Assembly (NCBI GenBank): GCA_037481775.1
Contig: JBBFKZ010000004.1
Coordinates: 1 to 64,000 of the forward strand
Source of the DNA: Candidatus Bathyarchaeia archaeon
GTDB lineage: Archaea > Thermoproteota > Bathyarchaeia > Bathyarchaeales > Bathycorpusculaceae
Reading direction: 5' to 3'
DNA length: 64,000 nt
The translations under genes were made by a program, and so were the position numbers. Positions 1-64,000 of this stretch are shown piece after piece; the stretch's first letter is position 1, and each line of letters opens with the position of its first letter. The notes under the pieces are model-generated. The model saw only the letters and a program-made list of their open reading frames with translations, was not told the origin of the DNA and did no database searches.

Positions 1-247
1 CATCAGCTTTTGCTCTGTATGAAACTGATGCTAAAATGAAGGCGACTGTGCTGGAGCCCAATTTTTCTGGAGCCAGAATTGCTCTATATTCGCGTATGAT
101 GCCGAGTTCTTCTAAGCGTTTCGTTTTGGCAAAGACGGTGGTTATTGGCGCGTTTACCCTTTGCGCGATTTGCCTAGCGGTGAATTTACTGTTTTCTTGT
201 ATCAGCGCTAGAATAGCTACGTCTTTTTCATCCAGTTTTACGCTCAT
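1..247 (-). CDS. Lrp/AsnC family transcriptional regulator (3' end outside window)
   Basis: Not in ORF track; manual translation from ATG at 247 gives MSVKLDEKDVAILALIQENSKFTARQIAQRVNAPITTVFAKTKRLEELGIIREYRAILAPEKLG, a typical Lrp/AsnC HTH; divergent from asnA. Confidence 0.9.
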   Translation of the reverse strand, partial: MSVKLDEKDVAILALIQENSKFTARQIAQRVNAPITTVFAKTKRLEELGIIREYRAILAPEKLGSSTVAFILASVSYRAKAD

Positions 248-357
248 ATTGTAATTATTACAATAATCGAGTATAAAAGCTTGTAGTTTTTGGAAATTTT
301 ATAATATTTATCATAAAAAATTTATTATATACTGTCATATTTGTTTTTTCAACAACC

Positions 358-1365
358 ATGCAAATCGATGTGAAAAACATGGCAAGCAAACAATTCGCAA
401 TACAAGAAAAGACAGTTACTGAATTACCCAAGCCTTTAGATCAACTTTCCCAGAGCGAACTTGAAAGAAAAGCCTGCATAGGACGCATAATGACTTACAC
501 ACTTAGGAATCTCACATCACAATTTGTGGACAAAGGCTTCCAATGGCTGCTACCCGTCGCGCTTTCTCAATCCACAGATCCCTTATGGCCCGATCCTGGC
601 GCTTCAATTGAAAAGCGCATAGAAGTGGATATTTACGGAAAGACTGTCAGAACCACGGCAAGCATGATAATTCACAAGCTAATCGCCGCATCTTTGGCTT
701 ATCCGAAACTATTCATTTTATCTCCGAACATACGCATAGAGAAAGCCGAGCGGGCATACACTGGAAAGCACATCTACGAGTTCACACAGCTGGATTTTGA
801 AGTGAGAGAGGCATCATCGAAAGACGTGATGAGCATAGTTGAAGAAGTGATCTGTAACTTACTGACTAAGCTGAAGTGCGACATGAAAGATGAGTTAACC
901 GCGTTATGCAGATGTGATACGCTAATATTGCCAAAGAGACCATTCAAAGTTTACGATAGAGAAGAGTTAGAAAAGAAGTATGGTTCAAGCTGGGAAGAAG
1001 TCGTTTCAAAGGAAATCAGCGATCCAGTTTGGGTTACAAACATTCCGCGTGAATTTTACGATTTTGAGGATTTCAAAACTGGCAAATGGGACAACTATGA
1101 TCTATTTATGCCACAATTTGGCGAGGTACTCTCAGGCGCCAAAAGGGAATGGGAATACGAGAAGATACTTAAGAAAATTGAACGCGATAATGTCAACAAA
1201 AGCAACTACAGGTTGGTGTTGAAGCTGGCGAAAGAGGAAAAGCTGAAGCCAACTGCAGGCGGCGGCATCGGCATAGAACGCTTAGTGGCATGGATAAGTG
1301 GTGTCAAACACATCGCTGAAACACAACCGTTTCCAAGAGTGCCTGGAACAGTTCACGAATTATGA
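358..1365 (+). CDS. asnA: Archaeal asparagine synthetase A (AsnRS-like catalytic domain without anticodon-binding domain)
   Basis: Class II aaRS motifs SPNIRIE..HIYEFTQLDFE and PTAGGGIGIERLV, PFPR; 335 aa, no OB domain. Confidence 0.85.
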   Translation: MQIDVKNMASKQFAIQEKTVTELPKPLDQLSQSELERKACIGRIMTYTLRNLTSQFVDKGFQWLLPVALSQSTDPLWPDPGASIEKRIEVDIYGKTVRTTASMIIHKLIAASLAYPKLFILSPNIRIEKAERAYTGKHIYEFTQLDFEVREASSKDVMSIVEEVICNLLTKLKCDMKDELTALCRCDTLILPKRPFKVYDREELEKKYGSSWEEVVSKEISDPVWVTNIPREFYDFEDFKTGKWDNYDLFMPQFGEVLSGAKREWEYEKILKKIERDNVNKSNYRLVLKLAKEEKLKPTAGGGIGIERLVAWISGVKHIAETQPFPRVPGTVHEL

Positions 1366-1382
1366 GAGCTAAGTGATGGATA

Positions 1383-3263
1383 ATGAATGGGTATCTCGAG
1401 GCATTACAACCAAAAATGAGCGAAGTTGACTTTCAGAAGCTAGCTGCAATACCCCACATTAAGGTTCACGAGTTCATTGCGAAAGCCAGTGACCTTTGCA
1501 ACTGCGAAAAAATTTTCATCTGCAACGATTCCCCTGAGGATATAGCGTACATTCGGCAGCAAGCAATCGCTACTGGTGAAGAAAAAGTTCTGGCGATGCC
1601 TGGTCACACAGTCCACTTTGACGGCATACATGATCAGGGACGCGACCGAGAAGCCACCAAGTATCTTGTGCCTAAAGGCGTAACTCTTAGTAAAGCCCTT
1701 AACCAGATTGATCGCCAAGAGGGTTTAGCCGAGGTAAAAAGCCTACTCAGAGACTCAATGACTGGACGCACAATGATTGTCCGCTTCATTTCTTTAGGGC
1801 CTCCTCACTCCATATTCACGGTTTTAGGTTTACAGTGCACCGACTCTTGGTATGTGGCGCACTCTGAAAGTTTACTGTACAGACCGGGATACGAGGTTTT
1901 CCGCAACGCAGATCCTAGTCAAGAAATCCTGCGTGTCCTCCATTCTGCTGGAAAACTGGACAAAAACATGGTTAGCGCGGAGCATGAGAAAAAGAGAATT
2001 TACATTGACCACATGGATAACACAATCTACAGCGTCAACACGCAGTATGCTGGCAACTCTGTAGGCTTTAAGAAACTAGCCTTCCGCCTTGCCATCCGCA
2101 AAGCAGACAGAGAAGGCTGGCTAGCCGAGCACATGATGATCATGGGCGTGCATGGTCCAGGAGGCCGCAAAACCTACTTCTCTGGCGCGTTCCCCAGCGC
2201 CTGCGGCAAAACTTCCACGGCGATGCTGTCGGGCGAAACCATAGTAGGCGACGATATTGCCTATTTGCGAGATATTGGCGGGGTAGCCCGCGCTGTGAAC
2301 GTTGAATGCGGAATCTTCGGCATCATTCAAAATATCAATTCAACAGACGACGCCTTAATCTATAAAGTGCTTACCAGCCCAGGCGAAGTTATCTTCTCTA
2401 ACGTGCTTGTTAAAGACGGCAAACCATACTGGCTAGGCATGGGTTGTGAACTACCAAAAGACGGCATCAACTTCTCTGGTGAATGGTATGAAGGCAAAAA
2501 AGATGCACAGGGCAATCCAATTCCTCCTGCCCACAAGAACGCACGCTACACCGTATCACTTAAGGCGCTGGAAAATTGTGATCCCGAATTAGATAATCCC
2601 ATGGGAGTCGAATTAGGCGGAATAATGTACGGCGGCCGCGACTCCAAAGCGTATGTTCCAGTTCAGCAAAGCTTTAGCTGGGAACATGGAATCATTGCTT
2701 ACGGTGCATCTTTGGAGACTGAAACAACCTATGCAATATTGGGACAAGAGGGCGTGCCAGAAATAAATATGATGAGCATACAAGACTTCATTTCTATTCC
2801 TTTGGGGCAGAACATTCGAAACAACTTGGAGTTTGGAAGGAAACTCAAAAAGGCACCTGCTATCTTTGGTGTTAATTATTTCCTGCGTGACAAGGATAAT
2901 GGTAAATTTTTGAATTCTCCTCAAGACAAGCATGTCTGGGTAAAATGGATGGAGCTTCGCGTCCACGGTGAAGCAGGAGCAATAAGGACGCCCACAGGCT
3001 TGCTGCCACAATATGAAGATTTGAGACGGCTCTTCAAGAAAGTGCTAGGTAAAGACTACGCAAAAGAGGACTACATCAAGCAATTCACCATTCGCGTCCC
3101 AGAAAATTTGGCCAAGATTGAGCGGGTGCAACGTTTCTACCAAGAGAACGTCTCTGATACGCCTGTAGAACTCTTTGAGATACTTGAACAGCAACGGCAG
3201 CGGCTGATTGAAGCTAGAAAACGCTTTGGCGACTACATACCGCCGGAAAGCTTTGAATGGTAG
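1383..3263 (+). CDS. pckG: Phosphoenolpyruvate carboxykinase (GTP)
   Basis: WLAEHM, AFPSACGKT, GDDIAY, YGGR motifs. Confidence 0.95.
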   Translation: MNGYLEALQPKMSEVDFQKLAAIPHIKVHEFIAKASDLCNCEKIFICNDSPEDIAYIRQQAIATGEEKVLAMPGHTVHFDGIHDQGRDREATKYLVPKGVTLSKALNQIDRQEGLAEVKSLLRDSMTGRTMIVRFISLGPPHSIFTVLGLQCTDSWYVAHSESLLYRPGYEVFRNADPSQEILRVLHSAGKLDKNMVSAEHEKKRIYIDHMDNTIYSVNTQYAGNSVGFKKLAFRLAIRKADREGWLAEHMMIMGVHGPGGRKTYFSGAFPSACGKTSTAMLSGETIVGDDIAYLRDIGGVARAVNVECGIFGIIQNINSTDDALIYKVLTSPGEVIFSNVLVKDGKPYWLGMGCELPKDGINFSGEWYEGKKDAQGNPIPPAHKNARYTVSLKALENCDPELDNPMGVELGGIMYGGRDSKAYVPVQQSFSWEHGIIAYGASLETETTYAILGQEGVPEINMMSIQDFISIPLGQNIRNNLEFGRKLKKAPAIFGVNYFLRDKDNGKFLNSPQDKHVWVKWMELRVHGEAGAIRTPTGLLPQYEDLRRLFKKVLGKDYAKEDYIKQFTIRVPENLAKIERVQRFYQENVSDTPVELFEILEQQRQRLIEARKRFGDYIPPESFEW

Positions 3264-3442
3264 AAACATCTATACAGTATGTTCAGCTTTGGTTCCGTAT
3301 GCATCTATTTTTCTTTTTGAAGTGAACCCGCGCCAGACCATTTATTGCCTAAGCAAACGAGCAAACTCGTGGTAAGGTTAAATAGTTTAGCCGAATAAAC
3401 CATAGAAAAATAGGTAATATTTGTAAAGAGGGGACGTAAAAA

Positions 3443-4327
3443 GTGAAAGTTGTTCTCGGTCCAGCCTCAGCGGCGCTTGCTGAAAAAGTTGCAGAGTTAA
3501 GCAACTGCGAGAAAGTAGTTGTCGCTTATAAGACGTTTCCAGATGGAGAAAACTACATTCGTTTGGAAGGTAACGTACAAGATGAGCATGTGGCAATTGT
3601 TCAAACTACATGTGCACCGCAGGACAGTAGGCTGATGCAGCTGGCGTTTATCGCTGCCGCGGCGAAAAGGAACAAAGCGCGGAAAGTAACCGCCGTAGTG
3701 CCCTACCTCGCGTATGCCCGTCAAGACAAAATTTTCTTGGATGGCGAAAACATAAACATCGAGACTGTGACGCAGATGCTTAAGGCGGCTGGAGTTGACG
3801 AGCTGGTTACAGTGAACATTCATGCTGAAGGCGCCTTGGATCTGTTCCCGTTTCCAGCTAAAAATTTGAGCGCCATCCCGCTGTTAGCCGAGCATTTCGC
3901 GCAGAAGGGCTACAGGAAGGCGTTTGCACTGGCACCTGACAAAGGCGCCATGTATATTGCACAACAAGCGCAGCAGGTCTTAGGCGGCGAGGCAGGGCAT
4001 CTTGAAAAGCAACGTGATCGCTACACGGGGCAGACAAGTCAAACATGTAAAGGTTTGAATGTGAAAGACAAGGTAGTCATAATCTTTGATGACATAATCA
4101 GCACAGGCGGAACAATCGTGGGCGCAGCTGAAATTCTCAGGGCGGAGGGTGCGGCGAAAATTTTTGCTGCTTGTGTACATCCGCTGCTTATAGGTGACGC
4201 TGAAAGACGCATCCTCGCTGCGGGTGTGGAAGAAATTGTGGGTACCGACAGCGTGCCCAGCCGAAACAGCAAGGTATCGCTTGCACCGTTAATCGCTAAT
4301 GCGTTGAAGGCGCTGGAAAGTGGCTAA
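3443..4327 (+). CDS. prs: Ribose-phosphate pyrophosphokinase
   Basis: FPDGE, PYLAYARQD, DDIISTGGT. Confidence 0.95.
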   Translation: MKVVLGPASAALAEKVAELSNCEKVVVAYKTFPDGENYIRLEGNVQDEHVAIVQTTCAPQDSRLMQLAFIAAAAKRNKARKVTAVVPYLAYARQDKIFLDGENINIETVTQMLKAAGVDELVTVNIHAEGALDLFPFPAKNLSAIPLLAEHFAQKGYRKAFALAPDKGAMYIAQQAQQVLGGEAGHLEKQRDRYTGQTSQTCKGLNVKDKVVIIFDDIISTGGTIVGAAEILRAEGAAKIFAACVHPLLIGDAERRILAAGVEEIVGTDSVPSRNSKVSLAPLIANALKALESG

Positions 4328-5357
4328 ACTTTTCTTTTTGCTTTCAGGCGAAAACGAGACTTTACCTGCTGCCGAGCTAAACGCTATACTAGTTTCTGAA
4401 GGTTTGAGCTTTAAGCTCACGGATAAACTCGATCAAACTGTGAGGTTAGAGTGCAATCTTGAAGGCATACAAGCGGTTCAAAGCAGGGCAGCATACACTA
4501 TGGCCAGCGCTCTTGAGCTGTTTGTGTGTGAAGCAAATGAAGAAGACATAATCGAAGCGGTTGAAGATACCAATTTTGCAGAGGTGCTTAGTGCTGGCGA
4601 GAGCTTTGCTGTGCGCATAAAACGCGTAAAAGAGTACGCATTACATGTCAGTACTGTGCCGCTTGAAGCGAAGTTGGGTAAGCATATACTTGGTAAAGTG
4701 CCCAAAGCGAAAGTCAACCTTAAAGCGCCTGATAAAACTTTCTTCGGCGTCTTAACCAGCGGCAAGCTAGTGTTCGGCGTGAAACTTGCGGAGATTAAAC
4801 CGAAAACCTTTTCGGAAAGGCGTCCACGTAAGAAGCCGTTTTTTCATCCTTCTGCGATGCAGTCGAAGTTGGCGCGGTGCATGGTTAACTTGGCGCATGC
4901 AAAAGAGGGCAAGTTGTTGCTGGATCCATTTTGCGGCACAGGAAGCATGCTGATTGAAGCTGCGTTAATAGGCTGCCGCGTTTTAGGCTTGGATGTTCAA
5001 CGCCGCATGGCGCAGGGTTGCCGAAAAAACCTCAAGCATTTCGACATAAGCCCAGAAGGCATAATTGTCACCGATGCACGAAAGTTACCTTTAACGCGAG
5101 TTGACTGCATCGCCACTGATCCGCCTTATGGAAGGTCGGCGACAACGTTGAAGTCTACTACACGGCAGATCGTTGAAGATGTTTTAAGCTCGGCGCGTTT
5201 GCTGCTACGCAAAGGGCAACGGATTTGTATAGCTTCACCGAAAACATTAAACATTGCACAGGTAGGTTTGAAGCTGGGCTATGTGCATGTGGAGTCTCAT
5301 TTCGCGTATGTTCATCGAACATTAACGCGGGAAATAGCCGTGTTCGAAGCAGCTTAA
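4320..5357 (+). CDS. tRNA (guanine(10)-N2) methyltransferase, THUMP + MTase (Trm11/Trm-G10)
   Basis: THUMP region, LDPFCGTG SAM motif, TDPPYG. Confidence 0.85.
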   Translation: MAKLFFLLSGENETLPAAELNAILVSEGLSFKLTDKLDQTVRLECNLEGIQAVQSRAAYTMASALELFVCEANEEDIIEAVEDTNFAEVLSAGESFAVRIKRVKEYALHVSTVPLEAKLGKHILGKVPKAKVNLKAPDKTFFGVLTSGKLVFGVKLAEIKPKTFSERRPRKKPFFHPSAMQSKLARCMVNLAHAKEGKLLLDPFCGTGSMLIEAALIGCRVLGLDVQRRMAQGCRKNLKHFDISPEGIIVTDARKLPLTRVDCIATDPPYGRSATTLKSTTRQIVEDVLSSARLLLRKGQRICIASPKTLNIAQVGLKLGYVHVESHFAYVHRTLTREIAVFEAA

Positions 5358-5371
5358 AGGAGTGTAATATA

Positions 5372-6295
5372 ATGAGTATGCGCGTAATCTTCTTGGGAAC
5401 CGCGGGTAGCGTCCCAACTAACGCCCGAAGCTTGCCAGCTGTGCTAATAAAGCGGCTAGATGAGCAGTTAATGTTTGATTGTGGTGAAGGCGTTCAAAGG
5501 CAGATGATAAAAGCCAAAGTGGGTTTTCATAAAAAGATGAAAATTTTCATTTCACACATGCATGGTGATCACGTTTTGGGTTTGCTTGGGCTTCTGCAGA
5601 CCATGGCTTTGATGAATAGACAACGGAAAGTTGATGTTTATGGGCCAGAGGGTTTGAAGCGTTTTTTTGAAGATGCACGTGAAGTTCTGCAGTTCTGCTT
5701 AACGTTCGACGTTGAAATCCACGAGGTTCATGATGCAGGTATTGTATGTGACGACGAAGATTATACTGTTGAAGCCACTGAAGCAAACCATGTGATTATG
5801 GGATGGGCTTATGCACTTGTGGAGAAGCCACGCCCTGGCAAATTTTATCCGGAAAAAGCCCGCGCCTTAGGCATACCTGAAGGTGAGTTATGGTCAAGGC
5901 TTCAGCATGGCGAATGTGTTAAGTTGCCAAATGGGAAAGTTGTACGCCCATCTGAGGTTATAGGTCCGCCAAGGCAAGGGCGAAAAATTGTTTACACAGG
6001 GGATACGCGGCCTTTTGATGGATTTGCAGATTTTGCAGCTAACGCGGATTTGGTGATTCATGACGCAACTTTTGATGACACGTTGGTTGATAAGGCGGAT
6101 TTAGATGGGCATTCAACGCCGAGCCAAGCGGCGCAGCAAGCAGCGAAAGCAAACGCGAAGAAGCTGGTTTTGACGCATATAAGCGCCCGATACGCTGATA
6201 CCGCTATTCTTTTGGAGCAAGCGCAGAAAATCTTCAGAGACGTGCTGGTAGCGGAAGACTTCATGGAGTTGGAGTTACCACTTCTGGACAGCTAA
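5372..6295 (+). CDS. rnz: Ribonuclease Z
   Basis: LGTAG, DCGEG, HMHGDH, exosite arm, THISARY; start moved to ATG 5372 after GGAG. Confidence 0.95.
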   Translation: MSMRVIFLGTAGSVPTNARSLPAVLIKRLDEQLMFDCGEGVQRQMIKAKVGFHKKMKIFISHMHGDHVLGLLGLLQTMALMNRQRKVDVYGPEGLKRFFEDAREVLQFCLTFDVEIHEVHDAGIVCDDEDYTVEATEANHVIMGWAYALVEKPRPGKFYPEKARALGIPEGELWSRLQHGECVKLPNGKVVRPSEVIGPPRQGRKIVYTGDTRPFDGFADFAANADLVIHDATFDDTLVDKADLDGHSTPSQAAQQAAKANAKKLVLTHISARYADTAILLEQAQKIFRDVLVAEDFMELELPLLDS

Positions 6296-7095
6296 GCTAG
6301 CAGTTTCTTCAGTTTTTGCAAGCTTTCTTTTACGTGCTCTATGGATTCAACCATCACGGCTTTATCATAGGCTATTTCACTGAGAATTCTCGCGAAGTTT
6401 TGCCAGTCTATTTTGCCGTCGCCTATCCCCAAGTGCTGGTCATTTTCGCCCATATTATCGCTGGCATGGATATGCACGATCTTATCGGGCAATTGCCTAA
6501 GGAACGGCTCTGTCTGCGCTTCGAGATTCGCGTGGCCCACGTCCAAAACGATGCCGATGTTGTTTAGTCCTGTTTCTTTATAGAATCTTTTAAAATCTTC
6601 CGGCTGCTTCATTATGAACCCGTATTTCTCAGGCAGGTTTTCCATGGCTATGTTTAAGCCATATTCTTCTGCGATCTTATGTAATTCAATTATGCTTTTA
6701 ATATTCTGATGCCAATCCTCATTTGGATAAAATGTGCTAATTCCTGTTTTGTTGCCCGGATGGAAAACCCATAGTTTAGCATCCAAAGCGTTGGCATACG
6801 CCATAGACTCTGTTAGCCGCTTAAGAGACGCTCTCAGAATAGGCTTAGAAGGAGAGGCAATATTCAAGTCGGCAAACGGCGCATGCACAGTAAATCTAAA
6901 CCCATAAGATTTTGCAACTTCCACAAGTGCATAAACCCTCTTTTTGTTAAGTGCATGAAGTCCCTCATCAAGAACTTCAACATAGCCAGTTTCAACCCTA
7001 GTTAATTGCTTAAGCATTTTACTGAACGGCTCACTTAAACAGTAAAGCATGGAAAGACCAATCTGCGGCTTAGACATGCACATCAACCTGTTCAA
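6292..7095 (-). CDS. Sugar phosphate isomerase/epimerase (xylose isomerase-like TIM barrel)
   Basis: HAP, HPG, ENLP, DVGHA, HIHASDN, HLGIGDG motifs. Confidence 0.85.
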   Translation of the reverse strand: MNRLMCMSKPQIGLSMLYCLSEPFSKMLKQLTRVETGYVEVLDEGLHALNKKRVYALVEVAKSYGFRFTVHAPFADLNIASPSKPILRASLKRLTESMAYANALDAKLWVFHPGNKTGISTFYPNEDWHQNIKSIIELHKIAEEYGLNIAMENLPEKYGFIMKQPEDFKRFYKETGLNNIGIVLDVGHANLEAQTEPFLRQLPDKIVHIHASDNMGENDQHLGIGDGKIDWQNFARILSEIAYDKAVMVESIEHVKESLQKLKKLLA

Positions 7096-7170
7096 GTTTC
7101 AAATGGAACCCTTGCGTGTCCGCGCTTAATAACTCTATTCCACCGACAGCACGATTCCGCCAAAGTATAC

Positions 7171-7216
7171 CCCCTCTATAGGTTTCTGCAATGAATGGCT
7201 AATAGCCGCCAAATAT
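7171..7216 (+). repeat. 46-bp intergenic repeat, copy 1 (inverted copy at 63949-63994)
   Basis: CCCCTCTATAGGTTTCTGCAATGAATGGCTAATAGCCGCCAAATAT, 42/46 identical to the reverse complement of 63949-63994. Confidence 0.9.
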
Positions 7217-7293
7217 GATGAAACTGGTGCTAAACGCTGTTTTAGTGATGAAAAAATATGCAAGATTTTGCTTCAAGGACTGACGTCGGCGAG

Positions 7294-7521
7294 TTATAGC
7301 AGTGCGTAGTCTGTGGTTTTGATTTTTCCTTTCAAGTCAACTACTATGGTGAATCTTTCTGCCCAAGGGTGTCCTTCCATGTCTATGGGGCATGTTCCTC
7401 TGACTACGTAGCCTTCGCTGTTTTCTTCAACCATGGCTATATCAATCTTATCTGTGTTTTTCTGTTTTTTAAGAAAATCAACCACTATCTCTGTTGCGGT
7501 TTCTTTTGTTAATTGAGGCAT
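7294..7521 (-). CDS. Small hypothetical protein (75 aa)
   Basis: Clean ORF, GAGG upstream, globular composition. Confidence 0.7.
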   Translation of the reverse strand: MPQLTKETATEIVVDFLKKQKNTDKIDIAMVEENSEGYVVRGTCPIDMEGHPWAERFTIVVDLKGKIKTTDYALL

Positions 7522-7680
7522 ATCCGCTTCTTCCTCTGAAACTTAGTCTTAGTTATCTTCGGAAGTAAACAATTAAGCGTTATGTATAGATAATTCTGAT
7601 TTCTAATTCAACGTGCTATTGTTTGTATTTGTCAATAGCTCTTAAATCACAAAGTCTATTCATTATATATTTGGGAGAGA

Positions 7681-8201
7681 ATGAGCGAAAAGAAGCGGAT
7701 AATCTTCCACACCGAAGCAAAACTTAAGTCATGGGCATAAACACCATCGGCGACTTGGCGCGTTGCGACCCGGCGGTGTTAACAGAGAGATTTGGCGTGA
7801 TGGGAACACAGATGCATTTAATGGCACACGGCATTGACCGCAGTGAAGTACAGTCGAGAGCCGAAGTGAAATCCATAAGCCATGAAACCACATTTGAAGT
7901 GGACACTGCCGATGCCGCTACGGTGCTGAGCGCTTTGGACGCGCTTTCCGCGGAAGTCTGCCGAGAAGCTCTAAATCAGAATCTCTTCTTCAAAACTGTT
8001 ACGATCAAATTGTGCTACGAGAACTTTGAAACGCATACCCGCAGTAAAACGCTGGCTTTCATGACTAACCGGTTTCAGGATTTGAAGAAGACAGCGAGAG
8101 AGTTGCTTCAACCCTTTCTGCGTAATGACAGGAAAACGCGGTTAATCGGCGTTAGAGTTTCAAACTTCGTTGAGGGAGAAAAACAAAAAACCCTTGTGTA
8201 G
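7681..8201 (+). pseudogene. dinB: DNA polymerase IV (DinB) with catalytic core deleted; thumb/little-finger part intact as ORF 7731-8201
   Basis: MSEKKRIIFH (DinB N-terminus) joined directly to TEAKLK, then a frame change into MGINTIGDLA...KSISHETTF...RLIGVRVS. Confidence 0.85.
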
Positions 8202-8272
8202 ACGGTGCACGTGTATCGTCTGTTTTCTGCTGTTAGGGCTGTGGCAATGTTTATAAGTTTAGCAGGGATGCC

Positions 8273-8467
8273 TCACTTGTTTGACTTAATTTCCATTAGG
8301 AAAACCATGTTTTTGCCCGTTTTAGATTGAGGGCGCACGGCTGATCCTAACCTTGAAATGGGACGACTCATTTGGCGATGACTTGCAGGGCATTGAATTC
8401 CGGCTGTTTTACCATCCTGTGAAACCCAAACAATGCGGCCCATTCTGGTGCATTGGGGGCATTTCAC
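8273..8467 (-). CDS. Small CxxC zinc-ribbon-like protein (may start at ATA 8488)
   Basis: KCPQC...IQCPASH; GAGGGG upstream of the ATA. Confidence 0.6.
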   Translation of the reverse strand: MKCPQCTRMGRIVWVSQDGKTAGIQCPASHRQMSRPISRLGSAVRPQSKTGKNMVFLMEIKSNK

Positions 8468-8969
8468 GTGGTCGCCTATTTTGACTATGTTCTTGTTTCC
8501 CCTCGCTTTTTGTTGTCTACGTAGGTTTTCTTTCCCGTTTTCCTTTTAATTGTGCAAGTGACACGAACTGATGATTTACATTTTCTGCAGTTTTTAACTA
8601 GCCCCGCTCTTAGAATACACAATATCGTTCACCTTTTTTATTGTTTTATTCTGAAAAGGATCAGTTATTCAGTAGGGCTTAGCCCAACGGATAAAAGAAA
8701 CTCTTCACTGAGAAGTGTGTCCACACCCTTATAAACACGTAGGTTAAAAAGAGAACTACCATAGCCTAGCGGCAATGTTTTAGTGGATAAACTGTGCTTT
8801 CGCTATAGCTACCCTAATATAGTTGGCTGCGTACCTTCTTGTAACGGTTAGAGTTCTTTAGAGAAAGAGTCAAATCGTGCCAGACGCACTTTTTGCTTTT
8901 TTCTTCAGATTATTCTAATTGGTAAATAGCTGGCGCATGAAAATGCAGCCACAGAGTTTGTGTTAAAAG

Positions 8970-9275
8970 ATGGGTAAAAGAAAAATTACAAATGAGGGAA
9001 ACCTTGAAGACATGCTGCTGCCAAGTGGAAACGACGTGTTAGGCACAGCGATTAAAATGCTGGGTGCTGAAAGAATCATGGTGAAATGCCAAGACGGCAA
9101 AGAACGGCTCTGCAGAGTTCGCGGCAAATTAAAAAGGCGGGTATGGATCAGAGAAGGCGACATTGTTCTGGTTTCCCCGTGGGATTTTCAGTCAGACCAG
9201 CGGGGCGATATCTTCTGGCGCTACAGAAAAAACCAGACTGAGTGGCTCAGAGGCCATGGTTACCTCAAAATTTGA
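8970..9275 (+). CDS. eif1a: Translation initiation factor aIF-1A, second copy
   Basis: RLCRVRGKLKRRVWIREGDIVLVSPWDFQ. Confidence 0.95.
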   Translation: MGKRKITNEGNLEDMLLPSGNDVLGTAIKMLGAERIMVKCQDGKERLCRVRGKLKRRVWIREGDIVLVSPWDFQSDQRGDIFWRYRKNQTEWLRGHGYLKI

Positions 9276-9297
9276 AGACTGAAAGGTGTGAAGAAGC

Positions 9298-9945
9298 ACG
9301 AGGCATAAACCTTCAATCGGCGAATATCTTGCCTTTCTCTCAATAAAATACGAAGTTAACCCAGAAGATTTTTTATCTGCGCTCCGCGCAGCACAGAAGC
9401 GTAAGTCTAACTGTGGCGGCTTGTCAATTCAATGTCGCAGCAAAACGAAAACATCGCTGATTTTTCTGGTCAAGAAAGATTCTGAAGTTGTTGCGCAGTT
9501 CCGCATGGACAGAGAATTCCTCTTAAACGGAAACAATAAACTTGGAAACTTCATGGAAACCGATAGGATCCGCAAGTACCTGGCAAAAAAGGCTAGAACC
9601 GCTGGCGCCAGCTCCATCAAGGATTTGCGTGCTGGAATGAGCAATGTCCACCTTAAGGCCAAGATCTTGGAAGTTGCAGAGCCAAAACGTGTTGTTACCC
9701 GATATGGAAATAACGCTACTGTTGCCAAGGTGCTAATAGGCGATGAAACTGGAACTATCAAACTGTGCCTCTGGAATGGACAGATAACCGATGTTTCTGT
9801 AGGCGACATCGTTCAAATTGAAAATGCGCAAGCGTCCATGTTTAGGGGCGAACGATTTTTGAGCCTTGGAAGAAAAGGAACCCTGAACAGCGAAGTACTC
9901 AAGCATCAACTGAAACCGATAGAGTTACCCAACGCTGCGACTTAA
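9298..9945 (+). CDS. OB-fold (SSB/RPA-like) nucleic-acid-binding protein with N-terminal extension
   Basis: C-terminal OB fold (IKDL..GM.NV.L.AKI, GDETGTIKLCLW); frame open from 9292; likely start ACG 9298 after AGGTG (ORF track starts at 9421). Confidence 0.75.
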   Translation, partial: TRHKPSIGEYLAFLSIKYEVNPEDFLSALRAAQKRKSNCGGLSIQCRSKTKTSLIFLVKKDSEVVAQFRMDREFLLNGNNKLGNFMETDRIRKYLAKKARTAGASSIKDLRAGMSNVHLKAKILEVAEPKRVVTRYGNNATVAKVLIGDETGTIKLCLWNGQITDVSVGDIVQIENAQASMFRGERFLSLGRKGTLNSEVLKHQLKPIELPNAAT

Positions 9946-10104
9946 TCAACGCGCATTTTTCTGGCTGTTCGCTCTTTGATTGTTCGTCGTTAACAGAGTC
10001 TAGCATGAACCAAGCAACATCAATAAAATTCAGGATGTAAAAATTATCTGCGGCAACAAAAAATTATGGAAAAGCTGTTTTTGGGTTAGTTTCGCTAGAA
10101 TGAT

Positions 10105-10248
10105 TTAAAATCTTCTAGGCGGTCTTCTTTTCGAGTAGCATTCTCGGCAGTATACTGGTCTGTTACCGTCGGGTTTGAATGGAACTTCGCATTCCTGCCC
10201 ACAATCAGCGCAGACTGCCTTGTGCATACCTCTGTTACCATATGACAT
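10105..10248 (-). CDS. CxxC-x17-CxxC zinc-ribbon protein (47 aa)
   Basis: Not in ORF track; MSYGNRGMHKAVCADCGQECEVPFKPDGNRPVYCRECYSKRRPPRRF; GGAG upstream. Confidence 0.9.
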   Translation of the reverse strand: MSYGNRGMHKAVCADCGQECEVPFKPDGNRPVYCRECYSKRRPPRRF

Positions 10249-10502
10249 TCGCTATTTCAACTCCTGATACATTTTGCTGTGCAAAAAATCGCTCTTTTAC
10301 ACGCTTTATTTAATGAATACGCAGTTGCTTATAAATGCATGCGTAAAATTTTGAAAAATACCTTGAAAAAAGCAGCAGTGCACGCCAAACTTGAAGGGTT
10401 ACGATAATAGGTGCGCGTCAACTTGCACTTTGCACCGCAGCTTATGACAAGCAGCAAGAATATGTTTTATATGATCAAAGCTTTCACTGTAAGTTGACCG
10501 AT

Positions 10503-10703
10503 ATGAGTTCAGATAATGATTTCAAACTTATCGCATGGGGATTTCTGGTTTCTCTTATTGTCGTCTTAATCATGATTGCTTTAGTTTTGCTTGTAGGCGC
10601 TGATCTCACAGCGTTGACTCTTCTGCTTATTGTGGCTGTGTTGATAATTCTGGTAGCATTAGTTTTAGAGCGGACCTTTAAGAAGGCAACCGACAATCTA
10701 TAA
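10503..10703 (+). CDS. Small two-TM membrane protein
   Basis: Two hydrophobic segments, charged termini. Confidence 0.6.
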   Translation: MSSDNDFKLIAWGFLVSLIVVLIMIALVLLVGADLTALTLLLIVAVLIILVALVLERTFKKATDNL

Positions 10704-10778
10704 CGTTTTTCAGCATGCACGGCTGAAGAGGCTGCAAAGGTTTATCTCTAATGAGCACACAGTTAGACTAGATCTCCG

Positions 10779-11546
10779 ATGGATATTCTTGAAGTTAAGG
10801 ACTTAACCGTTAGCATTCAAGGCAAGCCTATTCTAAAAAACTTGAACTTCAGCCTTAAAGAGGGCGCGAGCCACATACTTTTCGGCCCGAACGGCTCTGG
10901 GAAGTCAACGCTGATCGGCGCTTTACTTGGGCTGCCGTCATACGAGATAACTTCCGGGAAAATCGTCTATATGGGCCAGGACATCACAGGCAAAACTGCC
11001 GATGAGCGAGCCAAACTTGGCATCGTCGCAAGTTTTCAAAATCCTCCCGAGATCGCCGGCGTAAAATTAGGCGACCTGCTCAAGCTGTGCTTGGGAAAAA
11101 CTCCTGACGACGACTTCAGCCCTGACGAGCAGAAGCTTATCGAGGCGTTTAGGTTGACCAGCTTTTTGGACCGCGACATAAACGTGGGCTTTTCCGGCGG
11201 CGAAAGGAAGCGTTCCGAAATTCTCCAATTAATATTTCTAAGAGGTAAACTCCTGCTGCTTGATGAGCCGGACTCTGGTGTTGATGTTGAAAGCCTGAAG
11301 CTTATTGCAAGCGAGCTTCAGCGCTACATAGAACAGACAGGCAGCACCGCGCTGCTGATAACTCATAAGGGCGACATAATGGATTATATAAAGGCAAAAT
11401 ACGGCTGCATACTGCTAAACGGGGCCTTTCACTGCTTCACCGACCCCGTCAGCATGTATCGGGATATAAAGAATTATGGCTACGAGGAATGTGTGGCTTG
11501 CAGAAGAAGAAACACGGGAGGCTGGAATTTTGAGCAAAGAAAGTGA
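10779..11546 (+). CDS. sufC: Fe-S assembly ATPase SufC/SmsC
   Basis: GPNGSGKS, FSGGERKR, LDEPDSG, C-terminal CVAC. Confidence 0.9.
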   Translation: MDILEVKDLTVSIQGKPILKNLNFSLKEGASHILFGPNGSGKSTLIGALLGLPSYEITSGKIVYMGQDITGKTADERAKLGIVASFQNPPEIAGVKLGDLLKLCLGKTPDDDFSPDEQKLIEAFRLTSFLDRDINVGFSGGERKRSEILQLIFLRGKLLLLDEPDSGVDVESLKLIASELQRYIEQTGSTALLITHKGDIMDYIKAKYGCILLNGAFHCFTDPVSMYRDIKNYGYEECVACRRRNTGGWNFEQRK

Positions 11547-12654
11547 ACTGACCAAACTGCCACATGAAATCCTCAAGGAAGCGCAGCAAGCGGGCATTGA
11601 AGCGGAGGAGAAGATGCGTTCAGCCACTTTTTTCCACTTGAATCAGCAGACTGTGCAAGCGAAGATAAACGAGTACTTCGAAGGGAAAATTGAGTTGCTG
11701 GACACGAAGACTGCACTTAAGCGGTATCCCGATCTTGAACAGTACATGTGGCGGCTCGTTGACAGAGACAAGGACGAGTATACCCGCAAGGTTGCAGTGG
11801 ACTTCAGCGGCGGCTACTTCATTCGCATACTGCCCAACGCGGAAATCACGTTTCCCTTGCAATCGTGCTTGATGATTACGGAGAAAAATCTCGAGCAGCG
11901 AGTGCACAATCTGATAATAGCTGAAGAAAACTCGAACGCGCACATAATCACCAGCTGCCTTCAGCACTCGGATGTGGAGAGGGCTGCGCATTTGGGCATT
12001 TCAGAAATATACGTGAAAAAAGGCGCGTCGCTGAACTTCACGATGATACATCAATGGAGCGAAAACACTTTCGTGAGGCCGAGAACTGGCGTTGAAATCG
12101 CTGAGCACGCGACGTTCGTTTCAAACTACGTGTGTATGCGGCCCGTCCGGGATATGCAGATGTATCCTGTGGCCTACTGCAACGGCGCCGAATCCCGAGT
12201 AAGCTTCAACAGCATCCTTTATGGACAGCGGAACTCGCAGCTGGACATCGGCTCCAAGGCGGTGCTTAACGGCAAAGGCAGCAAAGCCGAAATGATCAGC
12301 CGCGCCATCGCCCGTGAAGGCGCAAAAATGATAATCCGCGGCTTAATCGAAGGCAACAGCACCGACTGCAAAGGCCACTTGGAATGCAGAGGCCTAATAA
12401 TGGATGACGCTTCGTTTCTGCAGTCGATTCCAGAGCTTATCGCGCGTAAAAGAGGCGTTGAAATCACGCATGAAGCGGCAGTTGGCAAAATCTCCGAAAA
12501 AGAAGTTGCCTACCTAATGACGAGGCGGCTGACCCGCGATCAGGCTACTTCGCTGATAATCCGCGGCTTCATGGATGTAAGCATACTTGGCTTGCCGCCG
12601 GCGCTGAGCAAGGAAATAAAGCGGATAATAGACATCTCAACCGAAGCTGCATAA
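11530..12654 (+). CDS. sufB: Fe-S assembly scaffold SufB/SmsB
   Basis: FPLQSC, GHLECRGL, THEAAVGKI, IIRGF; TTG start after GGAGG. Confidence 0.9.
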   Translation: MSKESELTKLPHEILKEAQQAGIEAEEKMRSATFFHLNQQTVQAKINEYFEGKIELLDTKTALKRYPDLEQYMWRLVDRDKDEYTRKVAVDFSGGYFIRILPNAEITFPLQSCLMITEKNLEQRVHNLIIAEENSNAHIITSCLQHSDVERAAHLGISEIYVKKGASLNFTMIHQWSENTFVRPRTGVEIAEHATFVSNYVCMRPVRDMQMYPVAYCNGAESRVSFNSILYGQRNSQLDIGSKAVLNGKGSKAEMISRAIAREGAKMIIRGLIEGNSTDCKGHLECRGLIMDDASFLQSIPELIARKRGVEITHEAAVGKISEKEVAYLMTRRLTRDQATSLIIRGFMDVSILGLPPALSKEIKRIIDISTEAA

Positions 12655-12805
12655 CTACGAAGTTTTTTGAATTTCAACTTTTAAGTGCGTTAAATGCTGC
12701 ATTATTTGATGGATACAAAAAGTTATGCATAAAATGACTCTGTAACCCGCCTTTTTTCGAAATATATATCAGTTATGCCAAATTTAATTTGGGGAGGGAG
12801 CAAAG

Positions 12806-13173
12806 ATTAAATTTAATCTTGCCTCCTTAATTGTTTCATTAGTTTTTGTTTCAGTATTGTTCATAGAAATTCATGTTGCTAATGGCGCTAATGCTTCTAA
12901 AGTGTATTATCCAGGATATTTAGATAGCGTCAACGATTTTCTATACACTTACGGATGCAAAAATGGATATGACTACGGCTCCTTCGCAGCCAGCGTCTTC
13001 AAATACCTACTACAAGAAAATAAGCCGGTTAAAGACGCTCTCAATCTTGCATCTATAGAAGTATTCACTGGTGCACCAGTTTTGCCAACAGTCCTCCACG
13101 AACTGGTATCTGGCTTTATGATGGTTGGAGCTACTTACGGGTTTATGGAAACGGGGATGTAATACTGCCTTAA
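12806..13173 (+). pseudogene. Decayed paralog of the secreted protease-like protein at 41025-41951
   Basis: Signal peptide from ATT 12806; VFKYLLQ..VKDALNLAS; -1 frame change near 13071 gives CTSFANSP...LRVYGNGDVILP*, matching the paralog C-terminus; GHG/Cys core absent. Confidence 0.7.
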
Positions 13174-13183
13174 GAGGTGTTGT

Positions 13184-14323
13184 GTGTTGAAAAAAAGATT
13201 TAGGAAGTTTGTGCTCTTTTTAATAGTTGCCGTTATGTTGATGTTGCCGAAGGCATGTGCATTTTCAATAGGAGTTGATGTTAAGGACAAGACATTATCC
13301 TTTTTGAGGGACGTTCTAGAGCTGGACCTATCAAAGTATATGATAAAATTAAGTGATTATTTTATAGAGTACCCTGACGAAGTTACAAAAAACTTACGCG
13401 AAGATGTCACTTACAGTCTTGAGGGAGCTAACAGCCAGATAAGAGCCTCCTGCTTATTCATCAATAAAAGCATGATCTACTGCAGAATGTACGCGGAGCA
13501 AGGTGCTCCCACATATGTTCACGCCCAAGGCAACATCATTAATCGCGTAAGAAATATCCTAGAACGCTACAGAGACTGGTCTGGAGATAGTAGCCTAAAT
13601 GAGATGCTAGAGATGCTTACCCTGGTTGAGCCTAGAAAAAACGTGACTGTGGTCGTTGGAACTTGGAGGTTTACTTTCAAGACCACACCTGAATTCACAG
13701 ATGTCTCTTGGCTATACATGCTCAACGGTGTTACGTATCCCAACTGCCTAGGCGTCAGTTTCGTTGGTAATAACGTTTATTTCCTCGATGAACGCAAACT
13801 TTACACGATAGGTAGCGCCGACGTAAAGACATCTAAAGATGACGCGATAGCAATAGCTTTGAAATACGTTGAAAACTATTCTTTTGAGATTTTCATGGGA
13901 GATCAACCTTCCATTGTGGTTGACGACTTCGGCGTAGTGAAAGAAAAAATAACTGCCGAGTTGTTATCTTGGCCGCGTGAAGAATACATGCTGTATCCTT
14001 ACTGGAAAGTTGACTTGCCCCTTGATAAATTATATCCGGGAAACATATACGAAATATGTGTGAACATATGGGCAGATACAGGCGAGGTCTTCCGCTGTGT
14101 CCCCCTCGGCTTCGGAGGTTCCCTACCTACACAAGACAGTCAACCGGAGCAGACCACAAACTCGCAAGAAAACACCCTTGAATGGACGTTAACTCCCGTT
14201 GTTGTGTTTCTCATCGTATTCGCCATCGCAACAAGCGCTTTAATAATTCACAAATGGAAAAAGCCCCTTTCTCATCATCTTAAGCAACGGCATAACCCGC
14301 CCAGTCAACCCATGAGCGACTAA
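13184..14323 (+). CDS. Secreted, C-terminally anchored protein with PepSY-like domain (paralog of 39865-41022)
   Basis: Signal peptide; IGSADVKTSKDDAIAIA, LYPYWKVDLPLDKLY, IWADTGEV; Q/T/S linker, TM helix, basic tail. Confidence 0.8.
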   Translation: MLKKRFRKFVLFLIVAVMLMLPKACAFSIGVDVKDKTLSFLRDVLELDLSKYMIKLSDYFIEYPDEVTKNLREDVTYSLEGANSQIRASCLFINKSMIYCRMYAEQGAPTYVHAQGNIINRVRNILERYRDWSGDSSLNEMLEMLTLVEPRKNVTVVVGTWRFTFKTTPEFTDVSWLYMLNGVTYPNCLGVSFVGNNVYFLDERKLYTIGSADVKTSKDDAIAIALKYVENYSFEIFMGDQPSIVVDDFGVVKEKITAELLSWPREEYMLYPYWKVDLPLDKLYPGNIYEICVNIWADTGEVFRCVPLGFGGSLPTQDSQPEQTTNSQENTLEWTLTPVVVFLIVFAIATSALIIHKWKKPLSHHLKQRHNPPSQPMSD

Positions 14324-14534
14324 CAGTTATTAACAAGCATAGCATCAATACGACCAGTTAGTCGCCTGACCGCAAGACCAAACACGAATCAGAAAAAGCC
14401 TTATAGAGTCAGAAAAACTAAAGCGCGAATTGTTAAACAAGTTACGTGGAAAATTGTTTTTCAATAAACTCCGTCACAATATAAAGGGCACACAATTTGT
14501 TGCGATTTAAAGGCGACCGTTTAGGCCCTTCATG

Positions 14535-14613
14535 TGGCGGGCCCGGTGGGATTTGAACCCACGACCTCCGGCTCCGAAGGCCGACACCCTAATCCGTGCT
14601 AGGCTACGGGCCC
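14535..14613 (-). tRNA. tRNA-Arg(UCG)
   Basis: GGGCCCG/CGGGCCC acceptor, anticodon TCG, GGTTCAAATCC, encoded CCA. Confidence 0.95.
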
Positions 14614-14716
14614 GGCATTTTTGGTTCTGCACAGTAGAATGATGCGCAAGGGTTAAAAGATTTACGAAAATTCTTATTAACCAACATGCATTAAAGTTTG
14701 TTCACTGCAAGTGCAG

Positions 14717-14794
14717 GGGCCGATAGCTCAGCTTGGCTGGAGCGTTCGGCTGATAACCGAAAGGTCGCCGGTTCAAATCCGGCTCGGCCCACCA
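14717..14794 (+). tRNA. tRNA-Ile(GAU)
   Basis: GGGCCGA/TCGGCCC acceptor, anticodon GAT, encoded CCA. Confidence 0.97.
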
Positions 14795-14951
14795 CGCTTT
14801 TCGCTTATTGGATGTTTGCAGGCATTTTGGAATTGAATGCTACAGGTGGCTTGAGAAAAGTTAATGGATTTTCGCGTCTTGTGAGTTGTTATTTATAAAG
14901 CCTTATAAGCTGATTGAAACAGACTGTTGTCTTAGGGAGGGGAGATGTGGC

Positions 14952-15332
14952 TTGGTTAAAGATGAAGAAATGCTTGAGGAACTAAAGAAGATTCGTGCTT
15001 TGCTTGAACCTAAACCTGCTCCGCCAGCGCCAAAGGGCTTCTGGAACGAGTTCAAGGCTTTCCTTGAGAGCTATAAGGTTTTAGGGCTTGCGGTGGCTTT
15101 CATCATGGGCTTGTACTTGGGTGCGCTTGTGCAGTCGCTTGTTAAAGATTTGTTGCTGCCTGCTATCGGCTTAGTTCTTCCAGGTCTTGCAGACTTGGCA
15201 ACGTACACAGTTATTGTTGGAGCTCAAACATTCGGCATCGGCAGCTTCTTGGTGGCGTTGATAACTTTCATAATTGTTGCCTTGGTAATCTTCGTGATAG
15301 TTAAGGTAACGAAGAAGTGGGGCATTCAATAG
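14952..15332 (+). CDS. mscL: MscL-family mechanosensitive channel
   Basis: FWNEFKAFL..YKVLGLAVAFIMG, LVKDLLLP, GSFL..LITFIIVA; TTG start. Confidence 0.85.
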   Translation: MVKDEEMLEELKKIRALLEPKPAPPAPKGFWNEFKAFLESYKVLGLAVAFIMGLYLGALVQSLVKDLLLPAIGLVLPGLADLATYTVIVGAQTFGIGSFLVALITFIIVALVIFVIVKVTKKWGIQ

Positions 15333-15552
15333 CCCTGCGCGTTTGCCTTATTGCGCCGCGGTTCGTTGAAGGCATAAGGGTTACTGTTGCCTTCCGGAGT
15401 TCAGCGTCCACTTCCTCTTTTTTGTTTATGTATGCGGCTAAGCCTAAGCTTATTAGATGCTCGATGAAGGTGCTGCGTTTTTCTCTTCCGCGCAGGTTTT
15501 CTACTTCGCGGAATAATTTCGTGTCCATTGTTATGCTTATGTTGTGCTTCAT
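15301..15552 (-). CDS. Small ribbon-helix-helix (CopG-like) protein
   Basis: MKHNISITMDTKLFREVENLRGREKRSTFIEHLI fits the RHH pattern; divergent from 15638. Confidence 0.6.
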   Translation of the reverse strand: MKHNISITMDTKLFREVENLRGREKRSTFIEHLISLGLAAYINKKEEVDAELRKATVTLMPSTNRGAIRQTRRAIECPTSSLP

Positions 15553-15570
15553 GCGTGTAAACCTCATACG

Positions 15571-15589
15571 CTGTATAATTAATATACAG
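15571..15589. promoter_or_regulatory. Palindromic operator candidate between divergent RHH genes
   Basis: CTGTATA-ATTAA-TATACAG. Confidence 0.5.
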
Positions 15590-15637
15590 AAAATCTTTAT
15601 TAGCTTTACTGCACAAAATATGCACAGAGGCAAAAGC

Positions 15638-16057
15638 ATGAAAACCCTCCGAATATCAGACGACGCCCACCAAAAACTCACCGCACTGCTAGGCGAAATC
15701 ACCGCGCAGACCATGAAAATGCAAACCTACACCGACGCCATAGAAAGTCTACTCTCCCAAAGCGTAATATTGCCGCCTGAACTGCTAAATGAAATTCAAA
15801 GCTTCATAGAGTCAAACAAGCAGCTGGGCTATTCCACAAGAGAAGAATTCATCCGAGACGCCGTACGATTCAAACTTGGCTTTTTGAAAGGACAATACGA
15901 ATGCGTGGAAATCCCCAAAGAGGAATACGAGAAACTTCAGCGAGCCATACGCGACATGGGCTTCCTAAGCGTAGACGACTTCATAGACCAACAAATACGA
16001 AAAGCCATAGAGCGGCATACAGAATGGCTCAGACAGACAGAAGAATACAGGAAGTAA
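15638..16057 (+). CDS. Protein with tandem ribbon-helix-helix-like repeats
   Basis: KTLRISDD.., SVILPPELL..GYSTREEFIRDAVR, VEIPKEEY..GFLSVDDFI. Confidence 0.75.
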   Translation: MKTLRISDDAHQKLTALLGEITAQTMKMQTYTDAIESLLSQSVILPPELLNEIQSFIESNKQLGYSTREEFIRDAVRFKLGFLKGQYECVEIPKEEYEKLQRAIRDMGFLSVDDFIDQQIRKAIERHTEWLRQTEEYRK

Positions 16058-16163
16058 CTCCCAACAGCTGACGCCGTAGCCACACCAGTAAACTGCAACA
16101 CGGTTTGCTCTCGCTTAAATATTGATTACGCTAAAATAACATGCACACAACAAGGGCGATATT

Positions 16164-16964
16164 ATGAGCCTACGCGTAAACCCTGAATACGCCAAGTTAA
16201 TGCCCCCAATGTCTGATGAAGAATTCGCCGAGCTTAAAGCGTCCATACAAGCCGAAGGCCAGCATTACCCCATCGTAGTCAACGAGGACTTGGAAATTTT
16301 AGACGGGCATCACCGCTACCGCGCCTGCATAGAACTGGGCATCGAGCCAGATTTTGAAGTGCGCAAATTCGAAGATAAGCTGCTTGAACGAAAGTTCGTC
16401 ATAGAAGCAAATTTGCGCCGCCGCCACCTTACCAAGTTTCAACTCGTGGAGCTAGGCGTGCCCTTGCTGGAAATTGAAAAAGCGCTGGCAAAGAAGCGGC
16501 AGATGTCAAGCAGCACTACGGATCAGCGCGTAGACGCGAATTTTACGCTGGAAGCCACGAAACCCCAGTTTAAGAAGACCGAGGCCGTTGCTAGGGTTGC
16601 CAAAAAAGTCGGCGTATCAACCCGCACTTTTGAGCGAGGCCGAAAAATTCTGGAGAAGGCAAGCGAAGAGGAAAAGCAGAAACTGCGAGAAGGAAAGGCA
16701 AGCATCACCAAGGTTTACCGCGAGCTTATCGCGTCCGAAGAAGCAGAGGCGGAAGCGATGTCTGACGCGACTGAAACGGCAATCAGCGAGGCACGAAGGA
16801 AACAGAATGAAAAAGCATTAGCGGCTTTCCTGAAAAGGCTGCTTGAGAATGAACTTTTCTGCCCCGCATGCGGCAACGCCATGTTTGAGTGCAGCCAGTG
16901 CCACAAAACGCTCAGTGAGCTGGTAAAGCCACGCCGCGAGGACGAAACTTCCTTGCACGGTTAG
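16164..16964 (+). CDS. ParB/Sulfiredoxin N-terminal domain protein with HTH and C-terminal Zn ribbon
   Basis: PIVVNE..ILDGHHRYRA, NLRRRHLT, VAKKVGVSTRT, CPACG..CSQC. Confidence 0.85.
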   Translation: MSLRVNPEYAKLMPPMSDEEFAELKASIQAEGQHYPIVVNEDLEILDGHHRYRACIELGIEPDFEVRKFEDKLLERKFVIEANLRRRHLTKFQLVELGVPLLEIEKALAKKRQMSSSTTDQRVDANFTLEATKPQFKKTEAVARVAKKVGVSTRTFERGRKILEKASEEEKQKLREGKASITKVYRELIASEEAEAEAMSDATETAISEARRKQNEKALAAFLKRLLENELFCPACGNAMFECSQCHKTLSELVKPRREDETSLHG

Positions 16965-17076
16965 GCTTAGTGACGTTTTATAAATTTACCGCGTAGATAG
17001 GCGAAAAACTTTTCAAAAACTAGAACGACAACTTCATAACTCACGGTGTACACAAAATCAAGACGCATTGCAATGT

Positions 17077-17153
17077 GGCCGAGGTGAGGTAGTCTGGCAG
17101 CCTAGAGGCCTGTGGAGCCTTTTGCTTGGGTTCAAATCCCAACCTCGGCCCCA
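17077..17153 (+). tRNA. tRNA-His(GUG) with encoded G-1
   Basis: G+GCCGAGG/CCTCGGC, C discriminator, CCA, anticodon GTG. Confidence 0.92.
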
Positions 17154-17251
17154 CTCTTTTGAGTCCAGAACTCTTCTCTGCAACATATTTTATGTAACTT
17201 TATACCTATAATAACAAATTATGTGCCCTGCCAAAGTTACCAATTTGGAGA

Positions 17252-17779
17252 ATGTGCCAAACATTGATTAAAATTAAAAAAGCAGCTCAAAAAGACATAA
17301 GCGATCTCTCTAAACTACTTTTAGCTCTTTTAGAAAACAAAAACAGCCAAGTATACCAAGATAACGTAGCCAAATTTGAAATTCCAGAAGATTATGTTAA
17401 AAGCGCTTTTGCAGAAGAAACACTGCTGAAAGCTGCCGCCACAGGAAACACAACCTTTTATCTAGCGTTAAACGACGACAAAATCGCGGGTTTTGCTCAA
17501 GTTACCCTGCAGGTCGATTATATAGCAGAGTTAGAGCGTATAATAGTTTTTCCGCAATACGCAAGACAAGGCGTGGGAACGCACTTACTGCACAAAGCCA
17601 TAACCGACCAAAAACAAAAAGGCACAAAAACCCTAATTGCAAACGCTGGAAAAGACGAAGCCCATGCAAGACGATTCTACGAGAAAAACGGCTTTACGCA
17701 AATAAGCGAGACGCTGATAGACGCGCCATGGGGCAAAAAACTGGCCTTAGTCACCTATCAACTTCACATAAACCGATAA
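17252..17779 (+). CDS. GNAT family N-acetyltransferase
   Basis: V.PQYARQGVGTHL, ARRFYEKNGF. Confidence 0.9.
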   Translation: MCQTLIKIKKAAQKDISDLSKLLLALLENKNSQVYQDNVAKFEIPEDYVKSAFAEETLLKAAATGNTTFYLALNDDKIAGFAQVTLQVDYIAELERIIVFPQYARQGVGTHLLHKAITDQKQKGTKTLIANAGKDEAHARRFYEKNGFTQISETLIDAPWGKKLALVTYQLHINR

Positions 17780-17876
17780 ATAATAATGATTGCTCAAGCG
17801 TCAAGTGCAGAAAACGACCTTTCGAGCAAACCAAAAGATAGCAATGCTTAATTCCCTATTTTTCCTTAATATTTTA

Positions 17877-18067
17877 TCCCACTGGATAACTCCATGACGA
17901 CGGACCCAACGGAAGACCGCAAGCCACACAAAGCTTGCTGCTTGTGATGGCGGGTTTACCCAAACATGGGACACAGTGGGCGCGGGCACCAACATCCCAC
18001 GCCGAGAGAGCTTGGCTGAGAGGAGCGCACCGCTCCACTGTGAAGTTAAGTGATAGGTTACGTGGGA
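17877..18067 (+). ncRNA. Putative structured non-coding RNA, unassigned family
   Basis: GC-rich island with terminal stem TCCCAC/GTGGGA and a multi-way junction; strand inferred from G-U pairs. Confidence 0.55.
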
Positions 18068-18161
18068 AACAACCGCCCGCGAAAAAATAAGCAATTTGCA
18101 GACTAAATTTTTAAGTTAACAGTTATATATGAACTCAGAAACGTAATTGAAGCTGAATACC

Positions 18162-19250
18162 ATGGATATTGAAAGGCAAATTGAGCTAGTTTGCAGCCCG
18201 CCTACAGAAGAAGTGCTTACACCAAGCGATTTACGGCAGCTTCTGGAATCTGACCCGCATCCTGTAGCCTACAACGGCTGGGAACCATCTGGCCTAGTGC
18301 ACTTGGGCACAGGCGTTATATGCGCTTATAAGATGAAGGATTTCGCTGAGGCAGGCTTGCGCTTCAAAGCTTTCTTAGCCACTTGGCATGCTTGGCTTAA
18401 CAACAAGCTCGGCGGCGACATGGCGCTTATCCGCAAAGCTGCTGATCTTTTCCGTCACTCTTGGATAGCGCTTGGTGTGCCCCCCGACAAGGTGGAGTTT
18501 ATCTATTCAGACGAGCTTTATGACGATTTGGATTACTGGGCAAAAACCGTGTTGGTCGCCAAAAACATGACTGTAGCCCGAACAAGGCGCACATTGGAGA
18601 TTGCAGGCCGCAAAGAAACAGACGCACGGTACGTTTCCGATTTCCTTTATACGCCTATGCAAGTCGCTGACATATTCCACTTAGGCGTGAAAGTCTGCCA
18701 GCTTGGCATGGATCAGCGCAAGGCCAATGTGGTCGCCCGCGAGATCGGCGAAAAAATCGGCTACTGGAAACCCGTCTGCGTTCATCATCACCTGCTGCAA
18801 GGCTTAGAGAAGCCCAGTGTGTGGCCAATTCCGCAGGGACAGGAGAAAGAGGCTCTGTCATCCGCGAAAATGTCGAAAAGCAAGCCGGAAACCTGCATTT
18901 TCGTTTATGACACGCCTGAGGAAATACGACAGAAGATGATGCGCGCCTTCTGCCCTGAAAGAACCATAGCATTCAACCCCGTAATAGACATATGCAAACA
19001 TATAATCTTCCGAGAAAAGCCAGTTTTCACCATCGAGCGCCCAGCCCGCTTCGGCGGCACCGTCGAGTTTCACAGCTTCAGCGAGCTTAAAGAGGCTTAC
19101 GTACAAGGCAAACTTCACCCGCAAGACCTCAAAAGTGGCGTCGCAGCAGAACTCGCAGAAATCCTAGAGCCTGTACGCCGATATTTCGCAAACAATAAAG
19201 AAGCAAGTGACTGCTTAGAGATTGTCCGCAAAGCCAAAATAACAAGGTAA
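18162..19250 (+). CDS. tyrS: Tyrosine--tRNA ligase
   Basis: YNGWEPSG..HLG, YTPMQVAD, GMDQRK, KMSKS. Confidence 0.95.
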   Translation: MDIERQIELVCSPPTEEVLTPSDLRQLLESDPHPVAYNGWEPSGLVHLGTGVICAYKMKDFAEAGLRFKAFLATWHAWLNNKLGGDMALIRKAADLFRHSWIALGVPPDKVEFIYSDELYDDLDYWAKTVLVAKNMTVARTRRTLEIAGRKETDARYVSDFLYTPMQVADIFHLGVKVCQLGMDQRKANVVAREIGEKIGYWKPVCVHHHLLQGLEKPSVWPIPQGQEKEALSSAKMSKSKPETCIFVYDTPEEIRQKMMRAFCPERTIAFNPVIDICKHIIFREKPVFTIERPARFGGTVEFHSFSELKEAYVQGKLHPQDLKSGVAAELAEILEPVRRYFANNKEASDCLEIVRKAKITR

Positions 19251-19256
19251 CCTGCA

Positions 19257-19682
19257 TTGTCTACAAGGTTAAGGGAAAAAGAGGAGAAAATCATTCAAAT
19301 TCTTGAAGAGCTCGCAGAGGAATCAGCAAAAGGGAAGCCCATAATAGTTGAAGGAAAAAAGGACGCGGCAACACTGCGTAGCCTTGGCTTAACAGGTGCG
19401 ATAGTAACAGTCAAAACAGGCGGTAAATCCTTCGTGGATGTAGTCTCTGAGATAGAGGCGCTAAACGCGCCTGAAGTTATCTTGTTTCTCGATTTTGACA
19501 GGCGAGGAAGGGAAGCTACAAACATCTTCAAGCAAAGCTTGGAGCACACGGGAATAAAGGCTAACCTTGGGTTTTGGCGGCGTCTTTCCGCATTGGTGGG
19601 GAAAGAAATTCAATGTGTAGAAAGCTTAACAGCCTATTTAGCCACTTTGCATGTGCGCGTCGCCTCTCAAACGCAAGCGTAA
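19257..19682 (+). CDS. Small TOPRIM-domain protein
   Basis: IIVEGKKD, LDFDRRG. Confidence 0.85.
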   Translation: MSTRLREKEEKIIQILEELAEESAKGKPIIVEGKKDAATLRSLGLTGAIVTVKTGGKSFVDVVSEIEALNAPEVILFLDFDRRGREATNIFKQSLEHTGIKANLGFWRRLSALVGKEIQCVESLTAYLATLHVRVASQTQA

Positions 19683-19793
19683 ACAGTGTATGTGTGTGCA
19701 GATATTTAGGTTGCCAAGCTTGAATGCGGCTGTTTTTTGGTAAAATATTTTAACCACCAACCACCAGTTAGGATATAATTGAGGAGATCATTG

Positions 19794-20027
19794 ATGCCCA
19801 GAGCTTTTGTATTGATAAACGTGGAATCAGGTTCGGAAGACGAGGTCTTAAAGTTGTTAAAAGTGGTTGAGGGCGTAGAAGAAGCCTACTTTGCCTACGG
19901 CGTTTACGATTTGATTATAAAAATCAAAGCTGACTCCATGGATGAACTGAAAGAATTAGTGACACGGCGAATTAGAACTATAAACAAAGTCAGATCAACG
20001 CTTACATTAATAATGATGGAAGAATAA
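19794..20027 (+). CDS. Lrp/AsnC ligand-binding (RAM) domain protein
   Basis: AFVLINVE..GVYDLIIKI..STLTLI. Confidence 0.85.
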   Translation: MPRAFVLINVESGSEDEVLKLLKVVEGVEEAYFAYGVYDLIIKIKADSMDELKELVTRRIRTINKVRSTLTLIMMEE

Positions 20028-20130
20028 GCTGTTTCCTCCCTTTTTAATTCAATTTTTCTTTGTATTTTGAGCACAAATCATATAGCATTAGGGTAACAAT
20101 CAGTATTTACAGAATGGTGAAATACGCCTC

Positions 20131-21354
20131 ATGCAAAGAGCCTATACACGATTACTGGGAGTAATCGGAAAACCTAACACGGGTAAATCAACTTTTTTCA
20201 GCGCTGCTACTTTGGCGCCAGCGGAAATCGCAAATTACCCCTTCACTACCATAAAGCCCAACCGCGGCGTCGGCTACGTGCGAACACCCTGCGTTCATGA
20301 AGAATTTCAGGTAAAAGATAACCCGAGAAACTCCCTTTGCATTGATGGCGTAAGGCTTGTTCCCGTGGAAATCATAGACGTCGCCGGCCTCGTTCCAGGA
20401 GCATGGGAAGGACGCGGGCTAGGCAATCAATTCTTAGACGAGATCCGCAAAGCAGACGCACTTATTCACATCGTTGACGCTTCAGGAGGCACAGACTGCG
20501 AAGGACGCTTATGCAAGCCAGGTGAACATGACCCTCTGGAAGACGTACAGTTCTTGGAGCGCGAAATAACTATGTGGATGGCGTCAATAATAAAGAAAGA
20601 CTGGGCAAAACTCGCGAGAACTGCAGAGACTGAATCAAAGGATCTGTACGGCATGCTTGAAGAGCGCCTAAGCGGCTTAGGCATAAAGCGAAGCTACATT
20701 TTTGAGGCTGTCAGAAAGGCTGGCTTAAACGCAGATAAGCCGACCAGTTGGAGTGAAGAAGAATTTCTGAAATTCGTGGACACACTTAGACGAATATCAA
20801 AACCCATGCTTATAGTTGCCAACAAAATTGATGTACCAACTGCCGAAGCAAACTTGGAGAGACTGCGACAACTCGATTACACGGTTATTCCCTGCTGCGC
20901 TGAAGCTGAGCTTGCGCTTAGACGCGCAGCTGAAAAGCAGCTTATCGACTATAAGCCAGGCGACTGCAACTTCAAGATACTTCATCCCGAAAGTCTGTCG
21001 CAAAGTCAAATCCACGCCTTAGAAACCATACGTGAAAAAGTGCTAGTTAAAAACGGCTCCACTGGCGTTCAAGATGCCATAAACATGGCTTACCTTAAGC
21101 TTCTGAACATGATATCCGTTTATCCTGTCGAGGACGTGGAGCACTTGTCGGATCATGATGGGCGTGTTCTGCCAGACGTTTACCTTGTACCATACGGGAC
21201 AACGGCTCGTCAATTTGCTTATCTTATTCACACCGAGCTTGGTGAAAGCTTCATTTACGCAGTGGACGCACGAGAACGAAAAAGAATAGGTGAGGACGCC
21301 GTTCTACGAGATAGAGATGTCCTCTCCATTGTGAGCGCCAAAAAGCGTGGCTAG
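20131..21354 (+). CDS. ychF: YchF/OLA1-like translation-associated NTPase with TGS domain
   Basis: GKPNTGKST, YPFTT, DVAGLV, NKID, TGS C-terminus. Confidence 0.9.
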   Translation: MQRAYTRLLGVIGKPNTGKSTFFSAATLAPAEIANYPFTTIKPNRGVGYVRTPCVHEEFQVKDNPRNSLCIDGVRLVPVEIIDVAGLVPGAWEGRGLGNQFLDEIRKADALIHIVDASGGTDCEGRLCKPGEHDPLEDVQFLEREITMWMASIIKKDWAKLARTAETESKDLYGMLEERLSGLGIKRSYIFEAVRKAGLNADKPTSWSEEEFLKFVDTLRRISKPMLIVANKIDVPTAEANLERLRQLDYTVIPCCAEAELALRRAAEKQLIDYKPGDCNFKILHPESLSQSQIHALETIREKVLVKNGSTGVQDAINMAYLKLLNMISVYPVEDVEHLSDHDGRVLPDVYLVPYGTTARQFAYLIHTELGESFIYAVDARERKRIGEDAVLRDRDVLSIVSAKKRG

Positions 21355-21360
21355 CTTGCT

Positions 21361-22146
21361 TCACGTGCCATAACGGCGTTTGCGAGTTTGGAAGGTCCGT
21401 ATGGCTCGCAAAAGATCTATCAGTCGAAAGTCAGGCCAGTAAACATCCAAAAAGGCAAGTTCGCTGTAAGCTGATTGCCAAAGCAGAAACCCGCTTAGCC
21501 TTTCTTCTCCTGAGGTTCTAATGATTAAGTCGGGTTCTTGTTTAGGTAGATGTGCTGTGTAAAGGTGTTTCTCAAAAATCTCTTCGCTTACCTCATCAAG
21601 TTTCAATTTGCCATTCAGCACTTTCTCTGCAATCGATTTAGCTGCGTCAACAATTTCAGCTCTTCCGCCGTAAGCAAAAGCAATGTTCAAAAACTGTCTA
21701 TCATAATCTTCCGTTGCTTTTTCCACATCCGCAATAAGCTGCTGGAGGCTCATCGGTAAAAGGTTTATACGACCGATAACCTTCACGTGAACTTTGTTTC
21801 GGTGTATGCGTTCATCAGTTAAAAGTTTTCGGAACTTTTCCTCAGCAAGCTTCATAATCTCTGCAACCTCTTGGGGCGACCGCTTAAAATTCTCTGTGGA
21901 GAACGCATAGAGCGTTATAAATTTCACCTCAAGCTTGTCGCACCATTCCAGAAGCTGTTCAACTTTTTCAGCGCCCTTCTTGTGCCCCAACCATGGATTA
22001 AGATCCTTCTCTAGAGCCCATCGTCTGTTTCCATCCAAAATTATGGCTATGTGCTCCACTTTGGAGCCATTCTTAACTTGTTGCCATAGCCATTTTTCAT
22101 AAAGTTTGTAGGCTCCTACAATTGCGAGAAGTTTCTTAAGCACCAC
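21361..22146 (-). CDS. uppS: cis-Prenyltransferase (polyprenyl diphosphate synthase)
   Basis: IILDGNRRWA, FSTENF, IRTSGE.RLSGFLLWQ. Confidence 0.95.
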   Translation of the reverse strand: MVLKKLLAIVGAYKLYEKWLWQQVKNGSKVEHIAIILDGNRRWALEKDLNPWLGHKKGAEKVEQLLEWCDKLEVKFITLYAFSTENFKRSPQEVAEIMKLAEEKFRKLLTDERIHRNKVHVKVIGRINLLPMSLQQLIADVEKATEDYDRQFLNIAFAYGGRAEIVDAAKSIAEKVLNGKLKLDEVSEEIFEKHLYTAHLPKQEPDLIIRTSGEERLSGFLLWQSAYSELAFLDVYWPDFRLIDLLRAIRTFQTRKRRYGT

Positions 22147-22276
22147 TTAATTGAACCCCATGTTTTCTGGATATTGCCACAAAGTATTGACCAAGAAAGT
22201 AAAAACTTTAATGCTTTCAATTAAAGCTTGCTATAATTTAAACAAAATTTACAGTAAATAATTATCCCAGTTTATC

Positions 22277-23494
22277 TTATGATTGGTTTTCTTTGAATTC
22301 GCCAGCAGCTTTGCTTTCAGGTTTTTGGAAGAAGTCTGATGCTGATCTGTGTATGACAATTACCAACAGCACTGATGCGATTGCAATAAGTATTCCCACG
22401 ATTATAGCATAAACTAAGTTAGAGAATTCGAGATTCTCAAGTCCGAGACCAGGCTTAATAAGGATGTTTGCTGTTGCGTCGAGAATCCAGCGGAACCAAG
22501 CCACAGAGACTATTAAGGCAGTGTTCCGTAGTAACCGCGTGTCTCGCTCAAAGTAAAAGCGTATGCTTCTACCGAAAAGCGCAATGATTATACCTACAAT
22601 CGTTAGATCTGTTAATCCTTTAATGAAGAAACCTGCTGCTGTTGGCAGAGAACTGATCCACCCCGCTAAATCTTCAGGAACAGGGATTATGTTGTTAGAT
22701 GCATTGATTAATCCTAAGTATACGCCTACGACTGTGCATAGAATTCCTGCAATGACAGTATAGTTTGAGATTTGCATTGGTAGCGGTGGCGGTGAGTACT
22801 CTTTAGCCCACCTGTAAAAGTTTCTGACTCCTCTGTCAACGCCAAAACCCTTGATAAGAAAGAGTACTCCTAGAATTAGGACTATTGTTATGAGGTAATA
22901 GTTAACTGCGCCAGGTATTATGGAGAGGACACCGTAAAGGAAGAAAAGTAGTCCCGGTATGCCTAAGGCTAGGCGGGCGTAGCGTGGGGTTTCCCATATG
23001 AGTTTGATGTAACGTGAAAATAGCGCCGCTGTTTCTTCGATTGATTCACTATGTTTAACAACTATCCGCCTGATAGATGAGACTGGTACCCTCGATTCTA
23101 CAAGCGGCAAAATTGCTTCGTCAGAATATCCGTCGGTGACCAAAATAACTTCGCTTGCATTGAATGTTTGTATTACATTATTTAGTTCCGCAACCAATTT
23201 TCTGTCTGCACTTACTCCACCTAGTTCCGTTCCAGAAATTGTTGCAATCTCAAAGATTTCTTCAGATTGCTTTTCGTTTTGCAAGTTATCGTATAAGCGC
23301 ACTGCTTCAAACATGGCGTTGGAGTCTGGCTCTTCTGGATCGCTCAATGCTAAAGATACAGCGGCTTCCAAATTTGCGTTTCTTCCTAAAATCGGAGTAT
23401 TAATTCCCGCTTTTTTTTCTATATCGCCATCTCTGTCGACACATAAGATTAGAATATGCTTTTTTATTTCTTCAGCAGTTTCCTTTTCATTCAT
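22277..23494 (-). CDS. DUF373-like archaeal membrane protein
   Basis: LCVDRDGD, DPEEPDSN, TDG.SDE followed by several TM helices; adjacent to uppS. Confidence 0.8.
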   Translation of the reverse strand: MNEKETAEEIKKHILILCVDRDGDIEKKAGINTPILGRNANLEAAVSLALSDPEEPDSNAMFEAVRLYDNLQNEKQSEEIFEIATISGTELGGVSADRKLVAELNNVIQTFNASEVILVTDGYSDEAILPLVESRVPVSSIRRIVVKHSESIEETAALFSRYIKLIWETPRYARLALGIPGLLFFLYGVLSIIPGAVNYYLITIVLILGVLFLIKGFGVDRGVRNFYRWAKEYSPPPLPMQISNYTVIAGILCTVVGVYLGLINASNNIIPVPEDLAGWISSLPTAAGFFIKGLTDLTIVGIIIALFGRSIRFYFERDTRLLRNTALIVSVAWFRWILDATANILIKPGLGLENLEFSNLVYAIIVGILIAIASVLLVIVIHRSASDFFQKPESKAAGEFKENQS

Positions 23495-23529
23495 CTATTC
23501 TCTATTCCTATTCTTCTCATAAGTTAACT

Positions 23530-24414
23530 TTAATCTTCCGTTTGTTGATCTTCTGATTCGTCGTCCGCAAGCAACTGAAACTCCTCCCAGCTTAGTTTTT
23601 CGCCCTGTTGCAGCTTGCTTCGCGCTTGAGCCTCAAGAGTTTCCTTAAGCACTTTTTCAGCAGTTTTCTTTTGCATTTCGCTTTCTTCCTTTATGGCATT
23701 TTGCAGCTGCCTCTTTTGTTCAATAATCTCTTTCAACGCTTGACGCAAAGGTTCCCTTCGTTCTTTTGCCTGCACATAGGCGCTGTGTAGCTGGTCAGCT
23801 TCTCGTTTAATGGCAGTTGCCTCATTAATCTTGGTAATTATCATTGCATGAAGTTCTTGACTTCTTTGGGCAGCGGATATCAATTCCTGATGACTTGCGT
23901 TCGCCTTAGCTTCAAGTGCCTCAATTTCTTCCTGCAGTTCTGTAATTCTCATGTTTTGCTGTTCCATTTTCTGATATATCCTCAGTTGCGATTCAAGTTG
24001 CTTTACTTCGTTCACAAGTCTTTTCTCTTCCTGCAAGTCAAGCGGCATCGTTTGAATCTTCCATTCAATGTTGTGAATTTCCTTTTCTAGTTGTTGGCGG
24101 CTTTTCCTCGGCTTTTTTGCTTTTAACGCCCTTATTTCGTCATTTATTGCCCTTATTTCTGCGATAATTTTTTTCATTTTTTCTCTTGCGGCGTCACGTT
24201 GCTGCTTTAGCGCCTTTACTCCATTGTTTATCAGGTCACGTTCGTTCTTAAGCGCTTGTATCTCCTCACGGTACTTTCTGAATTGCCCATTGAGTTTGTC
24301 TCTTTTTTCAATGTGTACTTTTATATCTGCGTTAGCTTTGTTGATTTCCTCTTTTAAAGAGGCTATTTGCTCGTTGAGCTCTGCAATTTGATTTGCCCTG
24401 TTTTGCGTGGTCAC
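23530..24414 (-). CDS. Archaeal coiled-coil protein
   Basis: Heptad-rich; IEWKIQT, GEKLSWEEF motifs. Confidence 0.8.
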   Translation of the reverse strand: MTTQNRANQIAELNEQIASLKEEINKANADIKVHIEKRDKLNGQFRKYREEIQALKNERDLINNGVKALKQQRDAAREKMKKIIAEIRAINDEIRALKAKKPRKSRQQLEKEIHNIEWKIQTMPLDLQEEKRLVNEVKQLESQLRIYQKMEQQNMRITELQEEIEALEAKANASHQELISAAQRSQELHAMIITKINEATAIKREADQLHSAYVQAKERREPLRQALKEIIEQKRQLQNAIKEESEMQKKTAEKVLKETLEAQARSKLQQGEKLSWEEFQLLADDESEDQQTED

Positions 24415-24672
24415 AGATAATCCTCTGCAAAAAATGTCATAATAGCATTGTGGCTTTTAAATTAATATTAATTTAAAACATTTATTTCTCTGCATCGCTG
24501 TATTAGCGCGAATCTGCCGTCAGCAATCTTCAATGGCAGCACAATCTGAGGGACAAAACAATAGGCTACAAATGTTGATATTTTCATTATCACAAATAAA
24601 TTTTAAATAATAAAGCACTGAATTAGCATATGTCCTTGAAGTAATCAAGGAGTAAAAGGAGAGAGACGAATA

Positions 24673-27207
24673 ATGAGGACAAACAAAATTGCTGCTGCAA
24701 TTGCTGTTGTTCTATTAGTAGCTGCTGCAAGCTCCACTGTGCTTGTTTCTAAGGCTCAACTAAAACTAGGCGAAGTACCAACTTTCCTGTACGTTAGTGT
24801 CGCCCCTAACCCTGTAGGAGTCGGACAAACAGTATACGTTAACGCCTTCTTCAGCAAGCCTCCGCTCACAGCAGGCCTTGCTGGTACTGGTGACATGTAT
24901 ACGGGCGTAACAGTTGAAGTTACAAAGCCTGATGGAACAAAAGAAACACTAGGTCCATACAAGTCTGACCCCACCGGCGGTATGTGGGACACATATGTGC
25001 CATCCACAACTGGTCAATATAAATTCAAAGCAATCTATCCTGGCCAATACGTAAACGGATCCATGTCCGGCCTGTTCGGTCCACCCACACGAGTTGAACT
25101 AACATACCTACCCAGCACTAGTCCAGAAGCAACCCTCATGGTTCAGTCAGACCCCGTAGGCATGAACTACAAGACCCCGCCGCTTCCAACCGAGTACTGG
25201 TCCCGCCCAATTTACGCAACTAACTGGGACTGGGCTCAACTCGGCGGAAGCTGGTACGGCCTTCGCGCGGCTTCCTTCGCAACCACTGGTATGTACGATG
25301 CAATGGGCAACTTCCAGCCATACTCAACAGCACCAAACGCACCCCACATCTTGTGGACGAAGCCAACACACTTCGGCGGTCAACCAGGTTCTCCGATACC
25401 CAACGACCAAATGAGCCAATACATGTCAACGACAATAGCCACCACGTTCTTTGAACCAATAATTTTACATGGCATTTTATACTATACGCACTTTGCAGGT
25501 CCCACCGCTCAAAAAGCAGAATGGGTCGCTGTTGACCTTCGTACAGGTGAAACACTTTGGACTAGAAAAGCGGGTCTATCAGGCAACGAAGTGTTCCGTA
25601 TGGGTCAAATACTCAGATTCCACGGCATGCAAGAATACGGTTCATGGGCATTCTTATACTCCACAGAGTCAGCGGCATTCTTCGGGGCACCAAGTTTCTT
25701 CAATGCATGGGATCCAATGACAGGCGTATTTCTATTCAATATAACCAACGTGCAGAACGTGCCATTTATGATCTCCCTAGAAGGCGAATGCCCCGGAACA
25801 TTGCTGGCCTACTACACCTCAGGCGGCAATCTCGTGCTTTGGAACTCAACTAAACTGATGATGAGCGCAAGCTTTGACCGAATCACCATCCGCCCCACTG
25901 GATCATATAATTGGTCAGCAGGCATCGAATGGCAAGTGCCGCTACCTACAACTGTCGATGGAAAGCCCATCGGCGGCTCGCTGAGCATAGCTGCACGCAC
26001 ACCCGAAGTGATACTTGCAACATACAACCCCACGCCTGGAATGTTCATTTCGCTTAACTTAGGCTACATGATCGCCGCTGGCTTCGACGCGAAGACAGGT
26101 CGCTTGCTTTGGGGACCAAAGAACATGACCATGCCTCGATATGAGGACATGAGTATACTTGCTGCGCGTGACGGCGTCTTTGTGATGCATAACAAAGACA
26201 CTGACGAGGCGTATGGCTACAGCCTTGAAAACGGTAACCTGCTCTGGGGACCTGTAAAGCTTCCAGGCAACGCATGGAGCGTCATATCCGTTGCAGCCGA
26301 AATAGCCTACGGCAATGCCTACATCTGGGACTTCGGAGGATACGTTAACGCCTTAGACCTTAAAACAGGCCAGATCAAGTGGACCTTCGAGCCCAGAAGC
26401 GCAGGCTACGACGCGCCAACCCCGATGTATCCGCTCTGGGTATTCGGCTCTGCCACAATCTGCGACGGCAAACTGTTCTTCTCTGAAGGCAGCATGTACA
26501 ACCCACCGTTGCACCCAGCATACAGGCTGGCAATAAACGCGACAACAGGCGAGTTGGTCTGGAAGATCTTGAGCTACAGCGGTCGCTGCCCCGCCGCCCA
26601 CGCGGACGGCATGATGGTAGAATGGAACAGCTTCGACTCGCAGATATACTGCTTCGGTAAAGGTCCAACAGCCGTAACCGTTGAAGCTACACCTGAAATT
26701 TCTGTAAAAGGCAACAAGATACTTGTGAAGGGCATGGTCACCGACGAGTCACCTGGCACGAAAGACTACGATATACGAGCTAGGTTCCCGAAGGGCGTTC
26801 CAGCCATCGCAGATGAGTACATGAGCGAATGGATGGAGTACGTCTACATGCAGCAAATCAAACCCACGAACATCAAAGGCGTTGATGTTACTATTACGGT
26901 GCTTGATCCGAACGGTAACTGCTATGACGTGGCTAAGACGACTAGTGACGCGAGCGGCTTTTACAGCGCCACGTTTGAGCCGCCTGTTCCTGGCAAGTAC
27001 ACTGTTATCGCCACGTTTAGCGGTTCAGAATCCTACTACGGCTCATCTGCAGAAACCGCCATATACGTTGAGGAAGCAGCGCCTGCTTCAACTGAACCTA
27101 CCGCTACGCCTGCATCGATGGCTGAGACCTACATACTAGGCTTCGGAATCGCCACACTCGCAGTGGTCGTTATAGGCTTTGCTTTACTGTTGCTTAGGAA
27201 GAAATAA
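24673..27207 (+). CDS. Secreted PQQ-type beta-propeller protein with Ig-like ends and C-terminal membrane anchor
   Basis: Signal peptide, PNPVGVGQ, repeated D/NxxTGxxxW, TM helix + RKK; paralog of 57293-59860. Confidence 0.85.
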   Translation: MRTNKIAAAIAVVLLVAAASSTVLVSKAQLKLGEVPTFLYVSVAPNPVGVGQTVYVNAFFSKPPLTAGLAGTGDMYTGVTVEVTKPDGTKETLGPYKSDPTGGMWDTYVPSTTGQYKFKAIYPGQYVNGSMSGLFGPPTRVELTYLPSTSPEATLMVQSDPVGMNYKTPPLPTEYWSRPIYATNWDWAQLGGSWYGLRAASFATTGMYDAMGNFQPYSTAPNAPHILWTKPTHFGGQPGSPIPNDQMSQYMSTTIATTFFEPIILHGILYYTHFAGPTAQKAEWVAVDLRTGETLWTRKAGLSGNEVFRMGQILRFHGMQEYGSWAFLYSTESAAFFGAPSFFNAWDPMTGVFLFNITNVQNVPFMISLEGECPGTLLAYYTSGGNLVLWNSTKLMMSASFDRITIRPTGSYNWSAGIEWQVPLPTTVDGKPIGGSLSIAARTPEVILATYNPTPGMFISLNLGYMIAAGFDAKTGRLLWGPKNMTMPRYEDMSILAARDGVFVMHNKDTDEAYGYSLENGNLLWGPVKLPGNAWSVISVAAEIAYGNAYIWDFGGYVNALDLKTGQIKWTFEPRSAGYDAPTPMYPLWVFGSATICDGKLFFSEGSMYNPPLHPAYRLAINATTGELVWKILSYSGRCPAAHADGMMVEWNSFDSQIYCFGKGPTAVTVEATPEISVKGNKILVKGMVTDESPGTKDYDIRARFPKGVPAIADEYMSEWMEYVYMQQIKPTNIKGVDVTITVLDPNGNCYDVAKTTSDASGFYSATFEPPVPGKYTVIATFSGSESYYGSSAETAIYVEEAAPASTEPTATPASMAETYILGFGIATLAVVVIGFALLLLRKK

Positions 27208-27230
27208 TCACGACAGCAGCATATTGCAAA

Positions 27231-27249
27231 TTCCCCCTTTCTTTTTTTT
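27231..27249 (+). terminator. Pyrimidine/oligo-T archaeal terminator
   Basis: TTCCCCCTTTCTTTTTTTT shortly after the stop codon. Confidence 0.55.
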
Positions 27250-27292
27250 AGTTCGTGACAAAACAACTGTTAATGAAGCCGACGACTAAAGT

Positions 27293-27841
27293 CTAATAAA
27301 CATCTCCGTTTCTTTTCTGCGGCAAATTTCCAAATTTTAATTTCATTATCTTGATGATACCTAAGCTATCTTGTGCAGCAGCGTAATCTTCAAGGTGCAC
27401 AGCGTTTAATTCAAAAAAAGTATTACCCCACGTGAAAATTGAAAGCACCCTTCGCGCATCATCCTTAAAACCGGCAATATACAATGCCGCTGCAAGTGCT
27501 TCGGCCGTCGTTAACTTTGTAGCCTTGCTGAAGTTCACAGGGTTACCTGCCAACAAGATGGGTAAGCAACGTGCTGTTCCCTTTACATGCTTGGCCAAAA
27601 CTTTTTCAGCGTGTTCCCAACTGCAATCTAATGCAACAAGCCCAAAGCTGGCAACGCGTTCACGGTCAGCAGGCGAAAAGGCTATTTCAGCGAATGGATT
27701 AAGCACAACAGCACGCTTCGGCAAAAACCGTATTTTAGTTACTATCCTAGCCAAACCATGGCGCTTAAGCTTTAATCCTGTACACCTTTTGGGATCACAC
27801 TGGTTCGCGTGGTAGATGGTTAACTTAGGCGACTGCTCCAC
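27293..27841 (-). CDS. tsr3: rRNA aminocarboxypropyltransferase Tsr3
   Basis: QCDPKRCTG, LDCSW, LLAGNPVN, AEALAAAL. Confidence 0.92.
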   Translation of the reverse strand: MEQSPKLTIYHANQCDPKRCTGLKLKRHGLARIVTKIRFLPKRAVVLNPFAEIAFSPADRERVASFGLVALDCSWEHAEKVLAKHVKGTARCLPILLAGNPVNFSKATKLTTAEALAAALYIAGFKDDARRVLSIFTWGNTFFELNAVHLEDYAAAQDSLGIIKIMKLKFGNLPQKRNGDVY

Positions 27842-29372
27842 CTGTCTTTCGCACCTTCACGTGGCTCATGGGATCATCTAAAACGCGGGGAATCCAGTCG
27901 AGGAGGTCTGTGGCCACTAAATGATAGCCAATCGTGTTTGCAGCGAAATCGCCTGCTGCGCCATTTACGAAGGCACCTGCAACTGCAGCATCAAACGCGT
28001 CAGATTTCTGTGCCAAAAACGCGCCTACTATGCCTGAAAGCACGTCGCCGGTACCGCCAACAGTCATGCCTGGATTACCGGTGAAATTCAGTTTAACCCG
28101 TGTTGTATCGCAAATTACATCAACTTGCCCCTTCAGCAAAATTACCGATTTGAGTTCAGCAGCTGTTCTTTGTACTTCAACGGCGCGTTCTTCAAGTTTT
28201 TCCGGCAGCTTTTGTCCTGTAAGCACAGCGTATTCTCCAGCATGCGGCGTAAGCACAAGCGGCACCTTTAATTTGCGCTTGAATTCGGCGAAAGCTTTCA
28301 AGCCGTCCGCGTCAAGAAGTAGTGGTTTACCCGCGTTTTCAACTGCCGACACGAATGCTTTAACAAATTCTCGAGTTTTAGAATGCAAGCCAAGGCCTGG
28401 CCCCATGACAACGGCGTCAACCATTTCCAAGTACGGCGTCAATTCGCCTACATTCTCTAAGTTCAGCCGATCACCTTTAAGCTTTAGTGTTATCAAATTA
28501 GGCGACATCGACGAGACGGCGTATGCAGTTTTCGTTGGCGCAGCCAGGTAAACGATGTCCACGCCTGTCCGCAGAGCCGCTAACGCAACCAAGGCAGGTG
28601 CTCCAGAAAAAATCTCGCTACCTCCGACAACTAATAACCTTCCAAAATCACCTTTATGGGCACTTGCAAGGCGCGATTTTCTGACGAGAACCACGTCGCC
28701 GGGCCCAGCGAATTTTTCCAGCGTTTCAGGCAGACCTATTTCGCTCACAATTAGCTCGCCAACATACTTTTTTGCATTGTACAACCCTGTCTTTGCTTTA
28801 TGAAATGTGACTGTGAGATCTGCTTTCACAGCGTTGCCTAAAACTTCTCCAGTATCAGAGTCTATTCCAGTTGGGACATCTACAGCAACTTTAAACGCGC
28901 TTAACGTGTTGATATATTCAACCATCTGGGCTATTGGCGGTTTCAGCTGACCTTTTGTGCCTGTTCCTAGAAGGGCGTCAACAACTATCTCAGCATCCAC
29001 TTTAGGTATAAGTGCGCTGTCTGTGACTTCCTGAACGGGAATACTTGAACGTAAAGCTTGAAGGGCTTGCCAGTTCTTTAGCGCAGCTTCATGTCGGATG
29101 TCCGCGCCTTTTCCTGCGAGAACCACTGATACACGAAAACCCAAAGCTAAAAGATGCCGCGCAGCAACAAAGCCATCACCACCGTTTCCGCCTAGACCGC
29201 AGAAAATGATGATTTTTCGTTCTCGTGGAAAGCGGGAAGCGATTTCCGCGGCTACATTTCGTCCAGCGTTTTCCATAAGTTGCAGTAAAGAGATACCGAA
29301 ATATTCCGCGTTAATTTCTAAAGTGCGCATTTCTAAGCTTGTGATGAAAGATGCCTTATTTTTTGCTTGCAT
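27825..29372 (-). CDS. nnr: Bifunctional NAD(P)H-hydrate epimerase/dehydratase
   Basis: LMENAG, GNGGDG, HKGDFG, TPHAGE, GGTGDVLSG. Confidence 0.93.
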   Translation of the reverse strand: MQAKNKASFITSLEMRTLEINAEYFGISLLQLMENAGRNVAAEIASRFPRERKIIIFCGLGGNGGDGFVAARHLLALGFRVSVVLAGKGADIRHEAALKNWQALQALRSSIPVQEVTDSALIPKVDAEIVVDALLGTGTKGQLKPPIAQMVEYINTLSAFKVAVDVPTGIDSDTGEVLGNAVKADLTVTFHKAKTGLYNAKKYVGELIVSEIGLPETLEKFAGPGDVVLVRKSRLASAHKGDFGRLLVVGGSEIFSGAPALVALAALRTGVDIVYLAAPTKTAYAVSSMSPNLITLKLKGDRLNLENVGELTPYLEMVDAVVMGPGLGLHSKTREFVKAFVSAVENAGKPLLLDADGLKAFAEFKRKLKVPLVLTPHAGEYAVLTGQKLPEKLEERAVEVQRTAAELKSVILLKGQVDVICDTTRVKLNFTGNPGMTVGGTGDVLSGIVGAFLAQKSDAFDAAVAGAFVNGAAGDFAANTIGYHLVATDLLDWIPRVLDDPMSHVKVRKTGGAVA

Positions 29373-29481
29373 ATTTTCAGCCCTGAATAAGTTAATGGCA
29401 CTTTTCGAAAAATAAGCCTATCCGTGAAATAAGAGCCATTTCAAGTTCAAGTTGCTTTGAGTTCCGTTACAGTGACGTGCG

Positions 29482-29501
29482 GTATACAAAAGCATCAACA
29501 A
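29482..29501 (+). repeat. 20-bp dispersed motif, copy 1
   Basis: GTATACAAAAGCATCAACAA. Confidence 0.9.
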
Positions 29502-29569
29502 AACACACTTCTACCGCTTTACATGCCGCTGAGTTCTGCATAGAACACGTTTGCAGATGCATTGACGCT

Positions 29570-29860
29570 TTAGGAAGTGCCTATTTTTGCGTTTGCGCGG
29601 TTATGTTTTCCTCTGTATGCTCTAGAAACAATCATGGTTGAGGTTACCAGAACATTTGGCACAGTTCGAATCTTATCTGATATAAATTCTTCCAGTGCGC
29701 TCAAGTCATGTGCCTCAATTTTTGCGACGACATCATATTCGCCAAAAATAATGTCCGCATGTAACACTTCGTCAAACTCAACAAGTCTTTGACAAACTTC
29801 TCTTTCTGTTCCTGAATTAACTTTGAACAAAACATAAGCCAAGACAGCCAATGTTATCAC
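29570..29860 (-). CDS. Lrp/AsnC ligand-binding domain protein
   Basis: AYVLFKV..GEYDVVAKI..TSTMI. Confidence 0.85.
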   Translation of the reverse strand: MITLAVLAYVLFKVNSGTEREVCQRLVEFDEVLHADIIFGEYDVVAKIEAHDLSALEEFISDKIRTVPNVLVTSTMIVSRAYRGKHNRANAKIGTS

Positions 29861-30000
29861 CGTTTTCTTTTATTCAAACGCCACTTAATTACTTTTCCAT
29901 GTTAAAGCTCGAGCGCGCTGATTTTGGAAAAGCATTTATTCTTTGTTCAACCCATATTTTTAACATAGCGCTAATAGTTGTCTGCCTAAATATTGTTTAG

Positions 30001-30732
30001 GTGAACTACTTGAAAAACGACTTAAGTGTAAAGAGCACAGATGCGCTTATAATTGTAGATGTTCAAAATGACTTCTGCTACGGCGGAGCCTTGCCTGTTC
30101 CTGAAGGTGACCAAGTGGTCCCAGTGCTTAACGATTACATAAGGATTTTCAAGAACGCTAATGCTAAAATTTTCGCGACAAGAGACTGGCATCCGCCAAA
30201 TCATATATCTTTCAAAGCGCAAGGAGGCTCATGGCCGCCTCACTGTGTGCAGGATACTGAAGGCGCCAAGTTTCACCCTGACTTAAAACTTCCAAGTGAT
30301 GCAGCAATTATATCAAAGGCGACAGATCCGCGTAAAGAGGCATACTCTGGCTTTGACGGCACTGAGCTTGCGGATATGCTTAACAAGGCAGGCGTTAAGC
30401 GGCTTTTTGTAGGTGGATTAGCAACTGACTACTGCGTTAAAAACACTGTGCTTGATGCGCGTAAACTGGGTTTTCCAACAGTATTGCTCTTGGATGCTGT
30501 CCGAGGCATTAATGCAAAACCAGACGATGTAAAAACAGCTATCGCGGCGATGATTCAAAGTGGCGCAGAGCAAGCCACCTTAGAGGACTTCCAAGAAACT
30601 TTTGAGTTTCCACCTACTGACGATTCTGACACCGAGGTGCTAGCGAAGAAACCTCTGATAAAGGCTGATACAAAAAAGAGGGCGCGAATGAGGCCTCGTG
30701 GTAAATACAAAAGAGTCCGCACTGAACAGTAA
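30001..30732 (+). CDS. pncA: Nicotinamidase/pyrazinamidase
   Basis: VDVQNDF, DWHP, WPPHCV, GLATDYCV. Confidence 0.92.
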   Translation: MNYLKNDLSVKSTDALIIVDVQNDFCYGGALPVPEGDQVVPVLNDYIRIFKNANAKIFATRDWHPPNHISFKAQGGSWPPHCVQDTEGAKFHPDLKLPSDAAIISKATDPRKEAYSGFDGTELADMLNKAGVKRLFVGGLATDYCVKNTVLDARKLGFPTVLLLDAVRGINAKPDDVKTAIAAMIQSGAEQATLEDFQETFEFPPTDDSDTEVLAKKPLIKADTKKRARMRPRGKYKRVRTEQ

Positions 30733-31015
30733 TAAATCGTAAGTGCGAATTCGAACAAAAATTAACATGCTACTCCCTTCTTTTTGTATTTCCTGTTACG
30801 TCATCGTCTAAAAACGTGAGTTGGGCTCGAATTTCAACGAAGCTTATAAATACATGAAATTTAATGAGGAAAATTCCAGAGAAAAAGCGTTATTCTGCCG
30901 AATTTCTAATTAGAAAATCACAAAAACCACGCATTATGTTTTGCTTTACGATTAATTTTTGGTAGGTTACTGTGATTTTTGCGGGAAAGTACCCCGTCTT
31001 TTTCCCTTTATGGCT

Positions 31016-31064
31016 TGCGAAAAAATTTCGAATAGTCGCTTTTTACAATAAAAAGTTAAAATTA
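31016..31064 (+). repeat. 49-bp intergenic repeat, copy A (inverted copy at 39248-39296)
   Basis: 41/49 ungapped identity to the reverse complement of 39248-39296. Confidence 0.8.
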
Positions 31065-31239
31065 TCACTCGATTTTCCATAAATTAACTCTAAAAAGTTA
31101 AAATAACATGGTAAATGGTGTTTGAAGGGGACGTACGAAATGCGAAATCCCAACAAATACTTTCTGCGAAAAGTGCAATCAGAATTTAGCTCTAAAAAAA
31201 CTGCTGAAAAAAAAATGCGCAGAAGAGGCGAATAGGCGT

Positions 31240-31665
31240 TCATGTCTCGCCCATGACTTGAATAATGATTGTTCTTTTACGTGGGTAGACATCTGTTTCC
31301 ACGAAAAGCAAAGATTGCCACGTTCCAAACTCAACCTGTCCATCGATTACTGGTAACGTCTTGTCGGGGGGCAAAAGAACCGACCGCAGGTGTGCATAAG
31401 CATTAGATGGGTGCTGATACGCACCTTGCATGGGTACTATTTTTTCAAGAAAAGCTTTGATGTCGTTAAGCAAGCCATAGTCATTTTCTGTCAAGATCAG
31501 TATGCCTGTTGCATGTGGCGCAAAGACATGAACCACGCCATTTTGAATGCCTGCGTTAGACACAACTTCTTGAACTTTTTCAGTTAAATCTACGAACTCT
31601 ATTGCGCCTTTTGTTGAGAAGTTATAATGCTTGTTAACAACCTTAAAACCTGACATGGCGATCAC
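31240..31665 (-). CDS. YjbQ/UPF0047 family protein
   Basis: PHATG, NAYAHLRS, GTWQ motifs. Confidence 0.9.
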   Translation of the reverse strand: MIAMSGFKVVNKHYNFSTKGAIEFVDLTEKVQEVVSNAGIQNGVVHVFAPHATGILILTENDYGLLNDIKAFLEKIVPMQGAYQHPSNAYAHLRSVLLPPDKTLPVIDGQVEFGTWQSLLFVETDVYPRKRTIIIQVMGET

Positions 31666-31770
31666 GAGATTTATTTTTGCTGTTGCCTACTCAAAAATGT
31701 TTTTCATTAATGCCCGTGCAATCTTGCAGCCTTTTGCTGCCACGTTCGGCTATTATGTGTATGTTCGGGC

Positions 31771-31785
31771 GATGCTTTTGTATAC
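31771..31785 (-). repeat. 20-bp dispersed motif, copy 2 (15-bp core)
   Basis: Reverse complement GTATACAAAAGCATC. Confidence 0.8.
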
Positions 31786-31938
31786 GTGCTTCAAGCTTTG
31801 ATGCATGGTGAACCTCCGTGATTGATAATTTTTTCGGTAATATCGGAGCAACGAGACTCACTTGACAAGAATTATGCGTCAATAGTATAAGCAGAAAATA
31901 AGCGAGTTTTAGCCACTTCAGCATTAGAGATTTAGCAG

Positions 31939-34200
31939 TCAATAGGGTTTACGCTTGTACTTTTGAATGGGAATTTGAATAACTTGCTGTTCTACAAGGC
32001 ATTCTTTTAAGTAGTCGTCCAATGTAGCGGCAGGCACCACTTCGATAGTGTAATCGCGCGGATCAATCGAATGTGCATAGTTTTTTTGCGGGATAACCAC
32101 TTTCTTGAAGCCCCACGCTTCAGCAGCTTTAATCTTTTCGTGAACGCCTCCAACCGCGGTGATCTGGATGGTGCCGCTGACGCTGAGGTTTATTTCTCCG
32201 GTAACTGCTACATCCTGTCTTATCAGTTTTCCTTCAATAAGTGAGCACAGAAGAATTGCCATTGTCACGCCTGCAGAAGGCCCATCAACACCATATGACT
32301 GCGCAAAATCTATATGCGTTAGGTAATCCTGCGCTATGTCCACACCGTATTTTTGAAGAATAACGCTTCTAACCTTGGCTATGCTATCTGAGATGAAGCT
32401 TTGACCTTTAGCAACGCCAGTCACCTTGTAGTAACCTTTAAGTGGGTTATCACGTGCAAGTTCGCTTTTCTTAACCAACTGCGCTTTTACGCTAAGGACG
32501 TTACCTGTCATCTCACCGCTGTACGGATCATGAACAACTGCCAAACCGTGGATCTGACCAAGTTTTACGCCTTCAGGGTTTATTTCCAAAAGTTTACCCC
32601 TTTCCTGAATTTCGTGCTCCAGCAGCTGTTTTTGAATTGTTTTGCAGTGCTCGTTTATTGCTTCTAGAACGTGACGCCGCTCAACTACTTTGCAGTTCTC
32701 GTTCATAGCCAACGTCGCCGCGGTCTTTATTATGGAGATTAGCGGTCTAAACCTCGTAGTAAGTGCATCTCGTTTGTTGCTTCTTCGCCGGCCTTCCTCA
32801 ACTATTTCGATGCATGCCTCTCTGTCGAAGGGTATCAGATTGAAACGCTTAACCTCTTGCGCTATAAACTGAACATACTTTCGTCTGTTTTCCACCGTAT
32901 TAGGCATGTCGTTGTTCATGCGCACGACCTTGCCGTAGCCGTAGAAGCGATCCATAAGCGCAGGGTGAATCTGACCGATGCTGTCAAAGTTTCCAGCGCC
33001 TACTAAGAAAGTTATGGCTGGAACAGGTTCTGTTGATACTGCCATCGCCGAAGTACCTCCTCCATGCCATCTGTCGCGTAAGGTTATAGGTAGCTGCCCA
33101 TCTTCCAGAACAGTTAGCAGGGTAATTGCCTCTTCCTGATCTAGGTTTTTAATTTCGTCTATGTAAAGTATTCCAAGGGATGCTTTGTGTACGTCGCCCG
33201 CGGTAACTCGCTGGTGCTCTGGCGTGCCCAACCCGCCGGTTTGGAAAGGATCCCATGCTACAGACCCAAAGAGCTGCGCGCTTCTATGGCCTGTGGCATC
33301 TACAAATGGTGCATGTTCTGAACTGTTATCCACTATAAGTTTTGGAACATCAGATTGTTGCGCGCCTCCGATACCGCGGAGATTGGTCAACCCGCCTATG
33401 CGTGTAAACCACCATAAGAAGACGCTAAAGAAGATTAGGCTGCCGCCTGGAATGAATGTTACTGGCACAATATTTAAGAAACGATCAATAAGGTACGCTG
33501 AAAAATTGTTATTATACAATTCTTGCCAAGCGGTGCCTCCGAGCGAAACGCCGCCGGCGTTCCATGCTTGCCATGCGTCAACCATAAAGTATAGACCTAT
33601 TCCTAAGAGCAGTACCCCTAATGTAAGCATAAATGCTTGTAAAACTCTGAGACCGACTTTTGTCGCGAATTTACGCTTAAGCTCTTTGAGCTGTTCTTTT
33701 TGCTGTATTTTTTTGCCTTCTCCAGCCTTGTGAATAGATACACGAGGCTGACTGGGCATTGCAGGATTTTTCCAGGAGAGTACATCGAAAAGTTTTATGC
33801 CGTTTTCTTTGTAAACCTGCGTTAATTTTTCAGCTAAGGCTCTTCCAAGAAGCGACTTGCCTGTTCCGGGGTCGCCTAACAGCAGCAAGTATGGGCCTGG
33901 GCTGATCATCGTTTTTGCGGATGGCTTGTGCTCTTCAGGCTTGCTCCAGTAAGTGTACCACTGTGTCTGCTCTAGATACTTGAGTTTGTGGACCCACTCG
34001 TTTAAGCATAGGAAGCTCTCGTTTAGAGCCTGCTCTTGGCCTATGATCCAGTTAATCATGTTATCGTCTACTGGGAACTCTTCTGTTGATTTGAATTTAC
34101 CCCAGTTCCATCTTACCTTCACAGTTCTACCTTGAACAGTGCGGTTGATCGTTTCAGTGTCTGTGCCAAAATAATCAAAAGACAAGCCTTCTCCTCCCAT
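31939..34200 (-). CDS. lonB: Membrane-bound ATP-dependent Lon protease (LonB type)
   Basis: GDPGTGKS, TM insertion, YIDEI, DGPSAG catalytic Ser, GGVHEKI catalytic Lys. Confidence 0.9.
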   Translation of the reverse strand: MGGEGLSFDYFGTDTETINRTVQGRTVKVRWNWGKFKSTEEFPVDDNMINWIIGQEQALNESFLCLNEWVHKLKYLEQTQWYTYWSKPEEHKPSAKTMISPGPYLLLLGDPGTGKSLLGRALAEKLTQVYKENGIKLFDVLSWKNPAMPSQPRVSIHKAGEGKKIQQKEQLKELKRKFATKVGLRVLQAFMLTLGVLLLGIGLYFMVDAWQAWNAGGVSLGGTAWQELYNNNFSAYLIDRFLNIVPVTFIPGGSLIFFSVFLWWFTRIGGLTNLRGIGGAQQSDVPKLIVDNSSEHAPFVDATGHRSAQLFGSVAWDPFQTGGLGTPEHQRVTAGDVHKASLGILYIDEIKNLDQEEAITLLTVLEDGQLPITLRDRWHGGGTSAMAVSTEPVPAITFLVGAGNFDSIGQIHPALMDRFYGYGKVVRMNNDMPNTVENRRKYVQFIAQEVKRFNLIPFDREACIEIVEEGRRRSNKRDALTTRFRPLISIIKTAATLAMNENCKVVERRHVLEAINEHCKTIQKQLLEHEIQERGKLLEINPEGVKLGQIHGLAVVHDPYSGEMTGNVLSVKAQLVKKSELARDNPLKGYYKVTGVAKGQSFISDSIAKVRSVILQKYGVDIAQDYLTHIDFAQSYGVDGPSAGVTMAILLCSLIEGKLIRQDVAVTGEINLSVSGTIQITAVGGVHEKIKAAEAWGFKKVVIPQKNYAHSIDPRDYTIEVVPAATLDDYLKECLVEQQVIQIPIQKYKRKPY

Positions 34201-35103
34201 ACTGCTACAAGTCTTTCCGTTCTGAGCAATTAAAGAACTTATTTCCAAATTGGCAATATTCAAAAAAATGTACATAACTCCTTGATTTTAATCCCTGATT
34301 AAACGGATTTTCGAACAATCTTTTTTTAGAAAATAAGGCATTTTAAATTCTTATTTGCTGGCAAACACTGAATTAATTGGTTGTACGCTTTCGAACAATA
34401 ATCTCTGCGAAAGCTACCGTATTTTTCGCATTGAACGCAGAAATTAAAAAGCCTAAAATAGGCCTTAAACGAAAAAATGGCCTTATTTTTGCCTTTTCAA
34501 CTTCTGGTTTTAGGCCAACACATGGAGAAAACCATGGCCTCATATAAAGACTGACGAAAATCTCCATGCGACGCCGAAGCGGGTTCACTTCGAAGCTACT
34601 TCGAGGGATTTTTCGGTTCACAAGCGTTTTCTGCTGCCGTCCCGGCCTTCGGGAAATGAATGCATGTGCTGTCTTTGCTTGTCGTTTGACTTGGTCTTAG
34701 CTGCATCTGCTGAAGCTTCGCTGATTGTTTCATTGCGGGTTCCGCTCTGCGTTCTTAGGTGAATTCTTGCGCACTATCTTTGGTTGATGTGTGGCGGTTT
34801 TACGCTGGCGCTGTTGCGTTGCAAGTGTTTTTTTGGCTGATGTAACTGCATAAGACGTGTTTGCTGCACTGGTTTGTGCTATTACTTCTAGTTATATGCA
34901 TTATTAGGATGCGGGAAAAAACGGCGTTTTGAAGCTTATTTGCTGTGAGAGCACGCATTTACGCCTGCTGGTGTAGGCTAAAACGTTGCAATTTTTTAGA
35001 TGCTTACGGAATGTTTTTCATACATCGTTGCATTGGTTGTATTAGTATTACTTTGAATTAATCATCATCACCAGAAGGCTCTAGGCGAAAACTTGCGGAC
35101 AGC

Positions 35104-35123
35104 GTATACAAAAGCATCAACAA
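35104..35123 (+). repeat. 20-bp dispersed motif, copy 3
   Basis: GTATACAAAAGCATCAACAA. Confidence 0.9.
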
Positions 35124-35181
35124 TACGGCACATAATTCTTTATATTGTCTCTGCTTCTACTGCTGCTTAGGGCAAAAAGCC

Positions 35182-35601
35182 ATGATCAAGGATGTAGACA
35201 GAATTAAACTTCGCCGATGGCGCAAGCGTGGCTTTTACAGCGAAAACGCACTTGTAAAGCTACTGCAGAAAAATGGGTACAACGCCGTACGCATCCCAGT
35301 CAGCAACCCCAGCTTAAGCCCGCTACCCGACGTCATTGCTAGAAAAGGCGAGCACATCTATGCTTTTGAAGTAAAGAATGCAGATTACTACGCTTATTTC
35401 CCCAAGCAGCAGATTGACAAGCTCTTCCGGTTCCTAAACGAGCTCATGCCCGGCGGCAACGAGCAGAAGCATGCGGTTGTAGCTGCACATCTGGGTAAAA
35501 AATGGCTTTTCAAAGAAGTCACTTGGAGCGACTGGGAAAAAGATAAGTTACCAGAGAAGATCCGAATTCTTAAGCGTGACCGAGGAAATTTTACGTTGTA
35601 G
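35182..35601 (+). CDS. Hjc/Hje-like PD-(D/E)XK nuclease
   Basis: G..SE..L...L...GY.AVRIPVS, PDVIA, FEVK. Confidence 0.8.
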   Translation: MIKDVDRIKLRRWRKRGFYSENALVKLLQKNGYNAVRIPVSNPSLSPLPDVIARKGEHIYAFEVKNADYYAYFPKQQIDKLFRFLNELMPGGNEQKHAVVAAHLGKKWLFKEVTWSDWEKDKLPEKIRILKRDRGNFTL

Positions 35602-35681
35602 CCGCCACGCGCATGTCAGTGCGCTCATTTGTCTGCGTGGAACCTAAAAGCCTATTATCAGCTGGCAACACATCTTCTAAC

Positions 35682-36377
35682 ATGGCAATGGAACCTAAAG
35701 AGTCCGCCGTTTACCTGCAAGATTTATACAAAACGTATCAAATTGGCGAAGTAGAAGTTGAAGTTCTAAAAGGCGTAAACCTAACGGTCGCAAAGGGACA
35801 GTTTGTCGCCATCTGCGGCCCGTCAGGCTCGGGAAAAACAACGTTGCTTAACATTATCAGCGGCATTGATAAGCCTACACGTGGGAAAGCAATAATCTTA
35901 GGACAAGACTTGACAGTTCAGGACGAAGATTTTTTGGCGGAATTCCGATGCAATAACGTGGGATTCGTTTTCCAATCTTACAATCTCGTCTCAACTTTAA
36001 CGGTAGCGGAGAACATCGCTTTCCCAATGGAGTGGAGCCGAAAACCTGAAGAAGAAATAGAAAAACGCGTAGTCGAATTGCTGGAAATAGTGGGATTAAG
36101 GCATAGGGCAAACCATTTTTCCGCTCAATTAAGTGGCGGTGAACAGCAGCGGGTAGCATTTGCGCGTGCCTTGGCCAATGATCCGCTGCTGATTCTTGCT
36201 GATGAACCAACTGGCAATTTGGATGCTAAAAACGGGCAGAAAATCACGCAGATACTGCAGATGCTGAAAGCAAAGGGAAAAACCGTTATTGTAGCAACTC
36301 ATGATCCAGAAGTTACGCGGCTGTCCGACCAGCTACTGTGTTTGGAAGAAGGCACATTGGTGAGTTGTGATGAGTAA
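35682..36377 (+). CDS. ABC transporter ATP-binding protein (LolD/MacB type)
   Basis: [25 protein letters not shown]. Confidence 0.93.
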
Positions 36378-38220
36378 GACGGCTTTTCCAGCAAATGATT
36401 TGCTCCGTAGAAAGTGGCAAACAGGATTAACAGCGGCGACTTTAACATTAAGCGTTGCCTCCACGCTCTTTCTGCTATGCTTCAGCAGGCGAATAGGAAT
36501 TGATGTAGCCCAGTCAGCGACCTCGCTTACTAGCGGCTTGTCAACAGTGTTCTCGCAGTTTATACTATTCATTGGTATTCTGATTTTCGCGGTAGGCGCT
36601 GTGATAACTTCTTTTGTAGTGCTTTTAATGATGAAACAAAGAACTCGAGATTTCGGCCTAATCAAAGCGGCTGGCTGTCCAAACGGACTTGTTTTCTCCT
36701 TCTTCTTAACCGAGCTTCTAATCATAACCCTCACAAGTTGCATTTTAGGCATTGCACTTGGCTATTCAATTGATGTTGCGTTTGCGCATTTTTTCCGTTT
36801 TCAAGCCTATTCGACATCGGAGGATTTGTGGCTTGCTATTCTAGTTTTTGCCGCCTTCTTTGCGCTTGCACTAATATTCGGAGTGAAACCGCTATTGGCT
36901 GCGGCTCGCTTGCCTCCAGTAAACGCGTTGTCGCCCATTCAATACTTCGGTATCAGCGCTGCACGAGCGTACAAGCCTTTATCAAGATCTGGCTTAACGC
37001 TTAGAATTGCCTTACGAAGCATATTCCGACGTCAAGCGGTAAGCGTACGCCTTATTTTGTTGCTTTCAACAGTTTTTGTGCTGCTTACAGTGGCGGTGGC
37101 TGGAGGCATAATCGCTAATGACACCACAAAGGCGTGGATTGAAAGCGCTGTAGGTAAAGACACACTTGTAATAGCCCACAGTAGCATGTGCAGCCAATAC
37201 AAGTTGCTTTTATCCAAATTCGTAGGCGCCGCAGAAAACAGCAAATTTGACTATCTAAACACGCAGTATTCCATAACTGACGCTATGCTTCAACGATTAC
37301 AAGCTATACCGGGCGTGGCCGCTGTCGACGCACGGTTAATCTGTAAAACCCACATCTATGAAGTTCGAAATTTCACAGTTGATCCAGAAACTTTAGCAAC
37401 TATTCCAGTTGGCGACAATCGAGAAGGCGAATCACTAATCATCGGAGTCAACCCAGAAAATGTGGTAACCTCTTGGTGCATCAACGGGCGATTTTTAGCT
37501 GCAGCCAATTCATGGGAAGCTGTAATCGGCGATTCAATAGCGCAAACAATGTTTACACGACCATTAGTTCAAAGCGTCCGCGTATACAACAAGACTTTCA
37601 GTGTTATTGGCGTGTGCGTTGACCCAATCAGCAACGGTAAAGTCATTTACGTTCCACTTAAGCAATTACAAACAATAACAAATAGCCCATATGCGAATAT
37701 TGCGCTTGTTAAAATAACTCCATCAGCTGACCGCGTAGCCACGTTAGCAAAGATAAAAACGGAAGTTCTAAGCTTGAATCCCGCTTTTGCCATATTGGAG
37801 TTAGATGAGATCCTTCATGAGGCGCTTAATTTTCTGGGTTCTGTATGGTCATCCGTCATGCTTCTACCATTGCTTACGTTGGCTTCTGCCGCATTGTGCC
37901 TGATTGGCTATATGATGCTGACAGTTGATGAGCAGCGACAAGAACTTGCGATTTTACGCGCTGTCTGCATTAAACCGAATACGATTATCGCTATTCTCGC
38001 CGTTCAAGTTGTTGTCATTTTGCTTTCAAGTTTTGGCGTTGGAATCTCATTGGGTATAATCGCAACAGTGTTGATTCTAGTGCCTAACCCAGTTGTGACC
38101 AGCCTAACCGTAATAGAAGTTTCCGCTTGGTTATTAGCAGCGTTAGCAACAATGTTTCTTCTCAGCCTCTACCCGGCGATTCGATTCGCCAAAACACCCC
38201 TTCTGAAATTTTTAGTCTAA
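36370..38220 (+). CDS. FtsX/MacB-like ABC permease
   Basis: Two FtsX motifs (RTRDFGLIKAAG, QRQELAILRAV) and an extracellular domain. Confidence 0.88.
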   Translation: MSKTAFPANDLLRRKWQTGLTAATLTLSVASTLFLLCFSRRIGIDVAQSATSLTSGLSTVFSQFILFIGILIFAVGAVITSFVVLLMMKQRTRDFGLIKAAGCPNGLVFSFFLTELLIITLTSCILGIALGYSIDVAFAHFFRFQAYSTSEDLWLAILVFAAFFALALIFGVKPLLAAARLPPVNALSPIQYFGISAARAYKPLSRSGLTLRIALRSIFRRQAVSVRLILLLSTVFVLLTVAVAGGIIANDTTKAWIESAVGKDTLVIAHSSMCSQYKLLLSKFVGAAENSKFDYLNTQYSITDAMLQRLQAIPGVAAVDARLICKTHIYEVRNFTVDPETLATIPVGDNREGESLIIGVNPENVVTSWCINGRFLAAANSWEAVIGDSIAQTMFTRPLVQSVRVYNKTFSVIGVCVDPISNGKVIYVPLKQLQTITNSPYANIALVKITPSADRVATLAKIKTEVLSLNPAFAILELDEILHEALNFLGSVWSSVMLLPLLTLASAALCLIGYMMLTVDEQRQELAILRAVCIKPNTIIAILAVQVVVILLSSFGVGISLGIIATVLILVPNPVVTSLTVIEVSAWLLAALATMFLLSLYPAIRFAKTPLLKFLV

Positions 38221-38907
38221 ATGTTTATATTCTCTTAAAAAGTATTTCAGCGACTCCGTGTAGGCTGGTAACTGACTTAAAAAATCTTGCAGCTGAAGCA
38301 CGGGAACAATAGGCACATTGTCGTAAAACTTGAAGTTAGCCTGCACTAGCGATAAAACAACTGGTATGAACTTTGCCTTATCCCATTTTGTGCACTCAAG
38401 AGTCACGGAAATATTCGGTAGCGCTTCAGCTAGCGCTCTTGCCCTTGCTGTTTGCGCCTCGGTTATGCGTCTTACCATTGATGGTGCCAGATGACTCCAG
38501 TGCTTGCAGTCTATGCATACAACCAGCGGCTTTTTGCATCCAACAACGTCTATTTCCCATTTCTTGCCTTCATGCTTAAAGCGCACATTTTCCGCAACAA
38601 TGTAACCGTTTCTTTCCAATACCACTGCGGCCATATCTTCAAATTCCTGCCAACGCAAAAAAGCGCTGACACGCTCCACATCTACACCCAACGATACTGC
38701 TTTGACCGCTAACATCAGGCGCTGGTCACGTGATATTCTGATGGAACCATCCTGCAAATTAAGTACTTCTTCATTTTGAAACTTTTCAAGCAAACTACTT
38801 ATAACGTCTGTGGGCAGCCTAACTTCTTTATTGACATCTTCAATTAAAACATGGCCGCTCTGGGTCAACTTAAGCAAAGAAATTAACAATTCTCTTTCAA
38901 TAAACAT
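38212..38907 (-). CDS. wHTH + restriction-endonuclease-like (Mrr/NERD) PD-(D/E)XK protein
   Basis: WQEFE, EIDVVG, IDCKHW; N-terminal HTH-like region. Confidence 0.8.
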   Translation of the reverse strand: MFIERELLISLLKLTQSGHVLIEDVNKEVRLPTDVISSLLEKFQNEEVLNLQDGSIRISRDQRLMLAVKAVSLGVDVERVSAFLRWQEFEDMAAVVLERNGYIVAENVRFKHEGKKWEIDVVGCKKPLVVCIDCKHWSHLAPSMVRRITEAQTARARALAEALPNISVTLECTKWDKAKFIPVVLSLVQANFKFYDNVPIVPVLQLQDFLSQLPAYTESLKYFLREYKHLD

Positions 38908-39000
38908 TACTAAAACCTCGGGAAAATGCGTAAATCTGTTAATAAACCCTTATCCTCGCCGCTTATGTCAAACATGCAAGAACAAGCTTTTTGCAAATTG

Positions 39001-39020
39001 GTATACAAAAGCATCAACAA
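39001..39020 (+). repeat. 20-bp dispersed motif, copy 4
   Basis: GTATACAAAAGCATCAACAA; extends as AACACA.TTCT like copy 1. Confidence 0.9.
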
Positions 39021-39247
39021 AACACATTTCTTTCCACGGCCCTCTTGCAAGCTCCGTCTGCCCTTTTATCGTAATAAGACAACTACGCGTCCAATAAACA
39101 TTCTCGTTCGCTATTTGCAAGTTACCTTGCAACTTTCTGTACCGCATAGCCCTCTGACAGGCGCCTTCGCATCTCGTATCATCAAAACAATGGAGGCATT
39201 CGTGAGTTTTAAATAATTTTGTTGTATTTTTCCATAAATTACATGGT

Positions 39248-39296
39248 TAATTTTAACTTTTTAATGTAAAATGTACCCATTCGACAGTTTTTCGCA
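39248..39296 (-). repeat. 49-bp intergenic repeat, copy B
   Basis: 41/49 identity to 31016-31064 in inverted orientation. Confidence 0.8.
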
Positions 39297-39586
39297 GCTC
39301 AAAAGCAAAAGCAATTCTAAAAAAGCACGTGACAGTTACAACCAAACGTTTAAAATAACCCTTTCAACTCTTGCGGAATAGCCCATGTTCCTTCTATTAA
39401 CCTCCAAAATATCATACCATAAGTGTAATTTCACTCAATTTTTGCCACATTTAACATGTCACAAATTTGCCAAACCACTAACTTGCCCTTTAACTAGGCG
39501 CTGAGCACTCACGTATTTATAAGGTTCGCTCATTTTCGACACGTCCGCAGAGAGACAGCGCCAGTTAGGTGTTTTCTGAACAAGTT

Positions 39587-39606
39587 TTGTCTATGCTTTC
39601 GTATAC
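39587..39606 (-). repeat. 20-bp dispersed motif, copy 5 (17/20)
   Basis: Reverse complement GTATACGAAAGCATAGACAA. Confidence 0.75.
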
Positions 39607-39864
39607 GAGAACAGCACTCAAAAAACACGCGATAAGCAAGTGCTGGTTCTGCAACAGGTTAGTATATAGTTACCTTTGAAGGCAAGCGCTAACATATCCA
39701 GAGAATTTGACAGCGCATTTAAGGCTTTGTAGAAAAGCGAAATCTTGCAAGTTAATTGATATCTTGGCATCGGCGTTATTGATTGTTTACATAAGTCTCT
39801 GGTTGCCTCTGCTTTTTAGGGCTAAGGCAGCTATTGATTTAGAAAAAAAAAGAGTAGTGGTTTG

Positions 39865-41022
39865 CTATCTTTTATGCTTACGGAATAAATAGCCTATAAT
39901 TACTGCGGACCCTGCTATCAGTGCAATAGCGATCGCGAGACCAAGATCTAATACTGGTTGAGAGCTGGTTGGTTGGGTGGGATTGGCGGGATTGGATTGG
40001 GTTGCTGGTTGCTGGTTGGTTGGGTGAGGTGAAGAAGCAGTATTTGGATCGCCATAATAGCCTATGGGTGAAATGAACGCTACTTCGCCGGTGTCAGCCC
40101 AAATTCCTACGTGGAAAGCGGTGACGCCGCCAGAATACATCTTGTCTAAAGGCAACCAAATGTCCCAGTAAGGATAAAGCGTATTGTTTCCACGGTTTTG
40201 CAGGCTTATGTTTGCGATTATAGGGCTGCCTAAAACGTTGACGTTCGAAACTGTTTCGTTGCCCACTTGCCATGAATAAGCCCGTGCATGTTCTATGGCA
40301 ATCTGAATGGCTTCCTGCTCTGAAATTTTCACTTCAGCACTGCCTATTTTGAACATATCTAAGTAATCGCAGAAAAACATCAGGTTTCCATCTTTAAATT
40401 CAAGGGTCAGCTTGTTTTGTGGATTGCTGAGGCCGTTAGCAAAAGGTTCCCAGAAAACTCTTACAACGTTTCCGCTAACAGTTATTTCTTGGGTGAAATC
40501 GCCAACGGTAGTTTTTGAACTCTCCAGTTCAGTGACAGCATCTAGCATGCTTCGCAAAGTTGGCAAATAATCTTTTGCTGAAAACGCTTGAAGACTGTTG
40601 AGAGTATCTTTGGCCACGGTAAGAACGTCAGAAGCCTTGGGTGTGGTAAAAGCAGGCGAGCCTTGAACTGGATAAATAGTGCACCAAAACACTGAATTAT
40701 TTCTAATTAGGCAATCTACATCTACCTTGCTTTCAGCAGATCTAAACTTGAAATAAACGGATTTGTCATAGTTAGGTCCTGGACCCTCTACGATTACTCC
40801 TTCTATATAATAACTTGATATGTTAAGCCTAAAAACGTTTGCCACGAATCTCAAGGAAATGTCTTCTAGAAGTTTATCCTGCTCGGTTAAAGGTGTCGGA
40901 GTTAATAGTGGCATACCTGGCGAGGGCACCCTACCCGCACTCGCTATGCTTGCAAAAGACGCTATCAAAAGCGTCACAAACAAAAGCGTCACAAAGTTTT
41001 TTTCTATTTCACTCATTTGCAT
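39865..41022 (-). CDS. Secreted, C-terminally anchored protein with PepSY-like domain
   Basis: Signal peptide; VKISEQEAIQIA, LYPYWDIWLPLDKMY, IWADTGEV; P/Q/T/S linker, TM helix, RKHKR. Confidence 0.8.
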   Translation of the reverse strand: MQMSEIEKNFVTLLFVTLLIASFASIASAGRVPSPGMPLLTPTPLTEQDKLLEDISLRFVANVFRLNISSYYIEGVIVEGPGPNYDKSVYFKFRSAESKVDVDCLIRNNSVFWCTIYPVQGSPAFTTPKASDVLTVAKDTLNSLQAFSAKDYLPTLRSMLDAVTELESSKTTVGDFTQEITVSGNVVRVFWEPFANGLSNPQNKLTLEFKDGNLMFFCDYLDMFKIGSAEVKISEQEAIQIAIEHARAYSWQVGNETVSNVNVLGSPIIANISLQNRGNNTLYPYWDIWLPLDKMYSGGVTAFHVGIWADTGEVAFISPIGYYGDPNTASSPHPTNQQPATQSNPANPTQPTSSQPVLDLGLAIAIALIAGSAVIIGYLFRKHKR

Positions 41023-41024
41023 TC

Positions 41025-41951
41025 TCACTCCATGTAAAACAAAGTAGGCAAATACGTGTTGAACGGGTTACCGCAAACATTCATCCTTCCCGTCCACCAT
41101 CCAGATTGGTTATAGTATGGAGGGTGATTATAGGGATAGTATGTCCAATAACGTCCACTATCACCCAGTGCTGAACTAGCAAAGTCTTCAAAACCAACTG
41201 CTTGGGAAGCTCGGTTAAGAGCAGCCATCACGGAATAGCCGTTCAAGGCGTAGTAGTAGAAGAAAACAAGCCAGTGTCGAAACAGGTTCCCAGGAGACAT
41301 TTGGTCACATAGCCAAGGAGAAGCGTCATTGAAGCCTACCCAAGTATATGGCGGGTAAGCAGGTGGGTTGCTCCACCAGAGGGGGTTCCATGCGGTGGGT
41401 GACCCTTGAGGTGCATTGTTTCCACCCATGCATACCCACATAAGGACAAATTGATGGGTGGGAGAAAACTGTGTACGCGCTTGAATCTCAGTGAAACTGA
41501 CCAGAGGGGGAAATATGTTTGGATCGTTTGGATAGTCAGTGTGAACATAAAAGCCTTGGGATCCGCCATGTCCAACATAGAGAACAGACGAAAAATCAGA
41601 ATGATACACATTCACGTGCTCGATTCGGGTATACACAGTATACGGCGTTGCGGCCGATCCCCAATTTGTCACTTCACCGTAGGCAGGACCATAATAAACC
41701 CAACATTGATAGATTTCATCCCAGTAATAGGCACCTCCGGTACTTGCGAAGAGGTTTGCGATTTGCGTAAAGGCTGTCCATGTATGCTCAGCATTACCGT
41801 TCCAATCCATCCAATTGGTAGTGTATAGATTGATTGCATAACCGTAATCATTGTCGTACGCTTTTACTGCAGGCATTGTTGCTGTCAAGGCGCTGCATAG
41901 CAGAAGCATCAATAGAATTATGCTGATAGCAACATAATTGTTTTTGCTCAT
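41025..41951 (-). CDS. Secreted protein with clan CD (caspase/gingipain-like) cysteine protease motifs
   Basis: Signal peptide ending AVKA; SVLYVGHG and FVLMWVC strand-His/strand-Cys motifs; C-terminal VCGNP; function inferred. Confidence 0.65.
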   Translation of the reverse strand: MSKNNYVAISIILLMLLLCSALTATMPAVKAYDNDYGYAINLYTTNWMDWNGNAEHTWTAFTQIANLFASTGGAYYWDEIYQCWVYYGPAYGEVTNWGSAATPYTVYTRIEHVNVYHSDFSSVLYVGHGGSQGFYVHTDYPNDPNIFPPLVSFTEIQARTQFSPTHQFVLMWVCMGGNNAPQGSPTAWNPLWWSNPPAYPPYTWVGFNDASPWLCDQMSPGNLFRHWLVFFYYYALNGYSVMAALNRASQAVGFEDFASSALGDSGRYWTYYPYNHPPYYNQSGWWTGRMNVCGNPFNTYLPTLFYME

Positions 41952-42300
41952 TATGTCGCCCTCTTTAGCGGTCTTTTCTACCTGCTAAAAATTTCTTCTG
42001 CATTAAATTATTAAGTACTCGATCCTTAAAAAGTTTACTCAAAAAAAAATTATTGCGACATCTTCTGATGTAAATAAAAGTTACCTTAAGAGGCCCTATT
42101 TAAGGGGATACATAAAGGTGGTATATAAAATAAAAAAATCGCGCACCAGCCCAACGCTCCATGCAAAAGCACAAAAAGCAACAAACCGTAATTAGGAAAA
42201 ACTAAAAGGTCATCAAATTGCTTTTCACGGAGAACCAGCATAGAAAGAGCTCTATTTTTCCATACCCTACCTACATCACAAAAACTGCTCTACACAAGCA

Positions 42301-42927
42301 TCACTTGTGCTTTCTCATTTTAACCATCGCCGTAGCCATCTTCAAATCCACAAGCGTGTTTATGTTAAAAAACGTGTGAAGCTCTGGATCCAACTGTTGA
42401 ATAACTAGTGTTGAAACATAGCGCACGCTGTGAAGCTTTTCAATCATGGCACGCATATGCAATTTGCCTTCTGCCACAGCTGCTTTTGTGGCTTCAAACG
42501 CCATCTTGGTGTGGTAAACTGCGTGTAAGGGTTCTACATTTCCATTAGGCCACCTTGGGATTACCGCAGCCTTACCTGTGCATAGCTCAAAGAGCAGAGA
42601 AATGGTTTCCCGTGACACAAACGGCATATCAAACGGCAAAACCAGCGAATATTGGCCTTTAGCAAGACTAAAGCCGGTTAAAGCGCCGATCAGGGGGCTG
42701 TTCGATTCGCAAATGTCTACAGCAAAATTTACATTCGCGTCAACAAGACCAGCATATTTAGCGGCGCGTTCTTTGGAGCTAGTAACTACAATCGTCTCAT
42801 CAACAAGCGGGCTAACTGCGTCTACAACATGCTTGATCAACGGCTTGCCACTAAGTTCTAAAATGCCTTTATCTTGGCCAAATCTGCTGGAAGCACCGCC
42901 AGCCAGTACCAGCGCTGTTCTATCCAC
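42301..42927 (-). CDS. mobA: Molybdenum cofactor guanylyltransferase
   Basis: LAGGASSRFGQDK, DMPF, EPLHAVY, FFNINT. Confidence 0.92.
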   Translation of the reverse strand: MDRTALVLAGGASSRFGQDKGILELSGKPLIKHVVDAVSPLVDETIVVTSSKERAAKYAGLVDANVNFAVDICESNSPLIGALTGFSLAKGQYSLVLPFDMPFVSRETISLLFELCTGKAAVIPRWPNGNVEPLHAVYHTKMAFEATKAAVAEGKLHMRAMIEKLHSVRYVSTLVIQQLDPELHTFFNINTLVDLKMATAMVKMRKHK

Positions 42928-42993
42928 TGCTTTTTCTCCGCTTACGCAAAATTAAACAGTACGCGCGTGTTCTATAAGCGTTTGCATTAAGGT

Positions 42994-43013
42994 TTGTTGA
43001 TGCTTTTGTATAC
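42994..43013 (-). repeat. 20-bp dispersed motif, copy 6
   Basis: TTGTTGATGCTTTTGTATAC, exact reverse complement. Confidence 0.9.
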
Positions 43014-43036
43014 AGCTTTTAAAAGAAAGGCTGAAG

Positions 43037-43822
43037 TTAGGGATATTTAATGGTATTAGCGTCTATCTTTCTTGCCATTTCGTCTAAGATTTTACTGAAT
43101 GGGTGATCTGGTTTATCTTGCGCAAATATCAAGTTCCCTTCAGCTCTGAGGATTTCGCAGAAGCAGGGCACTACGCCCAGCAAAGGAAATTGATAAACCG
43201 CTTTGACCTTATCATGCATTTCCGCTATCTTTGCCTTCGAAGCAGCGTCGAGTACCTTGTTAATTACCAGCCCTGTTTTCTTTTCGAACAACTCGTAAAT
43301 TTCATGCAACATTCTGCGTGTTCCGTTTACATCAGATCTATCGCCAGTGGTTGCTACGATTACAAAATCCGCCGCTACTATCGCATTTATTGACGAGTAC
43401 TGAAGACCTGGACTTGTATCAAAAATTAGGTAATCAAACGCTTGCTCCTTAATTAGCGTGTTTTTTAAAGACAGCAGCCTACCTAAAGCACGCATTTCCC
43501 ATTTTCTATCCTTCGCGCAAATATCTCTGATTGCTTCGGTTGCAGGATTTGCAAGACCAACAAAAAATTTGTCTTTCGTTTGGAGCCTGCTGCTTAAGTC
43601 TATGAGAACTTTGTTTATTTCGCATAAGCCGTTCAAATAATCGTTTAGCCAATATTCTGTGCTTTCCACTTTGAGTATGGCGAAGAGGCTTGGTGCCCGA
43701 AAGTCCAAGTCAAAGAGGCAAACTTTTTTGCCATGTTTAACTAAGGTAGCTGCCAGATTCACGGAGAGGAGCGTTTTTCCTGTACCGCCTTTATATGAGT
43801 GCACTGCTATAATTTTACTCAT
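43037..43822 (-). CDS. MinD/ParA family ATPase
   Basis: Deviant Walker A KGGTGKT, DLD, DTSPG, VINK; ATG overlaps upstream stop. Confidence 0.9.
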   Translation of the reverse strand: MSKIIAVHSYKGGTGKTLLSVNLAATLVKHGKKVCLFDLDFRAPSLFAILKVESTEYWLNDYLNGLCEINKVLIDLSSRLQTKDKFFVGLANPATEAIRDICAKDRKWEMRALGRLLSLKNTLIKEQAFDYLIFDTSPGLQYSSINAIVAADFVIVATTGDRSDVNGTRRMLHEIYELFEKKTGLVINKVLDAASKAKIAEMHDKVKAVYQFPLLGVVPCFCEILRAEGNLIFAQDKPDHPFSKILDEMARKIDANTIKYP

Positions 43823-44201
43823 CTCTGCTTTCACCCTGATTATCTCGCTCAGTATAGAAGTAAGCTTTTCTTCCTTTCCGTTCTTTTTTGAGATAACCCA
43901 TAATAACAAGTTGATTCAAATATGCGCTTTCTACTGCTCGGGCTCTGTTTGTTTGCTGAGCAACTTCTTCCGCTGTAGCCCGGCCGTATCTGCAAATGGT
44001 CATTGCTGTCTTTCTCAAGTGATCAGGCATTGAAAGCAAAGTCATTACGTCTAATGAGGTGTCTGGTGTAGGTTGAGTTTCTTTCTTGCCGTGCTTTTGC
44101 AGTTCTATCATGACTTCCATTTTTTCATTGAGTTTCTCGAGGTTCTCTTTTATTTTTTCGAGGATCTGTAGCGGTTTTTTGCTCAGTATTTCTTCTTTCA
44201 T
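43815..44201 (-). CDS. Coiled-coil + winged-helix DNA-binding protein
   Basis: N-terminal heptads; ATAEEVAQQTNRARAVESAYLNQLVIMGYL..ERKGRKAYF wHTH. Confidence 0.85.
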   Translation of the reverse strand: MKEEILSKKPLQILEKIKENLEKLNEKMEVMIELQKHGKKETQPTPDTSLDVMTLLSMPDHLRKTAMTICRYGRATAEEVAQQTNRARAVESAYLNQLVIMGYLKKERKGRKAYFYTERDNQGESRDE

Positions 44202-44436
44202 TACGGTTTTATTCCCCGTTTGTTGATCACATCTACAGTGGAGATACGGCTTTATTAAATCTTACGAAACACTGGTAATTATTCATAAAAGTAATGTTCA
44301 CTATTAACACGGCGTCAAACAAACTAACTGAAAATGCAAAAATGGCTAACTCGTCCAGTCCAATCAAATATAGAATAACATAAAAACTACTTACTTCATA
44401 CTACCGAAGGCAAAAAGTTTACCAAAAGATGGAGAT

Positions 44437-44730
44437 TTAGAAAGGAGTTGGCGCTTGGTTTCTAGCTTCCTCTATAATTGGAAACACTTGTTTCAGTTCT
44501 CTGAAGTACTTAAGCACCGTTATGCCTCTTTGAGTGATCGCATAAACCACTCTGCGTTTACCAATAGTCCTCTCTTCCACCAGTCCCTGTTTCATTAGAA
44601 AATCTAAGTATTCCTTCAGCACACTGCAATTGACGTTAGCCTTATACATTACATGCGTTAACTTAAGCGGGCCTCGGTGAGCTAACACCTTTAAGATGTC
44701 AATATACATTTCAAGTTTGGAACGTCTCAT
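44437..44730 (-). CDS. Winged-helix transcriptional regulator
   Basis: RRSKLEMYIDIL..THVMYKANVN..YAITQRG. Confidence 0.88.
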   Translation of the reverse strand: MRRSKLEMYIDILKVLAHRGPLKLTHVMYKANVNCSVLKEYLDFLMKQGLVEERTIGKRRVVYAITQRGITVLKYFRELKQVFPIIEEARNQAPTPF

Positions 44731-44784
44731 ACATAGGCCTCTTTTTTGCCATATTCAGCGTTTTTTATATAAAGCTTTTATGTA

Positions 44785-45000
44785 TCAGTGGTAAGTATTT
44801 TTCTTCATCGCTCTGCCATGCTGTCGCTCTTTTAGGCATGCACAATTTAACACGTTTAATCTATTTTCGAAGGCAGTCACCATGTCATCTATCAATATTT
44901 GTTGCAATTCTGTCGAGAGATTCCTCATTTTTTCGTCGAAAACAGCAGCCATCTTTGTTTCCAACTCTTTTCTATCTTTAAGTGTAATTTGCTGCTTCAC
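44785..45000 (-). CDS. Small hypothetical protein
   Basis: GTG start after GGAGG; helical ORF. Confidence 0.55.
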   Translation of the reverse strand: MKQQITLKDRKELETKMAAVFDEKMRNLSTELQQILIDDMVTAFENRLNVLNCACLKERQHGRAMKKNTYH

Positions 45001-45109
45001 GTATTTTCCTCCAGTATTAACGCACAGAAATAAACGGTGAAAGTATTTAACTAACTTACGACGCAAAAATATAGATTAAAAATTCACGTTTGACTTGATG
45101 CACTTCCGT

Positions 45110-46096
45110 TTATATTGGCGGCTTGGTTATGCTCTTCCCCGTTAAGCCTTCACGCATCCAATTTTCAAACTCTTTTGAAGGAGGAGCATCCCGGTAAAGC
45201 TGTTTCCGGTTGGCTTCTAAAAAGTTGTTTTTTTCGCCAACAAATTCAGCCGCCGTCAGCATCTTGTGCCCTGCGCGAAGTGCTACTTCAAAGACTTGTT
45301 TTGTTTTCTGCTGCCACTGCTCATCTCTCAAAGCGTGATGTTCCAAAATAGTTATCGGTACCGTTTCGGCGACGCTCGCCAAATTTCTAAGCCCCAACCG
45401 TAGTTGGGCTTCGTCAACTTTGAAGCCGCTGAGGTAAAGTGGTGGTCCACCTATCAAAATTACCTGCGGCTTTGCTAACTTGATTAATTCTAAGGTGCGT
45501 GCTGACATTGGACCTTGGATGTCGGGGGCAAACATGAATCGTTCATCTTCATACTCAACGAGTACCATCGTGACCCAGCCCAGCAGGGCATTATCGGGCC
45601 CGTGAGGCACCGCCTCTGAAAAACGCAGCATCGTGCTTCTACCGAAGCTAAATGTCTTATTATCAGCAGGTTCCAGTATCGCCGCGTATTTCCCACCTGT
45701 TTTTTGGAAAAGCCATGCGCGTTGTCTTTGGCTAGCATTTATTTTCTCTTTAGGATTTTTCATCAACACTTTTTTGTCCTGGTAGATTTGCCGTGCCGTC
45801 TCATTTGCATCTGTCCAGTTGACCAGCCAATCCTCATAAGAAGGAGTGTGATGATCAAAATGGTAATGGCTAATTGTAATCACTTCTGCTTTTTCAGCGG
45901 CTTCTGCGATTCGCTTCCGCAGAGTAGCAATTGTTTTAAATTCTATCGGGTGAGGCGGCAAGCCAAAGCGGTATGGACACAGCGAGATGCCCGCATCCAA
46001 CAGAATTCTAACGTCAGGTGTTTCAACAAATGTGCACATTGATCGAACACCGAAGCTTTCAGCAGCCAGCGGCGTTATCTTGATCTTCTTCAGCAT
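45110..46096 (-). CDS. Metallo-beta-lactamase-fold hydrolase (UPF0282-like)
   Basis: AAESFGVRSM, SHYHFDH, VPHG, DIQGP, EHHALRD. Confidence 0.85.
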   Translation of the reverse strand: MLKKIKITPLAAESFGVRSMCTFVETPDVRILLDAGISLCPYRFGLPPHPIEFKTIATLRKRIAEAAEKAEVITISHYHFDHHTPSYEDWLVNWTDANETARQIYQDKKVLMKNPKEKINASQRQRAWLFQKTGGKYAAILEPADNKTFSFGRSTMLRFSEAVPHGPDNALLGWVTMVLVEYEDERFMFAPDIQGPMSARTLELIKLAKPQVILIGGPPLYLSGFKVDEAQLRLGLRNLASVAETVPITILEHHALRDEQWQQKTKQVFEVALRAGHKMLTAAEFVGEKNNFLEANRKQLYRDAPPSKEFENWMREGLTGKSITKPPI

Positions 46097-46241
46097 AGGT
46101 ACGCCTCAGTTTTAGACAATAATCCATATTGGTTCATGATATGTCAACAACGGCTAAAACAGCGCTGACAAGTAAAAATGTTCCGCCACTTGGAAAATTT
46201 TACCTTAAAGCTTTAATTGTAGAATAAGCAAAATTTTGTTT

Positions 46242-46314
46242 GGTGGGCAATGACGACTCTGGCCCCGAAGACGTTGAGGATGATTTGGATCTTGAGTGCG
46301 GGAGCCTGCCTATC
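46242..46314 (+). ncRNA. Candidate box C/D-like small RNA
   Basis: Terminal stem GGTGGGCA/TGCCTATC, C-like ATGACGA, D'-like TTGA, C'-like ATGATT; no canonical terminal CTGA. Confidence 0.4.
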
Positions 46315-46345
46315 AACCTGCCTATCAAGTAAGTGAAAATATTGC

Positions 46346-46939
46346 TTAGAGATTGCCCATTTTTTCATTTTCAGGCTTTTCCCACAGTTCAAGTTTTTGC
46401 TTCTTCAGCTCACCACGCTTCCGTTGCAAATATTTGTAAACGGTGTGGTGTTGGCACCCGTCGATAAGCATTTGCACCGCGTTTCTTGCAGCGTCCACCT
46501 GCTCAAAGGTGCCGATGAAGCCTACTGTGTGGCCATAAACAACTACGCTGGCATCAGTCAACTCTTCGATGGCTCTGCGTGTTTTGCCTTCTGCGCCGAT
46601 GATGCGCCCTTTCACACGTTTAAGGTCAGATTCTGACCTGCCGAAGATGGCACGCAGATCTATGAAGTCAAAAATGTCGTCAGTATTGTTAAGCAGACGA
46701 AACGCGTGTTCCGGTGAGAACCCTCTGCCGATGGCGGTTACCACATCTTTGGCTCTGAGCAGCAAGGATGGATCAGCGGCTTTCTCTGAAAGTGTTATGG
46801 TTACTCCGCCATATTCGCTTTCAATTTGAAGCTCAACCATAAGCTTTTCTTCAATTTCGCGTTTCACTTTCCCGTCTGGACCTACTAAAACTCCGATTCG
46901 CTCTTTGGGAATTCTGACAAATGCACTGGGCTTTGACAT
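46346..46939 (-). CDS. KH-domain ribosome biogenesis protein Dim2/Pno1
   Basis: RIGVLVG, AIGRGFSPE, GRIIG..GKTR; operon with rio1. Confidence 0.92.
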   Translation of the reverse strand: MSKPSAFVRIPKERIGVLVGPDGKVKREIEEKLMVELQIESEYGGVTITLSEKAADPSLLLRAKDVVTAIGRGFSPEHAFRLLNNTDDIFDFIDLRAIFGRSESDLKRVKGRIIGAEGKTRRAIEELTDASVVVYGHTVGFIGTFEQVDAARNAVQMLIDGCQHHTVYKYLQRKRGELKKQKLELWEKPENEKMGNL

Positions 46940-46941
46940 TC

Positions 46942-47724
46942 TTAACCCACAACCTGCTTGTAAATTTCATCGGTTGAAAGAACGCTAACGCCTAACTTAC
47001 TAAAGAACCTATTTATGTTCGCCAAGTCTCGTTGTAGGAAAAATTGGGCCATAGGATGGGATATTGGCACAGCCTGCGCCATATCAAAAAGCACGGGCTT
47101 GCCTTTCCACATCATTATGTTGTACTCGCTTAGGTCGCCGTGCACGAGCTCCGCTTTACCATAAAGCCTCTTCAAATAAGTCAGCAAAAGCCTATAGGCT
47201 CTTTCAGGGTTGCTTGGCGGTTGCTCTTTAAGAGATGGCGCGTTAACACCATTTTTTCCGATAAACTCCATCACTAACACGTTATTTTTAACTGCGATGG
47301 GTCTTGGCACACGCACTTTTGCTTGGTACGCTTGTTCCAAATTTCTGAATTCCTTTTGTGCCCACGCAAAAATCAGCGACCGTGTGTCCCTTTTGACGTT
47401 CTTAAATCGGTAGTCACCTTCAATATACTTCAGCATACCTTTGCGGAACTCCGCAGAAGTTGTTAAATATATTTTTAAGGCCAAGTCTTTGCCGTTCTTG
47501 TCTTTACCCAAGTAGACACGGGCTTCTTTCCCCGCGTTCACTACGCCGTGGACTTCGTAGAGCACGCCGCTATTCAAAAAATCATAAATAATCATGAGTG
47601 TTGCTTGGTCAAAAACTTCTTCGAGTGTAGCTCGCTCTGACGAGAAATCATGCTCAAGCATACGGTCTCTTTTTTCAATGAGCCGCTCCTTATATGCGAG
47701 TTTTTCATGAATTTTTTTAGTCAT
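46942..47724 (-). CDS. rio1: RIO1 family kinase/ATPase
   Basis: GKEARVY, WAQKEFRNL, VHGDLSEYNI. Confidence 0.95.
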   Translation of the reverse strand: MTKKIHEKLAYKERLIEKRDRMLEHDFSSERATLEEVFDQATLMIIYDFLNSGVLYEVHGVVNAGKEARVYLGKDKNGKDLALKIYLTTSAEFRKGMLKYIEGDYRFKNVKRDTRSLIFAWAQKEFRNLEQAYQAKVRVPRPIAVKNNVLVMEFIGKNGVNAPSLKEQPPSNPERAYRLLLTYLKRLYGKAELVHGDLSEYNIMMWKGKPVLFDMAQAVPISHPMAQFFLQRDLANINRFFSKLGVSVLSTDEIYKQVVG

Positions 47725-47804
47725 AAACGCTCAAAGAAATATGCGTTGCGTGGTATTTAAAGCGCTTGAGCAAAAAATTGGCTGCGCTGTAAGGCTGGTG
47801 AGGG

Positions 47805-48110
47805 TTATATGGTTAGTAAGCCTTTTTTGCGGAGTGTATCCGCTTGGGCATGTGTGTACCGCCAAGTTACATCGCCACGTTTGTCGCTTTGAAAATCCCA
47901 TGGCGAAACAAGGACAACATCGCCTTCGCGGATCCAAACTCGCCTTTTCATTTTGCCGCGTATTCTGCAAAGGCGTTCGTTTCCGTCTTGGCACTTGACT
48001 AGGATACGATCGAAACCGAGTAGTTTCACTACTACGCCTAAAACTTCGCCTGGCCCGGGATACACCATTTCGCTGATTTCGCCTTCGCTTAATACTTTTT
48101 TCTTTCCCAA
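47805..48110 (-). CDS. eif1a: Translation initiation factor aIF-1A (canonical locus)
   Basis: aIF-1A motifs; conserved eif1a-rio1-dim2 order. Confidence 0.95.
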   Translation of the reverse strand: MGKKKVLSEGEISEMVYPGPGEVLGVVVKLLGFDRILVKCQDGNERLCRIRGKMKRRVWIREGDVVLVSPWDFQSDKRGDVTWRYTHAQADTLRKKGLLTI

Positions 48111-48323
48111 GCTTGAACCTCGCGATTTATTGTAACAGAATGATTAGCTTCCTTAAAAGGATGTTCATTTCAGAACATAAAAAATGTGAGGAGTAACCGG
48201 CAAGGCGCCAGAATCCTGCGATAACAGGAGATATGGCGAAAAAGAGAAATGCAATTATTTGCATAAGTACTGCTTGAGATTGCGTCGGCTATTGCGGGCA
48301 TTTAAATGTCTGATGGTGAGTGA

Positions 48324-48728
48324 TTGTTGAATACTCGTTTCTTTATACGCTTCGTTGCTTTTGATAAACCGTGGTTTTATCTCTTTACACTATTCGCTTT
48401 CGCCACGATTATGCTTGTTTGGATAGGCAATCCTTTGCTGCCAGTGCCAGCGCTTCAGGCGTACGGTTTGGCGTGGCATCATATTCCGGAGATAATTTCT
48501 TTTCAGTTGTTTGGTATGTGGCTTGGAAGCTTAGGCTATTTATCCATGGAGAGCTTAACTTATCGTGACTTTTTAACGCTGGCATTAACGGCCGCCGTCA
48601 TTCTAGCCTATGCGAAGATTATATCGTATCTCACGATGTTCCCGATTGTTCTAACTATAGCGTTGCTCCCATCATTCACAGGTTACTTCAGTATACGCCT
48701 ACATCAAATCCGCAAAACCAAACAATAG
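48324..48728 (+). CDS. Hypothetical membrane protein
   Basis: Several hydrophobic segments. Confidence 0.6.
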   Translation: MLNTRFFIRFVAFDKPWFYLFTLFAFATIMLVWIGNPLLPVPALQAYGLAWHHIPEIISFQLFGMWLGSLGYLSMESLTYRDFLTLALTAAVILAYAKIISYLTMFPIVLTIALLPSFTGYFSIRLHQIRKTKQ

Positions 48729-48864
48729 AAAACTTCGAATTGCAATTGTTCTGTTTCTAAAGTATTTTTTGGTCGGTAGACCCGGCTCTTCTCATTTACG
48801 TTTTGCGAATCTGGCGTAAATTTTTATGTATAAATGTATTACGTGTAGAAGGGCGACTTGTTGC

Positions 48865-49644
48865 ATGTCTTATGTGTTTAGCCTACCATTCCGCGACAAC
48901 GCGAAACTGAAGCATATTGTTGAAAAAGTTAGAGCTGATGTTAAACTGCAGAGTTTTTGGAAATGCGCTAATGTCATGGCTATTGAACGCTTGGGCTACA
49001 CGGATCACGGTCCGACGCATGTGAAAATCGTCGCCAACTTGGCGCTTAAGTTGCTACGCATTCTTGTAAGCAAGCAGGTTACGCCGAGCGTCGTCAAGAG
49101 TTATGGCATGCAAAATGAGGATGCAGAAGTTGTGGTTGTGCTCGGCGCGATTTTCCATGACATTGGCATGATAGTTACAAGGCAGGATCATGAAAAATAC
49201 AGTGTGCTTATTGCATTGGAGTTTCTTGAAAAGCTTTTAACGCCGATTTATCGAGAAGAAGAACGGGCAATAATCACCAGTGAAGTGCTACATGCTGTTG
49301 TAGCACATGAGCAGCCGAATAAGCCTTTAACCGTGGAGGCAGGTGTTGTGGGAATTGCTGATGCATTGGATATGGAGGCAGGCAGAGCAAGGATTCCGTT
49401 TAAATCAGGAAAAATCGACATCCACGCGGTTTCCGCCTTATCAATAGAGAAAGTGGAGATTTTGGAAGGCAAAGAAAAGCCAGTCACCATAAAGATAACA
49501 ATGAGCAATTCTGCGGGCATTTTTCAAATAGACGAGTTGCTAAAGCCACGGGTTGAAAAGTCAGGACTACAGAATTACATTCACGTGGTAGCGGAGATAA
49601 CCGGCGAAAAAGAGCGGAAAATCCTCGAAAAATTCGAAATCTAA
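48865..49644 (+). CDS. HD-domain phosphohydrolase
   Basis: DHGPTH, FHDIG, ADALDM. Confidence 0.9.
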   Translation: MSYVFSLPFRDNAKLKHIVEKVRADVKLQSFWKCANVMAIERLGYTDHGPTHVKIVANLALKLLRILVSKQVTPSVVKSYGMQNEDAEVVVVLGAIFHDIGMIVTRQDHEKYSVLIALEFLEKLLTPIYREEERAIITSEVLHAVVAHEQPNKPLTVEAGVVGIADALDMEAGRARIPFKSGKIDIHAVSALSIEKVEILEGKEKPVTIKITMSNSAGIFQIDELLKPRVEKSGLQNYIHVVAEITGEKERKILEKFEI

Positions 49645-49731
49645 CATATGCAACAGCAAGATTAAATCCTCTTTTCTTAATCAGCCTTTGGAGGAAGACA
49701 TGTGAGGAATTCCGAGTGTACAATTTACGTT

Positions 49732-49908
49732 ATGTATATGGATAGGTGGCTACAGAAGTATCGAAAAGAAAAGGAAGGCTGGGTTCAAGTCAGCTCAAAC
49801 GGTTCGGTGCGACGCTGCACCGCAGAGCAACTGCTTTCGCATATCCTGCCAGTACTTGCGGGAATAAAAGGGAAAAACGTAACCGTCAAAGTTGAGCCAG
49901 ACAACTAA
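49732..49908 (+). CDS. Small hypothetical protein
   Basis: Compact ORF MDRWLQKY..CTAEQLLSHILP. Confidence 0.55.
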   Translation: MYMDRWLQKYRKEKEGWVQVSSNGSVRRCTAEQLLSHILPVLAGIKGKNVTVKVEPDN

Positions 49909-49950
49909 ACAAGCGTGCATTTTGCAAAGAAAAAAGAGGGGGGCAGGTGT

Positions 49951-51096
49951 TTAGACTGCAGTTGCCGTTACGGTGTAGGTTTGGAAGCCTTCACCCATCA
50001 GTCTAATTGTGTAGTTGTTGCCGGCTATTGGGGTTACTGTCCACAGGGGATCTTGTTTCCAGCCAGTATAAAGCGCGATGACATCGTTGAAAGTCAATGT
50101 GACGCTTTCACCAGGATTTAATGTCACTGATGAAAAGGGATTAACGTACCCAGCGGGCTTCCAGAAAGCGCCGTATACAGGAATCAGTGAGGTGTCGTTT
50201 ACTCTGAAGGGAATTGTCTGCTGGTAGCGCTTTATTCTGTGTTCCATACGCCATCCATGTCCAGATAATTTCCACAGGTTTTGCGTTGAGTTGAACTCGC
50301 CGTGCAGCGTTAATCCAAAGATTCTAAATGCTATGTCGCCCTCGTTCTTCAATGTCACTGAAAGCCCGGTAGTGTTTCCATTAACCGTAAGTGTTGCCGA
50401 AACAATCGTCACATTCTTATTGAATTCTTCTTGCACACGATTAAGCCGCACGCGATTATGCTCACCGATCTCGATGATCGTACCTACCCTGGTTTGTGCC
50501 GAGGTTATTTCGTCGACAATGATTGCATTTGCGCTGGGTACAAGCACGTAGTAGTATACTGTGGCATCATTCTCATCTGTTGCCTGTATTTGAACTAAGG
50601 TTGGGTTAAAGTCGATTAGTACACCTGAAAGCGTCTTGTTCACCGCGCCGTTAACAACTTTGACGACAAAGGTCTCGGACAGCGCAGTCACATCATATGT
50701 TTCATCGTTTATAACAGCGGTCACATTGGCTATCGAGAACTGAATCTTATCCACCGTGGAATTAATCGGGACGGTTACGGTAGCAAGCGTCTGAGTCATG
50801 TTAATCAGCGAGAACAAGTTAACAGTGCCTTCGGCATCAACAGGCACCCACTCCGCCGTACCATTTGGATAAATTACGTGCAATGCAATATCCGTATATG
50901 TCAAATTGAGCTGAGTCGTTCCAGCAGGAACCGTCGGCGGATCAGTCAGCATAACAGCGAAAGTCGCGCCCTCCACCGTCGGAATTGTCGGCACAAGCGG
51001 CGTATTAGGCAAGTTTGCAAATAAAGACACGGCAATGATGGCAATTGCAGCGGTTACTGCAGCTAAACCATATTTGAAAGGCCATCTTCTATACAT
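49951..51096 (-). CDS. Membrane-anchored extracellular beta-sandwich protein (DUF4382-like N-domain)
   Basis: N-terminal TM, VMLTDPP, many N-x-T/S sequons. Confidence 0.7.
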   Translation of the reverse strand: MYRRWPFKYGLAAVTAAIAIIAVSLFANLPNTPLVPTIPTVEGATFAVMLTDPPTVPAGTTQLNLTYTDIALHVIYPNGTAEWVPVDAEGTVNLFSLINMTQTLATVTVPINSTVDKIQFSIANVTAVINDETYDVTALSETFVVKVVNGAVNKTLSGVLIDFNPTLVQIQATDENDATVYYYVLVPSANAIIVDEITSAQTRVGTIIEIGEHNRVRLNRVQEEFNKNVTIVSATLTVNGNTTGLSVTLKNEGDIAFRIFGLTLHGEFNSTQNLWKLSGHGWRMEHRIKRYQQTIPFRVNDTSLIPVYGAFWKPAGYVNPFSSVTLNPGESVTLTFNDVIALYTGWKQDPLWTVTPIAGNNYTIRLMGEGFQTYTVTATAV

Positions 51097-51223
51097 TCTG
51101 CTTTCCTCGAAACCATAAAAAGCCAAGGCGGCTCTAAAACCTACAGATTTTAAAGTCCTTTAAAACTGCTTGAAAGCGCTTTAAACAGTTTTTAATCATA
51201 AACGCAAATGGAACTTTTTTGAA

Positions 51224-51643
51224 TTAGGCTGCGAGTTTACGCCAAAGCCGAATTGTTTCAAACCAGAAAACGGCAAGCATCGCAAAGCACACGCCAATCA
51301 GATAATAAACGAAGTTGCCACCGGCCCAAATTTCAATTGAAAAGAAAACAACAAGGATTGTGAAGAGCAACGAAAAAAAGAACAGTTGCGGCACCACGGC
51401 AGGCCCGATTTTTGAGTAGCCTTCAAGAACCTTGTCAGCGGCATCTTTCACCGCCGAATAACGCCCATACGCGTCCTGTTTTGCGAAACCTAGTTCCACA
51501 AGCTTACTGAGATGGTAAGAGGCAAGCGACGCTGAAGAAAAGCCAAGCGAACGCTGGACATCTCTAAGTTCAGAGGGGCTATTCTTGAGTAAATACAGGT
51601 AAACCTTCAATGTGTTACCTTTGACTTCCTGATTTTGCGACAT
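51224..51643 (-). CDS. wHTH regulator with two C-terminal TM helices
   Basis: RDVQRSLGFSSASLASYHLSKLVELG followed by two TM segments. Confidence 0.85.
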   Translation of the reverse strand: MSQNQEVKGNTLKVYLYLLKNSPSELRDVQRSLGFSSASLASYHLSKLVELGFAKQDAYGRYSAVKDAADKVLEGYSKIGPAVVPQLFFFSLLFTILVVFFSIEIWAGGNFVYYLIGVCFAMLAVFWFETIRLWRKLAA

Positions 51644-51755
51644 ATAACAGAATAAAATATTAAAACACACTACTTAACTTTACGATAAAAGCATTATCTT
51701 GCACCCATTAATAACAGAACTTTTATAATGCAATTGCGCAAGTGTGAACGCGTAA

Positions 51756-53432
51756 ATGATGAAGCATAATAGCGGTTTGCAGTATTATTTGCTGGTTGTA
51801 GCTGTTGGTTTGGTAGCAGCAATCTTCGCTGTTGCCCTATACATATTATACTTCGCAATTTGGAGTTTTACACAAAATGCACTAGGCTACTCGATGTTGC
51901 TCTTGCCGTTAATGGCTTTCCTCGCAATTGGCTTGCCATATGGCCTAGTAAAGGTATTTGCTGATACGAAAAAAACTGGAACTGGAACTCATACAGTTCT
52001 TGAGGCATACCACTTATCCAATGGTAATATAGGCCAAAGAGACGCAATTGTGAAACCGGTTGCGGGCATATTAACCATAGGCCTAGGCGGAAGCGCTGGT
52101 CCAGAGGGGCCAAGTTTGTTGGTTGGAGGTGGTGTTGCCGCTACATTGTCTAGACGCCTCAAGATTTCAGCAGACATGCAACAGAAATTATTTGTGGCGG
52201 GCGCGGCAGCCGGCTTAGCCGCAACTTTCCGCACACCCTTAACAGCCATATTATTCGCGTTAGAGATTCCCTATAAGAATGATATTGCACGTGAGTTATT
52301 TATTGAGGCAGTTATTGCGTCTGTTCCAGCGTATTTACTGTCGATAACAGTGCTCGGCAGCGAACCGCTCTTCGGCGCAGTCAGCGGCGCTTCTCTTACA
52401 TTCAGCGACGTCGGCTTTTCACTGCTGTTGGGAGTAATTTGCGGCGTATACGCGGTTTTGTTCACCAAAATTTTCACCTACTTCGAAAACTTGAGCGTTA
52501 AATTGCGGAAAAAAATAGGTGCCGCTGGCCTAATATTGCTGGGAGTAATGACGCTAAGTCTTTCAGGATTCTTCGCCGAAGACACGCTTGGAGTAGGATT
52601 CCCGCTGATAGACCAGATAATTAAAGGAACAGCAATCAGCACTACAATTTTAATATTAATTGTGATTGTGAAAACCTTTGCTACCGCGGTTACCTTAAAC
52701 TTTGGAGGAAGCGGTGGCCTTTTCTTCCCCACAATCGTGGTAGGCGCAGGAATCGGTTACATATTCTCATCGATTTTAAATGTTAACCTCCATGTAATGT
52801 TCGTCGCCGTAGGCATGGCTGCGCTGCTTTCGGGAACTCATAAAATTTTACTGACGCCCGTAGCCTTCGTAGTTGAAACTTTAGGGGGATTATTTGCGAT
52901 CCCAGCGCTTTTAGCAAGTGGAATAAGCTATCTCATTTCAGGAAAAGCTTCATTCTATCAACTGCAGCCACATACAAAACTGAAGACTGAAGAGCTAGCG
53001 CTTGAAAGGTTCTATCATAAAGGAAAAGCGTTAATTCCTGAAAAAATAAAAGCTACACGCGCAAGCGAAGTTATGACTAAAAACCCAGTATCTCTGCATT
53101 ATAAAACCAGCGTGCACGATGCGCTGGAGATGTTTAAACGCACAAAGCTGAGAGTCTTGCCTGTTGTTGACGATGCTACACATGTAATAGGCGTAATTAC
53201 ACTTGAAGATCTAGGAAATGTGGATGTCCACCGCCGCGAAATAAGCCTATCCGAAGTGGTAATGCATAACCCAGCGGTGATTGATGAAAACGCAGACTTG
53301 GAATACATCGCTCAGTTCATGATGGAGAAAGAGCAAGACCACATCTTTATAGTAGACAAAGATGGCAAGTTGGCAGGCGTGATATCAGGAATCGACGTTG
53401 TTAAGAAAATCATCGACCTTGCACCTTTATAG
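51756..53432 (+). CDS. ClC chloride channel/antiporter with CBS pair
   Basis: GGSAGPEGP, GGSGGLFFP, C-terminal CBS domains. Confidence 0.9.
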   Translation: MMKHNSGLQYYLLVVAVGLVAAIFAVALYILYFAIWSFTQNALGYSMLLLPLMAFLAIGLPYGLVKVFADTKKTGTGTHTVLEAYHLSNGNIGQRDAIVKPVAGILTIGLGGSAGPEGPSLLVGGGVAATLSRRLKISADMQQKLFVAGAAAGLAATFRTPLTAILFALEIPYKNDIARELFIEAVIASVPAYLLSITVLGSEPLFGAVSGASLTFSDVGFSLLLGVICGVYAVLFTKIFTYFENLSVKLRKKIGAAGLILLGVMTLSLSGFFAEDTLGVGFPLIDQIIKGTAISTTILILIVIVKTFATAVTLNFGGSGGLFFPTIVVGAGIGYIFSSILNVNLHVMFVAVGMAALLSGTHKILLTPVAFVVETLGGLFAIPALLASGISYLISGKASFYQLQPHTKLKTEELALERFYHKGKALIPEKIKATRASEVMTKNPVSLHYKTSVHDALEMFKRTKLRVLPVVDDATHVIGVITLEDLGNVDVHRREISLSEVVMHNPAVIDENADLEYIAQFMMEKEQDHIFIVDKDGKLAGVISGIDVVKKIIDLAPL

Positions 53433-53540
53433 TGTCAAAAGCTTCCTAAAAAATGGGAAGTAGCCTCGCGGAAACTATATTGGAGACCGCTAGGAAAATA
53501 CTTGAACAACCTCAATACTAAAGAGGTATAGGCGAATAGC

Positions 53541-54929
53541 ATGACGAAAACACGAGTAGAAATAGACCCGCTGGGTGAAAAAGAGATACCTGAAACTGCC
53601 TATTATGGAATCCAAACAATGCGGGCCACAGAAAATTTTCCAGTCAGCGGCATCAAGGCGCCGCGCGTCTTTATCGAAGCGTATGCGATGGTGAAGAAGG
53701 CCGCCGCCTTAGCAAACGCGAAAGTTGGGTGGCTGGACCAAAAAATTGCGAACGCGATTATCCAAGCATGCGACGAGATTCTCGCGGGTAAGTTTTTGGA
53801 TCAGTTTGTTGTTGATGTTTTCCAAGCTGGCGCTGGCACATCATTTAACATGAACGTCAATGAAGTTCTGGCAAACCGTGCGCTGGAGCTACTCGGCAAA
53901 GCAAAGGGCGATTACAAAACCGTTAGCCCAAATGACCATGTGAACATGGCGCAGTCTACAAACGACACATTCCCCACAGCCCTCCACATTGCTGTTTTAA
54001 TGGCGCTACAGCCGCTGCTTAACGAGTTGGACAAGCTTGCCGCGGCATTCGAGAAGCTGGCTGAAAAGCACCGTGAAACGGCAAAATCTGGGCGCACACA
54101 CCTTCAAGATGCGGTTCCCTTAACCATTGGGCATGAGTTCGGCGCTTACGCTTCAGCGTTGAGAAACGCTTGCGAACAACTCAGGGAAAGACAGAAGAAT
54201 TTGTATGCGCTCGCGTTGGGGGGAACAGCCGCCGGTACAGGCGCTAACACGCACCCGCAATACAAGCATCTGGCAATTGAAGAGCTGCGGAAGATGACGG
54301 GCTTTCCATTGAAAGCCGCAGAAAACCCGTTTGAAGCACTGCAGAGTTACAGGCCATTGCAGACGGTGTCCAGCGGCCTGAAAGAGCTAGCGCTAGAGCT
54401 TATTCGAATCGCGAATGATTTACGGCTACTCTCTTCTGGGCCGACTACCGGCTTGGCGGAAATTGAGCTTCCCGCTGTGCAGCCTGGCTCGTCTATAATG
54501 CCTGGGAAAGTTAATCCTGTAATGGCTGAATGCCTAAACATGGTGGCGTTTCAAGTGGTAGGTAACGATTTGACGGTTTCGCTTGCAGTGCAGGCTGGTC
54601 AGCTGGATTTGAACGTTATGACGCCTGTTATAATGTATAATATGCTCTTCTCCATCCAAATCTTGGCGAACTATCTGCCAGTTTTTAGAAGCAAATGTGT
54701 TGAAGGCATTGTCGTGAACGAGAAGCGCTGTGCGGAGTACTTGGAGAAGAATCCGTCGTTGGCAACTTTCCTTTCGCCTTACATCGGCTATTTAGAAGCA
54801 GCAAAAATCGCGAAGCAGGCGCTGGAAGAAGGGAGATCTGTAAAAGAAATTGCCTTAGAGAAGGGCTTGCTTAAGCCGGAAGAGCTGGAGAAAATCTTTA
54901 ACCCAAAAAGGCTAATTAATGAGGAATGA
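53541..54929 (+). CDS. Aspartate ammonia-lyase / class II fumarase
   Basis: GRTHLQDA, GSSIMPGKVNP; FQAGAGTS favours aspartase. Confidence 0.85.
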   Translation: MTKTRVEIDPLGEKEIPETAYYGIQTMRATENFPVSGIKAPRVFIEAYAMVKKAAALANAKVGWLDQKIANAIIQACDEILAGKFLDQFVVDVFQAGAGTSFNMNVNEVLANRALELLGKAKGDYKTVSPNDHVNMAQSTNDTFPTALHIAVLMALQPLLNELDKLAAAFEKLAEKHRETAKSGRTHLQDAVPLTIGHEFGAYASALRNACEQLRERQKNLYALALGGTAAGTGANTHPQYKHLAIEELRKMTGFPLKAAENPFEALQSYRPLQTVSSGLKELALELIRIANDLRLLSSGPTTGLAEIELPAVQPGSSIMPGKVNPVMAECLNMVAFQVVGNDLTVSLAVQAGQLDLNVMTPVIMYNMLFSIQILANYLPVFRSKCVEGIVVNEKRCAEYLEKNPSLATFLSPYIGYLEAAKIAKQALEEGRSVKEIALEKGLLKPEELEKIFNPKRLINEE

Positions 54930-54944
54930 TGACGGCTGCTGAGG

Positions 54945-56291
54945 CTACGTGGTTATTCCCATAATGCTGACTTTGACCACAGCGTCTGTTGATGCAGAGC
55001 TTGACTTAGCGTCGACAAGAATGTTCCAGATTATGCTTTGGGACGGAAACATTCTTAGAATGTCGTCGTCGCTCAGCCACAGCGTTGTAGCGCTACTGAA
55101 GGTTTTTTCCACACTTGGCGAGATGGCATTATCTACAAATTCAAGGCGAAATCGGACAGTGATTGTTTCGTTGTATGCAAAGCTGCCTTGCACTTCTATT
55201 TTCGGCTTAAAAGAGGCAATAGTAAGCGGTCTCATCTGGATGCTTTGCGCGGGACCGTACTGCCCGCTAAAGCCTATTGGAATGTTCAATTCTTCCTGTT
55301 TAAAGACGGAGCCAAACCCTGAAACCCATTTGTTGGATGGATTGTGGATTCTGGCGGTCCAGTTGCCCAGAAAGCTTATGCCGCCTGCAAGGACTGGTGG
55401 CGTAATCGATGTTTCTCCCAGTGATATTGCGTATAACTGGTCGGGATAATCCGCGAATGATTCAAAAACCACGCTTGACAGCAGGGTTTGATGCATCGAC
55501 CCGTCAAGTAGAAGGCCTGTTTGGTTACGTATAAACCCGTTTTCGCCCATCCACATCCTTACGTCTTGTATTTGGCTGTCTGAGAATTCGGCGAGGCGCT
55601 CGACTATTATGCCTACTGAGTTATCAAGAATGTTGAAAAAGCATCGGCTGATTTTTGAGCTTGCATACGAGCCTGTGCCGTTGCCTGCTGGCGTTCGAAA
55701 TGCTATGCCTACGGTGGAGTTTATAAAGTGGCAATCAGCTATTTTTGTGCCTTCACTCCATGTTTCTGTGTTTACAACTTCAAGCGCTGTGGGACAGCAT
55801 ATAAACATCATGCGTGATACGGTGGTGCCGAAGGAGTTTTCAATTCGTAAGGTGCCATTAATTATGGTTAATCCTGAAATGAGGTTATTCTGAGAACTAG
55901 TATAGTCGCCGCCTTTTATAATGAGCCTTTTGCCGTTGCCTATTATTACCGCTCCGTCGCTGAGCAGTTTGCCATTTCGCTTATTATACACCTGAATATC
56001 TGAGTATAGCGTATAATTACCCGGTCTTATGTAAACGATATTTCCTTTAGCCATCGCTTGATTTATGACCTCAGCAGCATCTGCGGAAATGAACTCAACG
56101 TATCCGCTTGCCTGACTCTTTGCCTTATACATGGTGTCTTCTTGAAAAATCACATAATCATAGGCTAAATCATGAGCAGCGTTTTCCACAGCTTGCCTTA
56201 AGTCGAGTATTAGATACATGTTTATGGCCGAAAGCGCCAAGGCAATTACCAAAATTAATGTTTGCACCTGCTTGGAAGGAGAGATTTTCAT
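54945..56291 (-). CDS. Secreted right-handed beta-helix-like protein
   Basis: N-terminal TM, INQA..IYIRPGNY-type start of a beta-helix. Confidence 0.6.
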   Translation of the reverse strand: MKISPSKQVQTLILVIALALSAINMYLILDLRQAVENAAHDLAYDYVIFQEDTMYKAKSQASGYVEFISADAAEVINQAMAKGNIVYIRPGNYTLYSDIQVYNKRNGKLLSDGAVIIGNGKRLIIKGGDYTSSQNNLISGLTIINGTLRIENSFGTTVSRMMFICCPTALEVVNTETWSEGTKIADCHFINSTVGIAFRTPAGNGTGSYASSKISRCFFNILDNSVGIIVERLAEFSDSQIQDVRMWMGENGFIRNQTGLLLDGSMHQTLLSSVVFESFADYPDQLYAISLGETSITPPVLAGGISFLGNWTARIHNPSNKWVSGFGSVFKQEELNIPIGFSGQYGPAQSIQMRPLTIASFKPKIEVQGSFAYNETITVRFRLEFVDNAISPSVEKTFSSATTLWLSDDDILRMFPSQSIIWNILVDAKSSSASTDAVVKVSIMGITT

Positions 56292-56400
56292 GTCTGTCTT
56301 TCATCCTTAAGTTGCCTAAATGCTCCAATGGGATAATGTTAGAACCGTCTTCTTCAGATAAGGTTTATCGTGCGGGACATAGTGCGTTCGCTGCAAAAAG

Positions 56401-56697
56401 CTAAAGCTTCACGATTTGCGCGTGAGGCACTCCTTCTATGTGTAAAACAGCCTCTGGATGCACGTAGCCTTTCTCGATGGCTTTTCCGACGCAGTTTTTG
56501 CCTACCATGTTTACAATCGTCGAGTTTGCAATCATCTCCATTGCCTCTTCTAAGCTGACTTTTCCCCCGTTGTAAAATTCATCTTTCACATGGAAGGTAA
56601 TTTTGCCTTCTTTCAAGGTTCTGCCAAGAACTTCACAATCGCAGATGGCTAAGAGTACGTTTCTACCGACTTTTTTAAGGTTAACGTAAACATCCAA
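56401..56697 (-). CDS. DUF424-like protein
   Basis: LAICD.EVLG, FY.G, VNMVG, GVPHAQ; next to aIF-2beta. Confidence 0.85.
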   Translation of the reverse strand: MDVYVNLKKVGRNVLLAICDCEVLGRTLKEGKITFHVKDEFYNGGKVSLEEAMEMIANSTIVNMVGKNCVGKAIEKGYVHPEAVLHIEGVPHAQIVKL

Positions 56698-56711
56698 GTT
56701 TCAACGCGCTC

Positions 56712-57122
56712 TTATAATTGCTTTACAGATGACTTTGCACCGCACGCGTTGCAGACCAGAAATGATAAGCGCTTCTCTCTAACAATCTTCGTGTCTGGAC
56801 GTTTGCAAACAGGACAGACAACAAAAATTTCCATATATCTTTGCAGTAACCGCTCAAGGCTGTCTTGCTGGAACTTTCCCTGAAAAATCACCCTAGAATC
56901 TTGGTAAGTCGCCGCTGTAGCCATCTCGCGTGTCAAAAACTTTAAAATATGCTGTGGATCCCTGTCCAAGATCTCAGCTACCTCTCTAAAGTTAGACACA
57001 ATCGTACGCATGCCTATAGTGGTTATTAATAACCGCGGTAATGTCAACCGCTCACGTTTCACTGAAACCGCAGGCATTTGCGAGTAAGCTCGCTTTAACA
57101 GCTCATCATAACTGTATTGCAT
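56712..57122 (-). CDS. eif2b: Translation initiation factor aIF-2 beta
   Basis: YDELLKRAY, CPVCKRPDT, CNACGA. Confidence 0.95.
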   Translation of the reverse strand: MQYSYDELLKRAYSQMPAVSVKRERLTLPRLLITTIGMRTIVSNFREVAEILDRDPQHILKFLTREMATAATYQDSRVIFQGKFQQDSLERLLQRYMEIFVVCPVCKRPDTKIVREKRLSFLVCNACGAKSSVKQL

Positions 57123-57292
57123 TTTCTCTCAGCAAAACCATGTATCAACACGTATTTAAAATATTAGCTTCCCAGCTGTAGATTTGAACCTCGCGGATAA
57201 ACTCAACAAGCGCTAACAGCGTCTTTAGCTTACACGATACGGGCAATTTTTTAAATAAAAAAAGATGGGAAAGTTGGGTTTAATCTTGCTGT

Positions 57293-59860
57293 TTAGCGCT
57301 TTCTAAGCATCAATATTATCACTAGCCCAATCACTATGAGAGCAACGAGCAAAGCAACACCGAAGCCCAGCACGTAAGTTTCAGCCATTGACGCAGCTGC
57401 TGGCGTAGCTTCAGGAGCAACAGGTGCAGCTTCTTCCACAAAAACTGCAGTCTCAGCGTATGAACCCCAATAGGATTTGGAGCCTATGAAGCGGGCGATT
57501 ATGGTGTATTTGCCTGGTACTGGCGGGGCGAAGGTGGCACTGTAGAAGCCGCTACCATCCGTAGTGGTTCGGGCAACTTCGTAGTAGTTGTTGTTAGGAT
57601 CCAGCACTTCTATGATGACCTCAACGCCCTTAACATTCGCTGGGCATTCGAACTGCTTGTAGACATAGAGCATCCAAGCGCTCATCGACTCATCCGCTAC
57701 GACGGGTACGCCGTTCGGGAAGCGTAGTTTTATGGCTGAATCTTGCGTGCCTGGGGAAATATCGGTGACCATGCCTTTTACGAGGACTTTGCTACCCTGT
57801 GTAGCAATATCAGGCGACGCAACAACAGAGGTAGCGCTCGGGCCTTTACCGATTGCGTAGATGCGTTGGTCATAAGTGTCCATAGTGGCAATTATACTGT
57901 CGCCGATGATTGCACGTCCGCCCCAGCGGGTCTGTCGGAACATGCCGTCTACGCGGAATACTTCTGCGCCTGTTTCGACATCAAGGCATATGAATGGTGC
58001 ACCACGTGGTAGGGGGTTTTGCGGTGAGTGCTCGCTTTGGCCGATGTAGATTTTTCCATCGGAGATGAATAGTGGCGTTATGGGCCACATGTCGCCGCCG
58101 AATTCTTTGTCAAACATTTCAGTGCTGCCGTATGGATCCTTAACCTCGTATGTCCATAACAGCTTGCCGGTTTTCACGTCGTAACAGTATATAATGCCCG
58201 CGAAGTCTGCGGTGAAGAATAGCTTGTCATATGCGATGTAGGATGTTGCACCATATATTGAGCGGATATCCATTGGGTCTGTTGGTCCCCATATTTTTTC
58301 GCCTGTGTCAAGGTTGAAACCGTAGACTTGACGTGTTTCTTTTGCGCGTAGCGTGAATACGCGGCTGTCTTTGCTTACTGCACCGCGTATCATGGCTATG
58401 TCACCTGGTGGTTTTTGCCAAGTCTTGTTGTATATTAGTTGACCTTCTTGTCCGCGTTTTAGGTTGATTGCCCATAATACTATCGGCTGATCGCCTAGGA
58501 CCATCCATGAACCGTATAGTTGATTGCCAACGACCATGTCATCAGGGTAGATGGCCCAGACTGAGCCAGGCAAGCCTGCAGGTATCGTCTTGTTCCACAT
58601 ATAGCCAAGATTGCCGTTCAATGTCCTGCCCATGTAGTCTTGACCCTGAGTTAACCAGCTGCCGTGCGCTGGACCTGTTGGGCCTATATCCCGCAATTTC
58701 GTTTGCCTTTCAACGTGCGTTGAATTCCAAAGTGTCATCCAGCCTGCGGCTTGATTAACAGTGTATATCAGGATTTCGCCGTTTGGACCGAATACTCGCG
58801 TCCCTGAAGGTACATTATTGATAGCGAAGACCCAGCGTCCTGTTGAGGCCTCGTATGCGTTGTAAGTGGTGCCTGACGTCGACCACAGGTATGCGTAAAC
58901 AGCGTGGTAGTTATATGAGTCAAAGTAGAACAGTTGCCCGAAATCCAGCCGGGTGTTGTTCCAGTTTCTAGTCCACAGCTCTTCACCAGTACGCAGATCT
59001 ACAGCCACTACTTCTTGCTCAATTCTTGTGGCGCCATTTGATTTTTCAACGTTGAAAAAGAGCACGCCGCCGATGATTACTGGCCATCGACTGCCTAGCA
59101 AGCTTGAGCTTAAGAAGAAGCCTTCATATGCATCGCCTGTTTCAAAGTTGAATTCGCCTATTTCGCCGCCAGCCAAGCCGCCGCCAAGTGGACTGAAAGC
59201 ACCTTTTATGAGAGGTTTCGCCCACAAAACATGCGCTGTTTCTGGCGCGTCGTTGTAAGGTGCGAACATATTGAATGGCGCGTCCACCCAGTTTCCTGCG
59301 ATAACTGACCATTCTCTAGCTTGAGCATCTATAGGACGACTCCAGTACTCGGTTGGAAGAGGCACACCCGGATAGCCTGGCAAGGCTTCGTCTTGCACGA
59401 CAAGTTCGACTACATCACTGTCGCTGGCCTTATACCATACGGGACCATAGAATGTAGGATCAAACGCTGGTCGCGTAGTCCAATTGTACAGTTGCGCTGG
59501 AAAATGAGCCTGGAATTTATAGGTTCCCTTCATGGTAGGCATGTAGATTGTGCCCGTTGAGCCTGTTGCATCTGTTTTGTAGGGTCCTAAGGTTTCGGTT
59601 GTGCCGTCGGGTTTAGTGACTGTAACGGTTAGCCCGCTCCAGCCGTCTGGATACTGAAGGAGGTAGTCGGTGATGCCGAAGATTACTTGTACCTGCTGAC
59701 CAACTCCTACAGGGTTGGGTGTTACAACGATATATGCATATGTCTTTTTTTCGGGGTATGTCTGTGCACTAGTTAAGGGTAGAGTCAATAGAGAGGCGGC
59801 CACTGCAATTGTCAGAAGCAAAGTAAGCGCAGCCTTGTATCTACTTATGTCAAATTGCAT
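57293..59860 (-). CDS. Secreted PQQ-type beta-propeller protein with C-terminal anchor
   Basis: Paralog of 24673-27207 (PLPTEYWSRPI, VDLRTGE, GMVTD.SPGT). Confidence 0.85.
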   Translation of the reverse strand: MQFDISRYKAALTLLLTIAVAASLLTLPLTSAQTYPEKKTYAYIVVTPNPVGVGQQVQVIFGITDYLLQYPDGWSGLTVTVTKPDGTTETLGPYKTDATGSTGTIYMPTMKGTYKFQAHFPAQLYNWTTRPAFDPTFYGPVWYKASDSDVVELVVQDEALPGYPGVPLPTEYWSRPIDAQAREWSVIAGNWVDAPFNMFAPYNDAPETAHVLWAKPLIKGAFSPLGGGLAGGEIGEFNFETGDAYEGFFLSSSLLGSRWPVIIGGVLFFNVEKSNGATRIEQEVVAVDLRTGEELWTRNWNNTRLDFGQLFYFDSYNYHAVYAYLWSTSGTTYNAYEASTGRWVFAINNVPSGTRVFGPNGEILIYTVNQAAGWMTLWNSTHVERQTKLRDIGPTGPAHGSWLTQGQDYMGRTLNGNLGYMWNKTIPAGLPGSVWAIYPDDMVVGNQLYGSWMVLGDQPIVLWAINLKRGQEGQLIYNKTWQKPPGDIAMIRGAVSKDSRVFTLRAKETRQVYGFNLDTGEKIWGPTDPMDIRSIYGATSYIAYDKLFFTADFAGIIYCYDVKTGKLLWTYEVKDPYGSTEMFDKEFGGDMWPITPLFISDGKIYIGQSEHSPQNPLPRGAPFICLDVETGAEVFRVDGMFRQTRWGGRAIIGDSIIATMDTYDQRIYAIGKGPSATSVVASPDIATQGSKVLVKGMVTDISPGTQDSAIKLRFPNGVPVVADESMSAWMLYVYKQFECPANVKGVEVIIEVLDPNNNYYEVARTTTDGSGFYSATFAPPVPGKYTIIARFIGSKSYWGSYAETAVFVEEAAPVAPEATPAAASMAETYVLGFGVALLVALIVIGLVIILMLRKR

Positions 59861-60055
59861 TTTCCTTATTCTCCTTTAATTTGGTGCTACTATGGTTTGA
59901 AGCAGATAGCTTATAAAATTTTGCATCCCCAAGGGAAAAGCGAAAAACAGAAAAATAATACTTGCTTATGGACGCGAGGCCACTGAGTGCAACATAAGCT
60001 TGCTATGTTAAAATTTGCAATATAGCGGCAGTTCTGTTATACGTTATAGCTTTTA

Positions 60056-60547
60056 TTACTTCGGGGTTACGTGCCATTCGCAGTAAGGATCACCGTTTTC
60101 GACGCATTTGATTTTTGTGATCTGTGGGGTTTTATGAATGATTTGTTCGTACGCACCAGCCACGAAGCCTTCTATACAGCTACGGTAAAGGGATTTGTCG
60201 CAGCCTAATTCGGTGAAGAAGTTATTCCATATTCTAAATTTGAATTTGGCTTGTTCAATGTCCAATTCTGCGATTTCAATTTTTCCAAGCCCTGCGTCTG
60301 TGAATCTTTGGCTCGCTGTTTTTAGGAATTGCTGCTTATCGATTTCTGTGGTGTTAACGGTTTCTTCGACAAATCGTTTGCCTGCTGCTCTGCCTGCTTC
60401 GAAGATTATCACTTTGGCGCCTGATTGAAAGATTTCTGAAAGTCTTGAGCAGATTTCTTCAATTCGGGGTTTAGTGATGATTATGCATCTTTCTCCGGTT
60501 ATCTTGTCTTTGATTATGCCTTTTTCGCTGTCAAACTCGAATTGCAT
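60056..60547 (-). CDS. V4R domain protein
   Basis: GLGKIEI, IEGFVAG, KCVENGDPYCEW. Confidence 0.85.
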   Translation of the reverse strand: MQFEFDSEKGIIKDKITGERCIIITKPRIEEICSRLSEIFQSGAKVIIFEAGRAAGKRFVEETVNTTEIDKQQFLKTASQRFTDAGLGKIEIAELDIEQAKFKFRIWNNFFTELGCDKSLYRSCIEGFVAGAYEQIIHKTPQITKIKCVENGDPYCEWHVTPK

Positions 60548-60699
60548 TTATTGTCACGGGGTTCATTCTGTTTTGTCATGGTATTTATACCTTTACAAAA
60601 TTACTGTGAAATTTTTTCTTTGAAAAATTGGGAAGGCAGCAAGCAAAGTTTCTTAAGTATCTGTTTTAACATTCTTAAAAAGGTAAGAAGGCGAGGAGC

Positions 60700-61389
60700 A
60701 TGGTTGTTGCAGGGAAAATCTTTAGACTCAATGAGCAGCTGCCTTTATCTGAGGTTGCGGTGAAGCTTGACGGTTACCGCAGGGAGGAGCCTTTTGAGGA
60801 AGGTGATTACAAGTTTACGCTCGTGTCTGAGGTAAGTGGTCTTTCGGCGAAGGCGAGTGTGCTTAGCGGCGTTTACTCTCATGATTATGTTCTGTACGTG
60901 TTTCACCGGGGTAAAACAGCACCGTTGCCGCGGACTCTGGAAGCGCTTTTCAGCTTCGCCCAAGTTAAGGATGCGGTGCTCTTGACAATTGTGGAAAAGA
61001 AGCGTATTGCCAATTTTATAGCAAATAAGCTTAGCGAGTTGTTGTTTGAGAAGGTAGGCGGCATAGTGGAAACGCGGATTTCGCCTGAAACCTTGCGGGA
61101 GTTTCATCGGAAGAACCCGGAAGATACGAAGATAACTTTTTTTGATAATGTGGATATTCCCAATGTGGATAAGTTGTCGCTTTATGGGCCCGACTTGATT
61201 AATACGCCGTTGTTTGAGGATTATATGAAGCGAGGAGATTTGTGGTATGTGGTTGCACGGTCAAGGGAGACAGGTTATGTCGTCGGCGTTACAAGAGACG
61301 CATCGGTAACCATATTTAATTTGGCGGATAAGAGCAAGTATGTGGATTACGTGAACAGGGAGATATACCCCTTGATTCTGGGGGCATAA
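60700..61389 (+). CDS. Hypothetical protein
   Basis: 229-aa ORF with GAGGAG upstream. Confidence 0.8.
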   Translation: MVVAGKIFRLNEQLPLSEVAVKLDGYRREEPFEEGDYKFTLVSEVSGLSAKASVLSGVYSHDYVLYVFHRGKTAPLPRTLEALFSFAQVKDAVLLTIVEKKRIANFIANKLSELLFEKVGGIVETRISPETLREFHRKNPEDTKITFFDNVDIPNVDKLSLYGPDLINTPLFEDYMKRGDLWYVVARSRETGYVVGVTRDASVTIFNLADKSKYVDYVNREIYPLILGA

Positions 61390-61471
61390 GTTAACTGCGG
61401 CAACTGCTCTTTTTTGACGGGGTTAAGGTAAACCATAAAAACTGAAGTTGAGAATATACTATCTTTGATTC

Positions 61472-61960
61472 TTGATTTTATTGGAGGTGAAAAAGGTGAA
61501 GTTTGATAATGTTGTCACTGCTGTGGCGCTGTACGCTGTGCTGCAGGTTCTGTTTGCGTTTCCCTTGACTGTTTTGGCACTTCAGGTTTTCGGGGTCACT
61601 ATGGTTGGACATTACAGCGCGGGGCTAAGTGCTGTTTTTTTGAGCATGTTGGTTGTTGGTTATTTGTTTAATGCAGAGATTCGGCAGGAGCGGCGGGGAG
61701 CAGTTTTGCGGATAGTGCTTCTAAGCGCGTTTTACGAGTTGCTTGTAGTGGTGTTTCAGCCTACTCTTGCAGATTGGGTGCCCTTTGCCATAAGCAAACC
61801 TAAGGAGGCGTTTGATGGAACTGTGGTGACGACGGTAGAGTGGTTCCTTTACAATTTATCAAGGCGAGGAAACATGTTTGTTAACGTGGCTGTCATATTG
61901 GGCGTAGGCGTCTTGGGTTTATATGCTGGCTTAAAACTTGGAGAAACTAGGGCGTCTTGA
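61472..61960 (+). CDS. Hypothetical membrane protein (about 4 TM)
   Basis: Hydrophobic segments; GGAGGTGA suggests the true start is slightly downstream. Confidence 0.7.
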   Translation: MILLEVKKVKFDNVVTAVALYAVLQVLFAFPLTVLALQVFGVTMVGHYSAGLSAVFLSMLVVGYLFNAEIRQERRGAVLRIVLLSAFYELLVVVFQPTLADWVPFAISKPKEAFDGTVVTTVEWFLYNLSRRGNMFVNVAVILGVGVLGLYAGLKLGETRAS

Positions 61961-62023
61961 AACAGCCTTTTTTGGCGTGGTTGCCGGTTGCTGAGTACCG
62001 AATTAGCAGATGGTGAAGCTTCG

Positions 62024-63001
62024 TTATTCAGTCGCCTTTGTTATTGGGCTTCCATCAACATAGGAGCAGCGGATGCCGTATTTACGTGCGCATTTCAAGC
62101 AAAGGATTGGGTCGCAAAGTGTTGTTGATAGGTATTTTTCTCCGCCGTCTGGTGCGATGGCGACTATAAGTCCTTTGTCGAGTTGGCTTGCTTTTTTGAG
62201 GGCAACGTGAAATATGGCACCAGAGCTGGGGCCTACAAAGATGCCTTCCTGTAATGCGAGTAGTCTGGCTGCTTCTTCTGCTTCTTCGGCTTGTACTTTG
62301 TGGATTTCGTCGACGAGTTCGGGTTGCCAGATGGCGGGTACGTATTGGGTTTCAAGGTTTTTTAGGCCTTGGATAAATGTACCCTTGTCCGGTTCGGCGG
62401 CGATTACTTGGATGTTGGGGTTGTGTTCTTTTAGTCGTTTGGATACACCCATGAGTGTTCCTGTGGTGCCGATGCCGGCAACGAAGTGAGTTACCTTGCC
62501 TTCGGTATCTCGCCAAATTTCTTCTGCGGTTGTTTCGTAATGCGCGAGTACGTTGGCGGGGTTGGCAAATTGGTTGGGCATGAAGTATTTGTCAGGGTTT
62601 TCGCTGATTATTTTGCGTGCGAGGTCTTCTGCGCCGTCCATGCCTTTGGCTGCTTCGCTTAGAATAATTTTTGCGCCGTAGGCGTTTAGGATTTGGCGGC
62701 GTTCCATGGTCATGTTTTCTGGCATGACGAGGATGAGGTTGTAGCCTTTTACGCGGCAGACTAACGCGAGGCCTATGCCTGTGTTGCCGCTGGTTGCTTC
62801 AATTACGGTTTTGTCTCGAGTGAGTTGGCCTGTTTTTTCGGCTTGTTCTATCATGTATTTTGCTATGCGGTCTTTGACGGAGCCGCCTATGTTAAACTTT
62901 TCGAGTTTCACGTAGAGCTTGACGTTGGGGTTTTTATTCAGATGGTTTATTTGAACCATTGGAGTGTTACCGATTAGGTCTAGGACGTTTTTTATTATCA
63001 T
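62024..63001 (-). CDS. Cysteine synthase family PLP enzyme (CysK/CysM)
   Basis: GSVKDR, EATSGNTG, GIGTTGT, GPSSG, KYLST. Confidence 0.92.
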   Translation of the reverse strand: MIIKNVLDLIGNTPMVQINHLNKNPNVKLYVKLEKFNIGGSVKDRIAKYMIEQAEKTGQLTRDKTVIEATSGNTGIGLALVCRVKGYNLILVMPENMTMERRQILNAYGAKIILSEAAKGMDGAEDLARKIISENPDKYFMPNQFANPANVLAHYETTAEEIWRDTEGKVTHFVAGIGTTGTLMGVSKRLKEHNPNIQVIAAEPDKGTFIQGLKNLETQYVPAIWQPELVDEIHKVQAEEAEEAARLLALQEGIFVGPSSGAIFHVALKKASQLDKGLIVAIAPDGGEKYLSTTLCDPILCLKCARKYGIRCSYVDGSPITKATE

Positions 63002-63100
63002 GAAACATCTCGAAAGAGAATAGTAGCGGAAAGGTAAATCGTTTTCTGTTTCGAAAGCTACAACTGCACTTTTATATTGCCTTTTGCGTAATTTGTTGTT

Positions 63101-63517
63101 ATGCCTACTGCTTTGAACGTTGAGACGCTTCTGAGTTTGCTGTTAGCCGTGGCATTGGGCGCCTGTGTGGGCGCAGAGAGAGAGCTGACGCATAAGCCTG
63201 CAGGGCTTCGCACGCACATGCTTGTGTCGCTGGGCGCATGCCTCTTTACAATCGTCTCCATGAGCTTCGCAGTGGATCCTGCACGAATCGCAGCGGGCAT
63301 TGTGGCGGGAATCGGCTTCATCGGCGCTGGCACCATCTGGGGCGAAAGGGACAAGGTGAAGGGCATAACGACCGCCGCCAGCCTCTGGGCTACAGCAGCC
63401 ATCGGCTTAACCACAGGAATAGGCGATTACCCGCTGGCAGCAGTGGTAACAGCACTCGTCGTAATAATCCTCGCATCAGGCGGCATCCTAAGAAAAATAG
63501 GACTAGAAAAAGACTAA
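63101..63517 (+). CDS. MgtC/SapB family membrane protein
   Basis: AGLRTH, GIGFIGAG, GITTAASLW. Confidence 0.92.
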   Translation: MPTALNVETLLSLLLAVALGACVGAERELTHKPAGLRTHMLVSLGACLFTIVSMSFAVDPARIAAGIVAGIGFIGAGTIWGERDKVKGITTAASLWATAAIGLTTGIGDYPLAAVVTALVVIILASGGILRKIGLEKD

Positions 63518-63948
63518 CAACAGCCAAAATATTCAAAAGGCCAAAAACGAGGCAAGAAATCAGCTTATATGGGGTTTTCCCTTTTGGCAACTTGTTAAGC
63601 GCGCTTATAAGGTATTTTCTGTCGATTCAATCGATGTTAATAAGAATAATAGCAGAGAAATGCAAAATAGCTGTCCCACATTGCAATCATAGTATAAGAC
63701 GAAGAAGTAACCCCCAAATCCACCAACTCCCTGGAAGTCTCCACCAGATACTGCGCATTCTTAAACAGCACTCTATGAAGCGTCTGCACTATACATACAC
63801 ATCAATATTCACCCGCTCGAGCTATAAAATGCACTACCACACCCAAATAGCTGCGAAACGCCATGAAAGCGCCAAAAAGCAGTCAGCCCCATCAAACACC
63901 AACCGCAAAGAAACAACCACCACAAAAACAAACCATACCAGCGCCTTT

Positions 63949-63994
63949 ATATTTGGCGCATATTAGCAATTCAATGCAGAAACCTATAGAGGGG
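63949..63994 (-). repeat. 46-bp intergenic repeat, copy 2
   Basis: 42/46 identity to 7171-7216 in inverted orientation. Confidence 0.9.
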
Positions 63995-64000
63995 CTATCA

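Follow-up and report, generated by a model that had tools for sequence, protein, structure and literature searches.

We propose that two overlapping genes in a 64,000-nucleotide stretch of a Bathyarchaeia genome (hereafter the window) form a coupled module, in which protein A would be an exported cysteine endopeptidase of the clan CD type and protein B a membrane-tethered PepSY keeper that binds it. We give this reading a probability of about 0.5. The evidence comes from the arrangement of the genes, the predicted folds, the conservation of residues and the linkage of the two families across genomes.

Gene A occupies positions 41025-41951 on the minus strand (ATG start, 308 amino acids). Gene B lies at 39865-41028 on the same strand and encodes, from a GTG start, 387 amino acids with three PepSY-like domains and a predicted membrane anchor. 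The TGA stop codon of A overlaps the GTG start codon of B (GTGA), as read from the DNA. An ATG six bases 3' of the GTG gives a product of 385 amino acids, and it is this start that is used in the Atlas record and in the initial annotation. Both open reading frames are found at the coordinates given there, as are all of the motifs that had been quoted (SVLYVGHG, FVLMWVC and VCGNP in A; KISEQEAIQIA, IWADTGEV, the linker and the basic tail in B). A run of nine T on the minus strand, 14 nt past the stop codon of B (39843-39851), is a candidate archaeal terminator. A sigma-70 promoter and terminator scan, which is unsuited to archaea, was at background (7 versus 7.2 expected, and 4 versus 3.6). The 960-nt gap 3' of B, which is poor in ORFs, gave a single Rfam match, Ysr35, at chance level (17 bits versus a threshold of 428). 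In one metatranscriptome run, a 151-nt RNA-library contig with 100% identity covers positions 41503-41653, which may reflect DNA carry-over; the other parts of the A-B stretch have no cover in the same run, and this proves neither transcription nor its absence.

The first 31 residues of protein A (41859-41951, minus strand) resemble a signal peptide, with a basic n-region, a hydrophobic core and the sequence PAVKA followed by YD. This segment is modelled as a helix at residues 3-24, with pLDDT below 50 at 22-29, and aligned homologues keep a hydrophobic leader ending in (V/A)xA. What follows the leader is a minimal domain of ~277 residues, without a prodomain in cis in the window copy. Aromatic residues are highly abundant in the protein (Trp 5.8%, Tyr 10.8%), and its sequence contains no membrane anchor of its own.

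The AF2 model of A (pLDDT 87.1, pTM 0.85) gave 74 Foldseek matches in the PDB at E≤1e-3, with caspases, MALT1 and SAVED-CHAT among the matches listed. In a scan of 48,161 PDB chains that was independent of Foldseek, ranks 1-33 (Z 14.9-8.5) were all proteins of the caspase-hemoglobinase fold, and clearly unrelated folds (proteasome subunit, cutinase) appeared only at Z≤7.0. Matches aligned over 185-204 residues include CHAT (Z 14.9-15.3), RgpB (14.4), MALT1 (13.1) and legumain (12.5-12.7). Further matches are PIG-K, a subunit of the GPI transamidase, together with asparaginyl ligases (Z 11.3-12.1), and the non-enzymatic Raptor and protease-like domain of c-FLIP (Z 9.5-9.7). The initial annotation had described A as caspase- or gingipain-like, which holds for the fold but not for membership of the C25 or caspase families by sequence. 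Neither A nor B has a Pfam or NCBIfam match at E≤10, no clan CD Pfam family is hit by the A domains of 54 long and 60 short relatives, and the A profile finds nothing among PDB sequences at E≤10. Searches of PDB sequences with phmmer and profiles of A and B returned only chance-level hits to ESAT-6, chlorophyll-binding and G-alpha proteins. A word-index search with a broader alignment of 61 sequences recovered 27 proteins, none of them with a Pfam domain, and the sole informative name was 'choice-of-anchor J domain-containing protein'. Judged from the model, A has the caspase-hemoglobinase fold and is a clan-CD-type candidate cysteine peptidase outside the named families.

SVLYVGHG runs to His128 and FVLMWVC to Cys174, a spacing of 46 residues. 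The codons of the proposed catalytic residues, read from the DNA on the minus strand, are CAT for the histidine (41568-41570, motif YVGHGG) and TGC for the cysteine (41430-41432, motif FVLMWVC). In the model, the GHG at 127-129 follows a strand at 121-126 and Cys174 follows the next strand, at 166-172; strand topology is the single feature that suggests the two side chains are adjacent. At E≤1e-3 we identified 21 homologues of A and 67 of B, and both residues are invariant in 22/22 close homologues of A, so the motifs quoted for the two proteins are more than chance. The same pattern extends to the wider A family, as the initial annotation had anticipated. Among 171 A-containing sequences, on which both these counts and those of the fusions below are based, the cysteine is present in all 133 relatives that cover the region (161/161 non-gap positions) and the histidine in 127/133, being missing in 6/133. 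The family comprises 605 cluster representatives at E≤1e-3 in a profile search, of which the best 150 matches were inspected. Across it, the spacing between histidine and cysteine has a median of 49 (range 35-71) and the mean column identity is ~22%; conservation of the pair at such divergence would be difficult to account for if A were not catalytic. The A alignments show no obvious S1 determinant among conserved charged residues.

Two other residues were considered and set aside. His117 is invariant in close homologues, yet H, Y or F across the wider family. The terminal VCGNP (residues 292-296), which had been singled out as a feature of A, was rejected as functional because close homologues do not keep its cysteine, Cys293, and mostly have Ala in its place. 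The neighboring Gly294 is invariant among them.

Protein B also starts with a signal-peptide-like N-terminus (residues 1-31; 40936-41028, minus strand), ending in SIASA followed by GR and modelled as a helix at 7-30 with a low-confidence stretch after it. Three PepSY-like domains follow on the minus strand. The first spans residues ~48-124 (40657-40887; modelled as a helix at 49-64 and then four strands) and the second ~133-223 (40360-40632; helices at 135-163, strands at 171-221). The third, delimited by fold matches and alignment, spans ~230-326 (40051-40341) and carries KISEQEAIQIA and IWADTGEV. According to model and alignment, residues 327-382 (39883-40050, minus strand) comprise a conserved PIGxYG motif, a P/Q/T/S-rich linker and a hydrophobic helix at 360-382. 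The hydrophobic segment after the linker reads LDLGLAIAIALIAGSAVIIGYLF and leads into the basic tail RKHKR (383-387; 39868-39882, minus strand), which is probably cytoplasmic by the positive-inside rule. The AF2 model of B has a pLDDT of 84.6, with values below 50 at 330-363 and a helix at 362-386. The homologues share a consensus tail YKRKR and a conserved hydrophobic block after a variable linker, and W310, A311, D312, T313, G314 and E315 are invariant or nearly so in 40 of them.

The top Foldseek match of B is the C-terminal domain of YpeB (5boi, E 7.2e-9), with propeptides of M4 and M36 peptidases also at the top. At scores barely exceeding the tool background of 7-8, VIA aligned B with 5boi at Z 9.0 over 210 residues (model 48-322), and the third domain with CD1622 (4exr) at Z 8.7 (rmsd 1.8 over 65 residues) and with YpmB (2gu3) at Z 7.5 (rmsd 2.3). 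For the second domain, 4pw1_A scored Z 8.7 over 47-223 and the propeptides 4k90_B and 3nqy_A scored Z 6.4. In the model, a helix packs on a four-stranded antiparallel sheet that can be superposed on solved PepSY proteins, consistent with a PepSY fold. Thus the proposal of a PepSY partner is supported as regards the fold, a YpeB-like triple array, but not as regards membership of the Pfam family by sequence: B does not match Pfam PepSY (PF03413), and its 40 homologues gave one PepSY match, at E 0.071, below the cut-off. DUF4901 was matched in 2/40 homologues (best E 7e-4, below the cut-off) and Gram_pos_anchor faintly in 2/40 (E 0.27, chance level).

The linkage between the two families is obligate and includes precursors made as one polypeptide. 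B adjoins or is fused to A at 23/24 loci examined, which bears out the pairing described in the window. A is followed by B in 9/9 loci of other Bathyarchaeia genomes and at two of the three other A paralogues of the genome that holds the window, the third (locus L011) having no B nearby. All of 11 further loci have both genes, in the order A then B (6), as a B-A fusion (3) or as B then A (2). Beyond A and B, no gene is common to the ten loci compared. The modules are joined in 36 cluster representatives, with B first in every one. In 35/36 of these, B is separated from A by a hydrophobic segment, a K/R loop and then another hydrophobic segment, with a small-x-small motif after it in 33/35. The remaining fusion (P0231) joins B directly to the N-terminus of A in the manner of a propeptide. 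Fused relatives carry PKD, dockerin, InlB B-repeat, PEGA, LamG and CBM domains, and this domain content suggests an extracellular setting. Complex prediction for A (32-308) and B (45-328) with custom alignments scored 0.26 and 0.01, where the mark is 0.32, and weighs neither for nor against a complex.

The window contains a second intact B paralogue on the plus strand (13184-14323, 379 amino acids; B profile E 1.8e-85), which has no Pfam match. Directly upstream, also on the plus strand, is a decayed A-like remnant without the His/Cys core (12830-13180), recognized by the A profile in two frames at profile positions 215-258 (E 2.3e-7) and 283-303 (E 5.5e-5), with a search space of three sequences. 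An intact B beside a broken or truncated A is found here, at 12.8-14.3 kb, and at loci L002, L003 and L005. The genome holds ~7 copies of B and ~4 of A. B thus need not rely on an A next to it. Each genome carries several paralogous pairs. An in-frame stop interrupts 11/47 A-family matches in related genomes; because the genomes are metagenome-assembled, some of these breaks may stem from misassembly.

In the mechanism that we favor, translational coupling of A and B would keep the output of the two extracellular proteins equal. A would be exported by the Sec pathway and would be active through its His-Cys dyad. B would also be exported, its C-terminal helix remaining in the membrane and its three PepSY-like domains standing on the outer face, where it may bind A as an inhibitor, a chaperone and/or a dock. 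This role is modelled by analogy on the PepSY propeptides of M4 and M36 metallopeptidases and on YpeB as the partner of SleB. Where both modules form a single precursor, an internal signal peptide would split the keeper from the enzyme at the membrane. Several observations stand against a keeper: sequence links neither protein to a characterized peptidase or to Pfam PepSY, some relatives of A (6/133) are without the histidine, no conserved charged S1 residue is evident, the A gene at L011 has no B, and intact B genes occur next to broken A genes and are the more numerous of the two. Overall, the observation made in the initial annotation was confirmed and its interpretation, an exported protease with a cognate surface inhibitor or chaperone as a candidate effector-immunity system, was partly supported.

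That B confers immunity, with A acting as a secreted antagonistic protease against the envelope of competitors and B as the outward-facing, anchored protector of the producer, seems unlikely to us. The order of A and B with overlapping codons is toxin-like, the topology of B would suit guarding of the outer face of the membrane, and the several paralogous pairs per genome and the in-frame stops in A-family genes agree with it. The immunity reading stays alive through the intact 'orphan' B genes kept beside decayed A, which resemble orphan immunity genes. However, we found no delivery apparatus, polymorphic-toxin domain or conserved neighbor at the loci examined, some of the breaks in A are possibly artifacts of assembly, and the dockerin, CBM, PKD and LamG domains on fused relatives are typical of substrate-binding exoenzymes. 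Moreover, A and B often constitute one precursor with B first, once by direct fusion, and these one-polypeptide forms fit a prodomain or keeper better than an effector and its immunity protein.

The caspase-hemoglobinase fold also includes processing enzymes, among them the GPI transamidase and ligases of the legumain type, and dedicated enzyme-substrate gene pairs are common. A could thus be a maturation peptidase or transpeptidase that cleaves or re-attaches B (for example at PIGxYG) or other surface proteins, a possibility that we regard as doubtful. It draws on the presence of PIG-K and asparaginyl ligases among the fold matches of A, on the sorting-signal-like end of B (motif, low-complexity linker, hydrophobic helix and basic tail) and on the faint Gram_pos_anchor matches, which are themselves at chance level. 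Against it, the helix of B is internal in 35/36 precursors, where a loop and a second hydrophobic segment follow and it is no C-terminal signal; a long, variable linker separates PIGxYG from the helix; and A has no membrane anchor. Still less probable, and in our view improbable altogether, is a non-catalytic A that serves as a caspase-fold scaffold or binding module in a surface assembly that is structural or adhesive rather than proteolytic. Raptor and the c-FLIP domain among its matches, and relatives embedded in adhesin-like multidomain proteins, are compatible with such a role, but the retention of the cysteine and histidine (133/133 and 127/133) despite ~22% mean column identity argues against it.

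Bathyarchaeia rank among the commonest archaea of sediments, and detrital protein is thought to be part of their diet. Extracellular peptidases of the gingipain and clostripain types have been discussed in this connection. Since the A family is not seen by Pfam, NCBIfam or PDB sequence searches, peptidase inventories of these archaea miss it. If B is a keeper acting in trans, regulation of the PepSY type would reach from metallopeptidases to caspase-fold cysteine peptidases, and the fused precursors would be a clear case in nature of an internal signal peptide that delivers an enzyme and a membrane-bound regulator in matched quantities. To our knowledge, PepSY domains have so far been tied to metallopeptidase propeptides and to YpeB, and our literature search found no description of a caspase-fold protease paired with PepSY.

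Comparison with clan CD covered CHAT of SAVED-CHAT (8tl0), RgpB and Kgp (C25), MALT1, caspases and metacaspases (C14), legumain and PIG-K (C13), separase (C50) and clostripain (C11). A shares the alpha/beta/alpha fold of these proteins at Z 12-15, with ~190-200 residues aligned. As in clan CD, His-Gly follows a central strand and the cysteine follows the next one, with the histidine before the cysteine, and the spacing of 46 residues appears similar to those of clan CD families. There is no similarity to any of them at the HMM level, and identity in the structural alignments is only 7-15%. With Z values less than 3 apart, A cannot be placed nearer to any one clan CD family.

By protein-language-model features, the named family nearest to A is DUF6345 (PF19872; 0.95, 194/256), which also has a strand-GHG and a strand-AC motif. 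Its single-gene loci have a secreted protein of 304-366 amino acids next downstream in 5/5 cases, with sub-threshold YycI or DUF4901 matches in 2/5, and locus L034 encodes a 694-aa fusion ordered partner, helix, K/R, signal and DUF6345. The DUF6345 matches sit at loci other than those of the A family, and the PF19872 HMM gives no match to A, to the 114 relatives scanned or, at E≤1, anywhere in the genome. Using small DUF6345 alignments from one phylum, hhalign aligned the A family with six DUF6345 sequences at a probability of 1.5% (E 0.035), with GHG and Cys aligned, and the B family with five of the neighbors at 4.2%; with these values, a relationship is not established. DUF6345 is itself uncharacterized, with one passing mention found in the literature. 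The results for A and B give DUF6345 and its neighbor a testable function.

The domains of B are matched by the FTP-PepSY propeptides of M4 and M36 peptidases (vibriolysin MCP-02, 3nqy/3nqz; Aspergillus fungalysin, 4k90_B), with Foldseek E values of 1e-5 to 3.5e-3 and VIA Z scores of 6.2-6.4. Such propeptides are established as inhibitors that also serve as intramolecular chaperones (Yeats et al. 2004, Gao et al. 2010, as cited in PMC6393860). Their protease partners differ from A in catalytic class and fold. B, unlike them, is a separate, membrane-anchored protein and, in 35/36 fusions, is set apart from A by a hairpin, so it is not a cleavable extension.

In Bacillus, YpeB is paired with SleB, a lytic enzyme of the spore cortex, and each stabilizes the other. 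All three tandem PepSY domains of YpeB (5boi) align with the ectodomain of B, and the rmsd of 8.1 Å indicates that the domains are arranged differently. Judging from the model, B likewise appears to be a membrane-anchored accessory protein encoded beside a secreted hydrolase-like partner. The two proteins differ in that YpeB has no sequence match to B, its anchor is N-terminal and that of B C-terminal, SleB is a lytic transglycosylase whereas the partner of B is cysteine-peptidase-like, and the host of B is archaeal. We tentatively suggest, as a possibility held with less confidence than the keeper role itself, that A and B represent a new trans-keeper system, in which a clan CD family and a tethered triple-PepSY protein are made from an operon or a split precursor, and that DUF6345 and its neighbor, in bacteria and other archaea, are organized alike.

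The genes of the two proteins lie on the minus strand, exactly where the initial annotation had placed them. Protein A (41025-41951) is encoded by an ORF of 308 aa with an ATG start, and protein B (39865-41028), directly 3' of it, by an ORF of 387 aa counted from a GTG. The TGA stop of A and the GTG start of B overlap in GTGA. An alternative ATG 6 bases downstream, where the Atlas record starts, gives the 385 aa first described. A run of nine T follows 14 nt beyond the stop of B. All of the motifs previously quoted were found. In A, His128 lies within YVGHGG and Cys174 within FVLMWVC, 46 residues apart; B contains, in order, KISEQEAIQIA, IWADTGEV, a P/Q/T/S-rich linker, a 23-residue hydrophobic segment and an RKHKR tail. 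The leaders of A (…PAVKA, then YD) and B (…SIASA, then GR) pass from basic to hydrophobic to small-x-small and read as Sec signal peptides, suggesting that both proteins are exported.

The neighboring genes are unrelated to the pair: a MobA-like nucleotidyltransferase and a ParA/MinD-like ATPase are encoded upstream, and a NERD/Mrr-like nuclease downstream of B, followed on the opposite strand by a MacB-type ABC transporter. The transporter pair (35613-38220, plus strand), a 254-aa ATPase and a 617-aa FtsX/MacB_PCD permease, is convergent to the nuclease gene, and its adjacency to A-B is not kept in other genomes. The ~960 nt between B and the nuclease gene (38908-39864) hold only short ORFs (≤96 aa), no tRNA and no Rfam family over threshold (one chance-level match).

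Several studies of hot-spring and sediment metagenomes contain near-identical DNA. Comparison of contigs from three metagenome studies (runs X3, X5 and X6) with 39865-41951 listed single-base differences concentrated in B and the downstream spacer, few at the 5' end of A (41791-41912) and none at 40509-41790, which includes most of A. This clustering suggests stronger constraint on A than on B, all base differences, synonymous and non-synonymous, being pooled. A 151-nt contig from another study, a hot-spring metatranscriptome (X20), is 100% identical to A at 41503-41653, including the codon for His128; it hints weakly at expression, DNA carry-over being possible.

Searches with A returned zero matches to Pfam and NCBIfam at E≤10 and nothing relevant among PDB sequences (phmmer and profile search). 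A word-index search recovered 21 homologues, either unnamed or hypothetical proteins labelled Bathyarchaeota, Bathyarchaeia or Nitrososphaerota, and in their alignment with A residues H117, G127, H128, G129, W172 and C174 are invariant. The A profile matched 605 proteins at E≤1e-3 (392 at E≤1e-10) among 1.84 billion cluster representatives. In an alignment of 171 A-domain sequences to the profile, drawing on the best 150 of the 605 matches, Cys174 is kept in 161/161 non-gap rows and in 133/133 rows spanning the region, and His128 in 127/133 of the latter, as expected if the two residues form the dyad proposed initially. The cysteine of the terminal VCGNP (Cys293), also singled out at that stage, is mostly Ala in homologues. 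His117 was rejected as a catalytic residue because it is H, Y or F in the wider family.

The AlphaFold2 model of A, built from a 22-sequence alignment, is confident (pLDDT 87.1, pTM 0.85). Foldseek gave 74 PDB matches at E≤1e-3, of which those listed are SAVED-CHAT, caspases and MALT1. Alignment of A to the Foldseek candidates with VIA-align yielded Z 15.3 for CHAT (8tl0_C; 192 residues, rmsd 3.8), 14.4 for RgpB (4ief_D), 13.1 for MALT1 and 12.7 for legumain and caspase-7. In a scan of 48,161 representative chains that did not depend on Foldseek, ranks 1-33 (Z 14.9-8.5) are all caspase-fold: CHAT, paracaspase, gingipains R and K, legumain, asparaginyl ligases, metacaspases, caspases, PIG-K, separase, DdvA, GSU0716, Raptor, c-FLIP and C11 enzymes. 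A few chains of doubtful kinship (axonemal central-apparatus chains, a T6SS effector complex) are interspersed at Z 8.5-7.6, and clearly unrelated folds (proteasome subunit, cutinase) appear from Z 7.0 down. The clan CD, caspase-type fold anticipated for A is thus borne out by its model, in which strand 121-126 leads to His128 and strand 166-172 to Cys174, with one helix in between. By topology, the modeled placement and order of these residues are those of the clan CD dyad. Given that the Z values of the clan-CD families lie less than 3 apart, A is not assignable to C25, C14, C13 or CHAT, and its model places it as an unassigned family within the caspase-hemoglobinase fold.

The window's B protein has no match in Pfam, NCBIfam or PDB sequences. 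Its 67 homologues are of similar length and carry the same taxonomic labels as those of A. A Pfam scan of 40 of them, one by one, gave faint signals only: DUF4901 (YcdB/YcdC repeat) in 2/40 (best E 7e-4) and PepSY in 1/40 (E 0.071). The model of B (pLDDT 84.6) comprises three consecutive helix-plus-sheet units (~48-124, 133-223 and 230-326), after which come a disordered region (330-363, pLDDT <50) and, at the C-terminus, a helix (362-386). The best Foldseek match at E≤1e-3, with E 7.2e-9, is the C-terminal domain of YpeB (5boi), which has three PepSY domains; the other three are an uncharacterised Eubacterium protein and two entries of the vibriolysin MCP-02 propeptide (3nqy_A, 3nqz_A), and the fungalysin propeptide (4k90_B) comes next at E 3.5e-3. 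VIA-align Z values, which barely exceed the tool's quoted background of 7-8, are 9.0 for B with 5boi (210 residues, rmsd 8.1) and, for domain 3 alone, 8.7 with CD1622 (4exr, rmsd 1.8) and 7.5 with YpmB (2gu3, rmsd 2.3). The rmsd of 8.1 indicates a domain arrangement different from that of YpeB. Because the top matches are all PepSY-type and the sequence motif agrees, we regard B as PepSY-like by its predicted fold, not by Pfam membership.

A is followed by B at the window locus, at all nine loci in other Bathyarchaeia genomes (L001-L009) and at two of the three other A paralogues in the window's genome. The 11 loci from the 46 non-window phylum matches (L022-L032) comprise six with A followed by B, three B-A fusions (single ORFs of 684, 693 and 1019 aa) and two with B preceding A as separate ORFs. 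In total, B is adjacent to or fused with A at 23/24 loci, a survey result that agrees with the co-localisation anticipated initially. The remaining paralogue, L011 (G000:C2:47411-50968, ORF 973-2064), has no B inside its 1.5-kb flanks; its 364-aa protein aligns with the A profile only over the latter's C-terminal half (146-298), its N-terminal ~180 aa are without assignment, and the protein as a whole has no Pfam match. An all-against-all ORF comparison of the window and L001-L009 found no further gene common to at least three loci, and therefore A-B is a self-contained module in varying contexts.

Both modules occur in one protein in 36 of the profile matches listed, with B N-terminal in 36/36. 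In 35 of these, two hydrophobic segments, separated by a short loop with typically 3-7 Lys/Arg, come after the B ectodomain; in 33/35 they lead to a small-x-small motif (for example PKVRA, PQVNA or PTVKA) and then the A domain. We read this common form as the B membrane helix and cytoplasmic tail joined to the A signal peptide, and cleavage by signal peptidase would give the two products encoded separately in the window's operon. The domains C-terminal to A in long fusions (PKD, dockerin, InlB B-repeat, PEGA, DUF2341, LamG/pentraxin, FG-GAP or CBM) are extracellular modules without exception. The genes of A and B are coupled and in obligate linkage, which extends to one-polypeptide precursors.

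The A profile has matches, often several per genome, in 20/401 sampled phylum genomes; besides the window's own, these are 12 of 25 other genomes in its family, 5 from the rest of its order and 2 elsewhere. At several loci A shows decay and B is retained: A is in four pieces at L002 and in two at L005, with B in one frame at both, and is split by a stop at L026 and L031. At L003 only its C-terminal third is left, and B is broken solely near the C-terminus. Misassembly may account for some of the breaks, but not for the two large truncations. Profile matches in the window also revealed a second module copy (12830-14323, plus strand), in which an A-like remnant precedes an intact B paralogue of 379 aa (13184-14323, plus strand; profile match and ORF). 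The remnant, split over two different frames, matches the profile at positions 215-258 and 283-303 only and has lost the His/Cys core. SUF-like ABC genes lie just upstream of this copy, and tRNA-Arg and tRNA-Ile downstream.

By protein-language-model features, A is nearest to clusters bearing DUF6345 (score 0.95, 194/256 features). The PF19872 HMM matched neither A, its relatives nor the window's genome, and hhalign of A with DUF6345 gave a probability of only 1.5%, with GHG aligned to GHG and Cys to Cys. DUF6345 is over cut-off in 7/401 phylum genomes, at loci distinct from the A family, and its proteins have strand-GHG and strand-AC motifs, as in the A family. At the single-gene loci (L033, L035-L038), the next gene encodes 304-366 aa with an N-terminal hydrophobic leader in 5/5, with sub-threshold YycI or DUF4901 matches in 2/5. 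L034 is a 694-aa fusion running from partner through helix, K/R and signal-like segment to DUF6345. From this layout, the same enzyme-plus-partner logic seems present in a further, uncharacterised family whose kinship to A is at best very distant.

A, whose modeled caspase fold carries an invariant Cys and an almost invariant His in the canonical positions, is probably a clan-CD-type enzyme and would act as an extracellular cysteine peptidase. B, modeled as three PepSY-like domains and anchored at its C-terminus, would bind A on the outside of the membrane and keep it folded, docked and/or inhibited. PepSY-containing M4/M36 propeptides suggest this role by analogy, as does YpeB-SleB, where there is dependence between the two proteins. 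We assign the full statement, an active clan-CD-type enzyme with B as its binding keeper, a probability of about 0.5. Gene order, the topology of B and its orphan-like copies would also suit an effector-immunity pair, an unlikely reading given the fused precursors and a neighborhood with no delivery context. A role of A in processing B or further proteins of the cell surface, perhaps with transpeptidase activity, is similarly doubtful. Least probable is a non-catalytic surface complex, since the Cys is invariant.

The literature search found no paper pairing PepSY with clan CD or caspase-like enzymes, although subscription journals or supplements may hold one, and none on such a system in Bathyarchaeia in the accessible literature, that on DUF6345 included. 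The initial annotation likewise knew of no such pairing in archaea. The protease-plus-PepSY-keeper logic itself is familiar, PepSY-containing M4/M36 propeptides being established as intramolecular chaperones and inhibitors (Yeats et al. 2004 and Gao et al. 2010, as cited in PMC6393860). What appears new is a caspase-fold family as the partner, a proposed PepSY keeper that is tethered to the membrane and acts in trans, and an unusual precursor containing a putative internal signal peptide. By its modeled fold and conserved dyad, A resembles clan CD peptidases in kind, as the label caspase/gingipain-like protease implied, yet sequence-level membership fails for every named family. B resembles PepSY arrays in its modeled fold, as was also predicted, yet fails the Pfam PepSY test. 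In P0231 (1126 aa), the sole fusion of the 36 without hydrophobic segments, the PepSY-like B module joins the caspase-fold A domain directly, much as a classical N-terminal propeptide would, with PKD domains after it.
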